Notes under the pieces: model-generated
Database searches by the model: none
Seen by the model: only the letters and a program-made list of their open reading frames with translations
What the model was told of the DNA's origin: nothing
Shown here: in pieces, positions 1 to 63,911 of the stretch
Layout of the letters: the number at the start of each line of letters is the position of its first letter
How positions within the stretch are numbered: the first letter of the stretch is position 1
Source of the DNA: a virus
Taxonomy: Duplodnaviria > Heunggongvirae > Uroviricota > Caudoviricetes
Direction: 5' to 3' (one strand)
Virus record (IMG/VR): IMGVR_UViG_3300012940_000021
Span: 1 to 63,911 of that record
DNA: 63,911 nucleotides
Translations under genes and position numbers: made by a program

Positions 1-295
1 CTAGCCGCGTATCACCTACGGGCGACGCATCTGCTGACTGTCTGCCGCCACCCCCCCCCCCCCTCCCCCCCCCCCCCCCCCCCGCGCCCCCCCCCCCCGC
101 CACCGCCAGCAACCGACCCACGGGAGGCCGGGGCGGGGGCGGGGGTGTCGGCGGGGGCGGCCAGGGGCGCCCCGGGGGGTGGGGTGTCGGCGGGGGCTGG
201 TGGGTGGGGGGTGGTGGGGGGGGAGGGGGGGGGGGGGGGGGGGGGGGGCGGCAGACAGTCAGCAGATGCGTCGCCCGTAGGTGATACGCGGCTAG
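1..295. repeat. Fold-back: perfect 49-bp inverted arms around a C-rich then G-rich core
   Basis: 1-49 is the exact reverse complement of 247-295; poly-C runs from 50, poly-G runs up to 246. Confidence 0.85.
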
Positions 296-486
296 CGGCG
301 CTCCAGGACACCCGAAAGCTGGAGATACCCTCTGAGCCGGTCCACGGATTCGGCCAGCGCGAGGGTGGCGTACACCCCCGCTGCGGCGAGTGCCTGCTCG
401 TCGGTCGTGGGCTGACCGACCACCACGCTGTCAACCAGGCTCCGGGCGCGATCTGCGGCGCTCGGCTCGGGATCTGGAGTCGTCAC
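292..486 (-). CDS. Hypothetical protein (64 aa)
   Basis: ORF; 4-bp overlap with upstream gene. Confidence 0.55.
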   Translation of the reverse strand: MTTPDPEPSAADRARSLVDSVVVGQPTTDEQALAAAGVYATLALAESVDRLRGYLQLSGVLERR

Positions 487-770
487 GGTCTTCCTCCCGC
501 CGTCGTTTCCAAAATCTTCTTCGGGCCTGCCTCGGCCACCAGCCGGATGATCTGGGTCTGGAGCTGCTGAACTCGAAGTTCGCGGATGGCCACGTCACGG
601 GCGTAGTCGTCCCGCCTCGGAACTGCGTGCGTGGGCGGTGACTCGTCCATGCGGAGGGCGATGTTCCAGTCCCCGTGGGGGCCGAACACGTGCTGCCTCG
701 CTCGTGCGATGAGCAACTGCTCCCGTTCGTAGTCCAGCGCGGCCTCCAGGGCCTCGACCAGGCTGCTCAT
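483..770 (-). CDS. Hypothetical protein
   Basis: ATG at 770 after AAGGAG-like RBS; overlaps both neighbours. Confidence 0.6.
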   Translation of the reverse strand: MSSLVEALEAALDYEREQLLIARARQHVFGPHGDWNIALRMDESPPTHAVPRRDDYARDVAIRELRVQQLQTQIIRLVAEAGPKKILETTAGGRP

Positions 771-976
771 GACGGCTCCTTGATGGCTTCTCGGTCCGAC
801 CAGTACCAGATTGCGCCGTATGCCTCGGCTGCATGCCGCTCGGCCTCGCCCCGGAACGGATTGCCCTTCAAGTGACGGGTGCAGGTGAGGATGTCGCCGC
901 CTCCCAGGTCGTAGGCGCTTCGGCACGGCTCCTCTGGAGGGCTGTAAGCGGTAACTTCGTTTCCAGAATCGACCAT
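767..976 (-). CDS. Hypothetical protein
   Basis: ORF in operon-like run. Confidence 0.45.
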   Translation of the reverse strand: MVDSGNEVTAYSPPEEPCRSAYDLGGGDILTCTRHLKGNPFRGEAERHAAEAYGAIWYWSDREAIKEPS

Positions 977-981
977 GGGGC

Positions 982-1119
982 CTAGATCCTCTGCTCTCGG
1001 AGTCGGCGCAGCTCGGCGGTCCACTCTCGAACCTCTTGCCAGGCTCCTCTACTGAGCGCGTCGTTCAGGTGCCACTTCGCGTGGGCGATCTGCTCCTCCA
1101 GGTCGATGTCCTCGCTCAT
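982..1119 (-). CDS. Small hypothetical protein
   Basis: MSEDIDLEEQ...; overlapping start/stop. Confidence 0.5.
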   Translation of the reverse strand: MSEDIDLEEQIAHAKWHLNDALSRGAWQEVREWTAELRRLREQRI

Positions 1120-1277
1120 GCTCCGGCTCTCTGCGGGAACTCGACGGTGAGGCTCCAGCCGCACTCGGCGCACCAGTACATGCGGAGGACCTCGCCCCCG
1201 CCCATGAGCGTGTCGTAGTCCAGGGGCTGCGCCCCGCACAGGGGGCAATCTTCTCGGACCTCTTCGGGGGCGCTCAC
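1116..1277 (-). CDS. Small Zn-ribbon protein
   Basis: CPLC...CAEC; GTGA overlap with upstream stop. Confidence 0.55.
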   Translation of the reverse strand: MSAPEEVREDCPLCGAQPLDYDTLMGGGEVLRMYWCAECGWSLTVEFPQRAGA

Positions 1278-2326
1278 TCGGAGTCCCTCTTCGCCTGCTC
1301 CTCGATGTACAGGGCTGCGACGCGGACGGCCTCGTCCAGGGTCACGTAGGTGATGCCTTCGTGCTCGTACTTCTCGGCCACCACCCCGAACCATCCGGCC
1401 AGGCTGTCCCGGATGCTGCCCACCAGTTCTTCGTACTCGGCCTCGATGGCCTCCAGGCGCTGCTGTGCCTGCTCCAGGGCCTCCGTGGCTGCTGTGAGGG
1501 CTGCACGGGCGCTGCTCTGCTCTCGGATGGCTCCCGTGTAAGCGGTAATGGCGTCGTGGGCGCTGATGATGGCCTCGGCGCTCGGGATCTCGCGCTCTGC
1601 GATGGGGGCCAGGCGCTCGATGGTGCGCTCTGCGATCTCGGCCTGCTCCACGGCTTCGGTGAGGCGTGCGATGTCCCGTTCCAGGCGCGTGGCGATGGCC
1701 AGGTGCTCTTCTGCTCGGGTGACGGCCTGCGCCTTGGCCTTCAGTGCTCGGAACCCCGGCACTCGGGCGTTGATGGCTGCGAGGTCTTCGCTTCGGGTCT
1801 TCAGTGTCTGCGCGTAGGCCAGCCTGCGCCGGTTGCTCTCCCGTGCGGCCTCGAAGATGACGTTGACGTTCGTGAGACTGCCCAGGACGCGAGCTACCTC
1901 GCCAGCGGAGTCGTCCAGGAGGTAGGGCTTGTCGAACTGCCCTGCGTAGTTGATGGGGTCCTTGGCCTCGATGCCCAGGAACTCGCTGACCTCTGGAGGA
2001 ACGTCCCCGCCCAGCTTGCGGAAGATTCTCTCGGGGGCCAGCGGGTGCCCAGGGTCCTCTGGAGTGACCGTGTACGTGTTGTCGGTCGCTGCCACGCCTC
2101 GGGTGAGTGTGACGGTGCCTCGGTCGGTCCGCACCTTGATGCTGCTGATGCGCTCTCCGTGGCTGATGAACTCGGTGCCTCGCCGGTTCGATGTGAGCGT
2201 GCGGAGTGCTCGCATGAACGCGCTCTTGCCGACGTTGCTCGGCCCGACCACCACGGTGAATCTTCCCGGCTCCAGGGTCACGTGGTGGAGCGACTGGAAG
2301 TTGCGGACCTCGATCTCGTGGATCAC
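1274..2326 (-). CDS. SbcC/Rad50-like ABC ATPase (recombination nuclease subunit)
   Basis: IEVRNFQSL N-terminus, Walker A GPSNVGKS, coiled-coil C-terminus. Confidence 0.8.
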   Translation of the reverse strand: MIHEIEVRNFQSLHHVTLEPGRFTVVVGPSNVGKSAFMRALRTLTSNRRGTEFISHGERISSIKVRTDRGTVTLTRGVAATDNTYTVTPEDPGHPLAPERIFRKLGGDVPPEVSEFLGIEAKDPINYAGQFDKPYLLDDSAGEVARVLGSLTNVNVIFEAARESNRRRLAYAQTLKTRSEDLAAINARVPGFRALKAKAQAVTRAEEHLAIATRLERDIARLTEAVEQAEIAERTIERLAPIAEREIPSAEAIISAHDAITAYTGAIREQSSARAALTAATEALEQAQQRLEAIEAEYEELVGSIRDSLAGWFGVVAEKYEHEGITYVTLDEAVRVAALYIEEQAKRDSE

Positions 2327-2529
2327 TGGGGGCTTCGTTTCTCGATGCGGGGGAGGGGCTTGGTCTTGGGCGCTCGGTAGCGGATCACGTTCTCGCGGTG
2401 CCACTCGACGGCTCGGAACGCGATGAGCACGGTGCCCAGTAGCGCGATCCCCGCCACGACGATGAGGGCCACGATGATCCCGTCGTGCGTGGCTTGGTCC
2501 CAGGGCAGGTCTACTGGAGTCGGCGTCAC
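2323..2529 (-). CDS. Small membrane protein
   Basis: One hydrophobic helix GIIVALIVVAGIALLGTVLIAF. Confidence 0.6.
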   Translation of the reverse strand: MTPTPVDLPWDQATHDGIIVALIVVAGIALLGTVLIAFRAVEWHRENVIRYRAPKTKPLPRIEKRSPQ

Positions 2530-2777
2530 GTGAGTGATACGCCCTTGGGCGCGCTGTGGGCAATGGTGCTGATGCGATCCCGGCTCAGTCCCGTGATGCT
2601 CTGGAGCTTGCTCTCGGGAATCTTGGCTGCTCGTGCTGCTCTGATGAGGTCGTCGCGGATGGCCAGTTGCTGCTCGTAGTTGCGCTTGGCCTCGGCTGCG
2701 ATGGCGCACTGCTCTCGGAGGGCGTCGAGTGCCATGACTGCGCTGATGGGGGGCTGCTGGACTGCTGGGGTCGCCAT
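2526..2777 (-). CDS. Small putative DNA-binding protein
   Basis: C-terminal HTH-like segment KLQSITGLSRDRISTI. Confidence 0.5.
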   Translation of the reverse strand: MATPAVQQPPISAVMALDALREQCAIAAEAKRNYEQQLAIRDDLIRAARAAKIPESKLQSITGLSRDRISTIAHSAPKGVSLT

Positions 2778-2914
2778 GGTGCCTCTTTCCGATGGTGCGG
2801 GATGTCGCCCCATGATTACACAAATCTGACTGGGGGTCACCCTTCTTCGTTTCGGAAAACGACGCCCCCGGCAAGTGACAATAATCCTCACGTTTGAGGC
2901 TCCAGGCGCACGAG

Positions 2915-2958
2915 AAACCCCCCGGTTCCGCGTGGGGGGCGGGTTAGGAACCGGGGGG
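2915..2958 (-). terminator. Putative intrinsic terminator
   Basis: CCCCCGGTTCC/GGAACCGGGGG stem followed by TTTCT on the minus strand. Confidence 0.55.
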
Positions 2959-2976
2959 CTGTGGGGGTCTCGGGGC

Positions 2977-3435
2977 CTACGCGATGTCGCTCTCGGCCAT
3001 GTGCTGGATGAGGAGGTCGTACAGCTCGTTGCTGTCGGTGAGCTTCTCCCACTCGGGGATGGACTCGACCAGCGCGACGAACTCGGTGTACGACATCTTC
3101 TTCGTGATGCGCTTGAACGGCTGCCCGTAGTCGCTCTGATTCTCGAAGTAGACGACGGTCCCCTTGTTGCGGGTGTCGCTGATGACGAGGATCGGGTGCT
3201 CGTTGTCGCCCAGCCGCCCGCCGATGCCGTAGCCGGTCTCGCTGCCCTGGTCCTCTCCGACCATGGCGTCGAAGACGATTCGGGCCAGATACTGATTGTC
3301 CGTGGCGCGACCGGACCGGAGTCCCGTCATGGCTGCCTTCAGGACGCGCTCTCCGCCCCAGTGCGAGTACAGGTAGACGCGCTCGGTGCGCTTGCCCCAC
3401 TTGTCCTCGATGACGATGTTGCTGCGATCTCCCAT
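2977..3435 (-). CDS. Hypothetical protein (152 aa)
   Basis: GGAGG RBS, own promoter at ~3455-3499. Confidence 0.75.
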   Translation of the reverse strand: MGDRSNIVIEDKWGKRTERVYLYSHWGGERVLKAAMTGLRSGRATDNQYLARIVFDAMVGEDQGSETGYGIGGRLGDNEHPILVISDTRNKGTVVYFENQSDYGQPFKRITKKMSYTEFVALVESIPEWEKLTDSNELYDLLIQHMAESDIA

Positions 3436-3483
3436 GGTGACCTCCTGGAGTGTTGTTGACCTGCTCGTAGCTTACCGCTTACG

Positions 3484-3499
3484 GATGACAATTGCAATC
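3484..3499 (-). promoter_or_regulatory. Operator-1/promoter, representative copy (GAT[TG]GCAATTG[TC]CATC overlapping -35)
   Basis: TTGCAA-17 bp-TAAGCT; further copies at 5154, 8352, 8932, 9915, 14029, 24056, 25479, 38538, 40656, partial 22509, variants 20243 and 20278. Confidence 0.85.
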
Positions 3500-3972
3500 T
3501 ACGGCCAGTGGCGAGTCTGCGTGCTGACCAGCCGGATGCGATCCGGGGCGATGTCCTGCGTCACGGCCCAGCATGATTCGTTGATGGGGTCGTGCTGCCA
3601 CTCCAGTCCCTCGGTGCGGACCTCCCAGATGTCCCACTCGTCGGTGGTCGCCCAGCGGCCTCGCTCGTCAGGCTCGGGTCCCAGGTACACGGCTCGTGGC
3701 TGCCCGTGCGCGTTCATGTTCCAGCGCCCGTCGCTCGGGAGGGCCATCCTCAGCCCGTGCTGCTGGATGGACTCGCGGAACTCGCTCGGCGCGCTGTGGA
3801 ACGCGATCTCGGCCAACGGCTTGCGGACGACGGCCAGGTACAGGGCGCGGTAGTCCGGCTCGGCCCCGGATGCGAGGAGAACCAGCATCTCGTGCGCCAC
3901 GTCCTCGCGCAGCTCGCGCACGTTCGCCTTGTAGCGGATGTGCTGCTCGACCTCTTCGCGGGTGTGGAGCAT
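3499..3972 (-). CDS. Putative ADP-ribosyltransferase-fold (Tpt1/KptA-like) protein
   Basis: AFHSAPSEFRESIQQHGL...AVYL pattern resembles the H-x(8)-SI-xxx-GL...VYL ART-fold core. Confidence 0.5.
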   Translation of the reverse strand: MLHTREEVEQHIRYKANVRELREDVAHEMLVLLASGAEPDYRALYLAVVRKPLAEIAFHSAPSEFRESIQQHGLRMALPSDGRWNMNAHGQPRAVYLGPEPDERGRWATTDEWDIWEVRTEGLEWQHDPINESCWAVTQDIAPDRIRLVSTQTRHWP

Positions 3973-4001
3973 GGACGGCCTCCTCTGTAAGCGGGAATCT
4001 T

Positions 4002-4013
4002 GTTTCGAGAAAC
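4002..4013. promoter_or_regulatory. Operator-2, representative copy (palindrome GTTTCNNGAAAC)
   Basis: Perfect at 4002, 5180, 8958, 26132; 1-2 mismatches at 2849, 14001, 14221, 27407, 37430, 38497. Confidence 0.75.
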
Positions 4014-4017
4014 GGGG

Positions 4018-4257
4018 CTAACAGCACCCCTGAGCCTGCTCCAGCCCGTACTGCCGTCCGGCCTCGAACAGATCCTCCAGCTCCTCGCGGCTCACCATGA
4101 CGCGGTTGCCCGCGCCCGTGACCCAATCCGAACGAACCAGCGCGTTCCACAGGCGCTCGGGGGACGTGCGATCCGCCTCGGCGGTGGTGGCAGGGGGCTG
4201 CTCGACGCCTCGCGGCAGATCGAAAGCGTGCCGCCCGACAGGTTGCAGATGTGCCAT
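4018..4257 (-). CDS. Hypothetical protein
   Basis: GAGGAGG RBS. Confidence 0.65.
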   Translation of the reverse strand: MAHLQPVGRHAFDLPRGVEQPPATTAEADRTSPERLWNALVRSDWVTGAGNRVMVSREELEDLFEAGRQYGLEQAQGCC

Positions 4258-4266
4258 GGTGCCTCC

Positions 4267-4755
4267 TCAGTGGGCGTAGGTGTATGCGACCAGCCGCCCG
4301 TCGAACTGCGGGCTGAAGTTGGCCAGGATCGAGTCGATGAGGGTGATGCCGACGGCGTAGCGGCGGTAGCCGCGACCGGGGTAGCCCCTGCTGCCCTCCT
4401 TGGTGGTCTCGCCCTGCGCCACGATGAGCGCTGCACGGACCTCCTCCAGCGGGATGCACGCGATCCGAGTGCCGTAGGCGTCCTCGGTGAGGTTGACCTC
4501 GTGCGTGACGCCCTGCTCGTCCTCGCGCTGCACGCGGGTGTAGATGATGTTGAAGACGCCGGTCTTCTCGAACTCCTCGTCCGCGAGCTTCTGGTACTTG
4601 TGGACCAGATCCCAGACGGTGCGATCCACGCCCGACAGGTCGATGGATGCGAACTCGTGGAACCCGCGCCCGTACTTCGCGTGGTACTCGTGCATGCTCT
4701 CGTCGTCGTGGTCGTGCCACTGCGCGCCGATGTGAAGCTTCAGTTCAACTCCCAT
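4267..4755 (-). CDS. Hypothetical protein (162 aa)
   Basis: GGAGG RBS, typical codon usage. Confidence 0.7.
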   Translation of the reverse strand: MGVELKLHIGAQWHDHDDESMHEYHAKYGRGFHEFASIDLSGVDRTVWDLVHKYQKLADEEFEKTGVFNIIYTRVQREDEQGVTHEVNLTEDAYGTRIACIPLEEVRAALIVAQGETTKEGSRGYPGRGYRRYAVGITLIDSILANFSPQFDGRLVAYTYAH

Positions 4756-4767
4756 GGTGGGCCTCCC

Positions 4768-5109
4768 TCAGTCGTTCTGCTGCTGGATGTAGCCGGTGCC
4801 GTCGCACTCGTTGCACTCGGCCTGGACCTCGCCGGAGAACTTGTCGCGCTCGGCGTCGGCCTGGTAGGTGCGCTCGCCCGTGCCGTCGCACGCCTCGCAC
4901 TTGGGCGGCATGACGTTGTGCCACCAGTGAACGGTGACGTTGTAGCCCTGGTGCCGCCCGTAGCGGCCTCGGCTCGCCTGCGTGTGCGTGGTCGTGCGGC
5001 GCGGCTTGCACGGGCACTTGCTGGCCTCGTCGCCAACTCCCGTGATGTGCCCGATGATGAGGAACCGCTCGCCGGGGACGACGGGCGGGTGGTGGATTGT
5101 CTGCGTCAT
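4768..5109 (-). CDS. DnaJ-type zinc-finger repeat protein
   Basis: CEACDGTG and CNECDGTG motifs. Confidence 0.65.
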   Translation of the reverse strand: MTQTIHHPPVVPGERFLIIGHITGVGDEASKCPCKPRRTTTHTQASRGRYGRHQGYNVTVHWWHNVMPPKCEACDGTGERTYQADAERDKFSGEVQAECNECDGTGYIQQQND

Positions 5110-5182
5110 GGCGACCTCCGAAGTGTTGACCTGCATTCAGGATACCACTAACGGATGACAATTGCCATCCTCGCCCTTCGTT

Positions 5183-5341
5183 TCAGGAAACCAGCGTGTC
5201 CAGCCTCGTGTCCCCGTAGCCTGCCTCCTCGAAGTGCCGGAGGATCTCCCGCGCCTCGTCGTCGTAGTTGATCCACTCACGGGCGCTCGTCACGGTGTGC
5301 CCCTCGCTCGCGGCCAGCACGATGAGGGTTGACGTGGCCAT
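5183..5341 (-). CDS. Small hypothetical protein
   Basis: Short ORF with phage-like codon usage. Confidence 0.45.
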   Translation of the reverse strand: MATSTLIVLAASEGHTVTSAREWINYDDEAREILRHFEEAGYGDTRLDTLVS

Positions 5342-5415
5342 CGTGCTCGTGGCGAACCGGCGCTTCTTGCCGGGGAGGAACCAGTCCACGCCCAGACTGC
5401 TGCTGCTCCTCGCCA

Positions 5416-5901
5416 CTAGAACCCCGGAGGTCGTGAGTGCGCAGCTCGGGCGACGTTCGCGTTGTGCTGCTGGACGACGGGATCGAACGCGAGATCCCGC
5501 TTGCGCGAAATCTTCTCGATGACCTCGACGGCCTCGTCGCTCGGGGCCTCGACCTCGCGCATGCCGTGCTCGGCTGCTGCTCGTCCGCTCGGGAACAGCG
5601 GGACCTCGGTCGTGTACGTGGCGCACGACGGGTCGAGCGATCCGCGTGCGATGCCCAGTCGCACCGCGAGGAGGTCGGTCGGCTCCCGATGACCCAACCA
5701 GCCGCTGCACACCGTGCCGTCGCCCTGGTGGCAGTGGAACTCCTTCAGGGCCTGCTCATGCTGCACCTGCTCGTGAATCTCGCCGTCGTACTCGGGGAGC
5801 TTCAGGTACTCCTCGGGATGCCAGACTCCACTCGGCACGTTTTGCCGGTAGGGGCAGGACGCACATGGGCGCTTGCGGGGGACCGCTGCCTCAGCGGCCA
5901 T
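5416..5901 (-). CDS. Cys/His-rich protein (DUF6283-like)
   Basis: PCASCPYR...PSGVW...FHCHQ...CSGWL. Confidence 0.65.
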   Translation of the reverse strand: MAAEAAVPRKRPCASCPYRQNVPSGVWHPEEYLKLPEYDGEIHEQVQHEQALKEFHCHQGDGTVCSGWLGHREPTDLLAVRLGIARGSLDPSCATYTTEVPLFPSGRAAAEHGMREVEAPSDEAVEVIEKISRKRDLAFDPVVQQHNANVARAAHSRPPGF

Positions 5902-6310
5902 AGTGCTTGACCCCGTACTCGGGAGGACTCGTGTCCTCCAGCGTCGGCCAGTCCTCCTCGACCGCCTTCTTCAGCCATGCGCGGATCTCGGACAGGTAGC
6001 CGAACCCGTCCTCGATGAGCGCGAGGTCGCTCACCCGCTCGACAAAGCGGCTGCCGTCCTCCGTGGGCTTGTCGCTGCCCTGCGCCACGCGGTAGGTCAC
6101 GCCCTTGAACTCGAACGTGCCGTCACGGCGGATGGTCGGAATCTTGCTGCGGTCGCGCCACTCGCGCTCGATGGTGCGGGCGGGCTTGCGGCAGTACCGG
6201 CACACCTGAGCGCTCCCCGGTCCGGGGATCAGGTGGTGCGTCGAGTTGTCCTCGCCCTCGGCACGCCCGCTCGCCGGGCAGTAGAGGTCGGTTGCTCTCT
6301 CGTCGGTCAC
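5891..6310 (-). CDS. Hypothetical protein with Cys motif
   Basis: GTG coupled to upstream stop; CRYC. Confidence 0.6.
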   Translation of the reverse strand: MTDERATDLYCPASGRAEGEDNSTHHLIPGPGSAQVCRYCRKPARTIEREWRDRSKIPTIRRDGTFEFKGVTYRVAQGSDKPTEDGSRFVERVSDLALIEDGFGYLSEIRAWLKKAVEEDWPTLEDTSPPEYGVKHYGR

Positions 6311-6696
6311 AGGTCCCACTCCTTCCTGCGCTTCTCGCGCTCTGCCACGTCGAGCGGCTTCAGGATGTCGAACAGCGGCCCATTCGACTGGATGTAGCCC
6401 TCGGCGCTCTTGATGAACTCGCCCGCCTCGTCCTGGAGATGCTCGGTGAGAGGGATGTCGTCGGGGATGACGTGCTCGGTCTTCTCGGTGGCGAACGCGG
6501 TGCCGGAGGTCGGACTCGTGCTCCACTCGTACTCCGTGAACAGGTACTCGTGATGGAACTTCTCACGGATGCCGATGAACCCGCGACGCTCGACCGACCA
6601 GGCTCCCACGGCAAGATTCCGCGACCTGATGATGTAGATGCGCCGGTCCTCCAGCTCCTCGATGGGGATACGGCCCTCCGGCATGTGCTCGTCCAT
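6307..6696 (-). CDS. Hypothetical protein
   Basis: MDEHMPEGRIP...; operon context. Confidence 0.65.
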   Translation of the reverse strand: MDEHMPEGRIPIEELEDRRIYIIRSRNLAVGAWSVERRGFIGIREKFHHEYLFTEYEWSTSPTSGTAFATEKTEHVIPDDIPLTEHLQDEAGEFIKSAEGYIQSNGPLFDILKPLDVAEREKRRKEWDL

Positions 6697-6709
6697 TGCT
6701 GACCCGCTC

Positions 6710-7774
6710 TCAGATGTGGAAGTCGATGTAGACCAGCCGCGCCTCGGGGTCCTGCACGTCCAGGATCTTGATGAGCGACTCGACCCACTGCTCGTCGGTG
6801 AACTCGTCGGTGTGCATGCCCCACCAGCCCATGCGGCCCTTCGTGATCCACTCGAAGTCGTCCACCTGCTCGACGTTGCCGTCGCTGTCGTAGGTGACCT
6901 CGTTGGACTCGCTCGGGTCCTGCTCGACCTTGGTCGGCACGACGACGTTGTACGGGAACCACCAGGGGAGGTAGGCGCGGCAGTCCAAGCGCTTGGCCTC
7001 CAGCTTGTCGGTGTCCTCGAACGTGAGCACCTGGAAGTTCGGGTCGCCTCCGTGGGCCAGCCGGGCGTTCTGCGCGTAGTTGCCCGCGTTGAGTGACGGG
7101 TTAGCTGCCAGCCACTCCTGCGTGCGGGCGCGCTGTGCGTTGAACACGGCCCAGCCCTCCTTGATCTCGGCCTCGACGGCTGCCAGCTCGGCCTGCGCCT
7201 CGGGGTCCCGGAGGTTGGCGAGGGCCTTCTCCAGCTCCTCACGGAGGGCGGAAATCTTCTCGCCCTGGCGCTCGCGGTAGGTCTGCTCCCACCGTCCGCC
7301 GATGACCCACCAGTCCCACTTGGAGTGCGGGTTGTAGGTGGAGTAGAGGTTGCCCTCGGCGTCCTTGTTCTCGTCGTCGTACCAGGACGCGACGTTCTCG
7401 TAGTGCTGCTCGTCGGTCCACTCCAGGCGCTGCGGGAACCCCGTGCGGAGGTACTCCAGGTGCTTCTCGTTGCTCACACCCTTGGCGTACTTCACGGGAT
7501 CGGCAAGGTACTCGGCGTAGGTGCCGTTCCGGTACTCCTCGACCTCGCGGCGGCTCTTCTCGATGGCCTGCTCGCGGGTGTACTCGACGTAGCGCGGCAT
7601 CTCCTTGTTCTCATCGAACTTGGCCAGGGCGCGCTCCAGGAACTCGTTGAGCGCGGTGCCTGCGATCCACTCCTTGGCGTCGGCACCGTAGAGGTCGGGG
7701 TACTTCGTCCGGGTCGTGTTGGTGATGAACTCGACCGACGGGGGGACCACCACGGCCCCGATGAAGTGCGTCAT
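6710..7774 (-). CDS. Hypothetical protein (354 aa)
   Basis: Long ORF, AAGGAG RBS, YSTYNPHSKWDWWVIGGRW motif. Confidence 0.8.
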   Translation of the reverse strand: MTHFIGAVVVPPSVEFITNTTRTKYPDLYGADAKEWIAGTALNEFLERALAKFDENKEMPRYVEYTREQAIEKSRREVEEYRNGTYAEYLADPVKYAKGVSNEKHLEYLRTGFPQRLEWTDEQHYENVASWYDDENKDAEGNLYSTYNPHSKWDWWVIGGRWEQTYRERQGEKISALREELEKALANLRDPEAQAELAAVEAEIKEGWAVFNAQRARTQEWLAANPSLNAGNYAQNARLAHGGDPNFQVLTFEDTDKLEAKRLDCRAYLPWWFPYNVVVPTKVEQDPSESNEVTYDSDGNVEQVDDFEWITKGRMGWWGMHTDEFTDEQWVESLIKILDVQDPEARLVYIDFHI

Positions 7775-7796
7775 GGATTCTTCTCCTTGGATTGGC

Positions 7797-8141
7797 CTAC
7801 GGGAGTGATACGGCGATGTCGCTGATCCGGGTGAGGGTCATCCCGCCTCGATGGAACTGCACGGGAACCCAGCCGGGGAACGGCTGCCAGTCAGCGGGAT
7901 AGGCGCACACGACGCCCGCCCGGCCACGGACGGTGACCTGCATACCCTCGGGAGCCTTGGACCAGCGGCAGGTGCATCCAAGCCGCTCGCACGGCCCGCG
8001 CAGCTCTGCGCTCGACATGGCGTAGCCCTTGGCACCGAGAGGCTTGTGTGCCTCGATCCGGTCCCAGTCGGTCGTGGCGTCGATCATGAGATCCCGGTAG
8101 TAGTCCGGGTCCGGCTCGTAGTCGAAGTCGTCCATGCTCAC
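7797..8141 (-). CDS. Hypothetical protein
   Basis: ORF coupled to upstream stop. Confidence 0.55.
   Translation of the reverse strand: MSMDDFDYEPDPDYYRDLMIDATTDWDRIEAHKPLGAKGYAMSSAELRGPCERLGCTCRWSKAPEGMQVTVRGRAGVVCAYPADWQPFPGWVPVQFHRGGMTLTRISDIAVSLP
7805..7814 (-). promoter_or_regulatory. G[CG]CGTATCAC extended -10-like promoter, representative copy
   Basis: Copies at 281, 2534, 14575, 17308, 24613, 27392, 34556; variants 47052, 47258, 48104, 49172; most lie just upstream of minus-strand starts. Confidence 0.7.
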
Positions 8142-8308
8142 TTCCCCTCCAGCGTGGCCAGGTAGGCGTCCTCGCGGGCCGCGACGCGGAGGTCGTCAGC
8201 CACGAGAGGGAGAGGCGCGACCGGCGTGGGCCGCACGATGGCGCGGCGTCCGGGAGCGATGCGCTCCACGTCCTTCGAGAGGATGTAGGTGCCTGCGTGC
8301 TTCGCCAT
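8138..8308 (-). CDS. Small hypothetical protein
   Basis: GGAGG RBS downstream of an operator-1 promoter. Confidence 0.6.
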   Translation of the reverse strand: MAKHAGTYILSKDVERIAPGRRAIVRPTPVAPLPLVADDLRVAAREDAYLATLEGK

Positions 8309-8368
8309 GATGACCTCCGATTGTTGACCTGCATTCAGGATAGCAGGGACGGATGACAATTGCAATCC

Positions 8369-8737
8369 TCAGCGGAGGTAGAGGTAGCCGCCGTGCTTGT
8401 CCGCTGCCGCGACGGCCTCAGCGAACCCGCTCGGAGTGCTCAGGTTGAACTGACTCTGCAACTCGCCGTTGCTGCGCTTGGCGGGCGTCTTCCAGCTCGC
8501 GGCCTTGATGAGCTTGCCGGTGCTCTTCTCCACGAAGGCGTGGACGCTGCGCTGCGGGTTGGTGGACCCGGCCAGCACCTGGACGATGCGGTCGAACTTC
8601 TGGCCTGCCTCGACGGTGAACACGTAGTGGAGATCCGACACGAAGCGGTCGTTCTTCGCGTCCTCGATCTGCTTCGCCTTGTGCTCGGCGTCGAACTTCT
8701 GCTGGAGCGCCTGCGCGAAATCGGTGGCAAAGGTCAT
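8369..8737 (-). CDS. Hypothetical phage protein
   Basis: KFDRIV...SVHAFV...GKLIKAASWKTPAK; AAGGAGG RBS. Confidence 0.75.
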   Translation of the reverse strand: MTFATDFAQALQQKFDAEHKAKQIEDAKNDRFVSDLHYVFTVEAGQKFDRIVQVLAGSTNPQRSVHAFVEKSTGKLIKAASWKTPAKRSNGELQSQFNLSTPSGFAEAVAAADKHGGYLYLR

Positions 8738-8748
8738 GGGGTCCTCCT

Positions 8749-8886
8749 TCAGTCCAGGCCCAGCGCGTACATGCTCGCGTAGGCGAACCGTGCGACGGGA
8801 CCGTAGCGGGTGCAGTTCTTGGTGCGCGGCCAGTCGCAGACGAACAGGTAGACGATCCGGCTGATGTGAGCGATTGCTTCGATCAT
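8749..8886 (-). CDS. Small hypothetical protein
   Basis: GGAGG RBS after an operator-1 promoter; below the ORF-track cutoff. Confidence 0.5.
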   Translation of the reverse strand: MIEAIAHISRIVYLFVCDWPRTKNCTRYGPVARFAYASMYALGLD

Positions 8887-8970
8887 CGTGACCTCCCGCG
8901 TTGTTGACCTACAGTCAGCGTATCAGGGGAGGATGGCAATTGCAATCCCTGCCGGATGTTTCTTGAAACG

Positions 8971-9044
8971 TGGACCGGACGGGAGTCGAACCCGCAACCG
9001 AACGGACTATAACTTCCGCTGCTCTGCCGTTGAGCTACCGGCCC
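8971..9044 (-). tRNA. Atypical tRNA, probably Ile(TAT), with an 8-nt anticodon loop
   Basis: Acceptor GGGCCGG/CCGGTCC, D arm GCTC/GAGC, T arm GCGGG-TTCGACT-CCCGT, anticodon stem GCGGA/TCCGT, loop AGTTATAG. Confidence 0.75.
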
Positions 9045-9052
9045 TGTCGGAA

Positions 9053-9499
9053 TCAGGCGGAGATGCCTGCCCGCTTCTGCCGCTCGACCGCCTCGATGTG
9101 CGTGCGGTCCACCTTGATGCCGTGGGCCTCCAGGATGAGCGCGACGGCCTTGGCGGGCCAGTAGCTCCCGCTGCCGTCCGCACCGGAGCGAGTGACGACC
9201 TGCCCGACTCCGTTCGGGCACTCCACGTCGTGAGGGATGACCGCCTTGCTCAGGCTGCGCCACTCCTCGACCTCGACGGGCTTGCCGTAGTCGATGCTGT
9301 GGACCCCGATGTTCGCGGCGATCTCCTCGAAGGTGTCACGAACCACGTTCGCGGCGTCCCAGAGGTCCTCGGCCTCGAACTCGAAGGTGGCGCGGGCCGG
9401 GTCGCTCGTGCTCAGCACGAGGTTGCCCTGTCCCTGCATGCCCTCGATGAACAGCCGAACGGTGTCTGGGGTGTTGATCTGGATCTCGTACTTGGCCAT
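9053..9499 (-). CDS. Hypothetical protein (148 aa)
   Basis: AGGAGG RBS. Confidence 0.75.
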   Translation of the reverse strand: MAKYEIQINTPDTVRLFIEGMQGQGNLVLSTSDPARATFEFEAEDLWDAANVVRDTFEEIAANIGVHSIDYGKPVEVEEWRSLSKAVIPHDVECPNGVGQVVTRSGADGSGSYWPAKAVALILEAHGIKVDRTHIEAVERQKRAGISA

Positions 9500-9546
9500 G
9501 GTCTGCCTCCTGAAATCTTGTCGGTGGAAGTTTCTGCGGGGGCAGC

Positions 9547-9867
9547 TCAGGCGGTGAGCCGGGCCGGGTCGAGCTGTGCGACCTTGGCGCTCGACACCGC
9601 GAGCGGGACGGAGAACACGCCGCTGCCGTCCTTGGACGAGAACACGGGGTACTTGCCGATGCAGCGCTCGGCCAGGTCCTCCAGCGAGTCGGCCTGGAAG
9701 GTGAAGAGGTTGACCGTCTGGACGTTCTTGTCGTCCTGGAACCCGATCAGGGCGTGGGCGTCGTCACGCCCGTGGATGACCTCGCCGTCGGCGTTGATGG
9801 TGACCGGCCAGAGGCTGCTGAAGTCCGGCAGGGACTCCTGCTGAAGGATGAGAACGGATTGGATCAT
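9547..9867 (-). CDS. Hypothetical protein
   Basis: AGGAGG RBS after an operator-1 promoter. Confidence 0.7.
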   Translation of the reverse strand: MIQSVLILQQESLPDFSSLWPVTINADGEVIHGRDDAHALIGFQDDKNVQTVNLFTFQADSLEDLAERCIGKYPVFSSKDGSGVFSVPLAVSSAKVAQLDPARLTA

Positions 9868-9935
9868 GATGACCTCCTGAGATGTTGACCTAGGTCTCAG
9901 GGTATCAGTCACCGGATGGCAATTGCAATCCCCCC

Positions 9936-10148
9936 TTAGTCGCCGCCCTGCTCCTTCTCGTCCTGCTTGACCTCGACCCTCGCTGCCTGCCACGCGGCCC
10001 AGTGACCGGAGACCAGCGCCCAGAGGCTGAGGGCGGACACGAACTCGGTCAGCCGGAACCAGCCCATGAACCACGACACCGGGGTGAGCACTACGAAGAA
10101 CACGGCCAACCAGCCGTCCACACGACGAACGGCCCCTCCGATGAACAC
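9936..10148 (-). CDS. Two-helix membrane protein, possible holin-like lysis partner
   Basis: Hydrophobic segments, charged C-tail, directly after the endolysin; start uncertain. Confidence 0.55.
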   Translation of the reverse strand: MFIGGAVRRVDGWLAVFFVVLTPVSWFMGWFRLTEFVSALSLWALVSGHWAAWQAARVEVKQDEKEQGGD

Positions 10149-10177
10149 AGAGGGGCCGTTCTCGCACGGAATCTTCC

Positions 10178-11158
10178 TCAGCCGTACAGGCGGCGGTTGA
10201 CTTCCTTCTGCACAGCGGCGTAGTCGTAGCCTGCGGCCTGGAGCCGACGCTTGCGGTCGTCGCCGTTCCCCCACTTGCCCGCGAGAACCTCGGTGGCGAG
10301 AGTGCTCACGGACTTGCGTGGGGCGGAGCCGCCGACTCCGAGCTTCTGGTTGACCAGAGCCTGGATGGTGGCGTAGTCGTACCCGGCTGCTGCCAGGCGA
10401 CGCTTGCGATCCTCCCCGTTCCCCCACTTGCCAGCGAGCACTTCGTTGGCGATGGTGTCGTTCGACTTCTTCGGCGGAGCGGGGGGCGGTGTTGGAGTCG
10501 AACCTCCCGGAACCTTCAGCACCTGCCCGGCGAAGATGAGGTTGGGGTTGGGCAGACCGTTGAGGGACTGGAGAACCTGCCACGTCGTCCCGAACTTCGC
10601 GGCGATGCCGGAGAGGGTGTCCCCGCGTTGCACCGTGTAGGTGCCTCCTCCGGGCGGTGGAGTTGGAGTGCCCTGACCCAGGATCTCGTTCCCTCGGGCG
10701 ACGATGTAGTCGAGCTTGCTCCACAGGGTCGGACCGGGGCATGCGGTCGCGTTGAACTCGCGGTGACCCTTGACACGGTTGCGGTCGAGCCGACCCCATC
10801 CGTAGCGCTGGCAGAGGTCAGCGGCGAGCTGCGCGAGCTTCTCGACCTGCGCGTCCGAGACCGGCCAGTTTGGAGCGCCTCCCGTGTTGACCGTTTCGAC
10901 GGCCACGGCGTTCTTGTCGGCGTTCCAGCCCGTCGTCCACTGGCGGTACTCCTCGGGCACGATGCCGACCAGTTCGCCCGTGGTGAACAGCACGTAGGAC
11001 GCGGAGACATCCGCCGCGCTCGCGGAGAGGTACTGGAGGTTGCCCTCGTTGGTGTTGCCCGCCGTGTGGTGGACGATGAGCCGCTCGATCTTGTTGCCCT
11101 GGCGGCTGCTGTACTTCGTAGTGGGCACCGAGCGCGATGCCAGGCGGGAGAACGTCAT
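10178..11158 (-). CDS. Endolysin: Amidase_2 domain + LysM + two Cpl-7 repeats
   Basis: IVHHTAG...SASY...[11 protein letters not shown]; [17 protein letters not shown]; 2x [10 protein letters not shown](E/D)[12 protein letters not shown]. Confidence 0.92.
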
Positions 11159-11343
11159 TAGACGGCCACTCCCTCGCCCGGCTCAGCGTCGTCGCCCTCG
11201 GCGTCGAACACGTCCTGGTCGGTGTTCTCCAGCTCGGCGTGCGCCGCCTCGATGGCGTCGTCCTCCGGGCTGTCCTGGGGAGCGTCGTAGCCCTCGACCA
11301 CCGGCTCGTCGGCGGCGTCGGGGGTGGGGGTGCTCTCGGTCAT
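11158..11343 (-). CDS. Very acidic small protein
   Basis: GGAGG RBS; TAATG overlap with the endolysin start. Confidence 0.6.
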
Positions 11344-11412
11344 GGGGGCCTCCTCGTAGCGACGCGGATGACCTTCACCCGCGTAGCTCAGTCTACGCAG
11401 CAAAACACCCGA

Positions 11413-11937
11413 TCAGAGGGGGTGACTCGACGGATTTTCCTTCACTCCGAAGACCGCCTTGAAGCGCTCGTAGGCCCACTGGATGCCCTCGGATGCGTCG
11501 GCGTCCTCCTCGTCCTGCGCCATTCCGAGGAGGTCCTCGAACTCACTGAGCATCTGCCCCACGCGATCCGCGAGGAAGGCGTCGATCTGCGCCTGAGCCT
11601 GGATGCGCTCCTCGGACTTGTCGGCCACCTGCGCGGACGGAGAGTCGGCCAGTAGCTTCACGAACTCCTCGATCTCGTCCTCCTCGGAGACCTTCTCGAA
11701 ATCGGACTCCAGGTCGTCGGGGCCGATGGCGATGACCTGCCCACTCGGGTGCCGAAGGAACCAGATACCTGCCTCCTGCGCCTGTGGAAGTCCAATGTCG
11801 GTGACCTCGACGGGTACGTCGGGGTTCGCCTCCCGGAACCAGCCCAGCAGAATCTTCTCGGCCTCAGGGTGCGTGGACTGGACAGCCTGGAAGTTGATCG
11901 TCTGCCGGACGGTGATGGTGGGGTCGTTCGCAGTCAC
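11413..11937 (-). CDS. Hypothetical protein (174 aa)
   Basis: ORF in operon. Confidence 0.7.
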   Translation of the reverse strand: MTANDPTITVRQTINFQAVQSTHPEAEKILLGWFREANPDVPVEVTDIGLPQAQEAGIWFLRHPSGQVIAIGPDDLESDFEKVSEEDEIEEFVKLLADSPSAQVADKSEERIQAQAQIDAFLADRVGQMLSEFEDLLGMAQDEEDADASEGIQWAYERFKAVFGVKENPSSHPL

Positions 11938-12026
11938 GCGCTGTGCCGCCCCTTCTTCTGAGCCTTAGGCATGAAGCGTCCGGCGATGATGACGACGGCT
12001 GCGCACAGGATGAAGAACTCGATCAT
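11934..12026 (-). CDS. Small membrane peptide
   Basis: MIEFFILCAAVVIIAGRF; AAGGAG RBS. Confidence 0.5.
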   Translation of the reverse strand: MIEFFILCAAVVIIAGRFMPKAQKKGRHSA

Positions 12027-12028
12027 GG

Positions 12029-12427
12029 CTACTCCTTGTTCTGGATCGTGCTGATGGCTCGTCGGATGCCCCGCCGCTGCGCTAGATTCGATTCCCCGTC
12101 GTATGGGATGGTGTCGTGCAGCTTCTGTAGGGCGGAGAGGATGCGCGCCTGCTCGGCGGCGAGCGCGTCCTCCTCGTTGAAGGTCCGAACCAGATCCGCC
12201 CTCGGGACGCTGAAGGCGTTCTCCACGGCGTCGAAGTCCACGGCCCCAACGATTACCCGGACGTTCTCGGCCCCGTGCGCCTCGTATGCCTTCTGGACGG
12301 CCTCCTCCCACCCGGAGCTGTTCGAGTCGATGGAGTCGGCATCCCATGCGTCCTCCAACCAGAGGATCTGCGAGAGGTCGGACGGGTCTCGGACCCAAAT
12401 CATGTGGATGTCGAGCGTCGAAGCCAT
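12029..12427 (-). CDS. Hypothetical protein
   Basis: ORF in operon. Confidence 0.7.
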   Translation of the reverse strand: MASTLDIHMIWVRDPSDLSQILWLEDAWDADSIDSNSSGWEEAVQKAYEAHGAENVRVIVGAVDFDAVENAFSVPRADLVRTFNEEDALAAEQARILSALQKLHDTIPYDGESNLAQRRGIRRAISTIQNKE

Positions 12428-12430
12428 GGG

Positions 12431-12622
12431 TCAGCCCTTCTTGCGGCGGAGGAATCGGGGGATCGGGATGCGGAGGTACGCGAGTCGGTCGAGTCGCTCG
12501 ACCTCGGCTGCCAGTCGGTCGATCTCCAATGCTCCATCCAGGAGGAGACCTCCGAGACCCTCGTTGCCCAGGATGAAGGCGTTCTTGGCGTTGTGCCGGA
12601 GCTTCTCTGCGACCTCGTTCAC
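12431..12622 (-). CDS. Small hypothetical protein
   Basis: GTGA overlap with upstream stop. Confidence 0.55.
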   Translation of the reverse strand: MNEVAEKLRHNAKNAFILGNEGLGGLLLDGALEIDRLAAEVERLDRLAYLRIPIPRFLRRKKG

Positions 12623-12819
12623 TCGGCACCCCCGTTCTCGGAAATCTTCTCCCGGCCTGCGAGGAACACTGCGGTGATGCCCGCGTCGTGCTTCTCCTCG
12701 CGGGTGGCGTTCCGGGTGTAGCCGGGGCGGGTCTCCTTCGCCCGCTCCTCGGCCTGCTTCGCGTCGGCTGCCTCCTGGTAGATGCGGCGCAGCTCCTCGA
12801 TGCTGATGGTCTCGGCCAT
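12619..12819 (-). CDS. Small hypothetical protein
   Basis: ORF in operon. Confidence 0.6.
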   Translation of the reverse strand: MAETISIEELRRIYQEAADAKQAEERAKETRPGYTRNATREEKHDAGITAVFLAGREKISENGGAE

Positions 12820-12822
12820 GGA

Positions 12823-13308
12823 TCACGCTCCCTTCGAGATGATCTGCGCGGGATCGAGCTTGATGTGGCGTCCGTCCTCATCGAAGACGACCAGCCCGAC
12901 CTCGCTCTTCTCCACGACGACGGCGACGGATGCGGCCCAGAACTCGGGATTCTCGGCCAGCAGCTTCTTCTGGCGCTCGGTGAGCGGGAGCGGCTTCTTC
13001 GCGTAGAGGTCGAAGTACTCCTTGAAGATGAAGGCGTTCCCCGGCTCGGTCGGCAGGTTCTCGATGCCCTTGATGATGCCGTCCTCCCGGAGAACGAAGA
13101 CGGTGCGACCGGCCAGCCGGTCCCAGCGCTCGACGCCTGCGGCTTGGAGGACGTGGCGGATGAAGTCCACGCTGCCGCCCTCCAGCGAGTACCAGCCCGT
13201 GGCCTGATGCATGTGCTGCGTCAGCCGGAACTCGATGTTGAAGCCGAAGATGCCGTGGTCTTCGAACCCCAGCTCGGCCTTCGTGATCTTGGCGATGGTC
13301 TTCTCCAT
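12823..13308 (-). CDS. Hypothetical protein
   Basis: ORF in operon. Confidence 0.7.
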   Translation of the reverse strand: MEKTIAKITKAELGFEDHGIFGFNIEFRLTQHMHQATGWYSLEGGSVDFIRHVLQAAGVERWDRLAGRTVFVLREDGIIKGIENLPTEPGNAFIFKEYFDLYAKKPLPLTERQKKLLAENPEFWAASVAVVVEKSEVGLVVFDEDGRHIKLDPAQIISKGA

Positions 13309-13310
13309 GG

Positions 13311-13970
13311 TCAGCCCGCCTTCCGAGGGTTGAGCGCGATGTGGCGGTGGAGCGGACGCCCCACGCCTTCGAGGATGGACGTGACTTCCTCAGGGAAGGT
13401 CACGTAGATGAAGTCGGTGTCCTCGATGGTGTCGAACAGCATGAGGACCGCCTCGTCGTAGGGGATGCCTCGGGACTGGAGGTAGAACATGTAGTCCTCG
13501 TCCAGCACGGGCTTGCCGCCCAGTTGGTGGATCTCGGCCCCCTCGCACGAGAGCAAGCCCAGCGGGTCGCTGGCGATGATGTACTCGTGCGGCCACAGGT
13601 GCAGGTCACCTGCCGGAGTCGTGATGACCGCCTGCTTGGGGAACTCGCGGTACTGCATGTCGTCGTAGCCGACGATGACGCCGCCGTCGTTCAGCACGAA
13701 GGGGCGAGCGCGCCACATGCTGAGGAGAGGGAGCCGGAACTGCTCCCGCAGGATGGTGTGCGGCTCCTCCAGGATGAGAATCCACGCGCCCTCGTCGGGA
13801 ATCTTCTTGTCGTCCAGCTCGGGGAAGTAGATGGTGGGGTCGATGCCCGCCGACGCGAACTGCCACGGCGCGTCTTCAACGGCCTGGCGCTGCGCCTCCT
13901 TCTTCCACTCGATCCACTCGGGATTGACGACGATGCGATCCCGGTCGAGGTACTTCCTCGGTCTGGCCAT
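13311..13970 (-). CDS. Protein with a SufB/SufD-like C-terminal helical motif
   Basis: YMFYLQSRGIPYDEAVLML resembles the SufBD LFYLxSRGI...A motif. Confidence 0.55.
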   Translation of the reverse strand: MARPRKYLDRDRIVVNPEWIEWKKEAQRQAVEDAPWQFASAGIDPTIYFPELDDKKIPDEGAWILILEEPHTILREQFRLPLLSMWRARPFVLNDGGVIVGYDDMQYREFPKQAVITTPAGDLHLWPHEYIIASDPLGLLSCEGAEIHQLGGKPVLDEDYMFYLQSRGIPYDEAVLMLFDTIEDTDFIYVTFPEEVTSILEGVGRPLHRHIALNPRKAG

Positions 13971-14043
13971 GACGGCCTCCCTTCCGAATCGGCGTCCGCC
14001 TTTTCTCGAAACGAAGATAGCAGGTCAGGATGACAATTGCAAT

Positions 14044-14268
14044 CTACTGCTGCTGCTGCTCGCCCTCAGCTCGGCGCGTGGCGTTCACCCGCATGTGCAT
14101 CCGAGTCTTCTCGGTGCCGTCCTCGTCGTACTCGTAGGACTGACCGTCGATGGTGACCTCGCGGGGAGCCTCGGTGGCTCCTCGAACGACCATCGTGACG
14201 TAGCGCTCCGGGTCTTCGATGTTTCTGAAAACGAAGACTTCCTCGAACAGCGGGTAGTAGATGGGCAC
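14044..14268 (-). CDS. Hypothetical protein
   Basis: ORF ending at an operator-1 site. Confidence 0.6.
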   Translation of the reverse strand: MPIYYPLFEEVFVFRNIEDPERYVTMVVRGATEAPREVTIDGQSYEYDEDGTEKTRMHMRVNATRRAEGEQQQQ

Positions 14269-14271
14269 GGC

Positions 14272-14562
14272 CTAGCGCTCCTCCAACTGGTAGTCCCCGA
14301 CCACCTTGTCATAGTCGCCCACGCGGGCGAGGACGAGATCCGCCGCCTCGGAGAGAGCCTTCCAGCTCGCCGTGGTGTACTCGAACCCGATGGCACGGGA
14401 CAGGCCGCGACGGCCTGGAGTGTGCTGCTCCATGAGCCGGATGGTGATCGGGTTCGTCCGGCTCTTCGGGTTGTGCGTGATCTCCCAGAACCGACCCGGA
14501 CCGGCCTTCGGCAAGTCGTGCTCGGTGTACTGGTCGGCGCTCTTCTGCTGGGTCATGTTCAT
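14272..14562 (-). CDS. Hypothetical protein
   Basis: Downstream of a TATCAC promoter. Confidence 0.65.
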   Translation of the reverse strand: MNMTQQKSADQYTEHDLPKAGPGRFWEITHNPKSRTNPITIRLMEQHTPGRRGLSRAIGFEYTTASWKALSEAADLVLARVGDYDKVVGDYQLEER

Positions 14563-14710
14563 CCCTTCCGCAGAGTGATACGGCCCTCAGCGCCCACGAG
14601 AAAGGGCCAGCCGCAACCCGAATACGACTGGCCCTCGGTCCCTTGGGGACCTTCCCCCACGACCTCGGCGCGCTTACCCGTTGACCGCCTGAGGTCTGTT
14701 CGGAAGTCAA

Positions 14711-14804
14711 CGTAGCACGGAGTCGAACCGTCTAACCAACCCTCCCCGCGTCCGGGGACTGAGCGGCTCCCCCGCGTCCGGGGTGGCTCCCAACCGGCAC
14801 TACG
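14711..14804 (-). ncRNA. tRNA-like RNA with two identical hairpins
   Basis: CGTAG/CTACG ends, TTCGACT loop, 2x CCCCG-GACG-CGGGG. Confidence 0.4.
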
Positions 14805-14806
14805 AG

Positions 14807-14880
14807 TCGCTCAGGGTGGACTCGAACCACCGCGTGACGGCGTTATGAGCGCCGCGCCTTACCGTCTTGGCTACTGAGCG
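14807..14880 (-). tRNA. tRNA with CAT anticodon (Met or Ile2)
   Basis: Acceptor CGCTCAG/CTGAGCG; anticodon arm CGGCG-CTCATAA-CGCCG; TTCGAGT T loop. Confidence 0.85.
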
Positions 14881-14983
14881 GAATCTTGTTGATGACGCCC
14901 TCCGAGGGCGGGACTGCCAGGGGATCAGGGAACCTAGGTCCCACCCTCGGAGGGCTGTGACTCACCGATGCACCGGCTTCAGG

Positions 14984-16597
14984 CTAGTCCTTGACGAACT
15001 CGGCCATCAAGCCAGGTGCGGCGGTGTCGAACCCGGCGATGTCGAGCATGCCGGGGTCGTTCGGGTTGGCGATGGAGAACCGGGTCGCCGTCATGCCGAC
15101 GACGATCAGCTTGGCGTTGATGCCCGTCGCCTTCCGGTAACGCTCCAGGGCCTCGTGCGGGTGAACCCGACCAGCCCAGGTCTCGCTGTCCGTGTAGATG
15201 ACGAACACGTCGGCCTTGATGCCCTTCTCCAGCGCGTGGAGCATGGGCAGCGCGCAGTCCGTGCCTCCCATGGGGATGCGCGAGATCCGCCGCTGGACCT
15301 CATCGAGGGTCATGTTCGCGCTGATGTCGATGGGGACCATCGTGTGCGAGAACCCTGCGATGTAGGACTCCTTCTCCGTCGCCGCCGTGACGAGCGACAG
15401 GGCAGCCGACGCCTCGCGGGGAGTGATCGGCATGCCGGAGATGTTGCCCCAGCCCATCGAGCCGGACACGTCGAGCGCCAGGAACCAGCGCTTGCTGGTC
15501 GGCTCGACCGCCTTGAACGCCTTGTAGAACGCCGTGTCGAGCGCGTCCACGATCCGGCGTACCGGAGTGAAGTCACGCCCGCCGCGACCCTCGCCCTCGG
15601 CGTAGGTCTTCAGCGCCACCAGCAGGTTGAGCGGGTGGATGCGAGCCTTCACCAGGGCGTCCTGGTCCGTCAGACGGTCCACGATCTCCTGCGTCCGGCC
15701 ACCCAGCTCCTGGATCACCCGCGTCCGCGTGAGCTTCGGCAGGTTGCGGATCAGGGCACCGAGCGGCAGCGCGCCCTTGGTGTCGAGCAGGGCCTCCCAG
15801 GTCTCACGCCGGTTGAGCGCCTCGGAAGGCACCATCTCCCAGCTCAGACCGTACTCGCGGATGAGCGACGGAATCTTGTCGGACTCCGCGCCCTTCGCCC
15901 GCTCGAAGCCCTGGACGATCTTCGGCAGCGCCTCGATGTCCTTGGCCTTGCCCAGGGTCCAGTCGATGAGCCGGGAGAACTCCGGGTCCTCCTTCGAGCG
16001 CGTCGGGTGCGACAGGCTGATGAGGTCGTCGTTCGACCAGCCCTCACGGGCCTGGTACTTCACGAGCTGGTAGGCCAGGGCGTCGAGGTCCCGACCCTCG
16101 TACCAGCGCGAGATGGCCTTGCGAGCGCCCATGCCGAACCGCTGGAACTGGTTCAGGTAGCCCGCGAACTGGAAGAGGGTGGACGCCGTGCGCGCCACGG
16201 ACGCGACCTTGGAGTAGCCGTAGCTCTTCAGGTGCCGGTCCGGCGTGGATGCGATGGCGAGCGCGAGGGCGAACAGAGCGGGCTGCTGCTTCGCCGCCCG
16301 ACCCCCGACCGAGATCTCCTCGATGAGGTCGAACAGCGCACGAACCTGCTCGGCGTCGCCGGACTGCGCGACCTTCTGGATGGTCTTCGCGTTCTCCAGA
16401 GCGAGCTTCGCGCCCGACTGGTAGAACGAGGACTCCGACCCCATGATGAGGAAGCGCTTGATGCGCTCGAAGTCTCCGATGACGAAGGCGTAGCCTCCGG
16501 CGTGATTCTTCTTCTGCCCCTTCGCGGCCTTCTCGGTCTGCGGGGTCGCCGTGACGCTCTTCCGAGTCGTGACGGTCTTCAGTGCTTCGTTGGCCAT
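14984..16597 (-). CDS. Ro60/Rsr-like RNA-binding protein (TROVE + vWA)
   Basis: NHAGGYAF, RFLIMGSE..FY, LVKYQAREGWS..DL..LSHP, ALIRNL, vWA LALDVSGSM and IYTDSETW. Confidence 0.92.
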   Translation of the reverse strand: MANEALKTVTTRKSVTATPQTEKAAKGQKKNHAGGYAFVIGDFERIKRFLIMGSESSFYQSGAKLALENAKTIQKVAQSGDAEQVRALFDLIEEISVGGRAAKQQPALFALALAIASTPDRHLKSYGYSKVASVARTASTLFQFAGYLNQFQRFGMGARKAISRWYEGRDLDALAYQLVKYQAREGWSNDDLISLSHPTRSKEDPEFSRLIDWTLGKAKDIEALPKIVQGFERAKGAESDKIPSLIREYGLSWEMVPSEALNRRETWEALLDTKGALPLGALIRNLPKLTRTRVIQELGGRTQEIVDRLTDQDALVKARIHPLNLLVALKTYAEGEGRGGRDFTPVRRIVDALDTAFYKAFKAVEPTSKRWFLALDVSGSMGWGNISGMPITPREASAALSLVTAATEKESYIAGFSHTMVPIDISANMTLDEVQRRISRIPMGGTDCALPMLHALEKGIKADVFVIYTDSETWAGRVHPHEALERYRKATGINAKLIVVGMTATRFSIANPNDPGMLDIAGFDTAAPGLMAEFVKD

Positions 16598-16647
16598 CGT
16601 GTGGCTCCTTTCATTCGGCCTGCCCTCGGCTGAGGGGAGACAGGGGG

Positions 16648-16726
16648 ATCGGTGAGACAGGTGATCGCCTCCGGGGGGATTCTTCTGGATGGTAGAGGTA
16701 ACCCGGAATGCTTCGGCCTGACCGAT
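16648..16726 (-). ncRNA. Y RNA-like unit D (short)
   Basis: AGGCCGAAG 5' strand, CCTGTCTC 3' strand, ATCGGT/ACCGAT closing stem, GGGTTA motif. Confidence 0.7.
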
Positions 16727-16736
16727 GTTCAGTTAG

Positions 16737-16845
16737 AGGGCGAGACAGGTGATGAGTCCGGGGTTCCCAACCAACAGGGACCACGATCAGTGACGACCGC
16801 GACAGGAATCGAACCAGCGATAACCCGTGCTCTTCGGCCTAGCCC
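16737..16845 (-). ncRNA. Y RNA-like unit C
   Basis: AGGCCGAAG...CCTGTCTC, GGGC/GCCC closure, internal TTCGATT loop. Confidence 0.7.
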
Positions 16846-16847
16846 AG

Positions 16848-16915
16848 CGCCCCTGGAGGGAGTCGAACCCTCCGTCATGACCCTCCGCCCGGTCGATTTC
16901 GGGACTAGCAGGGGC
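16848..16915 (-). ncRNA. Pseudo-tRNA without a recognisable anticodon arm
   Basis: GCCCCTG/CAGGGGC acceptor plus GAGGG-TTCGACT-CCCTC. Confidence 0.4.
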
Positions 16916-16926
16916 GATGCGGATCT

Positions 16927-17003
16927 CGGGGAGATAGGGGACGCAGCCGGGGACTTGATCCATCCCAACTGAAAGGTAACCCGACGATGCTTCGACCTGC
17001 CCG
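16927..17003 (-). ncRNA. Y RNA-like unit B (short)
   Basis: AGGTCGAAG...CCTATCTC, CGGG/CCCG closure, GGGTTA. Confidence 0.65.
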
Positions 17004-17021
17004 AGGTCTAAGTCCAGAGGT

Positions 17022-17159
17022 CGGCGGAGACAGGGGGTGCAATCCGATGTTTAGGCGCTCTAGCCAATTGAGCTACGGGGACCGAAGTCCCCGACGGGAT
17101 TCGAACCCGCAACCTCCCGCTGAACAGGCGATAACCGAATCACTTCGGCCTGCGCCGCC
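17022..17159 (-). ncRNA. YrlA-type Y RNA, unit A
   Basis: GNCGAAG Ro motif, then T arm, closed acceptor-like hairpin GGGGAC-TTCG-GTCCCC, then D arm GCTC/GAGC, then CTGTCTC; this is the YrlA arm order. Confidence 0.85.
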
Positions 17160-17187
17160 CTCTGGGAATCTCTGTGTAGTTGTCTCG

Positions 17188-17246
17188 TGCCAGCGCCGGG
17201 GAATCGAACCCCGCCCCGGTGGCCATCTCCGGTGCTCCAGCCTGGC
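17188..17246 (-). ncRNA. Short pseudo-tRNA
   Basis: GCCAG/CTGGC ends plus CGGGG-TTCGATT-CCCCG. Confidence 0.35.
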
Positions 17247-17345
17247 TCAGGAGGTCCCGGATGATCCCGGAGCGGCCTTGTACTTCGGTCGCCCTCCTGC
17301 GTCATGAGTGATACGCCCAACAGTGGAACAGGAACAAGGGTGGAG

Positions 17346-17415
17346 TGGAGAATATGGGACTCGAACCCATCTCGGCCTGCTTGCAAGGCAAGCGTGCGGA
17401 CCCTGCGCATTCCCC
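17346..17415 (-). tRNA. tRNA-Ala(TGC)
   Basis: G3:U70 pair; anticodon loop CTTGCAA. Confidence 0.85.
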
Positions 17416-17416
17416 G

Positions 17417-17492
17417 TGGTGGCCTCGGAACGACTTGAACGTCCGACCGCTTGCTTATCAGGCAAGTGCTCTACCTGCTGAGCTACGAGACC
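17417..17492 (-). tRNA. tRNA-Ile(GAT)
   Basis: Full cloverleaf, encoded CCA. Confidence 0.92.
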
Positions 17493-17562
17493 GTGTGCGC
17501 GTTCTCGCCCAGACGCGCCCCTGGAGCCGTGACTTCGGACCATCCTCCGTCAGCGAGCAGTG

Positions 17563-17634
17563 ACCCCTCGACTGGATTCGAACCAGCGACTCGTGGATTA
17601 GAACGCCACAGCTCTTCCGCTGAGCTACGAGGGG
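17563..17634 (-). tRNA. tRNA-Arg(TCT)
   Basis: Cloverleaf, loop GTTCTAA. Confidence 0.85.
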
Positions 17635-17637
17635 AAG

Positions 17638-17711
17638 TGGACGCGCCTCCCGGAATCTAACCGGGCTGTGACGGGTTGCAGCCGTCCGCCTGAACACTCG
17701 GCCAAGGCGCG
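17638..17711 (-). tRNA. tRNA-Cys(GCA)
   Basis: U73, CCA; T loop TTAGATT. Confidence 0.88.
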
Positions 17712-17720
17712 AAAATCTTG

Positions 17721-17791
17721 TGGGTCCCCGGAATCCCGACATCCGATCTGCTGGGTAAAAGCCAGCGGTCCTTCCTTTGAACGAGAGACCC
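17721..17791 (-). tRNA. tRNA-Lys(TTT) with a degenerate T loop
   Basis: GCTGG-CTTTTAC-CCAGC; T loop GTCGGGA. Confidence 0.7.
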
Positions 17792-17800
17792 GAGGAGGGC

Positions 17801-17875
17801 TGGCTCCGGGCCAGGGATTCGAACCCCGACCGGCTGAGTCCAACGCCCAGCGTGCTGCCGTTACACCAGCCCGGA
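17801..17875 (-). tRNA. tRNA-Gln(TTG)
   Basis: Cloverleaf, CCA. Confidence 0.88.
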
Positions 17876-17982
17876 ATGTGGAGAGGGAGCCTGACGACCT
17901 TCCGGTATCGCTCAGCGACCTCACTGGACTCACCCCGCGATCAGACTGCCGCCCTCGCTGCCGGGTACTCCCTCTCCATGCG

Positions 17983-18054
17983 CTGCCTCCCCTGGATTCG
18001 AACCAAGACCCGCCACGTCCAGAGCGTGGTGTGCTGCCGTTACACCAAGAGGCA
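17983..18054 (-). tRNA. tRNA-Gln(CTG)
   Basis: CCACG-CTCTGGA-CGTGG. Confidence 0.9.
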
Positions 18055-18156
18055 TCATCCGGGAGGTCGAGGGCCGCTAAGCCCCCGCCTCCTCGGCGGC
18101 GATCCGGGTTTCTAGGTGCGCTGCCATCAACCCGACTATGGTCGCCGTGACCATCG

Positions 18157-18228
18157 TGCCCCGAGCAGGATTCGAACCTGCGACCCACGGCTTCGGAAGC
18201 CGTCGCTCTTCCTCTGAGCTACCAAGGC
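18157..18228 (-). tRNA. tRNA-Arg(CCG)
   Basis: ACGGC-TTCCGAA-GCCGT. Confidence 0.9.
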
Positions 18229-18282
18229 AGGCCGGGCGCTGATCCAACAGCAATCCTGAATCGAACAGTCCGTTCCCGGTTC

Positions 18283-18345
18283 GTCAGCGCTCTGCCATTG
18301 AGCTACCCCCGCAGGGGGCCGGGACTCGAACCCGGATACTCTGAC
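18283..18345 (-). ncRNA. Circularly permuted tRNA-like module
   Basis: GTCAG, T arm, CCCCC-TGC-GGGGG, D arm, CTGAC. Confidence 0.6.
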
Positions 18346-18347
18346 CG

Positions 18348-18419
18348 TGCCCCCGGAGAGATTCGAACTCCCGGCCCCGTCATCCGTAGTGACGTGCTCT
18401 TCCGCTGAGCTACGAAGGC
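18348..18419 (-). tRNA. tRNA-Arg(ACG)
   Basis: CGTCA-CTACGGA-TGACG. Confidence 0.9.
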
Positions 18420-18584
18420 AAGTTCCGCAGTGCGGGGTCGTCACCGTTGCCTGGCCAGCCCGATGACGCCCTTGGCGAGATCCAGTCCGACCCTCCCCAG
18501 CGTCCTCGGGAGCGACCCGAATCTTCTGGCTGCTGACGTTCTGGTGCAGCGCGGACCCTGCGACCGATCCGCTCTCGTACTTTG

Positions 18585-18656
18585 CTCCCCACGATGGATT
18601 CGAACCACCGACCATCGAGTTAACAGCTCGCCGCTCTGCCACTGAGCTAGTGGGGA
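18585..18656 (-). tRNA. tRNA-Asn(GTT)
   Basis: Cloverleaf. Confidence 0.9.
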
Positions 18657-18743
18657 TCAGGGAGTGACCACGGGACGCCTCAGTAGCGTGGTCTGGGCGG
18701 CAGCTCCTCTGAGGAGGACTTGCAAGTAGCCGCTGCTAGTTTG

Positions 18744-18815
18744 TGCTCACCGAGGGACTCGAACCCCCGCGCTGTCGGGTGTAAACCGCCTGCTCTGCCG
18801 CTGAGCTAGGTGAGC
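18744..18815 (-). tRNA. tRNA-Val(TAC)
   Basis: Cloverleaf. Confidence 0.88.
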
Positions 18816-18865
18816 GTGTTCCCCGTCCGTTCAGTCCGCACTACGGGGCCTCATGCGGCGGGAGG

Positions 18866-18938
18866 AGCCTTCCACGGGGGTCGAACCCGTGACCTCGCCC
18901 TTACCATGGGCGTGCTCTGCCTGCTGAGCTAGGAAGGC
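18866..18938 (-). tRNA. tRNA-Thr(GGT)
   Basis: CGCCC-ATGGTAA-GGGCG. Confidence 0.9.
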
Positions 18939-19038
18939 GGGCCTCGGCACCTTGCGGGTGTCGAGGTTATCCGGGAGGCCACTACCCAATGGGAATCGAA
19001 CCCTTCGCTTTCTCCCTTGTGCGTTTCGAACCGCACCG

Positions 19039-19111
19039 AGCCGCTCCGGGGAATCGAACCCCGTGCCTTCCCCTTACGAGGGGGATGCTCTGCCATATGA
19101 GCTAGAGCGGC
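19039..19111 (-). tRNA. tRNA-Thr(CGT)
   Basis: TCCCC-CTCGTAA-GGGGA. Confidence 0.9.
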
Positions 19112-19220
19112 GTGATGCTGGACCCCGGTTCAACTAGTCGTCCTGCACGACGTGTCCAGCCGCAGGAATCGAGGGGCGGGGTGAACGAAGGCGGACCCGA
19201 TCCGCGCCCGCGACCCTCAG

Positions 19221-19293
19221 AGCCGCTCGTGGGAGTCGAACCCACGCACTTCCGCTTACAAGGCGGATGCTCTGGCCTCTGAGCTAGAGCGGC
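19221..19293 (-). tRNA. tRNA-Thr(TGT)
   Basis: TCCGC-CTTGTAA-GCGGA. Confidence 0.9.
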
Positions 19294-19354
19294 GAGAACC
19301 CCCGCCGATCTCGCTGCCGCTGGAACGGCATCCAGGGAGACCGACGGTTCGGAG

Positions 19355-19428
19355 AGGGGCACGCGGGTGACGATCCCGCCGCCTCCACCTTGGCAAGGTG
19401 GCGCTCTGCCAGCATGAGCTAGTACCCC
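19355..19428 (-). tRNA. tRNA-Gly(GCC)
   Basis: CCACC-TTGCCAA-GGTGG; T loop ATCGTCA. Confidence 0.85.
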
Positions 19429-19551
19429 ATGTAGCGGATTGATACCGAGTCTGGCTCCGTCGAGCCTCCCTCGAAGAGGACGCTACCCCCTGCCGCTCTG
19501 AGGTTGGTCGGCTACCCTCCTGCGTCCCTGGCCGGGGACTCGCGGAGAACG

Positions 19552-19627
19552 TGGATCGGACGACGGGCCTCGAACCCGCGACATTCACTTTGGAAGAGTG
19601 ACGCTCTACCGACTGAGCTACGTCCGA
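19552..19627 (-). tRNA. tRNA-Gly(TCC)
   Basis: Cloverleaf, CCA. Confidence 0.92.
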
Positions 19628-19628
19628 G

Positions 19629-19702
19629 TGCCCCCGCTTGGATTCGAACCAAGGACCCGAAGCTTAAGAGGCAACTGCTCTGACCATCTGAGCTACGGAG
19701 GC
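19629..19702 (-). tRNA. tRNA-Lys(CTT)
   Basis: Loop CTCTTAA; anticodon stem has two T-T mismatches. Confidence 0.82.
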
Positions 19703-19733
19703 GTGTGCCACCTGCGTCCGGTGGCCCGACTTG

Positions 19734-19824
19734 CGGAAGAGACAGGGGTTGAACCTGCACGCGGAGCGAGTCCGCAGCCCCGCTAGCAACGGGGTGCCGC
19801 CGCCATCTATCGGCTGGCTCTTCC
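19734..19824 (-). tRNA. tRNA-Ser(GCT)
   Basis: Long variable arm, G73. Confidence 0.88.
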
Positions 19825-19828
19825 AGAG

Positions 19829-19919
19829 CGGAGAGGGCGGGGGACGATCCCGCACGCGAGGAGACCCCGCAGCCACCTTTCCAGGGTGGTGCCGCCGCCA
19901 TCTATCGGCTGGCCTCTCC
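19829..19919 (-). tRNA. tRNA-Ser(GGA)
   Basis: Long variable arm; T loop ATCGTCC. Confidence 0.85.
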
Positions 19920-19932
19920 AGGTGAACATCCG

Positions 19933-20023
19933 TGGCGGAAGGGGCGAGGGTCGAACTCGCACGCGCCGGAGCGCAGTCGCTTTTCGAGAGCGGTGCCGCC
20001 GCCATCTGTCGGCTGGCCCTTCC
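19933..20023 (-). tRNA. tRNA-Ser(CGA)
   Basis: Long variable arm, CCA. Confidence 0.88.
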
Positions 20024-20080
20024 AGGATGTTCCTGTTCCACTGTGGAGTTCTGAAGTTTCGTGCTCGCACCCGCAGATGC

Positions 20081-20111
20081 GAAAGGCCCCTGGATCTTCA
20101 TCCGAGGGGCC
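20081..20111 (-). terminator. Putative intrinsic terminator
   Basis: GGCCCC/GGGGCC stem followed by TTT. Confidence 0.55.
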
Positions 20112-20299
20112 GTGTGGCTGAGACTGGGAGTCTCGGAGCTACGACAGCCCGAAGGAACCGGAGATGACCGAATTGGTCGTCCCGGCCCGCTTGGCCTGTC
20201 GCTGAGTGCTCATGTCGTTGACCCTACTGGATGCGGCAGCCGGATTGCAACTGCCATCTTCGATGTTACAGGAAGCGGATTGCATTTGCAATCTGCCCG

Positions 20300-20372
20300 T
20301 AGCGCCCGTGGGATTCGAACCCACACTGGACGGCCCCTCAGACCGTTGCCTCTGCCGTTGGGCTAGAGCGCC
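20300..20372 (-). tRNA. tRNA-Leu(GAG), short variable loop
   Basis: ACGGT-CTGAGGG-GCCGT, 5-nt variable loop. Confidence 0.82.
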
Positions 20373-20452
20373 ATGCGGCGAGGCGCTCCGTTTCTGGGTC
20401 GAGCTACGCCTCACCTGGGATCGACCGTCGCTGCAGCTCGGATCTCACCTTG

Positions 20453-20526
20453 TAGCCGCCGTGGGATTCGAACCCACAACACACCGGGTCTGAGCCGGAG
20501 TCCTCTACCAGTTGGGATAGACGGCC
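20453..20526 (-). tRNA. tRNA-Leu(CAG), short variable loop
   Basis: CCGG-CTCAGAC-CCGG, short variable loop. Confidence 0.82.
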
Positions 20527-20643
20527 ATGCTGGCCCCCGATTGCCTCCGGGGGTGGGAGTGGAAGTGATCCAGTCGCGTACTGGACCCTGGTCCCGCAGG
20601 TTGCGAGCCTGCTCGGTTCTGAGGGTGCATCCTCGTTCCCTTG

Positions 20644-20716
20644 TGCCCACCGTCGGGATCGAACCGACAGCCTCCGGCTTTTCAGACCGGCGCTCTTCCA
20701 CCTGAGCTTGGAGGGC
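20644..20716 (-). tRNA. tRNA-Phe(GAA)
   Basis: CCGGT-CTGAAAA-GCCGG. Confidence 0.9.
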
Positions 20717-20820
20717 AGGTTGCTCGCCGTGGACCCTTTCGGGAATCGCCCCGCGAGCTGACGGTGGGTCGTCACCCTGTGTGACCCTGGTCGTAGCCGG
20801 GTCGCCGCTCTCATGTTGCG

Positions 20821-20898
20821 TGCCGTGCCCGAGAATCGAACTCGTCTACTCCGAAGAGGAGGGCTTTACAGGCCCCCGTGCGTCCCAGCGCTCACGAC
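20821..20898 (-). tRNA. tRNA-Tyr(GTA)
   Basis: GGGGC-CTGTAAA-GCCCT, long variable arm, short D arm. Confidence 0.78.
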
Positions 20899-21240
20899 TT
20901 GTGGGATCTCTGTTGAGTTGTCTTCCAGAAGAGTCCCCACCAGTTCGGCCTTGACCCGGAGGTAAGGCTGAATCTCGATCAAGAACATTCTGGCCGTTCT
21001 ATGTGTCGTTCTGAAGTTGTGTCCCATGTTCCCCGCGACGGACAGACCCTTCTCGTAGACCGCCCCGTAGCCGAGTGTCTCCCGAATCCAATCGAGCACT
21101 CGCCTGTCATTTTGAGCGATCTGGGCCGTCAGCCTTGGGTATCGCTTCTGGTTCTTGCTCGACTTCACCGAGGTCCGAAACACGGAGCCTTCGCCATCGA
21201 ACAGTCCGGCGATGTATGCAAGCTCAACTTCAGTAGCCAC
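20866..21240 (-). CDS. LAGLIDADG homing endonuclease (single motif)
   Basis: LAYIAGLFDGEGSV...IAQND...LDWIRETLGYG; lower GC than flanks; reading frame runs into tRNA-Tyr. Confidence 0.85.
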   Translation of the reverse strand: MATEVELAYIAGLFDGEGSVFRTSVKSSKNQKRYPRLTAQIAQNDRRVLDWIRETLGYGAVYEKGLSVAGNMGHNFRTTHRTARMFLIEIQPYLRVKAELVGTLLEDNSTEIPQVVSAGTHGGL

Positions 21241-21275
21241 TATTGAATTGTATAGGGTTCCGTCACGGAATCCGG

Positions 21276-21347
21276 TAGCCCGTAGGGGATTCGAACCCCT
21301 GCCGTCCGGCTTGAAAGGCCAGCATCCTTCCTGTAGACCAACGGGCC
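21276..21347 (-). tRNA. tRNA-Glu(TTC)
   Basis: Loop CTTTCAA, canonical T arm. Confidence 0.88.
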
Positions 21348-21495
21348 AGGTTCGGAGATTCAGACGTGCTCTGCGCCTCGGATGCGTCGTCCTCGGCACT
21401 GCCTCTGCACCACAGCCCCTGGCGGAGCTGGCGGGATGCGACCCCCGCGTCTTCTGTTTCTCCTTGAAGGGCCGACTCGCCAGCCGGACCTCCCG

Positions 21496-21566
21496 CACCC
21501 CATCCCGGTACTGACCCGAGACTACGACGCTGAGAACGTCGCGTGCTTCCACTACACCAATGGGGC
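21496..21566 (-). tRNA. tRNA-Glu(CTC) with an atypical T loop
   Basis: CGACG-TTCTCAG-CGTCG; T loop GTCAGTA. Confidence 0.75.
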
Positions 21567-21691
21567 ATGTTGTCGCTTTCCTGGGGGTTCCTCCCCCGCG
21601 TTTCAGGCTCGGGAGGCAGGTCCGCGACTCACGCATTGCGATCCCACCCCTGGGACCCCGATGCGTCCGGTTCGGAACCGAAGTTCCTCTG

Positions 21692-21765
21692 CGACCTCGA
21701 CGGGACTCGAACCCGCGACCTCCACCGTGACAGGGTGGCGCTCTCCTCTTCTGAGCTACGAAGCC
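21692..21765 (-). tRNA. tRNA-Asp(GTC)
   Basis: CCACC-CTGTCAC-GGTGG. Confidence 0.9.
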
Positions 21766-21873
21766 ATGTTGGCAGCTTGGGGCGTGACTCCCTTCGAAAT
21801 CTTCTCCCCGCCCCCCGAAGGGACGGCCAGTACCTGGCGGGGGTCGGACTCTCGTCCGCTGCCGTGAACGACG

Positions 21874-21950
21874 TGGGGTGACCGACGGGACTTGAACCCG
21901 CGACATCCTGATCCACAATCAGGCGCTCTACCTACTGAGCTACGGCCAAC
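21874..21950 (-). tRNA. tRNA-His(GTG)
   Basis: Encoded G-1, C73, CCA. Confidence 0.9.
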
Positions 21951-21951
21951 G

Positions 21952-22024
21952 TCCGGGTAGCAGGTCTCGAACCTGCGACCTCCTGATCCCAAATCAGGCG
22001 CGCTACCTACTGCGCCACACCCGG
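21952..22024 (-). tRNA. tRNA-Pro(TGG)
   Basis: CCTGA-TTTGGGA-TCAGG. Confidence 0.9.
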
Positions 22025-22072
22025 TTGTCGTTGCTTCCTCTGTTGAGTTGTCAGTGCCCTGAGAAACACGAA

Positions 22073-22099
22073 GGGCCTCGATCCTGAGATCCGAGGCCC
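22073..22099 (-). terminator. Putative terminator hairpin
   Basis: GGGCCTCG/CGAGGCCC stem. Confidence 0.5.
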
Positions 22100-22418
22100 G
22101 AAGGTTGCGTGGGTACGACGAGCCTGCTAGATCGGAAGATCCAGCTCGGGGTGCTCGAAGTACTTGCGCATGTTCGGGACCTTACAGCCTTTCGTTTCTC
22201 GATGTCAACTTCCAGGTCGCCGGAGCGAGGGGCGCGATGGAAGCAGTTCCCTGCTCCCCCGCTCCGGCGACTCTTGGGTTGGGGAGGGGCGCTGCCCGAA
22301 GGCCCGCTGTCCTCCCCGTGTCCTTGCACCGCTATCCAGTTGCCTGGACTCCTCGCTGTCTCGGCGTCCTCGGGAGAGGACTACCGGTGACCTTGCTCGG
22401 GATGGGTACTGGACCCCG

Positions 22419-22492
22419 TTGCGGAGAGTGGATTCGAACCACCGACCTCCAGGTTATGAGCCTGGCGAGCTACCGAGCTGCTCTACCCCGCA
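22419..22492 (-). tRNA. tRNA-Met(CAT), initiator-like
   Basis: GCGGGGTAGAGCAG...GGTAGCTC D arm typical of fMet; upstream TTGACA-17-CATACT promoter. Confidence 0.88.
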
Positions 22493-22524
22493 GTGACCCA
22501 GTATGGGCGTCAATTGCCATCCTG

Positions 22525-23022
22525 TCAAGAGGCCATCAGCTCGTTGTAGTTGAACCGCCGACCGAGCACGTCCGGGAGCATGACCTCCTCGCCCTCGAAG
22601 CCCAGCAGGCGGCTGTCGTACAGCAGGATGTACTTCTGGACGGAGGTCTCCATCCGCACGAACGCGGCTCCGGCGTCGGTCACCCGCCACCAGCCCGCAC
22701 GGCCCCCGTCTGGTCGTCGGGTCGGCTCCTCCTCGATGAATCCCCAGTAGCGGAGCATCGAGTAGTACCCGCTCACACCCATGGCGCGCTGGGTCACTCG
22801 ATCCTCGCCGTTGAAGGTCGGCACGTGGAAGAACTCCTGGCCGTTGACCCGGTAGGCCCGGATGAGGAACGTGGCCATGGCTCCGTTGAGCGGGCGCTTG
22901 TACACCTTAGCGATCTGCTCGCAGCACGGGCATGCGACCGCTCCCGGCTGACGAAGACGCTCTCGGAGCCAACGTCGAGCCTCGTTGAGCGTCGTCCTCG
23001 CGGACGCGGCCATCCGTTCCAT
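22525..23022 (-). CDS. Hypothetical protein (CxxC-like motif, possibly winged helix)
   Basis: AGGAG RBS; CPCC. Confidence 0.7.
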   Translation of the reverse strand: MERMAASARTTLNEARRWLRERLRQPGAVACPCCEQIAKVYKRPLNGAMATFLIRAYRVNGQEFFHVPTFNGEDRVTQRAMGVSGYYSMLRYWGFIEEEPTRRPDGGRAGWWRVTDAGAAFVRMETSVQKYILLYDSRLLGFEGEEVMLPDVLGRRFNYNELMAS

Positions 23023-23117
23023 GTGGCTCCTGCCGTTGACCTACGTGGAGATCCCAGGGGGACCTATCCGCTCTATCGGGCGGAAGCCGCTGTGGGCTTT
23101 TCGGTCCCCCTGGTACG

Positions 23118-23188
23118 CGGGGCGTAGAGGAATCGAACCTCTGCTCGTGGTTTTGGAGACCACCGGGCTACCACTACACCAACTCCCC
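23118..23188 (-). tRNA. tRNA-Trp(CCA)
   Basis: GTGGT-CTCCAAA-ACCAC. Confidence 0.9.
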
Positions 23189-23219
23189 AGGTGCCCCCGC
23201 CTCCGAAGCTGCGGGGGAG

Positions 23220-23292
23220 TGGCCCTCCTCGGATTCGAACCGAGACTGTGGCGGGTTTGAGCCGCCTCCCTCTGCCGTTGGGGTAGAGGGCC
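23220..23292 (-). tRNA. tRNA-Leu(CAA), short variable loop
   Basis: GGCGG-CTCAAAC-CCGCC, 5-nt variable loop. Confidence 0.85.
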
Positions 23293-23422
23293 AAGGCGGG
23301 TCCGGCAGTGCTCGGGGGGCGAGCGTGTTGCCGAACCCTGACCACGGGCTGCCCAGGGGGGTGGTCAGAATCCGTGGCTGTACATGTTACGGACTTCGGA
23401 GGCCATCCAACAAGGGTTGGGC

Positions 23423-23656
23423 CTACTTCTTTCCGTTTCCCTTCTTGTGCTTGTCGAAGGGCCACTCCAGTCCGGCGCGCTTGACGCGGGACCGCGTGTT
23501 CATCTCGGCTCGGTGATCCGAGTCGCTCGTGTGGAGGATCGTCGTGTCCCCGTTCGGGAACTTGACGAAGTAGCCGTTGGTCTTCGGCTCGACCACCGCG
23601 CCCTGCTCGCGCAGCGACGTGATGATGATCTTCAACCGCTTCATGCCCTCGGCCAT
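23423..23656 (-). CDS. HicA-like (dsRBD-fold) protein
   Basis: LREQGAVVE...GYFVKFPNGDTTILHTSDSDHRA...RAG. Confidence 0.55.
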   Translation of the reverse strand: MAEGMKRLKIIITSLREQGAVVEPKTNGYFVKFPNGDTTILHTSDSDHRAEMNTRSRVKRAGLEWPFDKHKKGNGKK

Positions 23657-23658
23657 GG

Positions 23659-23892
23659 TCAGCCCTTCCGCTCGAAGTAGCGGTCCTCGCGCACCGCGAG
23701 AGCGATGGCCAGGACACCGAGCACCAGGCCGATGGCCGTGGTCACGAGAGCTGTGCTGAACGCCTTCTCGATCAGCCCTGCGGCAGTCAAGAGCACGGCG
23801 ACGGCGAGGAACGTGACGATGCGAACGATCCACCGCAACCGACGGAATCGCGGATCGCGCTGCTCCAGCAGCACCCTGCGGATCTCACTCAT
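23659..23892 (-). CDS. Two-helix membrane protein
   Basis: Two hydrophobic segments. Confidence 0.65.
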   Translation of the reverse strand: MSEIRRVLLEQRDPRFRRLRWIVRIVTFLAVAVLLTAAGLIEKAFSTALVTTAIGLVLGVLAIALAVREDRYFERKG

Positions 23893-24010
23893 CGTGGTCC
23901 TCCGGGAAGAGCGTCGGGACCTCCACGCACAGTGGAGTGCCGTCGGCCAGGTGCCCGATGACCTTCGAGCGCACCGGGAGCGACCGGATGAGGGTGTTGA
24001 AGTCGGTCAT
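23885..24010 (-). CDS. Small hypothetical protein (41 aa)
   Basis: AGGAGG RBS after an operator-1 promoter. Confidence 0.5.
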   Translation of the reverse strand: MTDFNTLIRSLPVRSKVIGHLADGTPLCVEVPTLFPEDHDE

Positions 24011-24072
24011 GGTGAACCTCCTGCTTGTTGACCTACAGTCAGACTAGCAGGCAGGGATGACAATTGCAATCC

Positions 24073-24270
24073 CTAGGTCGAAAGCGAAGTTCCGTAGCGC
24101 TCCTTGATCTGCTCGATGATCCGCTCCATATCGTCCTCGGTGTGGTCTCGGCACTGCAACCACGCCTTGCCGTCGATGAGGCACTTCCAGCTCGGGTCGA
24201 AGACGAACTTCACCATCTGGACGCGCTTGCGGATCTGCTCCCACTGCGCCCGAGAAATCTTCTGCGTCAC
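24073..24270 (-). CDS. Hypothetical protein
   Basis: GTGA overlap with upstream stop. Confidence 0.6.
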   Translation of the reverse strand: MTQKISRAQWEQIRKRVQMVKFVFDPSWKCLIDGKAWLQCRDHTEDDMERIIEQIKERYGTSLST

Positions 24271-24596
24271 ACCACGCTCGACTCGGCGTCACGAGCGGCG
24301 TCGAGTCGCTCCTCCTCGGTCTGGTCCGGCTCCGGCATCGAGACCTCCGCCCGAGCGTTGACCGTCACGTCGTGCTCCCCGATCTCCACGTCGATCACCG
24401 GGATGACCGCCTCGAAGACGCTGGAGTCGATGGTGATGTTCAGCCGGGTGATGATCTCGCCGGGATCGGTGTAGGGCTTCCCCCGGCGAATCTTCTCGAC
24501 TCGGAAGTCCGTCACTGGACGGATGCCGTTCTCGTCGGGGCGACCGAACTTGGTCGGCTTCAACACGAGAAACAGGCTGTCGTGCAACGTGGTCAT
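24267..24596 (-). CDS. Hypothetical protein
   Basis: AAGGAGG RBS after a TATCAC promoter. Confidence 0.7.
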   Translation of the reverse strand: MTTLHDSLFLVLKPTKFGRPDENGIRPVTDFRVEKIRRGKPYTDPGEIITRLNITIDSSVFEAVIPVIDVEIGEHDVTVNARAEVSMPEPDQTEEERLDAARDAESSVV

Positions 24597-24669
24597 GTGG
24601 CCTCCTTCATGTGTGATACGCCGCAAATGGCTAAGGGGCCAGCCGATTGCTCGACTGACCCCTCCGGCC

Positions 24670-25431
24670 TCAGGCACCCATGCGGTGCCGTCCTCCCTTC
24701 TTCTTGCGGCTGTTGCGGCGAGAGACCATGCGCTGGAGGCGACGCTCCTGGCGGCGGATCTCCGGGATGCGGGGGCGGACCAGCTCGTACTCGTCGGGGT
24801 CCAGGAAGTCCTCCCACTGGTCCGTGGGGATGTCCTGGACCTCTTCGAGCAGCGACTCGATGCGCTCCTCACGCGAGGGCGTGTAGTCGAAGTCGTCGTC
24901 CTCCCACCAGCGGTCGTCGTCCCCGAGGAACGTCGAGCCGAGGCGAGGGGCGGTGCCCCCGTAGTTCACGTGCTCCGACGCCGACCGGGGACGGTAGCCC
25001 CTGGGGTTCGAGGCGGAGTACGCGCCGTACCACCCTCCGGCCCGGCCCACCCGCTGGGTGGCCGACCAGATGGTCATGAGCACGCTGTGGTACTCCTTCG
25101 CCTTCTCCGGCACCTTGCCGGTCTTCTTGCGCGGACGCTCGGCGGTGTCCTTGAACTTCCGGTAGTCGATGTCGAGCATCGCCCGCTTCATCGCCTCCGC
25201 GAACGCCTCGGGCGTCGCGTAGAACCGGCAGGTGTAGTCCGCGAACGGGGTGTCCTCGACCTCCGAGATGTCGAGTCCCTCACCGTAGTTCTCGATGAAG
25301 TTCTCCAGGTGCGACCGCAGACGACCGCGAACCTGCATCGTCCGGCGTCCGAGAGTGAGCTTCGGGTCGGCCTTGTCCATGGGCGCGAGGGACGGCATGA
25401 GCATGCTGTCCGAGAGAAAGATCCAAGCCAT
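24670..25431 (-). CDS. Hypothetical protein (253 aa)
   Basis: AGGAGG RBS after an operator-1 promoter. Confidence 0.75.
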   Translation of the reverse strand: MAWIFLSDSMLMPSLAPMDKADPKLTLGRRTMQVRGRLRSHLENFIENYGEGLDISEVEDTPFADYTCRFYATPEAFAEAMKRAMLDIDYRKFKDTAERPRKKTGKVPEKAKEYHSVLMTIWSATQRVGRAGGWYGAYSASNPRGYRPRSASEHVNYGGTAPRLGSTFLGDDDRWWEDDDFDYTPSREERIESLLEEVQDIPTDQWEDFLDPDEYELVRPRIPEIRRQERRLQRMVSRRNSRKKKGGRHRMGA

Positions 25432-25493
25432 GATGGCCTCCTAACACTGTTGACCTACCATCAAGAGTAGCAGGCTAGGATGGCAATTGCAAT

Positions 25494-26126
25494 CTACTGC
25501 GGGATCGGCAGGCTCCGGTAGAAGTCGCGGTAGTCCTGAGCCTCGCGCAGGTGGGCCTCCACGTCCGCCATGGCGCGGTGGAGCTTCTCCTCCCCGTAGG
25601 ACTTCGGGGCGTAGTTGACCAGGCGACGCCCGGCGAGCGCAGTGGAGACTCGGCGCTCGATCCCGATGTCGAACGGGAAGTAGTTCACCCACGAGGCGAG
25701 CAGGGGCATCTTGGCCTTGATGAGCGGGAGGTCGAAGCGAGCGACCCCGGACCCCGCGACCGCGAACTGCCGCTTGTCGAAGGTGGTCTCGGTGCGCAGG
25801 ATCTTGTCCACTTCGGCATCCACGTCGGCCAGCGTCATCGTGGCCTTGATGGACTCCTCGATGAGTCCGTTGGTGCGGTGCATGGCCTTGACCTCGGGGT
25901 TGTTGCGGAGCGAGTCCGCCGCCTCCCTGGTCATCTTGATGACCTCGTAGTACCCGGAGACCTCGATGTTGAGGGCCATGTCGGTCACGATCATGGCGAA
26001 CTCCAGGACGTGGACATCCCGGAAGTCGATGAGGCCGTCGCCCTCCTTGGGCAGGCTCGTGGTCTCCATGTCGATCCAGAGGAGCTGGAGCGGCTGGGAG
26101 TAGTCGGCCATCTGGTGGCTCTCCAA
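25494..26126 (-). CDS. Oligoribonuclease-like DEDDh 3'-5' exonuclease
   Basis: LLWIDMETTSL, EFAMIVTD..L, AGSGVARFD, HRAMADV. Confidence 0.75.
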   Translation of the reverse strand: MESHQMADYSQPLQLLWIDMETTSLPKEGDGLIDFRDVHVLEFAMIVTDMALNIEVSGYYEVIKMTREAADSLRNNPEVKAMHRTNGLIEESIKATMTLADVDAEVDKILRTETTFDKRQFAVAGSGVARFDLPLIKAKMPLLASWVNYFPFDIGIERRVSTALAGRRLVNYAPKSYGEEKLHRAMADVEAHLREAQDYRDFYRSLPIPQ

Positions 26127-26194
26127 ATCTTGTTTCAGGAAACTGAGTCCGGCCCCCGCCGATGCAGGGCCATCAACGGGGGCCGGGGTCGGAG

Positions 26195-27361
26195 CTACGC
26201 GATTGCCGGGACGACGATCTCGTAGGGGTTCTGGGCGTCGGGGTCGGCCTGGTGGCCCTCGCGCCAGACGCGGGCCTTCAGCGTGTCGAAGACCTCGGTC
26301 GGCAGCGCGCCGCCGATGCGCATGAGCCGGTCACGACGACGGTCCTCCATGTCGGCCTCGTTGGCCACCTGGGTGATCGCGTTCATGATCGAGTACATCG
26401 TGAGGGTCTCCGACTCCAGGAGCCGGGCCATGATGGTGTCGCGCTGCGAGACCGGGACCTCGTACTCGCGGAAGATCTCGCGGAGCACGTCGGCGGTGTT
26501 GCCCGCGACGTTCAGGTGGGCGAGCGCCTGGACCTGATCGAAGCGGTGCTCCAGCCCGCCGAGGACCTCATCGACCGTCTGACGCGCCCACTCGTACACG
26601 TCATCGTTCTGGCCGTCGGAGCGGCGGCTCCAGGCGTCGATGCCGTCGAGCATGGTCGTCGCGCCATTCGTACACCACCACCGGAAGAGGTACGCCTCCA
26701 GGCTCGTCTGCTTCTTGCCGATGAGCGAGTTGGTCAGGTGCAGGCCCGCGAACCACACATCCTGGCCGTTGTCCGGCACGTCGTTCATGGCCGTGTCGAT
26801 CATCGTCCGCTCCTGGGTCGGCACGATGAACCGCACGTCCGTCTGCTGGAGCGAGTTGTGGAACTTGTAGTCCACGAACACGTCAGCGCCCTTGCCGTGC
26901 CGGTGCTCGATGCCCTCGACCACCTTCTCGACCAGAGCGAGGTTCGAGAACGGGACGACGGTCGGGCGCGTGAACGCCGCGATGTTGTCGCCCACCGAGA
27001 GCACCGAGTACTCGGCATCGCCCATGCCGCCCGAGTAGTGGTAGTTGAGCAGGCCCTCGATCAGGTGCGCCGGGACCCGCTTCATGTAGGGGCCGGGGAT
27101 GCCGAAGTTCGCGCCCGCCTGGAGCGCAGCCTCCTTGGTCATCTGCTTCTCGACGCCGTTGATCGACATGAACGCACCGACGACCTCGGTGTTCTGCAAG
27201 GCGTCGATGCCGTGTGCCCAGTCCGGCTGGAGCTTGAACTTCGTCTTCGCGTCGGAGCTGAGATGCGCCGTCGTCAGCGGCTCCGTCTTCTGGAGCTGCG
27301 TCATCGCCTGATCGACGGTCAGCAGCTTGTCCTTCATCTGGTCGAGAGTGACAGTGGCCAT
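26195..27361 (-). CDS. DUF932-like phage protein
   Basis: LHLTNSLIG...AYLFRWWCTNGA motif. Confidence 0.55.
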   Translation of the reverse strand: MATVTLDQMKDKLLTVDQAMTQLQKTEPLTTAHLSSDAKTKFKLQPDWAHGIDALQNTEVVGAFMSINGVEKQMTKEAALQAGANFGIPGPYMKRVPAHLIEGLLNYHYSGGMGDAEYSVLSVGDNIAAFTRPTVVPFSNLALVEKVVEGIEHRHGKGADVFVDYKFHNSLQQTDVRFIVPTQERTMIDTAMNDVPDNGQDVWFAGLHLTNSLIGKKQTSLEAYLFRWWCTNGATTMLDGIDAWSRRSDGQNDDVYEWARQTVDEVLGGLEHRFDQVQALAHLNVAGNTADVLREIFREYEVPVSQRDTIMARLLESETLTMYSIMNAITQVANEADMEDRRRDRLMRIGGALPTEVFDTLKARVWREGHQADPDAQNPYEIVVPAIA

Positions 27362-27428
27362 GGGGGGTGTCCTTTCAGGATCGTTCACAGGGTGATACGC
27401 CCCATGATTTCGAAAAACAAGGGTAGGG

Positions 27429-28685
27429 CTAGATTTCCACCCGATTGCCATCCGCCGCGCTGGGGATCAACTCGTCCAGCTCGTCGGGCGTCACTTCGTC
27501 ATCATCCTCGTCCGCCGACACCACCCGCACGGGTGCGACCTTCTTCAGGCTGTCCTGGTTCTCCTTGGCGACCTGATCCGCGTAGGTCACGAGAAGCTCG
27601 GCCCACTCGGGGTGCTCGTCCGCCATGGCGAAGACGCGCTTCTCGCCGTGGAGGTACGGACGCTCGGTCCCCTTCGACTCACGGGGCATCCAGTCCGGCG
27701 CTCCGCCGATCTCCGCCACGTTGTGGAAGTAGTACCGGCTGGCGTTGTAGATGACCTTCTTGTTGGCGAGCAGGATCTGCATGGCCGTCCAGAACGGGTC
27801 GAAGCCCTTGCCGAAGCGGACGCGCACGATGGCCTCGCGGAAGGGCGGGGCCACCTTGTTCTTCATCACCTTGACCTTCACGTCGGTGGCGATGGGGATC
27901 TCCTTCTCCTCCATGAGGGTGGGGTCGATCACCGTGCCCTTGATCTGCCGCACCGGGCGGAACTGGACGCGCACGCTGGCGAAGTACTTCAGCGCGAGTC
28001 CGCCCGGCGTGGTGGTCGGCGTCGGCATGCCGGGGCGGCGAGCCGCCGACATGTCGATGACCTCCTTCTCGTGGTTGATGAAGATGACCGTGCCGTTGTT
28101 GTTCTTCAGCACCGAGTTGAGCGTGACGCCGAAGTTCTTCATGAGCTTGGCCTGGACGGCGGGCAGCGACTTGCCCACCGAGTCCGCCTCGGCCACGGCG
28201 CTCGGGTTCATGGCAGCCACCGAGTCGAAGATGGCGAACCGGACCTGGCCGGTGCCGAAGGCCGCGAGCGCGAAGTCCGCCCCCTCCTCCAGGGTGTCCG
28301 GCTGGGTGAACTGGAACGACGGGTGCTCCATGTCGAGTCCGAGTGCCTGCGCGTACTCGGGGTCCATGGCCTGCTCGTAGTCGAAGTAGAGCAGGGCGTC
28401 GTCCGGGCCGATGCCGAGCTTCGGGTCGCCGCCCGCCTTGATGATCCGCTGGATGGCGATGGCCACCTGCATGGCGAGTGTCGTCTTGCCGCAGCTCGGC
28501 GGACCGTAGAACTCCAGCGTGCGGCCCTGGGGGATGCCGCCACCGAGCGCGTAGTCGAGCGCGGTGTTGCCGGTCGAGAGGAAGGTCGTGTCCGACGTGA
28601 TGAGGCCCATGGGACCCACCGTGAGGTTGTACTTCTTCTCCGCCTGAGCGAGGAGGGTCGAGAGGGCGTTCCGGGGCGCGGCCAC
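27429..28685 (-). CDS. recA: RecA-like recombinase
   Basis: LSTGNTALDYALGGGIPQGRTLEFYGPPSCGKTT; IFDSVAAM; GGLALKYFASVR; KVMKNKVAPPFR. Confidence 0.92.
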   Translation of the reverse strand: MAAPRNALSTLLAQAEKKYNLTVGPMGLITSDTTFLSTGNTALDYALGGGIPQGRTLEFYGPPSCGKTTLAMQVAIAIQRIIKAGGDPKLGIGPDDALLYFDYEQAMDPEYAQALGLDMEHPSFQFTQPDTLEEGADFALAAFGTGQVRFAIFDSVAAMNPSAVAEADSVGKSLPAVQAKLMKNFGVTLNSVLKNNNGTVIFINHEKEVIDMSAARRPGMPTPTTTPGGLALKYFASVRVQFRPVRQIKGTVIDPTLMEEKEIPIATDVKVKVMKNKVAPPFREAIVRVRFGKGFDPFWTAMQILLANKKVIYNASRYYFHNVAEIGGAPDWMPRESKGTERPYLHGEKRVFAMADEHPEWAELLVTYADQVAKENQDSLKKVAPVRVVSADEDDDEVTPDELDELIPSAADGNRVEI

Positions 28686-29017
28686 TACTCTGCCTCGGCA
28701 TTCGGAATGAGCGGGACAACCCCGGTGAAGCGCATCTGGCGCACGCGCATGATGAACTCCAGCCGCCCGTGCTTCTCCGGGTCGTACTTGACGCCCGTCA
28801 ACTCCACGGCCTTCTGGAACTTGGCCTGCGCGAACTCCTGGCCCTTTCGAGTGGAGAGGTCGGTCTGATCCGCGACGTAGGCCATGACCCGGCCTGAGCC
28901 GAAGTGCTCCAGTCCGTCCGGGGTGCGGTAGCCGTACTCGATCTGGTCGTACTCCTCGTTCCATCCAACATCGACGTACTCGCCGTGCTGGATGACGCGA
29001 ATGTCCTTCTTGCCCAT
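28685..29017 (-). CDS. Hypothetical protein
   Basis: AAGGAG RBS. Confidence 0.7.
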   Translation of the reverse strand: MGKKDIRVIQHGEYVDVGWNEEYDQIEYGYRTPDGLEHFGSGRVMAYVADQTDLSTRKGQEFAQAKFQKAVELTGVKYDPEKHGRLEFIMRVRQMRFTGVVPLIPNAEAE

Positions 29018-29030
29018 GACCTGGGTCTCC

Positions 29031-29627
29031 TTAGATGTAGGCGGGGGACACGCCCTGGAGGGAGCGGAACTGCTCCGGCGACATCGACCGAACGAACTCG
29101 CTCATGAGGAACGCGCTCACGTAGTCGGTCATCGCCTTCTCCAGCGGGGCGGTGTCCTTCTTCAGAATCTTCTTGCCCTCGGGCAGCGAGTCGATGTACT
29201 GCTGCACGAGGTCGGGCGGCTCGTAGCCGAGATTGGCAGCGTGCTGGCGAGCCTGCTCGATGCGGTACTTGTCCGACTCGGCCTTCGTCAGGCCCTTCGG
29301 AGCGCGCTGCACGCCGGGGAACATCCTCATCCAGGCGCTGGGGTCGAGGAACGCGACCTTCTCCAGCACCGGATGCAGGACCGCGATCATGACGCCCTGG
29401 AACTTCAGGACGGGCTTGACCATGGCCTGCGTGTACTTCGGGTTGTAGGGCACGTCCTCGATGACCACCATCTCGATCTCGTCTTCACGAGCGATGCGTC
29501 CGATCTCGGCGGCGAAGCCGAAGTGGGACTTGTTCATCGAGTCGAACTGACGGTGGACCTCGCCACTGTCACGGTCGCGCACGAGCGCCGCCGAGAACTT
29601 GGCGGCAAGGTCCACCGTCAGGATCAT
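29031..29627 (-). CDS. RuvC-like Holliday junction resolvase
   Basis: ILTVDLA (first Asp), VVIEDV, W-containing turn PSAWMR. Confidence 0.6.
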   Translation of the reverse strand: MILTVDLAAKFSAALVRDRDSGEVHRQFDSMNKSHFGFAAEIGRIAREDEIEMVVIEDVPYNPKYTQAMVKPVLKFQGVMIAVLHPVLEKVAFLDPSAWMRMFPGVQRAPKGLTKAESDKYRIEQARQHAANLGYEPPDLVQQYIDSLPEGKKILKKDTAPLEKAMTDYVSAFLMSEFVRSMSPEQFRSLQGVSPAYI

Positions 29628-29636
29628 CGACGTGTC

Positions 29637-30713
29637 TCAGTCGAGGTCGGCCAGGAGGTCATCGAAGTTGTCCGGGCCGCTGGAGGTCTCCTCCGGCTCG
29701 GGCTTCGCCTCGGCCTTCTTGGCGGCGGTCCGCTTGGGCGCGGCCTTCGCCTCCGGCTCTGGAGTCTCCTCCTCCTCGTCGGAGGTCGAGGCCCCGTCCG
29801 GGGTGAACTCGTCCAGCCCGGCGAGCAGCTCGTCGGCGTCCTCCGAGTCTGGAGTCGTGGTGACCTCGGCCTCCGTCTTGCCGTCGGCCCACTTCTCCTC
29901 CTCCGGCTCGCCCTTGTCGAGCAGGTTGGAGAGGTCGGCGTCGAGGTCGCTGGTGTCCACGTCCGCCTCGGCCCCGTTGATGGTCGCCCAGGCTTCGAGG
30001 ATCGCGCCGATGTCCTGCTCGACCCACTGCTTCTGCTTGACCGACCCCGCCGCGATGGTGAGGTCCGGGATGAGGTTCTCCTTGAAGGTCTGCGCCGTCA
30101 GCGTCTGGCGCTCCTTCGACTCCAGCCACGCCGCCTTGGCCGCGACCGTGATGTCGAACTGCTGGAAGGTCTCGTTGGTGCAGGGACCGAGCAGGAGGTC
30201 GTGCTTGCGCAGGTCGCCCCACTCCTCCTTGAAGTCCACGAGCTTGTTGAAGGTCTTGTCCGTGAAGGACCAGACCAGGCACTCGACGTTGAATGGAGTG
30301 ATGAGGTCCGTCGTGCCGCCCTTCGTGCGGTAGCGGATGACGTGCATCGCGTACCGACGCTGCGGCGGCTGCGTGTAGTCCGAGTGCTGCTGGGCGAGCT
30401 TGCACGCCGGGCAGTTCTTCGGGTCGGACCCCTTCTCCGCGAGGATGGTGGCGTCACCGAGGCAGATGGGCCGCGACACGAAGTCCATCTTGTACTCGGT
30501 CGTCTTCACGCCGGTTCGGTCGTTGATGACCTCCACCTTCTGAGGCACGCCGTTCACGATCTGCGGCTTCCGCAGCGTGTGGACGTACTCCACGATGGGG
30601 TCCTCCAAGCCGACGAGGATGCGGGCGCGCTCGCCCTGCTTCAGCTTCAGCTTGGGGAAGTCGTAGTTGGTCGTGGCGACCTTGTTCTCCGACTTGAACT
30701 CGACTCTGGGCAT
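29637..30713 (-). CDS. Putative single-stranded DNA-binding protein (gp32-like)
   Basis: Cys cluster ICLG...CPAC; long acidic C-tail; replication context. Confidence 0.6.
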   Translation of the reverse strand: MPRVEFKSENKVATTNYDFPKLKLKQGERARILVGLEDPIVEYVHTLRKPQIVNGVPQKVEVINDRTGVKTTEYKMDFVSRPICLGDATILAEKGSDPKNCPACKLAQQHSDYTQPPQRRYAMHVIRYRTKGGTTDLITPFNVECLVWSFTDKTFNKLVDFKEEWGDLRKHDLLLGPCTNETFQQFDITVAAKAAWLESKERQTLTAQTFKENLIPDLTIAAGSVKQKQWVEQDIGAILEAWATINGAEADVDTSDLDADLSNLLDKGEPEEEKWADGKTEAEVTTTPDSEDADELLAGLDEFTPDGASTSDEEEETPEPEAKAAPKRTAAKKAEAKPEPEETSSGPDNFDDLLADLD

Positions 30714-30841
30714 CTTCGTTTCTCGTTTCTACTGGTTACGTGGGTGGTCGGGACTCGACCACAGGTGGGTTACGTGGATGACTCTAGTGGGTCGCCACGA
30801 CATTCGAATCACCTTTCGAGGGACGATTCGAACTGGAGTGC

Positions 30842-31339
30842 GTGCAGTTGCGCACGCAGGTCTTTGCGGATGCCGTCGAGCTGCCAGTGGACCTGGCTGA
30901 TGACCTCGTAGGCGTCCTGGGTCACGCTCACCAGGCGGTCCCCCTGATGAGCGATTCGGCGCTCCTCGAAGGAGTCGAGCTTGGCCTCGGCCTCGCGCTC
31001 CTTCCCGCTGGAGAACTCGACGCGGCGCGCTGCACGTTGCACCGCTGCTTCACTCAGTGCTCGGTCGGCTGCGAAGGCTGCTTCCTCCTTGGCTCGTCGG
31101 GCGCGCCCTCGGGCGAGGGTCGCCTTGCTCAGCAACTCGTCCACTCGGTCGGACCGCGTGCGGACTCGGCGCAGAAGATTCTGGATCTCGACCGGGGTCT
31201 CCTGAGGAGATCCCTTGATGGGGCCGTCGGGGTCTCCAGCCGCCCCGTGGCGCAGCTCCAGGGCCTCGGTGACCCACGTCAGGACGCGCTGCTCCAACTC
31301 GTTGAAGGGCACGTCGTAGGCAGCCAGCTCGGTCGTCAC
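30842..31339 (-). CDS. Coiled-coil hypothetical protein
   Basis: GTGA overlap with the polymerase stop. Confidence 0.65.
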
Positions 31340-34062
31340 AGCGCGAGGCCCTCCGTCACGAGATCCCCGTCCACGGTCTCTGCCGCGATGTGCAGGTCCG
31401 CACCCCCGAGGATGAGACTGAGCTGCGCCTGGTGCTCCCTGGTGAGGCTGTGCCTGGTGTCGAACTCCAGGTTGCCCTCTGGAGTCTCCAGCACCACTCG
31501 GTCCTTGCCGGGGTGCTGCTCCAGGAACGCCTTGAAGGCCGTCCACTGGTTCTCGTCCGGCATGTCGCTGATGGTCACCGTGGCGATCTGGGAACCGTCC
31601 TCGATGTAGCGCTCTGGAGTGTGCCCCCAAACCGGTTCCTGCTCCGGGATCATCCGCGACTCGTCCCCGAGGAGGTCGTCCAGACCACGAACCTCCCGGC
31701 CCCCGCTCTCCTGCCACGGGCTGGGCGGATTCGGCTCGTCATCCGTGTCCAGGGGAGGCCCCGGCTGGCTTGGAGCCTGGGGCGGCTCTGGAGTCTTCTC
31801 GTCCCGAGCCGGGAGCACGAAGCTCGGGTTCCGGGTGGCGTAGTAGCTCGCCGCCGTGCCGAACTGCTGCCACTCCCAGGCGTAGTACTGGTCGAGCACG
31901 TCGTGAAGGGTCTCGCCCTCCCACTCGTGGGTCTCCTTGGCCCACGGCAACTCGTACTCCAGCGAGTAGCCGGAGATCTTCTTCTCGGCGTCGAGCTGGA
32001 TCTCCGCGACCGCGCCCCACTGGTAGCCCTCGTGCCAGTCCGCCTTGATCTCGACCGGCAGGCCCTTCACCGGGAAGGACACGCACGGGTTGATGAGGTC
32101 GATGACCGTCTGCGTCGGCACGGACTCGTGGACCAGGAACTCCAGGGCGTCGTGGATCGTGAGCGTGAGCCGGATGCCGTTCTTCGGGATGCGGCCATCC
32201 CGCTCGGCCCGCTTGATCGCGGCGGCGGCGCGCACCATGCCGATCTTCAGGTAGTCGGCAGCGCCGCCCTGGACTGGAGCGTTGACGCACATGCGGTCGC
32301 CCTTGGACCTGATCCAGTCACGGTGGTCCTTGTACTCCCAGACGGTGAACTTCCGACCGAAGAGCGTGTGGACGAAGCCCTGCTCGCGGCCTTCTGCGAT
32401 GCGGGTGTCCATCCAGTTCCGCAGGCCCGAGAACGCCTTGAAGTACCTGTCGAGCATCCCCTGCGCGTCTTCTTTGGTGACCGGCGCATCTGGAGAGGTC
32501 AGCATCTCCGCGATGTTCCCGGCCCCCGAGCCGTAGACCACGGCGAAGTTCAGCGTCTTGCCGATGGCGCGCTGCTTCTTGGTGACCTCGGCCAGCGGCA
32601 CGTTCATCATCGAGGAGGCCGTCGCCTTGTGGATGTCCACGCCGGAGGCGAAGGCTTCGAGCATCGCCCGCTCATGAGCCATGCCCGCAAGCACGCGCAG
32701 CTCGACCTGGCTGAAGTCGAAGCCGACGATGCGGTACTCGGGGGGCGCGATGAAGAGGTCCCGGAAGTTGAGGTCGAAGGTCGTGCCGTCGTCCAGCTCG
32801 AAGTGGTAGGGCTTCGGCCACTGCTGGTACGAGACCTGATCTACCGACATGCGCCCGGTGAGCGCTCCGAACTGGTTGTGGTTCGGGAAGACGTGCCCGG
32901 TGCCCGCGTAGTTCAGCTCGTTGAGGAACTTGTTCAGGTAGGACCCGAAGAGCTTGATGACCTGCCGCCACTCCAGAATCTTCTTGATGGTGGGATCGCT
33001 CTTGGCGATGACCTTCAGGGCGTCGTCGCTCGTGCTCGGGTTGTTCGTCTTCTCCGAGCGCATCTTCACTGGAAGGCCCAGGCCCTCGGGCTGGGGGTCG
33101 TAGAGCACCTTCGAGAGCTGCGGCACCGAAGCGAGGTTGATGCTTACGACGCGACCCAGGCGCTCCGAGAGCTGGGCCTGGATCTCCTCGTTCATCCGCT
33201 TGCCGAATGCCTCGACCTCGGCAGCCTTCTTGGCGATGGCGGGCCAGTCGAAGTACATGTTCCCGAGGGCGCGCCCGGTCTCTGGATCGACCGGACCCAG
33301 CTCCATCTCGCAGAGCACCGGAAGCAGGCCCATCTCTGTCCTGTAGATGAACTGGTTCTCCCAGTCCGGGTTGTGCTTCTGGAAGACCATGAGCGCCGCC
33401 ACCGAGTCCTCGCAGGCGTAGTTGATGACCTTCGGGTGGCGGGAGTTGCGGGTGTTGAAGCGGACGTACTTGGTCTTGCCCCGCTTGGTCCCTGGACCCA
33501 GGTCAGAGTCCTCGGGCGGGAACAGGTCCATGAACTTGGTCATCTCCAGGCCGAAGGCGTCGAGCGCGACGGACTTCAGGTCCTTACCGATGCGGAGCGG
33601 GTCGTACTCGGCGGAGAGCCAGACCTGGAGCTGCGAGTCGGACAGGATCGGGAAGAACCCGTTCGACGCCCGGACCGCCTCACCGATCTCGGGGTCGTGC
33701 CAGAAGTTCTCCCGGAACCACCGGGACATGCCCTTCAGCTCGTAGGCCGCGTTGTGCGCGACGCCTCGGCCCGTGTTGAGCATGCGCCAGAGCGCTCGGC
33801 CCACGGCGAGGATGTCGTCCACGTTCCCGTCGTCATCGTGCGCGAGCGGGATGTACCGCGCCCACTCGGTGGAGACCGTGAAGGAGATGCCGACGACGAT
33901 GTAGTCCGGGTGGAACTGCTGGAGGGCGACGCCCTCCTTGTCTGGACCGGTGTACCCGGCCTCGATGTCGAAGGCGATGGGGAGGCCGGAGTCGATGCAC
34001 CGCTCGATGAAGGCGATGGCCTTCTCTGAAGTTCGGATGGCCCCGTAGTTCCGGTCGCTCAA
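31336..34062 (-). CDS. Family A DNA polymerase with 3'-5' exonuclease domain
   Basis: Exo FDIEAG; motif A FDFSQVELRVLA; motif B RAIGKTLNFAVVYG; motif C TIHDAL. Confidence 0.93.
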   Translation of the reverse strand: MSDRNYGAIRTSEKAIAFIERCIDSGLPIAFDIEAGYTGPDKEGVALQQFHPDYIVVGISFTVSTEWARYIPLAHDDDGNVDDILAVGRALWRMLNTGRGVAHNAAYELKGMSRWFRENFWHDPEIGEAVRASNGFFPILSDSQLQVWLSAEYDPLRIGKDLKSVALDAFGLEMTKFMDLFPPEDSDLGPGTKRGKTKYVRFNTRNSRHPKVINYACEDSVAALMVFQKHNPDWENQFIYRTEMGLLPVLCEMELGPVDPETGRALGNMYFDWPAIAKKAAEVEAFGKRMNEEIQAQLSERLGRVVSINLASVPQLSKVLYDPQPEGLGLPVKMRSEKTNNPSTSDDALKVIAKSDPTIKKILEWRQVIKLFGSYLNKFLNELNYAGTGHVFPNHNQFGALTGRMSVDQVSYQQWPKPYHFELDDGTTFDLNFRDLFIAPPEYRIVGFDFSQVELRVLAGMAHERAMLEAFASGVDIHKATASSMMNVPLAEVTKKQRAIGKTLNFAVVYGSGAGNIAEMLTSPDAPVTKEDAQGMLDRYFKAFSGLRNWMDTRIAEGREQGFVHTLFGRKFTVWEYKDHRDWIRSKGDRMCVNAPVQGGAADYLKIGMVRAAAAIKRAERDGRIPKNGIRLTLTIHDALEFLVHESVPTQTVIDLINPCVSFPVKGLPVEIKADWHEGYQWGAVAEIQLDAEKKISGYSLEYELPWAKETHEWEGETLHDVLDQYYAWEWQQFGTAASYYATRNPSFVLPARDEKTPEPPQAPSQPGPPLDTDDEPNPPSPWQESGGREVRGLDDLLGDESRMIPEQEPVWGHTPERYIEDGSQIATVTISDMPDENQWTAFKAFLEQHPGKDRVVLETPEGNLEFDTRHSLTREHQAQLSLILGGADLHIAAETVDGDLVTEGLAL

Positions 34063-34538
34063 AGGAGCACCGCCTCCTCCAGCGGGTGAACCCGCTCGAT
34101 CAACTCTTCCGCTCCCGGACCGTCCGGGATGGCTGCGTAGAACCGCACGGCTCGGGTAGCGACCGGCAGCACGATGTCGTGGCGCAGGATGTCCTCTCCG
34201 AACGCGACGATGGTCTGGCTGGGGTGGAGGTAGCCGGGCATGAGGTCGCTGCCGTCGGAGACCTCCAGTACGGGCGACACGTCGGCCCAGTCACGGTCCA
34301 GGGAGTCGAGCACGACGATGTTGTCGAGCGCCGGATTCGAGAACTGGATCGTCTGCACGATGGCGCTGGTCACCCCTTCAAGCGCGAGATGGGCCAGGTC
34401 ATCCTGACCCTCCGGGTAGACCAGAACGTGCCGGGGCAGGGAGAGCATCTCTTCGACTGCATGGTCCACGTTGACCCGGATGGCAGCGAGCGCCTGCGCT
34501 GCAAGCTCTGCTGCATCTGGAAGTGCGATGGTGCTCAC
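34059..34538 (-). CDS. Hypothetical protein
   Basis: AAGGAGGAG RBS after a TATCAC promoter. Confidence 0.65.
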   Translation of the reverse strand: MSTIALPDAAELAAQALAAIRVNVDHAVEEMLSLPRHVLVYPEGQDDLAHLALEGVTSAIVQTIQFSNPALDNIVVLDSLDRDWADVSPVLEVSDGSDLMPGYLHPSQTIVAFGEDILRHDIVLPVATRAVRFYAAIPDGPGAEELIERVHPLEEAVLL

Positions 34539-34567
34539 GGCTCCTCCTTCGTGTAGTGATACGCCGC

Positions 34568-35563
34568 TCACCAGAAAGCGACAACGGTCTCCAGGACTCC
34601 AGTTGTCTGCCCAGCACGGTACGCCTCATCTGCGACGGCGAGGACCTTTCGGATGGCAAGTCGCCGCTTGGCGTCGTAGTGCTTGGCCACCGGCAGGATC
34701 TCCTTCACGAGGAAGCCCTGGGACCCCGCAGCTCGGGCGATCTCGTAGGGAGCCTTCCGCTCGACGTGCATGTCGTGGACGAGTCCGGCGAGGTCGAGCC
34801 GGGAGTCGAGGAACCCGATGGTGCGCCCGTAGTCCTCGGGCTGGAGGTCCCGGAGCGCCAGGAGGGCACCCTTCTTGTCGAGCGCCAGGAGCGAGTCCGC
34901 GAAGGTGTCTCGGGGGCGCTCGACCAGGAGCGCATTCACGACCGAGATCGTGATCTCGCCGGGGAAGACCGCGAGCTTGCGGCACACGTCGCGGACGAGG
35001 CGCAGGTCGAAGTTCGACCGCAGGAGCAGGTGCTTGGCCACTCCCTCCCGCATCTTCACCTTGGACTGAACCCACTCGATGGAGTACTGGGCCGTGGCGC
35101 TCGTGTACGGGCGGCACTCGATGACGTAGCCCTTGGTGCCGATGGCCGCGATGTGCGCTGGAGGCTTCGCCCGCTCGCCCTTCTTGCGCTCCTCCGGCGT
35201 GGGTTCGACCTTCGGGATGCGTTCCTCGTTCGAGACCAGGACGAGGTAGGTCCGGGGGTTCAGCGTGCGGTACTTGATCCACTCCTCGAACCGGTCCCAG
35301 CGCTCCAGCTTCTCGGCGTTGCGGATGACCAGGAGGCGGGGGGAGCCGCCAAGCGGATGCTGGTCGGCCTCGTTCCAGATCCGCCGCTCAGAATCTTCTC
35401 CGGCGACGAGAGGCACGTAGTTCCACGGCTCCGGCCCGAGGTAGTCCCGGATCTGCTCCACCACGTCTTCGACCAGGACTCGCTCGTCGCCACAGACCCA
35501 GGTGATCTGGCGAGGCTCGGGCTTCTTGGCGATGGCGCGTCGCCACTGATTGAACGAGGCCAT
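34568..35563 (-). CDS. DNA polymerase III delta (HolA)-like clamp-loader subunit
   Basis: ITWVCGDE..LVED; PLGGSPRLLVIRNAE; helical lid; lies next to a delta'-like gene. Confidence 0.6.
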   Translation of the reverse strand: MASFNQWRRAIAKKPEPRQITWVCGDERVLVEDVVEQIRDYLGPEPWNYVPLVAGEDSERRIWNEADQHPLGGSPRLLVIRNAEKLERWDRFEEWIKYRTLNPRTYLVLVSNEERIPKVEPTPEERKKGERAKPPAHIAAIGTKGYVIECRPYTSATAQYSIEWVQSKVKMREGVAKHLLLRSNFDLRLVRDVCRKLAVFPGEITISVVNALLVERPRDTFADSLLALDKKGALLALRDLQPEDYGRTIGFLDSRLDLAGLVHDMHVERKAPYEIARAAGSQGFLVKEILPVAKHYDAKRRLAIRKVLAVADEAYRAGQTTGVLETVVAFW

Positions 35564-35901
35564 CAGGCGTGCGGCAGGACCTTGGTGCAGGAGGCGCAGG
35601 CCACGCCGGAGATGGGCAGGAGGGGGTTGTCGGCCCGCTGCACCTTGGACACGATGTCGCCGCGCTTCACCCGGTGGTCGTAGTCGATGGTGCAAACGCC
35701 GCTGTACTGCGCGGCGAAGGTCCGCCCGATGCGCTCGTACTCCGCGTTGGCGTCTTCGTCCGCGAACCCGACGCCGGGCAGGTGCTCGTCCCCGAGCTTG
35801 TCGCCCTTGCAGTGGGCACAGAACACTCGGGGCAGGCCGGACTGCTCGCACTCCTCGAACTGATCGTCGGGGATCTCGCCCGTGCTCGGATTGATGCTCA
35901 T
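35563..35901 (-). CDS. Cys-rich small protein
   Basis: C...CAHC...C...CASC. Confidence 0.6.
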   Translation of the reverse strand: MSINPSTGEIPDDQFEECEQSGLPRVFCAHCKGDKLGDEHLPGVGFADEDANAEYERIGRTFAAQYSGVCTIDYDHRVKRGDIVSKVQRADNPLLPISGVACASCTKVLPHA

Positions 35902-36686
35902 GCGGACTCCTTCAGGACGGACATGAGACTGGCGTGGATCACCAGTCGGGGCCGGATGTTGGCCCGGAGCTTCACCAGGATGTCGAGAGCCACCTTGGAT
36001 CGGAGTCCCTCGACCTCGGCAGCCTGGAAGACCTTCCAGCGCTGCGTGAGGGCCTCTCGGCAGAGCTGCGCGAGCAACTCGGTGTGCTGCTCCTCCCAGC
36101 GCGAGGCGAGGTTGTCCAGGGCATCCTCATCCCGCTCCTGGAGCGCTCGGAGAGCGGCGAGCACGACGACCTTCGCCTCACTGCCCTCGGCGTGCATGAG
36201 CGCGGTGGAGACCTGCCCTCCCGAGAGTCTGGCAAGGTTTGACGCTACCCCCGGCGAGAACTTCTTGCGGAGCAGGATCTCCTCGACCTCCGCCGTCGTG
36301 AGCAGAGGGAAGCGAAGGATGTCACACCGGCTGGCGATGGTCTCGGGAGGCATCTCCGACGCGATGAGGATGAACCTCGTCGTCGGTGGAGCCTCCTCCA
36401 GCGTCTTCAGGAGCACGGAGAGTGCCGCGTAAGAGGCTCCATCCAGGTCGATCATGAAGACTCGGGTGTGCCCGACCGGGGCGACGTGAGAGTCGTGCAT
36501 GATACGACGGGCCGAATCGACCGTCAAGTCCCTCGAACGGATGACATCTGCCCCCGTAATCTCGTGCTCGCGGAGGACTTCGAACGCCAGCGTGGTCTTG
36601 CCGACGGAAGTCGGGCCGACGAGGAGAGACACCGGAGGGAGAGCGGCTTTGAGTCGAGCCAGATGCCCCCCGTGACCTACGACCAC
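35898..36686 (-). CDS. DNA polymerase III delta' (HolB)-like AAA+ clamp-loader subunit
   Basis: LLVGPTSVGKTT; LLKTLEEAPPTTRFILIA; PETIASRC. Confidence 0.78.
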   Translation of the reverse strand: MVVGHGGHLARLKAALPPVSLLVGPTSVGKTTLAFEVLREHEITGADVIRSRDLTVDSARRIMHDSHVAPVGHTRVFMIDLDGASYAALSVLLKTLEEAPPTTRFILIASEMPPETIASRCDILRFPLLTTAEVEEILLRKKFSPGVASNLARLSGGQVSTALMHAEGSEAKVVVLAALRALQERDEDALDNLASRWEEQHTELLAQLCREALTQRWKVFQAAEVEGLRSKVALDILVKLRANIRPRLVIHASLMSVLKESA

Positions 36687-37426
36687 TAGCGATCCTGCAA
36701 CACGACGCTGACCTCCGCACGGAGGCGCTTCATCCAGTTCTGGATGCTGGTCTTCGACACCCCGAACTCAACGGCGAGCGCTGCGGTGTCCACTCGACCC
36801 TCCTCCTGAGCCTGGGCCTGAACGGCGTCGAAGAAGGCAACGAGATCGCACTGGTCCTGTGCGTTGCGCGGAGCGACGGTTGCGAGCCGACTCCTGATCG
36901 AGCGAACGAGATCCTGCTCGTACAGCTCGTCGTGCTCGTCCTCGATGACGGGCTGGTGCAGCTCGATCCAGGTCGCTTCGTGGCCGGTGTCCGAGTAGAC
37001 GAACATCACCGTTTCGGTGGAGAGACCTTCGCGGACCCGCATGATGGCCTGGCGCTCACGGAAGTGCCGGACGTAGGACTTCACGAAGCCCGAGAGGAAC
37101 GTGCGGAAGACGGCACGCCGGGTGACGCCTCCGTAGCTCGTCGTGTAGCCCGTGTCGAAGTCGGACAGGGCGTCGTGCTCGAAGAACTTCATGAGGATGC
37201 TCTGAGCCACGTCCTCGGCGTTCTCCTGCTCGATGCCGAACGAAGCGACAAGGCGGACGACGTACTCGTAGTAGTGCGAGTACATGTCCTCGAACGACTC
37301 GGGAACGTAGTCCCCCCTCAGCCGTTCCTTCAGTGCGAGCTGCCGCTTGTCGAACGAGTGCATCGAGAGTCGGCTGACCTGGACCTGAGACAGTCTTGCC
37401 ACAGGAACCTCCTTCAAGTTGACCAT
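36686..37426 (-). CDS. ECF-like sigma factor or sigma-fold regulator
   Basis: Region-2-like AEDVAQSILMKF...FRTFL; C-terminal HTH LAVEFGVSKTSIQNWMKRL. Confidence 0.6.
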   Translation of the reverse strand: MVNLKEVPVARLSQVQVSRLSMHSFDKRQLALKERLRGDYVPESFEDMYSHYYEYVVRLVASFGIEQENAEDVAQSILMKFFEHDALSDFDTGYTTSYGGVTRRAVFRTFLSGFVKSYVRHFRERQAIMRVREGLSTETVMFVYSDTGHEATWIELHQPVIEDEHDELYEQDLVRSIRSRLATVAPRNAQDQCDLVAFFDAVQAQAQEEGRVDTAALAVEFGVSKTSIQNWMKRLRAEVSVVLQDR

Positions 37427-37572
37427 TTAGTTTTCAGAAATGAGAACGGCGGACCTCCGAGGAGATCCGCCGCTCAACAAGTAGGTCAACTTGTAGGAGG
37501 TCGCCCCTCCGAGAAGGGGAACCACTTGCCTCCGACTATACCAGTTGACCGTGAGTTTCGCGGCGTTCGGAA

Positions 37573-38088
37573 TCAAGCCGAAGCGAAGGTGACCATCGCC
37601 TCCGGCTTCTCGTTCCAGGTGCAGAGCCGCGCCGCCGTGGGGCTGATCTGCTCCTGAACCGTCCGAACTACCTCGGGGTCGTCGTCGTAAAGTACCACGT
37701 CCTCAGGACTCCGCAAGCTGACGATCCGACGGATGGTCTCGACCTTGAAGTCCGCGAGCCGGACCTCGGGCCACTCCGGGGCGTCCTGGAGCAGGCCGTC
37801 CTTGATCCAGATCGGCTCGCGCATGTAGAGCACTCCGAACGGGAACTCGTGGGTGGCGAGCCACGCCTCCGTGACCTCACGGAGCGCCGACCGACGGCCC
37901 GTGAGGTAGGCGATGGTCCAGCCGTCGTCCTGGAGGCTGCGAACGAGATCCTGACCTTCGGTCCACACCGAGTCAGCGCCCATGCGCTCGGGCCGGAAGT
38001 ACTCGACCCACTCCTTGGCGAGGGCGTACTGAATCCGGTGGTTGTCGTTGGCGACGACTCCATCGAGGTCGATGAGTGCGAGCTTCAT
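37573..38088 (-). CDS. HAD-family phosphatase (PNKP phosphatase-like)
   Basis: LIDLDGVV, YLTGR, LYMR, YDDD. Confidence 0.78.
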   Translation of the reverse strand: MKLALIDLDGVVANDNHRIQYALAKEWVEYFRPERMGADSVWTEGQDLVRSLQDDGWTIAYLTGRRSALREVTEAWLATHEFPFGVLYMREPIWIKDGLLQDAPEWPEVRLADFKVETIRRIVSLRSPEDVVLYDDDPEVVRTVQEQISPTAARLCTWNEKPEAMVTFASA

Positions 38089-38121
38089 GGTGCCTCCTGG
38101 GGCTTGATGATCGGTCAGGAT

Positions 38122-38165
38122 TGGTGCCTGCCGAGGACTCGAACCTCGGTGTCTGCCCGTCAGGC
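38122..38165 (-). ncRNA. tRNA-like minihelix ending in ACCA
   Basis: GCCTG/CAGGC plus CCGAGG-TTCGAGT-CCTCGG plus ACCA. Confidence 0.45.
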
Positions 38166-38178
38166 GATGCCGGTTCGG

Positions 38179-38472
38179 CTAGGCGAGCCGCCAGAAGCCG
38201 ACGGGGGTGCCGTCGCCGTTCTGGAACTCGGCGTTGTCCGCGACCTGGCCCTCGAAGGGCACGTTGAGTCGCGGGGTGAAGTGGCCCTTCGAGAACTCCC
38301 AGACCACGATGTGGAGCTGGCCCTCGGAGAGGGTCGGGAGGGAGTGACCCTCCTCCACCGTGTCCGGCGTGCCGACGACGAACGCGGCCTTGGCAAGGCC
38401 CTTCGTGCCGACGTACTGGACCGGCTGCCCGAGGGTGACCTTCGGGAGCTTGACCTTCGCGCCATCCGCCAT
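38179..38472 (-). CDS. Hypothetical protein
   Basis: GGAGG RBS after an operator-1 promoter. Confidence 0.7.
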   Translation of the reverse strand: MADGAKVKLPKVTLGQPVQYVGTKGLAKAAFVVGTPDTVEEGHSLPTLSEGQLHIVVWEFSKGHFTPRLNVPFEGQVADNAEFQNGDGTPVGFWRLA

Positions 38473-38554
38473 GTTGACCTCCTTGTTCGGGGTGTTGTTT
38501 CGAAAAACAACCTGACAAGGAGAGACTAGCAGGGTCAGATGACAATTGCAATCC

Positions 38555-38803
38555 TCACCCCGAAGACACTTCGGCCTCCGACTCTCGACGCGCCTCCAGC
38601 TCCTTCTGGATCTCCGAGAGGCTCACCACGTACATGGGCTTCGTACCGATCTGATGAAGAGTCCGGTATCCCCCAGGCTTCCCCTGAGCGCCGAGCTTGG
38701 CGCGCTTGTACGAGTGCTGACGGGTGATCCCCAGGATCTCCGCCGCCTCGGTGAGATTGACCCAGCCCTCCAGGACCGGGACGTTTTCGAGCTTGGCGCT
38801 CAC
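38555..38803 (-). CDS. HTH DNA-binding protein (excisionase/AlpA-like)
   Basis: WVNLTEAAEILGITRQHSYK. Confidence 0.7.
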   Translation of the reverse strand: MSAKLENVPVLEGWVNLTEAAEILGITRQHSYKRAKLGAQGKPGGYRTLHQIGTKPMYVVSLSEIQKELEARRESEAEVSSG

Positions 38804-39417
38804 GATTGTCCTCCCAACGCTTGTCGCATGGCTTGCTTGCTGACGGACAGCCACTTTCGGGCGTCCTCCTCCGTGCGGAGCCGGGCCAGCAGGGCCAGGC
38901 ACTCGCGGAGCTTGGTGGCCACCTTGTCCTCGAACTGACGATCCTCCCAGTCGGGGGCCATGCGAGCGCAGGCGACCTTCAGGGCGTCGGTCAGGTCCTC
39001 GGTGTTGATGGTGACCGTGGTCTCGGTGAGAGCCTTCCAGCGCGCCTCGTAGTCCGGCGCGACGTAGTTGGTCTCTTCCAGGATGGATTCGGCTGCCTGG
39101 ACCTCGGTGATGCCGCGATCCATGGCGATGAGCTTCACGGGCGTGAAGTAGCCGCACCCGGCGAAGCACCAGGCGCTGTTGGTGCCGGGGTAGATCCTCA
39201 TGGCTTTCGAGGACCCGCCGTCGGCGTGGTACAGGTGACCGAACGGGCAGTACACCTTCAGCGACTGGACGGAGAAGTCGAACACGTCCATCCCGAGGGC
39301 GTTGCACGCCTCGATGATCGACATCCGCTCGTTGGCCAGCGCGATGACGTTGATGCGCTCCTCGACCATCACGTCTGTCTCCTCCGCCGCCGTTGGAGAA
39401 TCTTCTTCCCGAGCCAC
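38800..39417 (-). CDS. Primase-type (CHC2-like) zinc-finger protein
   Basis: CPFGHLYH.DG...MRIY...AWCFAGC; no TOPRIM domain visible. Confidence 0.7.
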   Translation of the reverse strand: MAREEDSPTAAEETDVMVEERINVIALANERMSIIEACNALGMDVFDFSVQSLKVYCPFGHLYHADGGSSKAMRIYPGTNSAWCFAGCGYFTPVKLIAMDRGITEVQAAESILEETNYVAPDYEARWKALTETTVTINTEDLTDALKVACARMAPDWEDRQFEDKVATKLRECLALLARLRTEEDARKWLSVSKQAMRQALGGQS

Positions 39418-39536
39418 CCCGCACCGAGCGCGAGCGTCGCCCAGAAGACGACCTCAATGACAATGGCCACCGCAACGATGACGGGCATCAGCGGTGGCAG
39501 GAACTCCTCGAAGAACCAGGGGAAGAAGTCGTTCAT
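39369..39536 (-). CDS. Small membrane protein
   Basis: Hydrophobic helix and basic tail. Confidence 0.55.
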   Translation of the reverse strand: MNDFFPWFFEEFLPPLMPVIVAVAIVIEVVFWATLALGAGWLGKKILQRRRRRQT

Positions 39537-39976
39537 GGCTTCGGCTTCCGCAGCTTGAAGAGGAGTCCGTAGGTGTACTTCACGTTCTCCTCCTCCCTCG
39601 TCTTTCGCACTCCTGGACGCCGCACGAACGTGCCTCCGCGCCGGAGCGACCACCAGAAGTACCCGCGCTCGATGACCTTGGCCTGGCGCAGGCCCCAGAG
39701 CAGCCAGAAGAGCCGCCAGAACGAGATCCCCTCCTCGGGGAAGTCCAGGTACAGGTGGCCGTGGCCAGGCGTCGAGGAGGGGATGTAGCGGTGCGGGAAG
39801 TCCAGGTCGATGATGGGAAGGTGGCGTCGGGTCCCAACGATGTGACTCGACACCACGTTCGCATCGGTGTCGTTCGGCTGCCGGTCCTCGTAGTGGCGGT
39901 ACTTCAGCATCGACAGCACCATCGGCTCATCCACGATGTCCAGGTGGTCTACGTGCCACGTCTGGCGCTCACGCAC
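39533..39976 (-). CDS. Hypothetical protein
   Basis: HLPIIDLD...SSTPGHGHLYLD. Confidence 0.6.
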   Translation of the reverse strand: MRERQTWHVDHLDIVDEPMVLSMLKYRHYEDRQPNDTDANVVSSHIVGTRRHLPIIDLDFPHRYIPSSTPGHGHLYLDFPEEGISFWRLFWLLWGLRQAKVIERGYFWWSLRRGGTFVRRPGVRKTREEENVKYTYGLLFKLRKPKP

Positions 39977-40130
39977 GGTGCCTCCCCCGCCGCCGACGGC
40001 GCAGCCGGATGAGGTCCACGACGAGCATGATCGGAACGACAAGGATGAGGTAGAAGAGCGCGGCGAAGATCTCGAAGATGGCCCGAAGGCCGTCCTCGCT
40101 CTCCTCGATCATCCGCACCGGCTCGGCCAT
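39969..40130 (-). CDS. Small membrane protein
   Basis: Hydrophobic helix followed by an Arg run. Confidence 0.55.
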   Translation of the reverse strand: MAEPVRMIEESEDGLRAIFEIFAALFYLILVVPIMLVVDLIRLRRRRRGRHRA

Positions 40131-40612
40131 CAGAACCGCCCCGCGCAGATCGGGCCGAGGCCGCGCTCCAGCGACTCCTGGTCGCTGAGGGGCGAGCCGC
40201 ACACGGCGCAGATGGTGAACTCCTTCGAGAAGCGGACCGCCGCCTCCTGCGGGTTAGCCGCGATGGCCTCCAGCACGGCCTTGCGCTCGATCCCCTTCAG
40301 GGGGCGCTTCTGCCAGTCGCCGGGGTGCCCGATGAGCAGGTCCACGAAGCGGAAGCCGTCCCAGCGGGTGCCTGCCTTGCCGATGCGGACCCGGTAGAAC
40401 TTCAGCTCGCCGTCGCGCTCCAGGCAGTACTGGGACGCGGGCACGTCAAGGCTGAGCGCCATCGGACGGAAGTCCTTCGACTCCACGTAGCGCTGGGCGA
40501 TGGGAGACACCTTCGGGGCCTCCTGGGTCAGCGTCGAGTACTTGGCCGCGTAGCACTGCTTGATGTGCTCCACGGTCATCCCTTCCTGCTGGCAGCTTCC
40601 GCACTTCGCCAT
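40130..40612 (-). CDS. DUF6011-like zinc-ribbon protein
   Basis: CAVCGSPLSDQESLERGLGPIC. Confidence 0.7.
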   Translation of the reverse strand: MAKCGSCQQEGMTVEHIKQCYAAKYSTLTQEAPKVSPIAQRYVESKDFRPMALSLDVPASQYCLERDGELKFYRVRIGKAGTRWDGFRFVDLLIGHPGDWQKRPLKGIERKAVLEAIAANPQEAAVRFSKEFTICAVCGSPLSDQESLERGLGPICAGRF

Positions 40613-40670
40613 GGTGACCTCCTCGTGTTGACCTACACCGAGTCTACCAGACTTGGATTGCAATTGCCAT

Positions 40671-41378
40671 CTATTGCGGTCGCTCTTTCGCCAGCAGTTC
40701 GCGGACGCGACGCTTGACGATCTCCCCGTACTCCTCGATGCTCTCGATGCCCACCGCGCTACGTCCGAGCGTGTGCGCGGCGATCAGCGTGGACCCAGAT
40801 CCGGCGAACGGATCGAGGATGGTCTGACCGGGCTGGGAGAAGATTTCGACCAGAGGGCGCATCCAGCTCTGGGGCTTGGTCGTGGGGTGCTCGCTCTCGC
40901 CTCGGGTCTTCGGGATGTCGAAGAAGTTGGTGTACTTCCGCTCCGGGTTGATCTCGGAGACCCCGCCCTTCTTCCGCATCCAGACCGCCATCTCGTAGCG
41001 CGGGGCGAGCGTGGTCTTGCTCTTGGCGAAGGAGGAGCCGCCCTTGAAGACGAGGTAGTCCATGACCTGGAACCCCGCCTTCTTGGCGTGCTGGATCATC
41101 TCGTCCATCGTGCGGTTGCCACAGAAGGCGACGAGCGAGCCGCCCTTCGGCAGCGACTTGAAGATCCCGTCGAAGGCTGGCTCCAGAAGCAGGCGGAACT
41201 GCTCGGGGTCGTGGTCGTAGTAGCCCCGCGTGTGCGTGCCCTTCTCGTGGTAGTTGGCCGCGATCTGTCCGAGCATCTCGCCCTTCTTGTCCACGGCGTA
41301 GGGCGGGTCGGTGATGCACACGTCGGCCTCGATGGGCAGAATCTCCCGGCAGTCCCCTACCTTGAACTTCAGGCTCAC
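40671..41378 (-). CDS. DNA amino-methyltransferase (N6-A/N4-C, beta class)
   Basis: TDPPY precedes HPTTKP and LDPFAGSGST. Confidence 0.9.
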   Translation of the reverse strand: MSLKFKVGDCREILPIEADVCITDPPYAVDKKGEMLGQIAANYHEKGTHTRGYYDHDPEQFRLLLEPAFDGIFKSLPKGGSLVAFCGNRTMDEMIQHAKKAGFQVMDYLVFKGGSSFAKSKTTLAPRYEMAVWMRKKGGVSEINPERKYTNFFDIPKTRGESEHPTTKPQSWMRPLVEIFSQPGQTILDPFAGSGSTLIAAHTLGRSAVGIESIEEYGEIVKRRVRELLAKERPQ

Positions 41379-42082
41379 GGGGCCACCCGCCCGTGCCGGA
41401 TGAAGGCGGCGTGGGTGTGCGGCATCCGGGTGGCGAAGTGGTGCTCGATCTGCTCGGCCCCCATCTCGATCTCCCGCTGAGGCCGGGTGCGGTAGGCCGC
41501 ATCTGGAGAGTCCACCCGCAGGCTCAGGAAGTTCATGATCGACCGGGCGTTGGCCGTCCAGTACATCTGCGAGTAGGTCGAGACCGGCAGCACCGAGCGG
41601 GCGATCTCGTTGGCGACTCCGGCCTCCAGGCGGCGCTCGTACTCGGCCCACGCGGTGGCAGCCACGAGGCGGTCGCCGTAGCGGACCATCGAGAGCTGCT
41701 TCTCCGTGCCGGGGGCGAACTCCGGTCGCGCACTGGTGCCGACGTTCACGAGCTTGCGGTCCACGCCGGGCGTGTAGAAGTGCGGGATCAGCTTCGTGTA
41801 GCGCCCGCTCATCTCGTTGATGCTGGCGATCCGGTGACGGTGCCACTCGCGGAAGACGAAGATCGGAGCCTCCACGAAGAAGGTGAACGAGTTGTGCTCG
41901 AACGGGGACCCGTGCCGCCCCTCCATGAGGTAGTTGATGAGCCGGGCCGGGTCGGTGTCGGGGTTGTTCTCCCCCTTCACGGAGACCTGCGCGGCCTGGA
42001 CCACGAAGTCGTCCTCGGCGCTCGCTCGGATGAGCTTGACCACCACGTCCGAGCGGAGGGTGATCTTGGATTCGTCGGCCAT
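41375..42082 (-). CDS. thyX: Flavin-dependent thymidylate synthase
   Basis: HGSPFEH; FREWHRHRIASINEMSGRY. Confidence 0.92.
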   Translation of the reverse strand: MADESKITLRSDVVVKLIRASAEDDFVVQAAQVSVKGENNPDTDPARLINYLMEGRHGSPFEHNSFTFFVEAPIFVFREWHRHRIASINEMSGRYTKLIPHFYTPGVDRKLVNVGTSARPEFAPGTEKQLSMVRYGDRLVAATAWAEYERRLEAGVANEIARSVLPVSTYSQMYWTANARSIMNFLSLRVDSPDAAYRTRPQREIEMGAEQIEHHFATRMPHTHAAFIRHGRVAP

Positions 42083-42099
42083 CAGAGTGGCTCCTTTCA

Positions 42100-43575
42100 T
42101 CAGGTGGGGAGGAGGTCGTTCAAGTCGAAGGAGGAGCCACCAAGCGATGGCGGGCCGGAGGAGAAGCCGTCGAACCCGAGGCTCTTCGAGCGGAACCAGG
42201 AGGTCGCGTAATCGACCTCCACGATGATCCCGTTGGCTGTCTCGCCGTCCCGATTCTTCAGGACCTGCATCGTGATGTCGGCTCGGCGGTCGGTGTTGTC
42301 CGTCGGGGCGAGCAGGCTCACGATCACGTCGGCGGAGTTGGTCGCCTCGGCGGTCTCGGACAGGCTCGCGCTGGTGTACATGCCCAGGCTCTCCGCGCTC
42401 TCTCGGGCGGCGCGGGAGACCTGCCATGGAGACAGGAACGGCACCCCCGAGCCGTCGTTGAAGTTGACCGCCAGGAGCTTCGCCTCCTTCATGATGCCCG
42501 CCAACTCCTCGCGGGTGGTCTGACGGCGGCGGTCAGAGTGGAGCAGGGCCAGGTAGTCCATGACCACGAGGTCGATCTCGAAGCCCCGCTGGATGCGGTT
42601 GAGGCGCTGCTCGATGCTGGCGATGCTCGCACTGCGAGGCACCTGGGCGATGTAGAGCGTCCCGTAGGCCGGGTTCTTGGTGAGGTCGCGGACGATCTCC
42701 TGAAGCTTCGCTTCCTCAGTCTCCGAGAGCGTTCCCGCCTTCAGGTCTCGGGTGTTCAGACCCTCTGGGATCTCGAACATCGGGTGCTTCGAGTGCCGGG
42801 CGATCAGCTTGCGCCGGACCTGGGGTCGCAGGGTCTCGGTGGTGAGGAAGACGACGTTCTTGCCCTGTTCGACCGCCGCGCTCCACGCCGCCTGCACGCA
42901 GAGCGTCGTCTTGCCGTCGGAGGAGTAGCCAGCCGCGAGGACCAGTTCTCCGTTCTGCATCCCCCCGACCTTGCGGTCCAGCTCCTCGATGCCGAACATG
43001 ATCCCGCCCGACGTGCCCTGACTCATCTGGCGCTTGCGCTCGGCGTAGTCGGCCAGCATGTCCGCGCCCTCCTCGCGCATGTCGCCCTCTGGAGCGTCCT
43101 GCATCGTCAGTTCTCGGTCGATGTTCTGGAACGCCTCCAGCACGTACTGCCGGGCGTCGCCGTGGCCCTTCAGGGTCTCCTGGCCCACGGCCTTCCCGGA
43201 ACGCAGGATCTCCATGGCCTCGGAGATGGCCTCGCCCGTCGCCTTGTCGGCGGCGAGTTCTCGGAGCTGCTGCACCGACCACGCGAACTCGCCGTCATCG
43301 ACCGTGGTCTCGGCGTAGAGCTGGTAGGTCTCCAAGTAGAGGAGGACCTGGCCGGGGTCGGCGCGATCCCGGAGCTGGTCATCCAGGTACTTCTCTGGAA
43401 GCACCGCTCCGCCCGTGTAGTCCGAGTAGCGGCCCAGCATCGTGAAGAGATTCTGCTGGACTCGCTCCGGGAAGTGGGCTGGAGTCAGTTGCCGAAGGGC
43501 CTTCTCCAGAAGGTCGCGTCGGCCAGGGATGATGGCGGCGAGGACGGTCGCCGCGTGGTCACTCGCCGTCGCCAA
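42100..43575 (-). CDS. dnaB: DnaB-like replicative helicase
   Basis: GMQNGELVLAAGYSSDGKTT; VVMDYLALL; SADVIVSL; LKNRDG; start approximate. Confidence 0.85.
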   Translation of the reverse strand: MATASDHAATVLAAIIPGRRDLLEKALRQLTPAHFPERVQQNLFTMLGRYSDYTGGAVLPEKYLDDQLRDRADPGQVLLYLETYQLYAETTVDDGEFAWSVQQLRELAADKATGEAISEAMEILRSGKAVGQETLKGHGDARQYVLEAFQNIDRELTMQDAPEGDMREEGADMLADYAERKRQMSQGTSGGIMFGIEELDRKVGGMQNGELVLAAGYSSDGKTTLCVQAAWSAAVEQGKNVVFLTTETLRPQVRRKLIARHSKHPMFEIPEGLNTRDLKAGTLSETEEAKLQEIVRDLTKNPAYGTLYIAQVPRSASIASIEQRLNRIQRGFEIDLVVMDYLALLHSDRRRQTTREELAGIMKEAKLLAVNFNDGSGVPFLSPWQVSRAARESAESLGMYTSASLSETAEATNSADVIVSLLAPTDNTDRRADITMQVLKNRDGETANGIIVEVDYATSWFRSKSLGFDGFSSGPPSLGGSSFDLNDLLPT

Positions 43576-43813
43576 TGGGTGGCCCCTCGGTGAAGGCCCA
43601 GACCGGCTCGCCCAGACGGTACATCTCGACGTTGCCGGAGAAGAACTTGACCGCGACATTGGCTGAGACCGTCACCCGGACGACCTGCCCTCGATCTGGA
43701 ACCATGTCCCCCGGCCCGAGGTTCTCGGCGGCGGTCGTCCCCCAACGACGAGTGATGACCGTCCCGATCTGCACGCTCGGTCGGGAGAACGGCTTTGGAA
43801 GTCGCTTCGCCAT
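43559..43813 (-). CDS. Hypothetical protein
   Basis: ORF coupled to neighbours. Confidence 0.6.
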   Translation of the reverse strand: MAKRLPKPFSRPSVQIGTVITRRWGTTAAENLGPGDMVPDRGQVVRVTVSANVAVKFFSGNVEMYRLGEPVWAFTEGPPIGDGE

Positions 43814-44286
43814 CAGAACGCCTTCCCGTGCATCCAGGGGCGCGTGGCGTTGTACTTCAGCTTCTCCTCGACGGCGCGGGCCAGGTCGATACCCAGTTCC
43901 TCCGCGTGGTCCATGAGTCGGATGAAGATGTCCGCCAGCTCGCTCGGCACCCCCTCGGGCTTGAACGCGCCGATCTCGTAGTTCCGGTCGTCGTCCGGCT
44001 TGGTCGGGTAGTAGGTCTCCGCTGGAGAGACTCCGGCGCGCTCCTCCTCATGCGCCTCTGAAGCCTCGCCCACGATGAGCATCAGCCGGTTGCCGAGGTA
44101 GGTCCGCCAGATGTAGTCGGCCAGGCGCTCCCGGCCTTGCAGGCGGAGGTCGTCGCACAGCGCCTTCAGCTCGTCCGGGTCGTCGTGGAACCCTCGTCCC
44201 CGCGACTGCGCATGGCAGTACGTCTGGAAGGTGCGGATGGCCTCGTAGTCCACGCCGGTCGGTGCGAGGAGCGGTTCATCGAGCAT
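43813..44286 (-). CDS. MazG-like nucleotide pyrophosphohydrolase
   Basis: LMLIVGEASEAHEE; GVPSELADIFIR; KLKYNATR. Confidence 0.85.
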   Translation of the reverse strand: MLDEPLLAPTGVDYEAIRTFQTYCHAQSRGRGFHDDPDELKALCDDLRLQGRERLADYIWRTYLGNRLMLIVGEASEAHEEERAGVSPAETYYPTKPDDDRNYEIGAFKPEGVPSELADIFIRLMDHAEELGIDLARAVEEKLKYNATRPWMHGKAF

Positions 44287-44512
44287 CGGCGTTCGCCTCC
44301 TCGACGGCTGCGCTGGAGAGCGGAGCAGGTCCGGTCAGCGAGCGGAGATCCATGAGACAGGCGGCGTAGCCGTGCTCGAAGGCGTCGTCCGGGCTGAGGT
44401 CCTTCAACTGCTCCCGGTCGGTCTCGGCTCGCATCTTGTCGAGCTGCGCCTGCAACTCGATGAGGGCCTCGGCCAACGGGAGATTGTGCTTGGGAGTGAG
44501 GGGTTCGGACAA
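44276..44512 (-). CDS. Hypothetical protein
   Basis: AAGGAG RBS. Confidence 0.6.
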   Translation of the reverse strand: MSEPLTPKHNLPLAEALIELQAQLDKMRAETDREQLKDLSPDDAFEHGYAACLMDLRSLTGPAPLSSAAVEEANADAR

Positions 44513-44569
44513 CTGCTGCTCCTTGCGGGTCGTGTAGTTCTACGCCGAAGCGCGGGGGTAGACCAAGGG

Positions 44570-45292
44570 TTACGACGCGACACGCCGCATCGCTGCGTGG
44601 ATCTCCTCGACAGCCTCCTTGTGGACGGCTCGGACCACCGAGGGTGACACCTGAAGCTCCACAGCGACGCGGGTCAGGTCGAACCCCGAGTAGTACCGGA
44701 GGACGACGACGGAGCGCTGGAGCGGAGGCAACGCTTGGATCGTATCCGCGACCACGGACTGGATCGTGCTGGCGAGCGCGAGATCCTCGACACTCGCTGA
44801 AGACGAGGGGACGGCCCCGTAGCGAGGCTCTGCCCAGTTCTCTGAAGACGAGTCAAGACTCAGCGCCGTGCTCTCGACCGCCTGCGTGACCGCCCGAATC
44901 TTGTCCGCTGGAACCCCCATCAGGTCGGACAGCTCCTCTGGAGTCTTGCCGGACCCGTGCCCGAGTTCGATGAGGGCCTTGTAGATCCTCCGCTGACGCT
45001 TCGGAACATGGTCTCGGGCGCGCTGCCAGTCCATGATGGCCCCGGTGATGCGCCGTCGAGCGAAGGACCCGAAGGCGAGGAAGGGGTCGTACTTCGAGTC
45101 GTCCTCTGGACGCCACTCTGGATCGAACTTGACCGCCGCCGTGAGGAGACCGTGATACGCCACCTGGACGACCTCGTACTTCTCCATCGACTCTGGAGAC
45201 CTGCGCCAGGCTTCGAGCGCTAGGCGCTGGGCGAGCTTGATGTGCGTGGTGACCAAGTTCTTCTGATACTCGGTCAACTTCTCCTCGGTCAC
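44570..45292 (-). CDS. RNA polymerase sigma factor, FliA/WhiG/SigF-like
   Basis: GLLTAAVKFDP...FGSFARRRITGAIMDWQR (region 2); LPPLQRSVVVLRYY...VAVELQVS (region 4). Confidence 0.88.
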   Translation of the reverse strand: MTEEKLTEYQKNLVTTHIKLAQRLALEAWRRSPESMEKYEVVQVAYHGLLTAAVKFDPEWRPEDDSKYDPFLAFGSFARRRITGAIMDWQRARDHVPKRQRRIYKALIELGHGSGKTPEELSDLMGVPADKIRAVTQAVESTALSLDSSSENWAEPRYGAVPSSSASVEDLALASTIQSVVADTIQALPPLQRSVVVLRYYSGFDLTRVAVELQVSPSVVRAVHKEAVEEIHAAMRRVAS

Positions 45293-47034
45293 GCTGTCCG
45301 CCTTTCCCCCGCATCCGAGATGAGCTGGAGAAGCGCCATGGGCGGCAGTGCCCGGAACAGTTGGCTGTTCTCATCCCAGATGTGCGACGCCAGGGCGGCT
45401 TCCCGCTCCAGCAACGGCAGGTATCCTTCCTCCTGCGTCCGAACCGTCAGGAGGTTATGCACGAAGACGTGCTGGTAGGCCGAGCCGTCACGCCGGATTC
45501 TACCGGCGAGCTGTTCCATCCTCGCGGGATTGAGGATCATGTCCACGTTGATGAGATGCCGCGAGACCTGGAGGTTGAGCGACTGCTCGATGCTCTTGGT
45601 GCCGATGAGCACCCGGCAGTTCGGGTCATCCCAGAAACGCTCCTGAGCTGCGGCGCGCTTGCGCTTGTCCGGCTCATCGCCCCAGACGGTGACGAAGCCC
45701 ACGCCCTGATCTCGGAGGCGGTACTGGAGAGCGCGGACGGCGTTCTTCAGGTTGATGAAGACGACCACCTTCTCGTCCGAGAGATCCCCCTCGGTGAGCT
45801 GGTGCTGCACCCAGTCGAGCTTCACGCTGGTCCCTGGGCCGTCCGGCTCCCCAAGCGCTGCGAGGCCCGCGCAGATGGCCGCGCCGTAGTGGATCTGCGC
45901 GAGCGCCTTGGGGCGCTTCACCTGCACCCCCTCCTCGCGCATGATGCGGATGACGCCCCGCTTCAGCTCGTCGTACTTCTCTCGCTGGCGTGGATAGAGG
46001 TCCAGGAACACGTCGTTCGGGTTGATCGTGGGGAGGTCCACGTCGTCCAGGTCGGCGGCGGTGCGTCGGAGCACCATGGGTGCGATCTGCCGCTTGACGA
46101 GGTTCAGATTCTTGTACCCGACCACGACCTCGCGGGGCTTCATCTCGCCCGTGGCCCGGTCGTACTCGCGCACGGTCTCGGTGCGCACGTGCTGCTTCAT
46201 GAAGGTCTTGCGGTCGTGCAGGACCTGGAGTCCGCCGATGCCGTCGAGCACGGCATGCAGTTCTGGAAGGCGCTTCTGGAATGGAGTGCCCGACATGATG
46301 ACGTAGCGGTCGGTGCCAGGTCGAGCGCCCTCGGTGCCCCGACCCCCGATGCGGTCGAGGACGTAGGACGTGATGTTCTCGGGGTTGCGGAGCTGGTCCA
46401 CGTCATCGGTGATGAGGATCGACAGGTCGAACCGCTCCAGGGTCTCGTAGTCCTGCCGAAGCATCTCTGGACCGATGAGCAGGACCTCCCAGGGCTGCTG
46501 GTAGAGCTGGCCGCGCTGCCGTCGGGTGCCCTCGGCCACGACGACGTTGAGTCCGGGCATCATGCGGAGCAGCTCGGCGTACCACTGGTGCAGGGCTGGA
46601 GCACGGGGCACCACGATGGCTCGTCCCATGCCGCCGTATCGGTCGGAGCGGTCCCGCCAGAGTGAGAGTTCGCCGGTCTGCTTCAGCATGGCGAGCAGAC
46701 CCCCGGCGATGGTCGTCTTGCCCGACCCCATGGTGTCCGCGAGGAGAGCCTTTTTCTTGAAATAGAGCCAAGCGATGGCGATGCGCTGGTGGCGTCGGAA
46801 GTGGATGGCGCACTTGCGGCAGCCGGGCTTGGGCCGGTCGTAGACCTTCGTCGTGACGACCTCGCCCAGTGGAGTTCGGACCTCCTCGTCCCACCCGCGA
46901 GCATGGATGCGGCAGAGCGCATAGTTCCATGCCGACAACTCTGGAAGATGCCACTCGTCAGCCTCGTGGATTCTCCATGCGAGTTGCTCGCGCTTGGCGT
47001 CGGTGAAGTTTCGAACGTCGAAGTTCAGCGGCAA
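45289..47034 (-). CDS. SNF2-like superfamily 2 helicase
   Basis: LLADTMGSGKT; ITDDVD; MSGTP; LNLQ...NPARMEQLAGRIRRDG. Confidence 0.88.
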   Translation of the reverse strand: MPLNFDVRNFTDAKREQLAWRIHEADEWHLPELSAWNYALCRIHARGWDEEVRTPLGEVVTTKVYDRPKPGCRKCAIHFRRHQRIAIAWLYFKKKALLADTMGSGKTTIAGGLLAMLKQTGELSLWRDRSDRYGGMGRAIVVPRAPALHQWYAELLRMMPGLNVVVAEGTRRQRGQLYQQPWEVLLIGPEMLRQDYETLERFDLSILITDDVDQLRNPENITSYVLDRIGGRGTEGARPGTDRYVIMSGTPFQKRLPELHAVLDGIGGLQVLHDRKTFMKQHVRTETVREYDRATGEMKPREVVVGYKNLNLVKRQIAPMVLRRTAADLDDVDLPTINPNDVFLDLYPRQREKYDELKRGVIRIMREEGVQVKRPKALAQIHYGAAICAGLAALGEPDGPGTSVKLDWVQHQLTEGDLSDEKVVVFINLKNAVRALQYRLRDQGVGFVTVWGDEPDKRKRAAAQERFWDDPNCRVLIGTKSIEQSLNLQVSRHLINVDMILNPARMEQLAGRIRRDGSAYQHVFVHNLLTVRTQEEGYLPLLEREAALASHIWDENSQLFRALPPMALLQLISDAGERRTA

Positions 47035-47052
47035 CGTGTTCCTCCCGAGGAG

Positions 47053-47229
47053 TTATACGCCGTCCCGCTCATCACGCCCAAGGGTCATCGTGCTGCGTCG
47101 GGAGTCGCGCCGGGCGATCTGGCTGCTCCCAGCCTGAGCCATCTCGATGCTGTAGGAGGGATCGGTGCGGAACGCCTTGTCGGCCTCCGCCCAGAGTGGA
47201 GCCATGCGCTCCAGCACCGCCTCCGTCAT
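47053..47229 (-). CDS. Small hypothetical protein
   Basis: ATG downstream of a GCCGTATCAG promoter; below the ORF-track cutoff. Confidence 0.45.
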   Translation of the reverse strand: MTEAVLERMAPLWAEADKAFRTDPSYSIEMAQAGSSQIARRDSRRSTMTLGRDERDGV

Positions 47230-47294
47230 GGCTCGAATGCTACAAGATTTTCAAGTCTGATACGGCTATGTAGAGCGTGTCGCAAGAGCAACGA

Positions 47295-47318
47295 CCCCCG
47301 CTCCGAAGAACGGGGGCC
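47295..47318 (-). terminator. Putative terminator after the holin operon
   Basis: CCCCG/CGGGG hairpin. Confidence 0.4.
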
Positions 47319-47332
47319 GCGCATCTTCCGTC

Positions 47333-47401
47333 CTACTGGCAGCTCTCGCACTGCAAGTCGTCCATGGGATCGACCGGCACCGAGTAGCCGCCGACGGTCA
47401 C
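47333..47401 (-). CDS. 22-aa peptide ending in CESCQ
   Basis: GTG overlaps the holin TGA; MTVGGYSVPVDPMDDLQCESCQ. Confidence 0.55.
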   Translation of the reverse strand: MTVGGYSVPVDPMDDLQCESCQ

Positions 47402-48057
47402 TGGATTGGTGTCGTCCACGTCTGGGCCTTCGGCTCTTCGGATGGAGCCTGCGGCTCGGCATCGGGGGCGGATGGGAGAGCGGCGTCGTCCGGCACCGAC
47501 GGAATGTAGTCCGGTTCGGCCTGCGGAGCGGCGTCCATGATGTCCTCGGGGAGGAACTCGGGTTCGGTGGAGGCCCCTGCGACAGCGACGACGGGAAGCG
47601 CCGCCTCCGTGACATCTCCGGTAGCCGGGTTGTTCACCACGACGGTCTGGATGGTCGCCCGAGCCAGCGGCTCCTCGGCTTCCGGCAGTTGACCGAGAAC
47701 GGCGATGATGAGCGTGCCCAGGACGGAGGAACCGACGATGGCGGGCACTTCCGCCCAGGTGACCTGCTCGAAGAGCGTGGCGGTCCCGAAGGCGGTGATG
47801 AGGGCCTGGGCGGCGGTCTTGACCGACCGCTCGAAGACGGCCCAGTACCACTGGACGGTCTTGCCTTCCGACTCCGGGATGCCCCGGAGCGACGTGAGCA
47901 GTGACGTGAGTGCGCCGAAGCCGCTCGCGCTGAGCGCGATCAGCCAGGCCCCGTCGTAGATGACCGTGGGCGCGTAGGGAGCCGCGATGACGAGCGCCGT
48001 TCGGAGCGCTCGAATGCCCGCTGCTCGCCACCACGCCAACGACTTCAGGTTGGACAT
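47398..48057 (-). CDS. Holin (tandem r1t-like holin domains with an acidic Pro-rich tail)
   Basis: WWRAAGIRALRTAL... repeated as WAVFERSVKTAAQAL; four hydrophobic helices. Confidence 0.72.
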   Translation of the reverse strand: MSNLKSLAWWRAAGIRALRTALVIAAPYAPTVIYDGAWLIALSASGFGALTSLLTSLRGIPESEGKTVQWYWAVFERSVKTAAQALITAFGTATLFEQVTWAEVPAIVGSSVLGTLIIAVLGQLPEAEEPLARATIQTVVVNNPATGDVTEAALPVVAVAGASTEPEFLPEDIMDAAPQAEPDYIPSVPDDAALPSAPDAEPQAPSEEPKAQTWTTPIQ

Positions 48058-48121
48058 GGACGATTCCCTTCGAAGGAGGAAGAACGGAGTGAACCGCTCC
48101 CTTGTGATATCGTCCCCCGGC

Positions 48122-48643
48122 TCACTTCGCGGAGTCGCTCGACACCCCGTTGGCGCTGTCCTCACGCACGATCCGGCGCACGTCGGCGGCGGGGAGCGTG
48201 ATCTCGATGCTGGCCTCCAGGTCCTCCAGGTCGAGGCCCGACACCTGAGCGCCGAGCTTGCGCAGCTCCGCGACGAGCGTGTTGATGTGACGATCCTTCT
48301 GAGCGAGCCGGTTCCGCAGGTCGATGATCTCGGCGCGCAGCTCGGAGATCCGGTCGTAGTCCTTCTCGGCTGCCGCTTCCAGCGCGTCGATGCGGGCCTG
48401 CTTGTCAGCCAGGCGCTTGGCGTCGGCGGTCTTCTCCTCCTGGAGGACCTTCACCATGTTGTTGAGGCCCTCCAGCACGAGGGTCACGTTGGCGCGCTGG
48501 TCGGAGCGAGAGGGGATGGTGCGGTCGAGGATGAGCTTCCCGACGAAGATGAGAGCGGCCATGATGGTCGCCCCTGTTCCCCCGGAGATGATGTCGTTGA
48601 GGTCGAAGGCCGGAGCAGGGGCAGACAGGACGAGAGGGATCAC
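48122..48643 (-). CDS. Membrane-anchored coiled-coil protein
   Basis: N-terminal TM helix, then coiled coil; lysis-cassette position. Confidence 0.7.
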   Translation of the reverse strand: MIPLVLSAPAPAFDLNDIISGGTGATIMAALIFVGKLILDRTIPSRSDQRANVTLVLEGLNNMVKVLQEEKTADAKRLADKQARIDALEAAAEKDYDRISELRAEIIDLRNRLAQKDRHINTLVAELRKLGAQVSGLDLEDLEASIEITLPAADVRRIVREDSANGVSSDSAK

Positions 48644-49155
48644 GGCTTGCCTCGCTTCAGGGACACCTGGAAGGCCCCTGGCTGTCGCTCCTGTTCGGGC
48701 GTGAGGGGAGCCTTCGCGTTCTTACGGATGCGCTTGGCCCGGATGCTCTCCGCGTAGAGCGCATACATCCGAGGCAGGAGCAGGAAGAGCGGGAGGAGGG
48801 CGTAGACGGCGAAGGCGTAGCGAGCCGTCGGAGAAGCATCCGGGAGAGGCCGGACGATGTAGTAGATCTGGGCCGCGAAGTAGAAGAGCGGACCGATGAG
48901 AGCGAAGATGATGCCTGGCAGTTCGAGCTTCAGGTCGATTCTCAAAACAGAGCCACCGAAGGCCAGCAGGCCCCCCGCGATAGTCGCCCCCTGCCAGACC
49001 AGACGCGAGTAGAAGTCGATGTCGTTGAGGTAGGCGACTGGGGGGTAGACGAGGAAGACGACGGCCCAGAGGACGATGGTCAGGTAGCCAAGCGCCCGAA
49101 GAAGGTCCTCGAATGTTGGGCGCGAACGCCCCTTCTTCTCCGACAACACGCTCAC
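48640..49155 (-). CDS. Four-helix membrane protein
   Basis: Four hydrophobic segments. Confidence 0.72.
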   Translation of the reverse strand: MSVLSEKKGRSRPTFEDLLRALGYLTIVLWAVVFLVYPPVAYLNDIDFYSRLVWQGATIAGGLLAFGGSVLRIDLKLELPGIIFALIGPLFYFAAQIYYIVRPLPDASPTARYAFAVYALLPLFLLLPRMYALYAESIRAKRIRKNAKAPLTPEQERQPGAFQVSLKRGKP

Positions 49156-49197
49156 CCCCGGCTTCTCCTATGTGATATCGGCCTCGGGGCGACCGGA

Positions 49198-49380
49198 TCA
49201 GGTCGGATAGGCGCGTGGCCAGATCTGACCGGTCGTCGGAACCACCGCGCCTCCCCCTCCTTCCTCCGCAGGGAGTTGAGCGTTGCCCCAGTCCAGAGGG
49301 ACCGGATAGACGATGGTGAGGTCTGTCGCGTGCGGGAGAGGGCTGAGCGCCAGATCCTGAGCGTTACCTCGACCAGCCAT
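49198..49380 (-). CDS. Small tail-associated protein
   Basis: TGATG coupling; GQIWPR end. Confidence 0.5.
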   Translation of the reverse strand: MAGRGNAQDLALSPLPHATDLTIVYPVPLDWGNAQLPAEEGGGGAVVPTTGQIWPRAYPT

Positions 49381-50303
49381 CAGTCAACGTCCTCGCTGAT
49401 CCAGACTCCGTAAGACCCGCCGTCATCGACGCAGTAGTACGTCGATCCGTTGATGGTCACGGTATCGCCGCGCCCGACATCTGCGTGCTGCGAGAAGATG
49501 AGCACGTCATAGTAGAGACCGCGCATCGACCCCCCGGTGGAGGTCGTGTGATACACCACGGCTCGCATCCCGACGGGGCCATCACCCGACTGGTAGAGAC
49601 TCGATGACGTGTCCGCAAGCGTTCCCACTACGCTCTCGAACCGAACGTTGGAATTGTTCTCATCGCAGTAGATGGCGAAGGCGTCCAGCATCGAGGTCGT
49701 GACGGTGGGACGACGAGACACTGATCCCGCTCCGTCGATGTCGGTGTTGCCAAACGGACACAGGACGAGGGGGAACTCATTGGCGTTGGAGGGGAAGAAC
49801 GGCTGGAAGAGACCCGCGTAGATGGCGTAGGTCGGAGTGGGACTGGTCTTCACGAGCAGGAAGTTCTTCGTGACGGCGATGAAGTACTCCATCGACACCG
49901 TAGATGTGACCGAGAAGCAGAGGGTATTCCAGGAAGCGCTGTTCCACGCGGCGGCGGTGGCTCCCTGATAGGCGTTGTACGTCGCGTCTGGAGTGACGGT
50001 GGAGGCAGGATTGCCGACAGCCCGTGTCACCTGATGGGTGACCGTGCTGTACTCCTCCCCGACGGAGAAGTACACGTTGCTGGTGCCGATGCTCGCAGTG
50101 AGTCGGAAGATGGCGAGGTAGAAATCGGTCCCGAAGTCGTTCAAGAGGCCGAGATTGCGCCACACCCGGATGGTGGAGTTCCCGGAAACGGTCTCCTCCA
50201 CGAACTCCCACGCGGCATGTGCCGTGAGCTGGGCTTCGATGAGGGTCACCAGCTCAGTGGAAGGCGTCGCATTCCCGACAATCGTGCCGCTGATAAAGGA
50301 CAT
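49380..50303 (-). CDS. Minor tail/fibre protein
   Basis: Beta-rich, Ser/Thr-rich, lower GC; end of the tail module. Confidence 0.7.
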   Translation of the reverse strand: MSFISGTIVGNATPSTELVTLIEAQLTAHAAWEFVEETVSGNSTIRVWRNLGLLNDFGTDFYLAIFRLTASIGTSNVYFSVGEEYSTVTHQVTRAVGNPASTVTPDATYNAYQGATAAAWNSASWNTLCFSVTSTVSMEYFIAVTKNFLLVKTSPTPTYAIYAGLFQPFFPSNANEFPLVLCPFGNTDIDGAGSVSRRPTVTTSMLDAFAIYCDENNSNVRFESVVGTLADTSSSLYQSGDGPVGMRAVVYHTTSTGGSMRGLYYDVLIFSQHADVGRGDTVTINGSTYYCVDDGGSYGVWISEDVD

Positions 50304-50308
50304 GTGGG

Positions 50309-52897
50309 CTACTCCGTTGCGATATAGATGAACGTTACCTGGATGGTATCTGCGGCCCCGCTTCGGTTCGTCACGGTGATCGGGATGTCCGCACTGGTCA
50401 TGGCCTCCATCGACGCTCCGTCCACGAACGGCGACAGCACTGCGCTGAGCAGCTCATCCGTCGTCACGAACTCGAAGATCAACCCGTGGTCCCCGGTGGG
50501 GTCCACTCCGATGGGGCGGGAAAGATCTGCGGTCTGCTGCGCTGCGGTCGCGTAGACCCGCACCCGAGCAGGCTCGTCAGTCTCGATCTTGAAGAGTCGG
50601 TAGGCCGTGGCCAGCGAGATGGTGCCGGTCTCCGAGTTGCCGTTTGGCAGCGAAGCGGTCGTGTAGACGGCGCTCGTTCGAGTCGGAAGAGAACCTCCTC
50701 CGCCACCGACGCCAGCCTCTTCCCACGCGGTGCCGACCCCCGGCTCATCGTTGGTGTTCTCCTCATCGGTGATCCAGAGAAGTCCATCGTGCGTCACGAG
50801 ATCGTTCGGCTGGTAGGTCAGGAGTGAAGACCAGGAGCCTCGATAGGTGAGGCTCTGCCCCGAGGCTCCCTGAGCGCCGCGCTGAGCGAGAAGATTCCAC
50901 GATGGAGAGAGCGCCGAGGGAGTCTCGTTGAGGTTGTCCTCGACCGCGATCCAGGACGTGCCCTCGTACTCGACGGCATCCGGGTACTCGTACAGCTCCC
51001 CGGAGTTCCACGGCCCGCGCCAGTTGATACCGGGCGGTCCTGCTGGTCCCTGGAGGCCCTGCGGACCGGTCTGGGTGTTCTGGGTCGTCGGAGTCCCTCC
51101 ACCCCCGCCACCGCCGCCAGACACGTTGGCCAGGGTGCCCCCGAGCGTGCCGTCGCTGGTCGTCTTCAGCCACCGCTCGTAGCGGGCTACGAGGTCCTGC
51201 ACGATGGTGTCGAACTCGATGGAGAACTCCGGCTGACCGGTGTCCTCGGTCTCCTTCACCGACAGGGACATGACGTGCCGGGAGGTCAGATCGAACTCAT
51301 CCTCCTCGCTCGGCGCGAGAACCCAGTCCCCGACGAAGAAGTCGAAGAAGGGACGAGCGTCGTCGGCGTCGATGATGTCGTAGGTGGCCGAGGTCTCCGG
51401 CTCCGCACGGGCGGCGAAAATCTTCTGGGCGAGGTCACCGCTCACCGCGTCGGACGCGCCCGTCGAGACAAAGCCCTCGATCCGCCCGTACTTGGCGATG
51501 GACCCGGACAGACCGTCCGCCAGCGAGCGCCAGCCATCGTTGGTCGCCATGAGGAGCGCGTTCTTGATGTCCGACGTGCCCTCCTCCTGGGCACGCATGA
51601 CGTTGCGACCGATCTCGAACTTGATGGGCTGGACGGCTTCCGACTGGGTGTCCCGATGCGTGCCACGCTCGATGTACATGTTCAGTTGGAGCGTGTCGGG
51701 GTCGATCCAGACATCGCAGACCAGCTCTTCGAGCTTCGCCACCACGTCGTAGTACTCGGACCCGATGTCGAACGACCAGTCCAGCGAACGAGGCCAGGCA
51801 GCCCCCTCCGAGTCCGTCGTCGCCGTGAACGTCGGAGTCAGGAACTCCGGGAACCGGACGCCCCGATCCTCGGCTTCCTGAAGGAGGGTCAGCATGATCT
51901 CGCCTGGAGTCCAGCCGGGCGGCGGGTCCGGGTAGACGTTGACCTTCCAGTCGGTGGTGTTGGTCACCGCGAGCAGCTCAGCAGCGGTCTCCGTCGCCGC
52001 GTCACCGGCTCGGAAGAGCGCGGCGATGAGGCCCGCCTGCCCGGTGCCATTGGCCAAGACCCGAGCCGCGAGGATGTGATGGCCTGGAGCCAGCTCCAGG
52101 TCGGCGCGCCAGGTCCTCGCGTAGCCATCGGTCTCTCGGCTCTCGATGATCTGCTGACCATCCATGAAGAAGTCGAACTGGTCCTTGCCCGCACCGAAGA
52201 CGGCGTACTTCTTCACGCCGATCTCGGGCGCGATGTCGAACTCGTAGCGGAAGTAGTTCACGCCCTCGGGGGCCGGGTTCTCCTCGGCGTCGTTGTCCAC
52301 GCCCCAGATCCAGTGCGCGTCTGGAGCGTCCGGCCACTCCGCTGGAGCGGTGCCGAACGGGTTGGGGTTCGGATCGAGGCTGTACTGCTGGATGCTCACT
52401 GGAGCCACCCAGTCCTCTTCGATGTACCAGGACCCCTGCTCGGAGGCGAACGAGAAGGTGCGGGACTCCTGCGAGTCCGTGCGGATGCCTCCGTATGGCT
52501 CGACCACCGCATCGTGGAACCACTCGCGCAGACCGCCGCCCGCGATCTCCCAGAACTCGCCGGACTTCTCCTCGCGGTTCACGTAGTCGCTCTTCTTCGA
52601 CGTGGCAATGAAGGCACCGATGACCTTGCGGTCGAGCCGGATCTTGAAGACGTTGCGGTAGTCGAGAAGATTCTGATTGTCGATCAGCTTGGGGTCGTTG
52701 CGGTAGATCTGGAAGGACCCGCCTCCCGGACCTCGCAGCTCGTCCAGGCTCTTCAGTTCACGACGACGCGGGAGCACGTCCATGATCGTGAACGGGTCAT
52801 CGAAGGGGTAGACCTCCAGCTCCAGGCCGATGCGGAACGGATCGTCGGCATCGGTGATGACCTCGAACGGGACCTCATTCGACTCGAAGTCAGCCAT
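50309..52897 (-). CDS. Large minor tail (Tal/hub-like) protein with collagen-like and W-rich carbohydrate-binding-like repeats
   Basis: GPQGLQGPAGPPG; WRGPWNSGELY...; YRGSWSSLLTY... Confidence 0.8.
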   Translation of the reverse strand: MADFESNEVPFEVITDADDPFRIGLELEVYPFDDPFTIMDVLPRRRELKSLDELRGPGGGSFQIYRNDPKLIDNQNLLDYRNVFKIRLDRKVIGAFIATSKKSDYVNREEKSGEFWEIAGGGLREWFHDAVVEPYGGIRTDSQESRTFSFASEQGSWYIEEDWVAPVSIQQYSLDPNPNPFGTAPAEWPDAPDAHWIWGVDNDAEENPAPEGVNYFRYEFDIAPEIGVKKYAVFGAGKDQFDFFMDGQQIIESRETDGYARTWRADLELAPGHHILAARVLANGTGQAGLIAALFRAGDAATETAAELLAVTNTTDWKVNVYPDPPPGWTPGEIMLTLLQEAEDRGVRFPEFLTPTFTATTDSEGAAWPRSLDWSFDIGSEYYDVVAKLEELVCDVWIDPDTLQLNMYIERGTHRDTQSEAVQPIKFEIGRNVMRAQEEGTSDIKNALLMATNDGWRSLADGLSGSIAKYGRIEGFVSTGASDAVSGDLAQKIFAARAEPETSATYDIIDADDARPFFDFFVGDWVLAPSEEDEFDLTSRHVMSLSVKETEDTGQPEFSIEFDTIVQDLVARYERWLKTTSDGTLGGTLANVSGGGGGGGGTPTTQNTQTGPQGLQGPAGPPGINWRGPWNSGELYEYPDAVEYEGTSWIAVEDNLNETPSALSPSWNLLAQRGAQGASGQSLTYRGSWSSLLTYQPNDLVTHDGLLWITDEENTNDEPGVGTAWEEAGVGGGGGSLPTRTSAVYTTASLPNGNSETGTISLATAYRLFKIETDEPARVRVYATAAQQTADLSRPIGVDPTGDHGLIFEFVTTDELLSAVLSPFVDGASMEAMTSADIPITVTNRSGAADTIQVTFIYIATE

Positions 52898-54437
52898 CGG
52901 TGTCCTCCAATACGACCTTCACCATCGAGGACACAGCCCCCGTGGGAACGATAGCGACGATCCAGCCGTGCTCGGGCGTGATGATGTCCGGGTCGAGCGC
53001 CTGGCCGTGCTCGATGACGTAGCCCTCCTGCGAGTACTCGGTGTAGTCCAGGGTTCCCGTGTTGGCGACGTAGGTCAGGACGGGAGCCGACTCGTTATCG
53101 TCCCCGGTCACCCAGAGGATGGGGGTCTCGTCCGCCGAGCGGATGACGAAGGACCGGATGCTGCCCGTTCGGATCGGCTGAGCGGCGTCGAAGCCGTACC
53201 ACTGGATGCGGAACTGCGAGATGGACTGCCCGATGAGAGGAGACCCTGCGGGGACGACGAATCGTCGGTGGTGCCAGGCTCCATAGGCTTCCGGCTGATC
53301 TGAGACCCAGGCGTCCCCTGTGGTGTCGTTGAGAAGCCAGGGGGACATGCCCATGTCGGTCGTTGTCGCTCCAACACTGAAGGACGGGAAGATGTCGAGC
53401 CTGGTCGAGGACGGGACCTCCCACATCACGTCGTACTCGAAGATGTCTCCTTCCTGAACGACATGCGAGTCCGAGGAGTTGAGCAGGACGTAGGGCATGT
53501 CCGTAGTGCTCGATGTCGCCCGAGGTCGGCCCGAGACCTTGACGGTGGAGGCCACGACGGCAGCGGGTACGGTCTCCCAGCGGGCGATGGCGCAGACGAG
53601 GTTCCCAAGGTGGACCTCCCCGTCGTACTCGTTCTGGAACGCCCCGAAGCCGTGCCCATAGATGTTGAAGACGTAGCCCTCCTTCCCCTGCTCTGGTCGA
53701 ATCCACCAGATGTGCGGCACCGGGGTCTCGTCGGTGACGGCGTTGAGGTCGGTGTAGACCGCCGCCTGGTAGTCCCCCGTCGGCGGGAAGACGTTCATGT
53801 TCATGTACTCGGCGGCGAGCTTCAGATTCGACTCGATCCCGACGTTGAGGTTGAGGTAGCGAGCGACCGGCAGCGGGCTGACCGTTTCGACGCCGACGTT
53901 CATTTCGAGATACGCGGCGAGGAGGTCGAGCGTCGCCGCCTGCTCGACACCGATGTTGATGTCGATGTACTCGGTGGTCGATCCGAGGATCGGGTACACG
54001 TCGAGGAACTTCTGCGGGGACCACTCGCCCCAGGTGTTCGTGTCCGCGTCCCCGGCTCGACCGCGATACCACCACGTCTGGTAGCCGAGGTCGGTGGGAG
54101 GCTCAGTGACCTGCGGAGTGCCCGAGATCACGTCCGAGAGGTTGACCGTGTACGTCGGGGATGGAACCCAGGGCGTCGTCGGAGTCGGGTTGCTGCCGGG
54201 CTGCGTAGCCATTTGCGTGCGCCACTCGATCTGGATGTCCACCGGGGTGCCGACCAGGGAGTAGCCGATGACCGTGATGTCCGGTCGCCGGTCTCGGGAG
54301 TGGAAGCCGTTGACCGGCGCAACGAACTCGATGCCGAATCCGTTGACGAGCGGCGGGGTGCGGAGGGCATGCTGGAAGGCCGCACCCCCGCGTCGAGCGG
54401 GCGGGCGCGGATGATTCCGTCTTGCCCGCGACACCAC
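52890..54437 (-). CDS. Minor tail protein with Ig/IPT-like domains
   Basis: Repeated Y(L/I)xxNxG pattern; IRPEQGKEGYVFNIYGHGFG; start uncertain. Confidence 0.72.
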   Translation of the reverse strand: MVSRARRNHPRPPARRGGAAFQHALRTPPLVNGFGIEFVAPVNGFHSRDRRPDITVIGYSLVGTPVDIQIEWRTQMATQPGSNPTPTTPWVPSPTYTVNLSDVISGTPQVTEPPTDLGYQTWWYRGRAGDADTNTWGEWSPQKFLDVYPILGSTTEYIDINIGVEQAATLDLLAAYLEMNVGVETVSPLPVARYLNLNVGIESNLKLAAEYMNMNVFPPTGDYQAAVYTDLNAVTDETPVPHIWWIRPEQGKEGYVFNIYGHGFGAFQNEYDGEVHLGNLVCAIARWETVPAAVVASTVKVSGRPRATSSTTDMPYVLLNSSDSHVVQEGDIFEYDVMWEVPSSTRLDIFPSFSVGATTTDMGMSPWLLNDTTGDAWVSDQPEAYGAWHHRRFVVPAGSPLIGQSISQFRIQWYGFDAAQPIRTGSIRSFVIRSADETPILWVTGDDNESAPVLTYVANTGTLDYTEYSQEGYVIEHGQALDPDIITPEHGWIVAIVPTGAVSSMVKVVLEDTDG

Positions 54438-54440
54438 GGC

Positions 54441-54893
54441 TTACTCTTCGAAGATCAGGAAGCAGTTGACGTTCACGGCGTCCACGGCGAGGACCCGGAT
54501 GCCGAGCCGACCGTTCGGCGCGACCATGGGGCGCTCGTCAGGGTAGCCCGCCGAGTAGACCTCCACGAGGTTGCCGCCAGCCGGGGACACGTAGTGGACC
54601 TCCAGCACGTCATCGGCGGTCGGCTCCGCCGTGTGAGCAGTGCGCCCCTGAGCGATGGAAGCCTCGCTGTTCGGATCGAGCTTCTTGGGGGTGTAGGCCG
54701 ACGACGTGCCCGCCGACGTGAGTCGGAGCAGCTCGACGCGCACCGGCTGGTCGGTCACGTCCACGCCGTTGAACGAGATGCCCCAGCGCGAGAGGCGCAC
54801 GGGCTTGGTCGCCCCCGCGACGACCTGGAGGACGGTCTCGACGGTGGAGGCCGCGATGGCTTCCCCCGTCACGTTGATGCTGTAGTGAGCCAT
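54441..54893 (-). CDS. Minor tail protein
   Basis: Position; AGGAG RBS. Confidence 0.7.
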   Translation of the reverse strand: MAHYSINVTGEAIAASTVETVLQVVAGATKPVRLSRWGISFNGVDVTDQPVRVELLRLTSAGTSSAYTPKKLDPNSEASIAQGRTAHTAEPTADDVLEVHYVSPAGGNLVEVYSAGYPDERPMVAPNGRLGIRVLAVDAVNVNCFLIFEE

Positions 54894-54901
54894 GGCTTCT
54901 C

Positions 54902-55774
54902 CTAGCTGGACCAGTTGGTGACATCGGCGGCGATCCGGGCGGACCAGACCGACACCTGGGCGTTGGTGGGTACGACCCGGCGCACGATCAGCTCGTCGCT
55001 GATCTCGCCGGGAAGGATCTCCGGGACGGTGATCGAGTTGAGGAAGGTCGATCCGCCGTTGTCCGAAATCGTGTGCATCCCGGCCACCGAGGGGGTGCCA
55101 GGAGTCAGCGCCTCGGTGTAGACCACCACGTCATTGGCCGTCAGGTCGGCGCTCATGTTCTTGATGCGGAAGCTGCGATCAGCAGAGGAGCCTCGCGGCA
55201 CGTTGCCCCAATCGAGGTAGGCAGGCTCCATCTCCTCGTCCAGCGTCGGGTGCCAGAACGCCAGGCGGTCGATGGTGGCCAGCGCCGACACGTCGGCATA
55301 GATGTGGAAGGCCCGAATCGTGCTCGTGAGCTGCGACGTGTTCGACATCCGAACCCCCCGGATGCCCTGGCTGTCACTACCTGGGATGGTCAACAGGAGC
55401 TGCGAGAAGATTCGGTAGTTGGGCTTCACGTCCTTCAGGAGCTGAAGCCCGGACTGGTGCGTCGTCCACGTGCCGTCGATGCCGGTGGTGGTGTCCTTCG
55501 AGGTCTCCAGCGACCACAGTGCAGTTGAGCTGTTGAGGTTCGTGGCGAAGAACACGGCGGCGATGTCCATCGGGGCCGGGAAGACGATGGCGACCCGAGA
55601 CTGCGAGGCCAGGGCCACCCCGGTCTCGGCCTCGGAGTTCAGTGCCCGCAGCTCGGAGGCGGTGAGCTGGTCCAGGACGCCGGACGCCGAGAAGAACGCC
55701 CCGATGGACCCGTCGCGGTCGTAGGCGATGCGCGTGGCGGGCGCGTCCATGTAGTTACCGGCCATCAGACCCAC
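54902..55774 (-). CDS. Minor tail protein, paralog 3
   Basis: RIAYDRDGS...LDWGNVP...RSFRIKN. Confidence 0.75.
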   Translation of the reverse strand: MGLMAGNYMDAPATRIAYDRDGSIGAFFSASGVLDQLTASELRALNSEAETGVALASQSRVAIVFPAPMDIAAVFFATNLNSSTALWSLETSKDTTTGIDGTWTTHQSGLQLLKDVKPNYRIFSQLLLTIPGSDSQGIRGVRMSNTSQLTSTIRAFHIYADVSALATIDRLAFWHPTLDEEMEPAYLDWGNVPRGSSADRSFRIKNMSADLTANDVVVYTEALTPGTPSVAGMHTISDNGGSTFLNSITVPEILPGEISDELIVRRVVPTNAQVSVWSARIAADVTNWSS

Positions 55775-56889
55775 TCTCCTACTTCAGCCAGGATGCGCGG
55801 CCCCCATGGTCCGATGAGGCCGGGGCCAGGCACCTGGAGTCGCACGTAGATGGTGTCAGAGTCGGAGCCTGCCGGGATGCTGGACAGGCTGAGCGACGAC
55901 GAATAGATGGTCCCGTTGAGCGAGAACTCCAGCCCCGTGTGCGGCGACGGGGTTGGCTCTGGAGAGGGCGGGGCGAAGGACAGCTCGACCACCGAGGCTT
56001 CCTGGTCCGAGAGGTTCCGAATGCGGAAGGTCTTGACCTGCTCCTCTCCGGTGTGGACATCTCCCCACGAGAAGTCCATCGAGGCGCTCCCGTCGTCCGT
56101 CACGAACTCCAGTCGATCCTCATCCGCCAGGGTGTCTGGCTCCCCGTACAGGTGCAGGTAGGCCAGAATTCCGACCTGATTGGCCCCATCCCTGTTGTCG
56201 CTCGACCACTCGGTCGGATAGGAGTCGAACAGCATCCGAACCCCACGGAGATTCCGGGTGTTCGCGGTATCCACGGCCTTCCATCCATAGCCGTCCACGT
56301 CGGCGTTGCGTCGGAAATACGGCCCGATCTGAATCGCGGTGGCCGAGTCGTTGAAGCTGGCCCTCGGATCAACCACTGTCCCGTCAGGAGCGACAGCTTG
56401 CTCATACCCAGGAAGGGAATCGGGCGTGGTGGTGCGCGGGGGTCCTGCCGTCGAATACACGGTGTTCCACGTGCCATCCTGACCATTCGTCGTATCAACG
56501 CTCGTTTGGATCGCAACCAGGGCCTGGCCATAGGTGAGGTAACGACTTCCGAAGCTGCTCCCCGAACGAGTGAAGACATGACCCGCGAGAACTCCTCTCA
56601 GCCGAGTGGGTGTGGGGAAGATCAGAGCGATGAACTGAGGGGTGACGCTCAGCACTCCCGTGCTCGAATTGCCCGCCATTTCCCAGTAATCTGCCGCCTC
56701 TTCAGCACCTCCGCCAGAACCTGAAATCCACAGCCCACTGCTCTTCTCCGAGTTCAGTCCAGTGAGCGCAAGAGGAGCCATCTCGAAGATCTGACCGGCC
56801 AGCGCCGGAGGCCAGTTTCGAGAAATGAAGCCCTTCGTGCCGTCCAGGTCGTAGGCGATGCGCTCCCCTGGAGGGGTCGGGTAACCCAT
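55765..56889 (-). CDS. Minor tail protein, paralog 2
   Basis: MGYPTPPGERIAYDLDGT...FSWGDV...KTFRIRN; ATG coupled to upstream stop. Confidence 0.75.
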   Translation of the reverse strand: MGYPTPPGERIAYDLDGTKGFISRNWPPALAGQIFEMAPLALTGLNSEKSSGLWISGSGGGAEEAADYWEMAGNSSTGVLSVTPQFIALIFPTPTRLRGVLAGHVFTRSGSSFGSRYLTYGQALVAIQTSVDTTNGQDGTWNTVYSTAGPPRTTTPDSLPGYEQAVAPDGTVVDPRASFNDSATAIQIGPYFRRNADVDGYGWKAVDTANTRNLRGVRMLFDSYPTEWSSDNRDGANQVGILAYLHLYGEPDTLADEDRLEFVTDDGSASMDFSWGDVHTGEEQVKTFRIRNLSDQEASVVELSFAPPSPEPTPSPHTGLEFSLNGTIYSSSLSLSSIPAGSDSDTIYVRLQVPGPGLIGPWGPRILAEVGEWV

Positions 56890-57983
56890 CAGGACCAGCT
56901 CCCTACGTCGAATCGAATCTTGGGAGACCACGTAGTGAGAGGCGAGTTGAGGGGCGTCACGCGCCGCACGAAGATCTCGCTGCTCACTGTACCGGGACCG
57001 ATAGCCGAGACCGTGACGCTGGAGGTCCAAGTGATCTCGTCCAGCGACAGCAAGAACTGGCTTGCCAGCGACGGCAGGGGGTAGTACATCAAGTCCTCGA
57101 CGGTGATCTCGATGTCGTTGGCCGTGTGAACGGCGGACTGATTCTTCAGACGGAAGCTCTTGTCCCCCGACGACCCGACAGCCACGTCGCCCCAGCTCAG
57201 TGTCGCGCCACCGAGGCGCATGTCGGAATCGGAGCGCCACGCCTGGAGGTAGTCCGATCCCGCTGCGTCGGTGTCCGGCTCGCCGTACAGGTGCAGGTGG
57301 TATCGACCCTGAGGCTGTGCCGGTGCCCATTGGAGAGAGTCCTGATTCAGAGGATAGATGCGAATGGCTCGAACGTTCCGCACCAGGGACCCCGAGAGCG
57401 ACTCGATCCCGACCCCGGAGTCAGCCTTCAGGAGGCGGTACACGTCCTTGGGAGAGCGGCTGTTGACGGAAGGGGACAGAGTTACATCCGCCCCGGTCGT
57501 GACGTTCCGAGCGGTCATCCCTGTGCCGGTCAGTGGAACGGGTCCCCGCACGAAGTTGCCCAGGAGAGACCACGTACCGTCGATGCCGTTGGTCGTGTCC
57601 TTCGAGACCTCCACCCGGTTGAAGTCGGTGGCGTAGATGAGGGAACTCGGCTCGCCGTCGCCGTCATAGAAGCTGGACGAGAAGGCTCGGGCGGTGGAGA
57701 GGAAGATACCGCGCAGGCGCGTTGCCACAGGGAAGATCAGGGCGATGAACGGGTAGTTGGCCGCGTCGGCGTCCGAGGAAGTGTTGATGGGCCGACCGTC
57801 GTTGTCCGCGAAGAGCGTCGGTGGGACGTAGAGACCTCCCCCGAAGGTGCTGTTCATGGCAGCCAGAGCGTCGGGGTGGATATCGAGAATCCCCCCGCCG
57901 AGCGACACGGAGGGATGCACGAGACCCACGGTCCCGTCGGTGTCGTAGGGGATTCGAAGTCCCGGAGGCATGGCGAACGGCAT
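56889..57983 (-). CDS. Minor tail protein, paralog 1
   Basis: PPGLRIPYDTDGT...LSWGDV...KSFRLKN. Confidence 0.75.
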   Translation of the reverse strand: MPFAMPPGLRIPYDTDGTVGLVHPSVSLGGGILDIHPDALAAMNSTFGGGLYVPPTLFADNDGRPINTSSDADAANYPFIALIFPVATRLRGIFLSTARAFSSSFYDGDGEPSSLIYATDFNRVEVSKDTTNGIDGTWSLLGNFVRGPVPLTGTGMTARNVTTGADVTLSPSVNSRSPKDVYRLLKADSGVGIESLSGSLVRNVRAIRIYPLNQDSLQWAPAQPQGRYHLHLYGEPDTDAAGSDYLQAWRSDSDMRLGGATLSWGDVAVGSSGDKSFRLKNQSAVHTANDIEITVEDLMYYPLPSLASQFLLSLDEITWTSSVTVSAIGPGTVSSEIFVRRVTPLNSPLTTWSPKIRFDVGSWS

Positions 57984-57986
57984 GGT

Positions 57987-58901
57987 CTACATCCAGGCCG
58001 GTCGGTAACGGAGCAGGGCGGTGCCGGTCCCGGCCTGCGCATCGAGAGTGAGATCGGTCTCCCCCGGCTCCAGGTAGAGCCAGAACTTGTCCCCTGCATG
58101 CTGTACGAAGCCCGCCGACTTGTACGGGTCACCAGAGGGGTAGTGGGTAGCCGTGAAGTCGTGAACCCGCACCGTCGCCATCTCGTCGTCGGGGATCTCC
58201 GTGGCGTAGCGCATCCAGAGTTCCTGCGGGACCGACTCGTTGACGATGCGCGGCGACGTGAGCGGTCCCTCGAAGTCCGCCTCGATCCACATGGTGCGGT
58301 CGTCCCCCAGCACCTGAATGGTCTGCTCTGGGCCGGGGTTGCTGCCGCCGACCTGCGTGGAGAACTCGACCTCGATCACGTCGCTGTAGAAGAACGGATC
58401 GGACAAGAGGATGTCCACGGTGAAGACGGCGCGTGCAGCCCCGTTCATCGTCGGAGTCAGACCTCCGGCGTAGGTGCCCTTGGCGCTCGCCTCGAAGAGG
58501 GTCCAGTCCCCGTCCTTGGTCATCGCGCTGGTGTCCACGCCTCCGGCCACGAGGTCGGCGTCGAGGAGCCAGAAGCGCTTCGTCAGGGTGAACTGCCGCC
58601 GAGGCGTCCACAGGAGGCGACGGAGCATCCGCCAGTTCCGGTCGAACGTGCGGCGGCTCTTCTCGTCGGTCGGGATCGACCCGTCCTCGTTGGCTCCGAT
58701 GACCCACATGCCGAGCGTGATGATGCGCTGGTCCGGGACCCGCTCCACGAAGACCGTGCCCGGCATGTACGGCACCCGGATGTCCTCGCCGCGCACGGGA
58801 GGAGGAGCCAGGCGGTCGCCGCCGAGCGTGGTGATGTTGAAGGCGAACGTCTGGAGGCTGACGCCATCCACGTCCCAGTAGGTCTCGGTCGAGTTCGTCA
58901 T
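57987..58901 (-). CDS. Distal tail (Dit-like) minor tail protein
   Basis: First gene after the tape measure; RxITL and DPFFY motifs. Confidence 0.75.
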   Translation of the reverse strand: MTNSTETYWDVDGVSLQTFAFNITTLGGDRLAPPPVRGEDIRVPYMPGTVFVERVPDQRIITLGMWVIGANEDGSIPTDEKSRRTFDRNWRMLRRLLWTPRRQFTLTKRFWLLDADLVAGGVDTSAMTKDGDWTLFEASAKGTYAGGLTPTMNGAARAVFTVDILLSDPFFYSDVIEVEFSTQVGGSNPGPEQTIQVLGDDRTMWIEADFEGPLTSPRIVNESVPQELWMRYATEIPDDEMATVRVHDFTATHYPSGDPYKSAGFVQHAGDKFWLYLEPGETDLTLDAQAGTGTALLRYRPAWM

Positions 58902-61900
58902 CGCTTGCTGTCCAGGTAGGCCACCTTGCGGATGGTGCGGGGGAGGGAATCGGACGCAGGCTCGGGGGCCGGGTTGTTGATGATGACGCTACCGATGAAC
59001 GGCCCCTCGCCGCCTCCCGGCCCACCGAAGCTGCCGAAGTCGGGGCCGGGAGGCTGGTCGCCGCCGAAGCCACCGAACGGGTTGCCGGGCACCAGACCGC
59101 CGCCGTCGAAGAACGAGAATCCGCCGCCCCGATCGTCCTTCTGCTTCGAGCCGCCGCTCTGCTCGGCCAGGGCGCGCTGGAGCATCTCGGCGTAGGACAT
59201 GACGCCCGCGTTGAGCTTGGTGAGGTTCTCGACGCCGATGTTCGCCACGACCGCCTTGCGGATGACGAACTCGCCCGGCGTGAGCATCGCGGGAACAGTG
59301 TCGCTGTTGCCTCGTCCCGGCACCCCTCCGCCCCCGGCACGCCGGAGGATGGAGCCGCCGTTGCGCTTGCCCTGCGTGGCGTCGCTGAAGCCCTGACCGA
59401 AGCTGCCCCAGAAGTCGTTCCACATCTGCGAGATGGAGTTGGGGATGTCCACCGTGAGCCAGGTCCAGAAGGCGTTGGCGGCTTCCCCGATCCAGTTCGG
59501 GATGTCCTCGGTGAGGAACTTCCAGAAGCTCGACGCGGCCTGTCCGATCCCGTTCGGGACCTCCACCGTGAGCCAGTTCCAGAAGCCTGTTGCGGCCTGG
59601 CCGATCCAGGCGGGCACATCGACGGTGAGCCAGTTCCAGAAGGCCGTCGCTGCCTGGCCGAGCCACGCCGGGAGGTCTACGGTGAGCCAGTTCCAGAAGC
59701 CCTGAGCGGTCTGCGACAGCCAGGCCGGGAGATCGACCGTCAGCCAGTTCATGAAGCCGTTCCACACCGAGGCGAGCCACGCGGGCATGTCCACGGTGAG
59801 CCAGGTCATGAAGCCGTTCCACACGCTCGCCAGCCAGGCGGGCATGTCCACGGTGAGCCAGTTCCAGAAGAGACCTGCTGCGTAGCCCAGGGAGTACGGG
59901 AGGTCCACGGTCAGCCAGTTCAAGAAGCCGTCCGCGATGGACCCGAGCCAGGCCGGGAGATCGACCGTCAGCCAGTTCATGAAGCCTTCGCCCACGTCCC
60001 CCAGCCAGGCTGGAAGGTCCACCGTGAGCCAGTTCATGAAGCCGTCCCAGACCTCACCCAGCCACTTGCCTACGTCGGAGAAGAAGTTGCCCCAGTCCTC
60101 CCACATCTGAGCGAGGTCATCGGGGTCCGACGTGGCGAGTCCGACGCCGCCGCCGACCACTCCGCCGATAGCGGCACCGATGGCCGTTCCAAGCCCAGGG
60201 ATGATCGACCCGACCAGGGCACCGATGCCCGCACCCGTGGCCGCGCCCGCGAGCGTGTTGCCGCCGACACGCTGCCCCGAACCAGCTTCGCCCTCAGGAG
60301 CGCTGGAGGAGATGAGGTCGCCACCGACCGTGCCGATGATCGAGGCGATGGCTCCGAGGCCGACGCCCCGTCCGGCCCCCTTGGCGATGGAGCCGAGCAG
60401 GTTGAACCCCTGACCGGCCTTAGCGCCTGCGGAGCCGGTGACCTTCCCACCAAGGCCAGACAGGAACGAGATCGCATTCTGGACCCCACCCCGTGCCGCT
60501 CCGGCGACTCCTGCCGCAGCTCCGCCGATGCGCGCTCCTGCGCCCGCAAGCGCTCCCCCGCCCCGTGCGGCGTGTGCGCCTCGACCGCCCCCTCCGAAGG
60601 CCATCCACACCTTGTCGAGGATGCTCATGATGCGCCCGCTCTTGGCGAGGCTGATGAGCAGGCCGAGGACCTTGGTCAGCCCGAAGAAGCGGAGCGCCGC
60701 GAGGGTGCCGAAGGTCGTCATCAGGAGCTGGAGGACCGGCTCGGGGATGGCCTTCAGGAAGCCGTTCAGGGCGTCGAAGAGGGTCGAGACCGTGTTGTAG
60801 AACGCCTTGATGCCCTCGACGCCGCCGTTCTCCAGGAGGGTGGCGATGGCCTCCACGATGGAGATGATGGCTCGGACGAAATCTTCTCCGACGCCGCTCT
60901 TGGTCAGCAGGTCGAGGATCTCGGAGAGCGCCGGACCCAGCTCGGTGCGGAGCAGGTAGACGATCTCGGTGAACTGCCGGATGTTGTCCGGGTCAGACGC
61001 CACCCGAGCGAACCAGGCGAAGAAGTCTGCGAAGAGGTTCTGGACCTCGGAGAGCAGGGGCTTGATGTTCTCCAGGTACTGCTGGAAGGGGGACCCTTCC
61101 TCACGCGCTCGCTGGCTTGCCTCCAGCCAACCCTCGGTGATGCGCTCCAGCCCGTCGGTGAGCCATTGACCGAACTCGCCCGCCGCTGCCGAGTAGTTGA
61201 AGAGCGCCTGGCCGACGTTCTTGACGATTCGCCACCACTGGGACATGGAGGCCCGGACCCGCTCCAGGTAGGAGGCGAGGGAGCCGTCAGCGCGGGCAGC
61301 CGCGACGATCCGCTCGAAGTTGGCAGCCCCCTCACGGAGACCCTCGGAGAGCGACTCCACGAACGGTCCCGCCGCAACGGCGAGATCGCGGAGCACGTTC
61401 AGCAGCGAGAGGGCAGCGTCACCCGTGTTCTCGATGATCGGGACGTTCTGCTCTCCGATGAGAACGAGGTCCCGCTCCCACTCGGGCGACGTGATGAGGC
61501 GCAGGAAGCGGTCCACGACCCGGCCCACCGCGCCCGCCGTGTTCGAGAGCAGGCTTTCGACCTCTGGAAGAAGGCCACGGAGGCGCTCCACCGAATCCAC
61601 GAACTGGGAGAAGAAGGTCTCCTGCACACGGCGCTGGAGGGCCTCCCACGCCTCCGACATGCTGACGAGGGTCTCCACGAAGCGACGTGCCGATGGAGAC
61701 AGCTTGGCCAGCATCCGCTGGTACTCAGCCGCCGCCGATGCGCCCCCACCCGTGGCCCGGTTCGCGCCGTTCTGGGCGTTGATGAGATCGAGTTCGGCGT
61801 CCCGCTGGCGATTGATGGCGTCCGTCAGGGCGCGGGTCGCCTGGATGACCTGGCGGTCGCCCTCGATGCCCTTCTGCTGCATCTCCAGCAGCGCGGCCTG

Positions 61901-63034
61901 GTTCTCCAGGTTCTGGTCGATGACATCCTGGAGGTCGGCCTGGGCCTCGTCCACGCCGACCAGGGCGTCCATCTTCTGGCCCTTGGTCGAGCCGGGGTCG
62001 GCCAGGACGTTGGCGTAGTTCTCGCGGGCGAGCTGGGCGTTGGCAGCCGCACGGGCCTCGGACATCGCCGCCCGGTCCACGGCCTTCTGAAGCTCGCGGA
62101 GGCGCTTGATGTAGTCCTTGCGAGCGTCATCGAGATCCTCCTGCGCCCAGGCCACGTCCTGGATCGAGCGCGCATAGGCTTCCTGCGCCCGAGTGATCTC
62201 CTCCGTCTGGGTCAGCTCGGCCCGCGCTGGAGCGCCGCCCCCTCCGCCCCCTGCGGCGTCCCGCATCGCGCCGAACGCCTTGAAGGCGTTGCCGATACCG
62301 CCGAAGGCCACCTTCAGGGCGGTGACCATCGAGATGAGGGTCGCCAGGGTCGGGACCAGACCGATTGCGCTGGCCGCGACTCGTCCCAGGCTGGAGGCGA
62401 ACCCGAGACCGGCAGCCCCGACCGCGCCAAGGCCAGAGATCAGGGGGTTGAGGAGCGCGATGATGCCGCCGATGACGGGGATCAGCGCGATGAAGGGCGG
62501 CACCAGTCGGGGTCGCCAGTTACCGATCCGGTTCAGTGCTCGGTCGAGCTTGGTCGCGCCGAAGATGGTGCGGTTGAAGGCGTTGCCCAGCGCGGTGGTC
62601 TCGTGACGACCCCGGCGAGTGGAGTTGGTGAAGCTGTCCACGGCCTTGCCGTTGCGCTCGATGACCCGCCGCACACCGTCCGCGCCTCTGCGCCACTTCT
62701 CGGTAGTGACCGCGATGTTCTCGTGGGCCTGGCTGGCCTGCTCAGTGGCCTCCGCATCCTTCTCCGCCGCCTTGGCGTTCTCGATGAAGCGGACCGTGGA
62801 GCGACGAACGGCACCCGCCTCGCTCTCGAAGGCATCGACCAGATCCTCGCGGCTCTTGACGTGCTTGCCTGCGGCGACCGTGGCAGCCGCCGATCCAGCG
62901 ACCGACTGGGCATTGAGCCGGGCCTCCTCGCGCCGGAGGTCCTGGATGTCTCGCTTCAGGCGGCGGGCGGCTCGGGAGGCGGCAGAGAAGTCCGCGATGG
63001 CCTTGTAGATGACTCTCGTCTGGTTGTCGGCCAC
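58898..63034 (-). CDS. Tape measure protein
   Basis: 1378 aa, Ala/Gly-rich helical, W/F repeats, C-terminal SDTVPAMLTPGEFVI, follows the chaperones. Confidence 0.92.
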   Translation of the reverse strand: MADNQTRVIYKAIADFSAASRAARRLKRDIQDLRREEARLNAQSVAGSAAATVAAGKHVKSREDLVDAFESEAGAVRRSTVRFIENAKAAEKDAEATEQASQAHENIAVTTEKWRRGADGVRRVIERNGKAVDSFTNSTRRGRHETTALGNAFNRTIFGATKLDRALNRIGNWRPRLVPPFIALIPVIGGIIALLNPLISGLGAVGAAGLGFASSLGRVAASAIGLVPTLATLISMVTALKVAFGGIGNAFKAFGAMRDAAGGGGGGAPARAELTQTEEITRAQEAYARSIQDVAWAQEDLDDARKDYIKRLRELQKAVDRAAMSEARAAANAQLARENYANVLADPGSTKGQKMDALVGVDEAQADLQDVIDQNLENQAALLEMQQKGIEGDRQVIQATRALTDAINRQRDAELDLINAQNGANRATGGGASAAAEYQRMLAKLSPSARRFVETLVSMSEAWEALQRRVQETFFSQFVDSVERLRGLLPEVESLLSNTAGAVGRVVDRFLRLITSPEWERDLVLIGEQNVPIIENTGDAALSLLNVLRDLAVAAGPFVESLSEGLREGAANFERIVAAARADGSLASYLERVRASMSQWWRIVKNVGQALFNYSAAAGEFGQWLTDGLERITEGWLEASQRAREEGSPFQQYLENIKPLLSEVQNLFADFFAWFARVASDPDNIRQFTEIVYLLRTELGPALSEILDLLTKSGVGEDFVRAIISIVEAIATLLENGGVEGIKAFYNTVSTLFDALNGFLKAIPEPVLQLLMTTFGTLAALRFFGLTKVLGLLISLAKSGRIMSILDKVWMAFGGGGRGAHAARGGGALAGAGARIGGAAAGVAGAARGGVQNAISFLSGLGGKVTGSAGAKAGQGFNLLGSIAKGAGRGVGLGAIASIIGTVGGDLISSSAPEGEAGSGQRVGGNTLAGAATGAGIGALVGSIIPGLGTAIGAAIGGVVGGGVGLATSDPDDLAQMWEDWGNFFSDVGKWLGEVWDGFMNWLTVDLPAWLGDVGEGFMNWLTVDLPAWLGSIADGFLNWLTVDLPYSLGYAAGLFWNWLTVDMPAWLASVWNGFMTWLTVDMPAWLASVWNGFMNWLTVDLPAWLSQTAQGFWNWLTVDLPAWLGQAATAFWNWLTVDVPAWIGQAATGFWNWLTVEVPNGIGQAASSFWKFLTEDIPNWIGEAANAFWTWLTVDIPNSISQMWNDFWGSFGQGFSDATQGKRNGGSILRRAGGGGVPGRGNSDTVPAMLTPGEFVIRKAVVANIGVENLTKLNAGVMSYAEMLQRALAEQSGGSKQKDDRGGGFSFFDGGGLVPGNPFGGFGGDQPPGPDFGSFGGPGGGEGPFIGSVIINNPAPEPASDSLPRTIRKVAYLDSKR
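59430..60070 (-). repeat. 11/22-aa tandem repeats in the tape measure (F[MW]NWLTVD[LM]PAWL)
   Basis: Nine NWLTV/TWLTV units at 22-aa spacing plus a KFLTE variant. Confidence 0.85.
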
Positions 63035-63052
63035 TGCTCACCCCCTCCTGCC

Positions 63053-63586
63053 TCAAAGCATCTTGCCGCGCCGCTTCAGTTGCCCGTCCATGAGTGCAAA
63101 CCGCTCGAAGGAGCCAACTCCGTTCTGATCGGCCACCTTCAGTGGGTCCACCCGCGCCAACGGATCGTTGCTGTCCGCCGAAACGGCTGGAGCCGCTCCG
63201 AGTAGTGCTGCTTCGATGTCGTCGTAGGCGAGTAGTCCGGCCTGCTTCAATGCCTTGTTCTCCTTGCCCTTCTCGATCATGTAGCCCGCTGCGATGAAGC
63301 CTGCGAGGTTCCGGGCCAGCCACGAGAACCGTGCGTTCTCCTCGCGGGCCGAGGCGTACCTCCGCATCTGGATCGCGGCGGTGATCTGTCGAAGTCGGGC
63401 TAGAGGCAGCTCTCCAATCTGCTCATCGGTCCATCCGTATTCCGACGACACGAGGTCGTAGGCTGCGGCGTACCCTCCGACCAGTCCATCAGGATCTAGT
63501 CCTTCGAACCGTTCGCGGAGGAGGCGCTCTGCTTCTCGGCTGCGCTCGGACGCTGAGCCTGAATCAGAGCGCCGAGGCGTTTTCCC
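63053..63586 (-). CDS. Tail assembly chaperone, -1 frameshift extension (gpGT-like)
   Basis: The -1 frame is open from the slippery site to the stop at 63053. Confidence 0.75.
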   Translation of the reverse strand, partial: GKTPRRSDSGSASERSREAERLLRERFEGLDPDGLVGGYAAAYDLVSSEYGWTDEQIGELPLARLRQITAAIQMRRYASAREENARFSWLARNLAGFIAAGYMIEKGKENKALKQAGLLAYDDIEAALLGAAPAVSADSNDPLARVDPLKVADQNGVGSFERFALMDGQLKRRGKML

Positions 63587-63911
63587 AGGGCGAGGATGTG
63601 CGGGGCCTCGACGCGGACGATCTCCTGCACGATGGTCAGGAGGTCCTCCAGCTCCGGGTCCTTCAGCTCGGCACGGAGGCGCTCCTCCAGCAGGACGTTC
63701 TTGTGGATGTCGTCCTTGGAGAGGCGACCCTCCTTGATGCCTGCCGGGGAGACCATCCGGTTGATGAACTCGATGGTCTCGTCCTCGGCTTCGGGGATGG
63801 CGAGGATCACCGCGCCGATGAGCTGCCCCGTGAACTCCTCCTGGCTCGTGTCCTCGGAGAAGCGGAGCTGACCGAGTACCTCCGCCGCTCCCCGCGTCAG
63901 GATCTTCAGCA
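63496..63911 (-). CDS. Tail assembly chaperone (gpG-like); 5' end lies outside the window
   Basis: Open frame to the window edge; position before the tape measure. Confidence 0.75.
   Translation of the reverse strand, partial: LKILTRGAAEVLGQLRFSEDTSQEEFTGQLIGAVILAIPEAEDETIEFINRMVSPAGIKEGRLSKDDIHKNVLLEERLRAELKDPELEDLLTIVQEIVRVEAPHILALGKRLGALIQAQRPSAAEKQSASSANGSKD
63580..63586 (-). other. -1 programmed ribosomal frameshift heptamer G GGA AAA
   Basis: GGGAAAA in frame (Gly-Lys) in the gene upstream of the tape measure. Confidence 0.75.

What the first reader, a model, noticed from the sequence alone, without database searches (positions are those of the whole stretch)
14984..17159. Phage Ro60 preceded by four tandem, architecturally different Y RNAs
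Seen: four minus-strand units upstream of ro60 (17022-17159, 16927-17003, 16737-16845, 16648-16726). Each has AGG[CT]CGAAG on its 5' strand, CCT[GA]TCTC on its 3' strand, its own complementary closing stem, and a shared GGTTA motif a few nt after the GAAG. Only unit A has the full T-acceptor-D tRNA-mimic domain; unit C keeps a T loop; units B and D are ~75-nt minimal forms. Known: bacterial Y RNAs bind Ro60 through GNCGAAN(0-1)G in a bulged helix, YrlA carries a tRNA-like domain, and Deinococcus Rsr is tethered to PNPase by a Y RNA. Inference: one Ro60 with four interchangeable adaptor RNAs could recruit different partners, or protect or repair the phage tRNA pool next door. I know of one or two Y RNAs per locus, not four with a shared extra motif.
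Basis: partly seen in the sequence, partly recalled or inferred. Interest (0 to 1): 0.9.

Follow-up and report, generated by a model that had tools for sequence, protein, structure and literature searches.

The report
Four Y RNAs before phage Ro60
A phage gene for the RNA-binding ring protein Ro60 is preceded by four small RNA genes that carry its known docking helix; they look genuine, but such arrays of one to eight turn out to be usual beside Ro60 genes of actinobacterial phages and bacteria.

Summary
On the minus strand, 16648-17159, four tandem units each carry AGGYCGAAG on the 5' side, CCURUCUC on the 3' side, their own closing stem, and a second stem ending in GGUUAYC. They lie directly upstream of a full-length Ro60 gene (TROVE + vWA).

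A covariance model seeded from unit D alone and iterated finds all four units and nothing else in the 127.9-kb phage genome. Across 19 other phage Ro60 loci and 21 bacterial ones it gave 119 matches in total, every one on the Ro60 strand. Covariation supports the helices.

- The four units are two classes duplicated. A and C are YrlA-like with a tRNA-like domain (C degenerate); B and D are short hairpins.
- Four is not unusual. I counted 0-8 units per locus, and four in several Micropruina genomes.
- GGUUAYC is a signature of the whole family, not of this phage.

A permuted copy of the Ro helix sits on the ro60 ribosome-binding site here and in about half the phage loci, which suggests autoregulation.

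This scan has already noted tandem Y-like arrays beside Ro60-like genes in many other genomes.

Verdict: a new member of a known kind, of moderate interest.

The parts
14984..16597 (-). ro60 gene, 537 aa, TROVE ring plus vWA domain with a DxSxS MIDAS motif
   Evidence: Pfam; PHROG 850 RNA-binding protein; PDB Rsr and Ro60 hits at E about 1e-103; translation
17021..17159 (-). Unit A: YrlA-type Y RNA. It has the Ro helix, stem 2, a long variable-arm hairpin, a T arm, an acceptor-like hairpin, a UA linker and a D arm.
   Evidence: Rfam YrlA 44.4 bits over model positions 1-114; R2 32.2 bits, with A not used in training; R3 52.4 bits
16925..17005 (-). Unit B: short hairpin Y RNA (YrlB-like), with the compensatory U-A pair in the Ro helix
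   Evidence: R1 42.3 bits from a model of D alone; R3 50.2 bits; fold
16849..16915 (-). Spacer X2: tRNA-like element with a 7-bp acceptor stem and a canonical T arm but no proper D or anticodon arm. It abuts unit C and is a possible RNase P/Z processing signal.
   Evidence: Rfam mascRNA model 23.2 bits, E 0.13; fold; ARAGORN calls it only at a relaxed threshold
16736..16847 (-). Unit C: degenerate YrlA-type Y RNA (T arm with a U-U mismatch, acceptor-like hairpin, D-like hairpin)
   Evidence: Rfam YrlA 17.8 bits, E 2.7; R1 22.5 bits; R3 57.5 bits; best paralogue is A
16648..16726 (-). Unit D: short hairpin Y RNA (YrlB-like), paralogue of B
   Evidence: Seed of model R1; R3 61.4 bits; B-D alignment z 9.3
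16605..16646 (-). ro60 leader with a permuted Ro helix: 3' strand CCUGUCU, a capped CCCUC/GAGGG hairpin, then 5' strand AGGCCGAA running into the Shine-Dalgarno GAAAGGAG
   Evidence: The same layout, using each lineage's own motif variant, occurs in about 11 of 20 phage loci.
17160..17300 (-). Spacer X1: structured leader with a T arm and a weak tRNA-like shape. It is not a fifth Y unit.
   Evidence: No R2 or R3 match; mascRNA model 19.6 bits, E 1.2; its GACCGAAG lies in a predicted hairpin loop
17308..17337 (-). Promoter-like site: TTGTTC, an 18-nt spacer, then TATCAC inside the recurrent motif GGCGTATCAC
   Evidence: The motif occurs 14 times against 3.3 expected, mostly in front of genes on the minus strand. 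Its function is inferred.
14806..14880 (-). tRNA-Met(CAT) just downstream of ro60, followed by a terminator-like hairpin at 14604-14619

Best explanation
The 16648-17159 minus-strand stretch encodes four Y-RNA-type partner RNAs of the phage's Ro60.

Anatomy. Each unit pairs its 5' and 3' ends into a unit-specific closing stem. Next comes the conserved bulged Ro60-docking helix (5' AGGY-C-GAAG, 3' CCU-RUCU), then a second stem ending in GGUUAYC. Beyond that stem, units A and C display a YrlA-type tRNA-like domain (A canonical, C degenerate). Units B and D end in a short loop, like YrlB. The layout X1-A-B / X2-C-D, with A most like C and B most like D, points to duplication of a YrlA + YrlB cassette.

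Inferred steps, none shown here:
1. The array is transcribed with ro60, from the promoter-like site at about 17310 or by read-through from the tRNA array.
2. It is cut into separate RNAs, as M. smegmatis YrlA and YrlB are cut from one precursor. The tRNA-like spacers may serve as RNase P/Z sites.
3. Each RNA docks on the outer face of the Ro60 ring. It then gates the ring and tethers it to host factors. The phage encodes no PNPase, so host PNPase is the precedent partner, as in phage phiLo and D. radiodurans. For A, and perhaps C, the partner would be a still unknown tRNA-elbow-binding protein.

Four units is an ordinary array size for this family.
For: Motif clustering far above chance.

Unit A aligns over the full Rfam YrlA model.

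A single-sequence model of unit D finds B and C, and also units upstream of Ro60 in Magritte, FuzzBuster, Essence and Sixama. The second iteration finds A, which was not in its training set. In the whole 127.9-kb genome only these four places match.

The third model gives 69 of 69 matches on the Ro60 strand in 186.7 kb of window plus 19 phage loci. It gives 50 of 50 on the Rsr strand, directly upstream of rsr, in 21 bacterial loci that were never used for training.

Covariation on 36 units: 87.3% of cells paired against 60.4% when shuffled and 35-49% when slid; 218 double-change cells against 74; score 0.709 against 0.232, reached by 0 of 500 shuffles.

Ro60 is full length and keeps its MIDAS motif.

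Precedents in print: M. smegmatis YrlA and YrlB lie upstream of rsr, come from one precursor and are bound by Rsr (PMC4201824). Phage phiLo Ro60 binds two upstream Yrl RNAs and forms complexes with host PNPase (PMC12135203).
Against: No unit reaches the Rfam YrlA gathering score (69 bits): A scores 44.4 and C 17.8. That model also scores 23-34 bits on other stretches of the tRNA array.

Folding energies are not better than shuffles for B and C (z about -0.1). D gives z -1.7 and A z -2.5.

The covariation counts were made on an alignment fitted to the model, which favours the model's structure.

Unit C's T stem has a mismatch and it lacks the UA linker, so its tRNA mimicry may be lost.
Confidence: 0.75

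Rival explanations
1. The array is mainly a long structured 5' leader of the ro60 mRNA. Its repeated Ro60-binding sites act in cis to titrate or autoregulate Ro60, rather than being released as separate stable RNAs.
For: No terminator-like site separates the units from ro60. The units are only 10-16 nt apart within each pair. A fifth, permuted Ro helix lies on the ribosome-binding site. In FuzzBuster the last unit's closing stem contains the Shine-Dalgarno sequence.
Against: In M. smegmatis the same layout yields discrete Rsr-bound RNAs processed from one precursor (PMC4201824). In Sixama and GMA2 the units lie downstream of ro60 among tRNA genes, where they cannot be its leader. tRNA-like spacers suggest processing.
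Confidence: 0.12
2. Only unit A (YrlA-like) is functional; B, C and D are decaying duplicates.
For: C's tRNA-like domain is degenerate. B and D are close paralogues.
Against: The Ro helix, stem 2 and GGUUAYC are intact in all four units. B keeps pairing through a compensatory change. Short-hairpin units recur in independent lineages and score as well as the long ones.
Confidence: 0.08
3. The units are degenerate tRNA genes or tRNA-processing signals of the neighbouring tRNA array, unrelated to Ro60.
For: They adjoin 30 tRNA genes. Relaxed ARAGORN settings call pseudo-tRNAs over parts of A and the spacers. Magritte's annotated tRNA-Arg(tct) lies on the 5' half of such a unit.
Against: B and D have no tRNA features. 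The shared core is the published Ro-binding motif. All 119 model matches lie beside a Ro60/Rsr gene on its strand, and none lies inside this window's own tRNA array.
Confidence: 0.04

Closest known systems
Mycobacterium smegmatis YrlA and YrlB (Chen et al. 2014, PMC4201824)
   Same: Several Y RNAs lie directly upstream of the Ro60 orthologue on the same strand. One is a tRNA mimic and one is a shorter hairpin, and both carry GNCGAAN0-1G in the 5' strand of the terminal helix. There they are processed from one precursor and bound by Rsr. The published probe sequences imply UUACC in YrlA and UAUC in YrlB at the matching position (my inference).
   Different: This locus has four units (two of each class) instead of two, plus tRNA-like spacers. 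It is phage-borne, and it has no experimental data.
YrlA family, Rfam RF02553 (S. Typhimurium YrlA structure, bioRxiv 10.1101/312249; 22 bacteriophages listed by Chen et al. 2014)
   Same: Unit A matches the whole model: Ro helix, T arm, acceptor-like hairpin, UA linker and D arm with a GG loop.
   Different: The score of 44.4 bits is below the gathering cut-off of 69. A has a 12-nt extra hairpin in the variable region. B and D lack the tRNA-like domain altogether.
Thermus phage phiLo Ro60 with Yrl1 and Yrl2 (PMC12135203)
   Same: It is a phage Ro60 with more than one CGAA-motif RNA encoded upstream. The phage has no PNPase of its own, so its partner is a host enzyme.
   Different: phiLo has two RNAs, and none is described as a tRNA mimic. 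Binding, a cryo-EM structure and PNPase complexes are shown there; nothing is shown here.
D. radiodurans Yrn1, Yrn2 and small RNAs a-d; vertebrate Y1-Y5
   Same: Two to four Ro-bound RNAs per organism share one docking helix and differ in the effector module.
   Different: Those RNAs retain the metazoan-type helix on both strands. Vertebrate Y genes are separate Pol III units, not a tandem operon.

Membership tests
Bacterial/phage Y RNA (Ro60 partner RNA) | Encoded within about 4 kb of a Ro60/Rsr gene, on the same strand | tested here: met
   All four units lie 50-560 nt upstream of ro60 on the minus strand.
Bacterial/phage Y RNA (Ro60 partner RNA) | GNCGAAN0-1G in the 5' strand of a helix formed by pairing the RNA's 5' and 3' ends | tested here: met
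   GCCGAAG or GUCGAAG is present in all four, each with its own closing stem. The helix covaries across 36 units.
Bacterial/phage Y RNA (Ro60 partner RNA) | Exists as a discrete RNA and is bound by Ro60 | not testable with these tools
YrlA subfamily (Rfam RF02553) | tRNA-like effector domain in the order T arm, acceptor-like hairpin, D arm | tested here: met
   This holds for unit A, which aligns over the full model. For unit C it is inconclusive (17.8 bits, T-stem mismatch). Units B and D do not meet it.
YrlA subfamily (Rfam RF02553) | Score at or above Rfam's gathering cut-off (69 bits) | tested here: not met
   A scores 44.4 bits and C 17.8 bits. The model also gives 23-34 bits elsewhere in the tRNA array.
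YrlB-type second Y RNA (long hairpin, small pyrimidine-rich loop) | Ro helix plus one extended hairpin, no tRNA-like domain, encoded next to a YrlA | tested here: met
   B and D are 79-81 nt and fold as a single hairpin. Each follows a long unit. Whether the loops count as pyrimidine-rich is only partly clear (D's 5' loop half is C/U-rich).
Ro60/Rsr protein | TROVE HEAT-repeat ring plus a C-terminal vWA domain with a MIDAS motif | tested here: met
   Pfam TROVE and vWA_Ro60; DVSGS motif; end-to-end matches to 2nvo, 9nen and 1yvp.

The most novel reading that the evidence does not exclude
The locus may be a self-titrating Ro60 particle factory. A duplicated YrlA + YrlB cassette, punctuated by tRNA-like minihelices that borrow the host's tRNA-processing enzymes, supplies Y RNAs in excess. 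A circularly permuted copy of the same docking helix on the ro60 ribosome-binding site lets free Ro60 (not occupied by a Y RNA) shut off its own translation.

The operator uses each lineage's own variant of the docking motif, as if it co-evolved with that lineage's Ro60: AGGCCGAA here, GAGCCGGA in L009, AGGCUGAA in Magritte and AGAUCCGAA in L007.
Probability: 0.3. Interest if true: 0.6.

Novelty: new member of a known kind. Interest (0 to 1): 0.4.

Why it matters
For this window the result is mostly a correction. The four RNAs are credible Y RNAs, but their number and their 'extra' motif are normal for the family.

The comparative by-products may help people who work on Ro60:
- A covariance model of the Ro-docking module found 119 units beside 37 of 40 Ro60/Rsr genes, always on the gene's strand.
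- It showed arrays of up to eight units in cultured, tractable phages (Magritte, Bxz1-like phages, prophiT37-1, Sixama). Most of these units are unannotated; some are annotated as small ORFs and one as a tRNA.
- A candidate autoregulatory operator lies on the ro60 start region.

These features give direct experimental handles on two open questions: what the non-YrlA Y RNAs do, and how Ro60 levels are set.

Tried and rejected
- Rfam at gathering scores found only tRNAs in the window.
- Megablast of the locus against 50,697 phage records found nothing. The nearest Ro60 is 53% identical, in Microbacterium phage Magritte.
- My first loose helix descriptors gave many false positives and were dropped in favour of covariance models.
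- MAFFT alignments of the units put the motifs out of register. I therefore seeded the model from unit D alone with a hand-drawn structure.
- X1 (17160-17300) as a fifth Y unit: rejected. It has no R2 or R3 match, and its GACCGAAG sits in a predicted hairpin loop.
- Folding-energy z-scores do not discriminate in this G+C-rich DNA.
- ORFs overlapping the units have no PHROG match.
- The phage genome has no RtcB, RNase PH/PNPase domain or Rnl2-type ligase. Genes just downstream of ro60 gave only an endolysin.
- Two reviews (PMC10870794, PMC6047535) are not held, so I cannot exclude that they mention larger arrays.
- In bacterial Rsr loci the stretch before the start reads CCGAAAGGAGG without a capped hairpin. 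The leader operator is therefore not general, and part of its CGAA signal could be Shine-Dalgarno context.
Full report
SETTING. The window is the first 63.9 kb of a 127,911-bp IMG/VR virus record that CheckV rates complete. On the minus strand lie 30 tRNA genes (17345-23292), then a 748-nt gene-free stretch, then an ORF at 14984-16597, then tRNA-Met. The ORF is a full-length Ro60:
- Pfam TROVE 3.8e-36 and vWA_Ro60 2.2e-66.
- PHROG 850, RNA-binding protein.
- End-to-end matches to D. radiodurans Rsr 2nvo (1.8e-104) and to the Ro60 entries 9nen and 1yvp.
- An intact DVSGS MIDAS motif.

THE OBSERVATION. The four units are real.
- AGGYCGAA occurs five times on the minus strand in 16614-17151. The whole window has 20 copies on both strands against 5.0 expected.
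- CCTRTCTC occurs five times in 16637-17034.
- Each unit folds with its own closing stem, then a 4-bp helix AGGY/RUCU flanked by an unpaired C, then GA/UC, then a second stem that ends in GGUUAYC.
- Unit B has U-A where the others have C-G in the 4-bp helix. This compensatory change fixes the register as that of the Rfam YrlA model.
- ORFs that overlap the units match no phage protein family.

FAMILY MEMBERSHIP. Rfam's YrlA model aligns unit A end to end at 44.4 bits and unit C at 17.8 bits; its gathering score is 69. The same model gives 23-34 bits at other places in the tRNA array, so Rfam alone does not settle the matter. I therefore built my own models in three rounds.
- R1 was built from unit D alone, with a hand-drawn structure. 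It found B (42.3 bits), C (22.5 bits) and units next to Ro60 in Magritte, FuzzBuster, Essence and Sixama.
- R2 was rebuilt from those ten hits. It gave 36 matches, all on the Ro60 strand, including unit A at 32.2 bits although A had not been used. In the phage's whole genome only the four units match R2.
- R3 was built from the 36 matches. It gave 69 matches at E up to 1 in 186.7 kb of window plus 19 phage loci, all on the Ro60 strand. In the window these are only A 52.4, B 50.2, C 57.5 and D 61.4 bits.
- In 21 bacterial Rsr loci that played no part in training (Micropruina, Tessaracoccus, Nocardia and others), R3 gave 50 matches at E up to 0.1. All lie on the rsr strand, immediately upstream of rsr.

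Pair counts on the 36-unit alignment give 87.3% of cells paired. Shuffled partners give 60.4% and slid partners 35-49%. There are 218 double-change cells against 74, and the covariation score is 0.709 against 0.232, reached by 0 of 500 shuffles. The alignment was fitted to the model, which flatters these numbers, but the margin is wide.

WHAT THE FOUR UNITS ARE.
- Unit A has the full YrlA order: T arm with a UUCGAAU loop, acceptor-like hairpin, UA linker and D arm with a GG loop. It also has a 12-nt extra hairpin in the variable region.
- Unit C has the same order, but its T stem carries a U-U mismatch and it lacks the UA linker.
- Units B and D are single hairpins of 79-81 nt.
- Pairwise alignment puts A with C (z 6.0) and B with D (z 9.3).
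- With the tRNA-like spacers, the layout is X1-A-B / X2-C-D. I read this as a duplicated YrlA + YrlB cassette, not as four different designs. M. smegmatis has one such cassette upstream of rsr (PMC4201824).

IS FOUR UNUSUAL? No. R3 counts at E up to 0.01 are as follows.
- Phage loci with four or more: L007 seven (eight with a match at E 0.15); Magritte six; Sixama six (two upstream of ro60, four downstream among tRNAs); L008 five to seven (a sixth at E 0.054, a seventh seen only by my pattern scan); L010 five; L009 four; prophiT37-1 four to six (two further at E 0.017-0.066; not in training).
- Phage loci with fewer: L005, FuzzBuster, Essence and GMA2 three each (GMA2's lie downstream among tRNAs); Comrade two (a third at E 0.068); Cashline and Sparky two; A3Wally, Jay2Jay and PacManQ one; Moab none (one at E 0.13); Pumpernickel none.
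- Bacterial loci: four units in L035, L036, L039 and L042 (all Micropruina) and in L033 (Propionibacteriales), and one to three in the others.

GGUUAYC is at least 90% conserved across the 36 units. It corresponds to the end of the anticodon-stem equivalent and the start of the variable loop in YrlA (10.1101/312249). The published M. smegmatis probes imply the same letters in YrlA and YrlB; that is my inference.

The papers I could search report at least two Y RNAs in each species studied, four small RNAs upstream of D. radiodurans rsr, YrlA in 22 phages, and two Yrl RNAs in phage phiLo. I found no paper describing arrays of four to eight in actinophages, and two reviews were not available. 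Earlier notes of this scan record similar tandem arrays beside Ro60-like genes in many other genomes.

MECHANISM, mostly inferred.
- A recurrent motif GGCGTATCAC (14 copies against 3.3 expected, mostly in front of minus-strand genes) lies at 17308-17317, with TTGTTC 18 nt before its TATCAC. It may be a promoter for the array and ro60.
- No terminator-like site separates the units from ro60. The next one on this strand is at 14604-14619, after tRNA-Met.
- I infer a polycistronic precursor that is cut into unit-sized RNAs, as in M. smegmatis.
- X2 has a 7-bp acceptor stem and a canonical T arm and abuts unit C. A similar acceptor-T minihelix separates units in L005. These are plausible RNase P/Z signals.
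- The RNAs would dock on Ro60 and link it to host factors. The phage has no RtcB, RNase PH/PNPase domain or Rnl2-type ligase, so host PNPase is the precedented partner (phiLo, D. radiodurans). The partner of the tRNA-like elbow is unknown even for Salmonella YrlA.
- Nothing here bears on protecting the phage's tRNA pool.

THE ro60 LEADER. At 16605-16646 the docking helix is rebuilt in reverse order: CCUGUCU, a capped CCCUC/GAGGG hairpin, then AGGCCGAA, followed two bases later by GAAAGGAG and by the ATG eight bases after that.

A strict descriptor finds the same layout within 40 nt of the ro60 start in six further phage loci, one of which looks spurious. Density alone would predict about 2.6 hits. 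By eye, about 11 of 20 phage loci have the layout, including the AUG or CCU that precedes the 3' strand in the true units. Each leader uses its own lineage's variant of the motif. In FuzzBuster the Shine-Dalgarno sequence lies inside the last unit's closing stem.

Bacterial Rsr loci show only CCGAAAGGAGG without the hairpin. Translational autoregulation by free Ro60 is a reasonable reading for the phages. I put it at roughly even odds.

WEAKNESSES.
- There are no RNA or binding data.
- Folding-energy z-scores are ordinary for B and C.
- The Rfam cut-off is not reached.
- The host is unknown. The nearest Ro60 proteins are 59% identical in Micropruina and 53% in Microbacterium phage Magritte.

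VERDICT. This is a new member of a known kind, Ro60 with YrlA/YrlB-type Y RNAs, and its array size is ordinary for its clade.

Noticed in passing
window 16605-16646 (-); also L010 2954-2980, L009 2954-2975, L007 2915-2934, L013 2454-2476, L027 1960-1978, L018 and L028 leaders: A permuted Ro-docking helix (3' strand, capped hairpin, 5' strand GNCGAA) runs into the ro60 Shine-Dalgarno sequence. It uses each lineage's own motif variant. It is a candidate operator for autoregulation by Ro60.
   Followed up: partly
window 16849-16915 (-) and 17160-17300 (-); L005 about 2775-2825: tRNA-like spacers between Y units have an acceptor stem and T arm but no proper D or anticodon arm. They may be RNase P/Z processing signals, in the way mascRNA marks the end of MALAT1.
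   Followed up: partly
L011 (Magritte) 1976-2052; L017 (Essence) 2128-2467; L015 (Sparky) 2349-2486: Public annotations cover Y-like units with other features. Magritte's tRNA-Arg(tct) is the 5' half of a YrlA-like unit. Essence genes 229 and 230 (and perhaps Sparky gene 35) are small 'hypothetical protein' ORFs drawn over Y units.
   Followed up: partly
L016 (Sixama) 5027-5673; L025 (GMA2) 4185-5004: In these Gordonia phages, Y-like units lie downstream of ro60, interleaved with tRNA genes. This fits processing together with the tRNAs.
   Followed up: no
window 18255-18369 (-): Rfam YrlA gives 34.4 bits here, inside the tRNA array and without a Ro motif. My Ro-module models do not match it.
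   Followed up: no
window 17308-17317 and 11 further minus-strand sites (for example 24613, 27392, 34556, 45152): The recurrent motif GGCGTATCAC occurs 14 times against 3.3 expected, usually 15-40 nt before a start codon on the minus strand. It is likely the phage's own promoter -10 region.
   Followed up: partly
L029-L049 (Micropruina, Tessaracoccus, Arachnia, Propioniciclava and others): The nearest bacterial Ro60 proteins (48-59% identity) are in Propionibacteriales, many from wastewater metagenome bins. Their rsr genes carry 3-4 upstream Y-like units. This hints at the host clade.
   Followed up: partly
window 10178-11158 (-): An endolysin (amidase_2 + LysM + CW_7 repeats) lies a few genes downstream of ro60. 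In Magritte, A3Wally and Pumpernickel the endolysin sits directly upstream of ro60.
   Followed up: no
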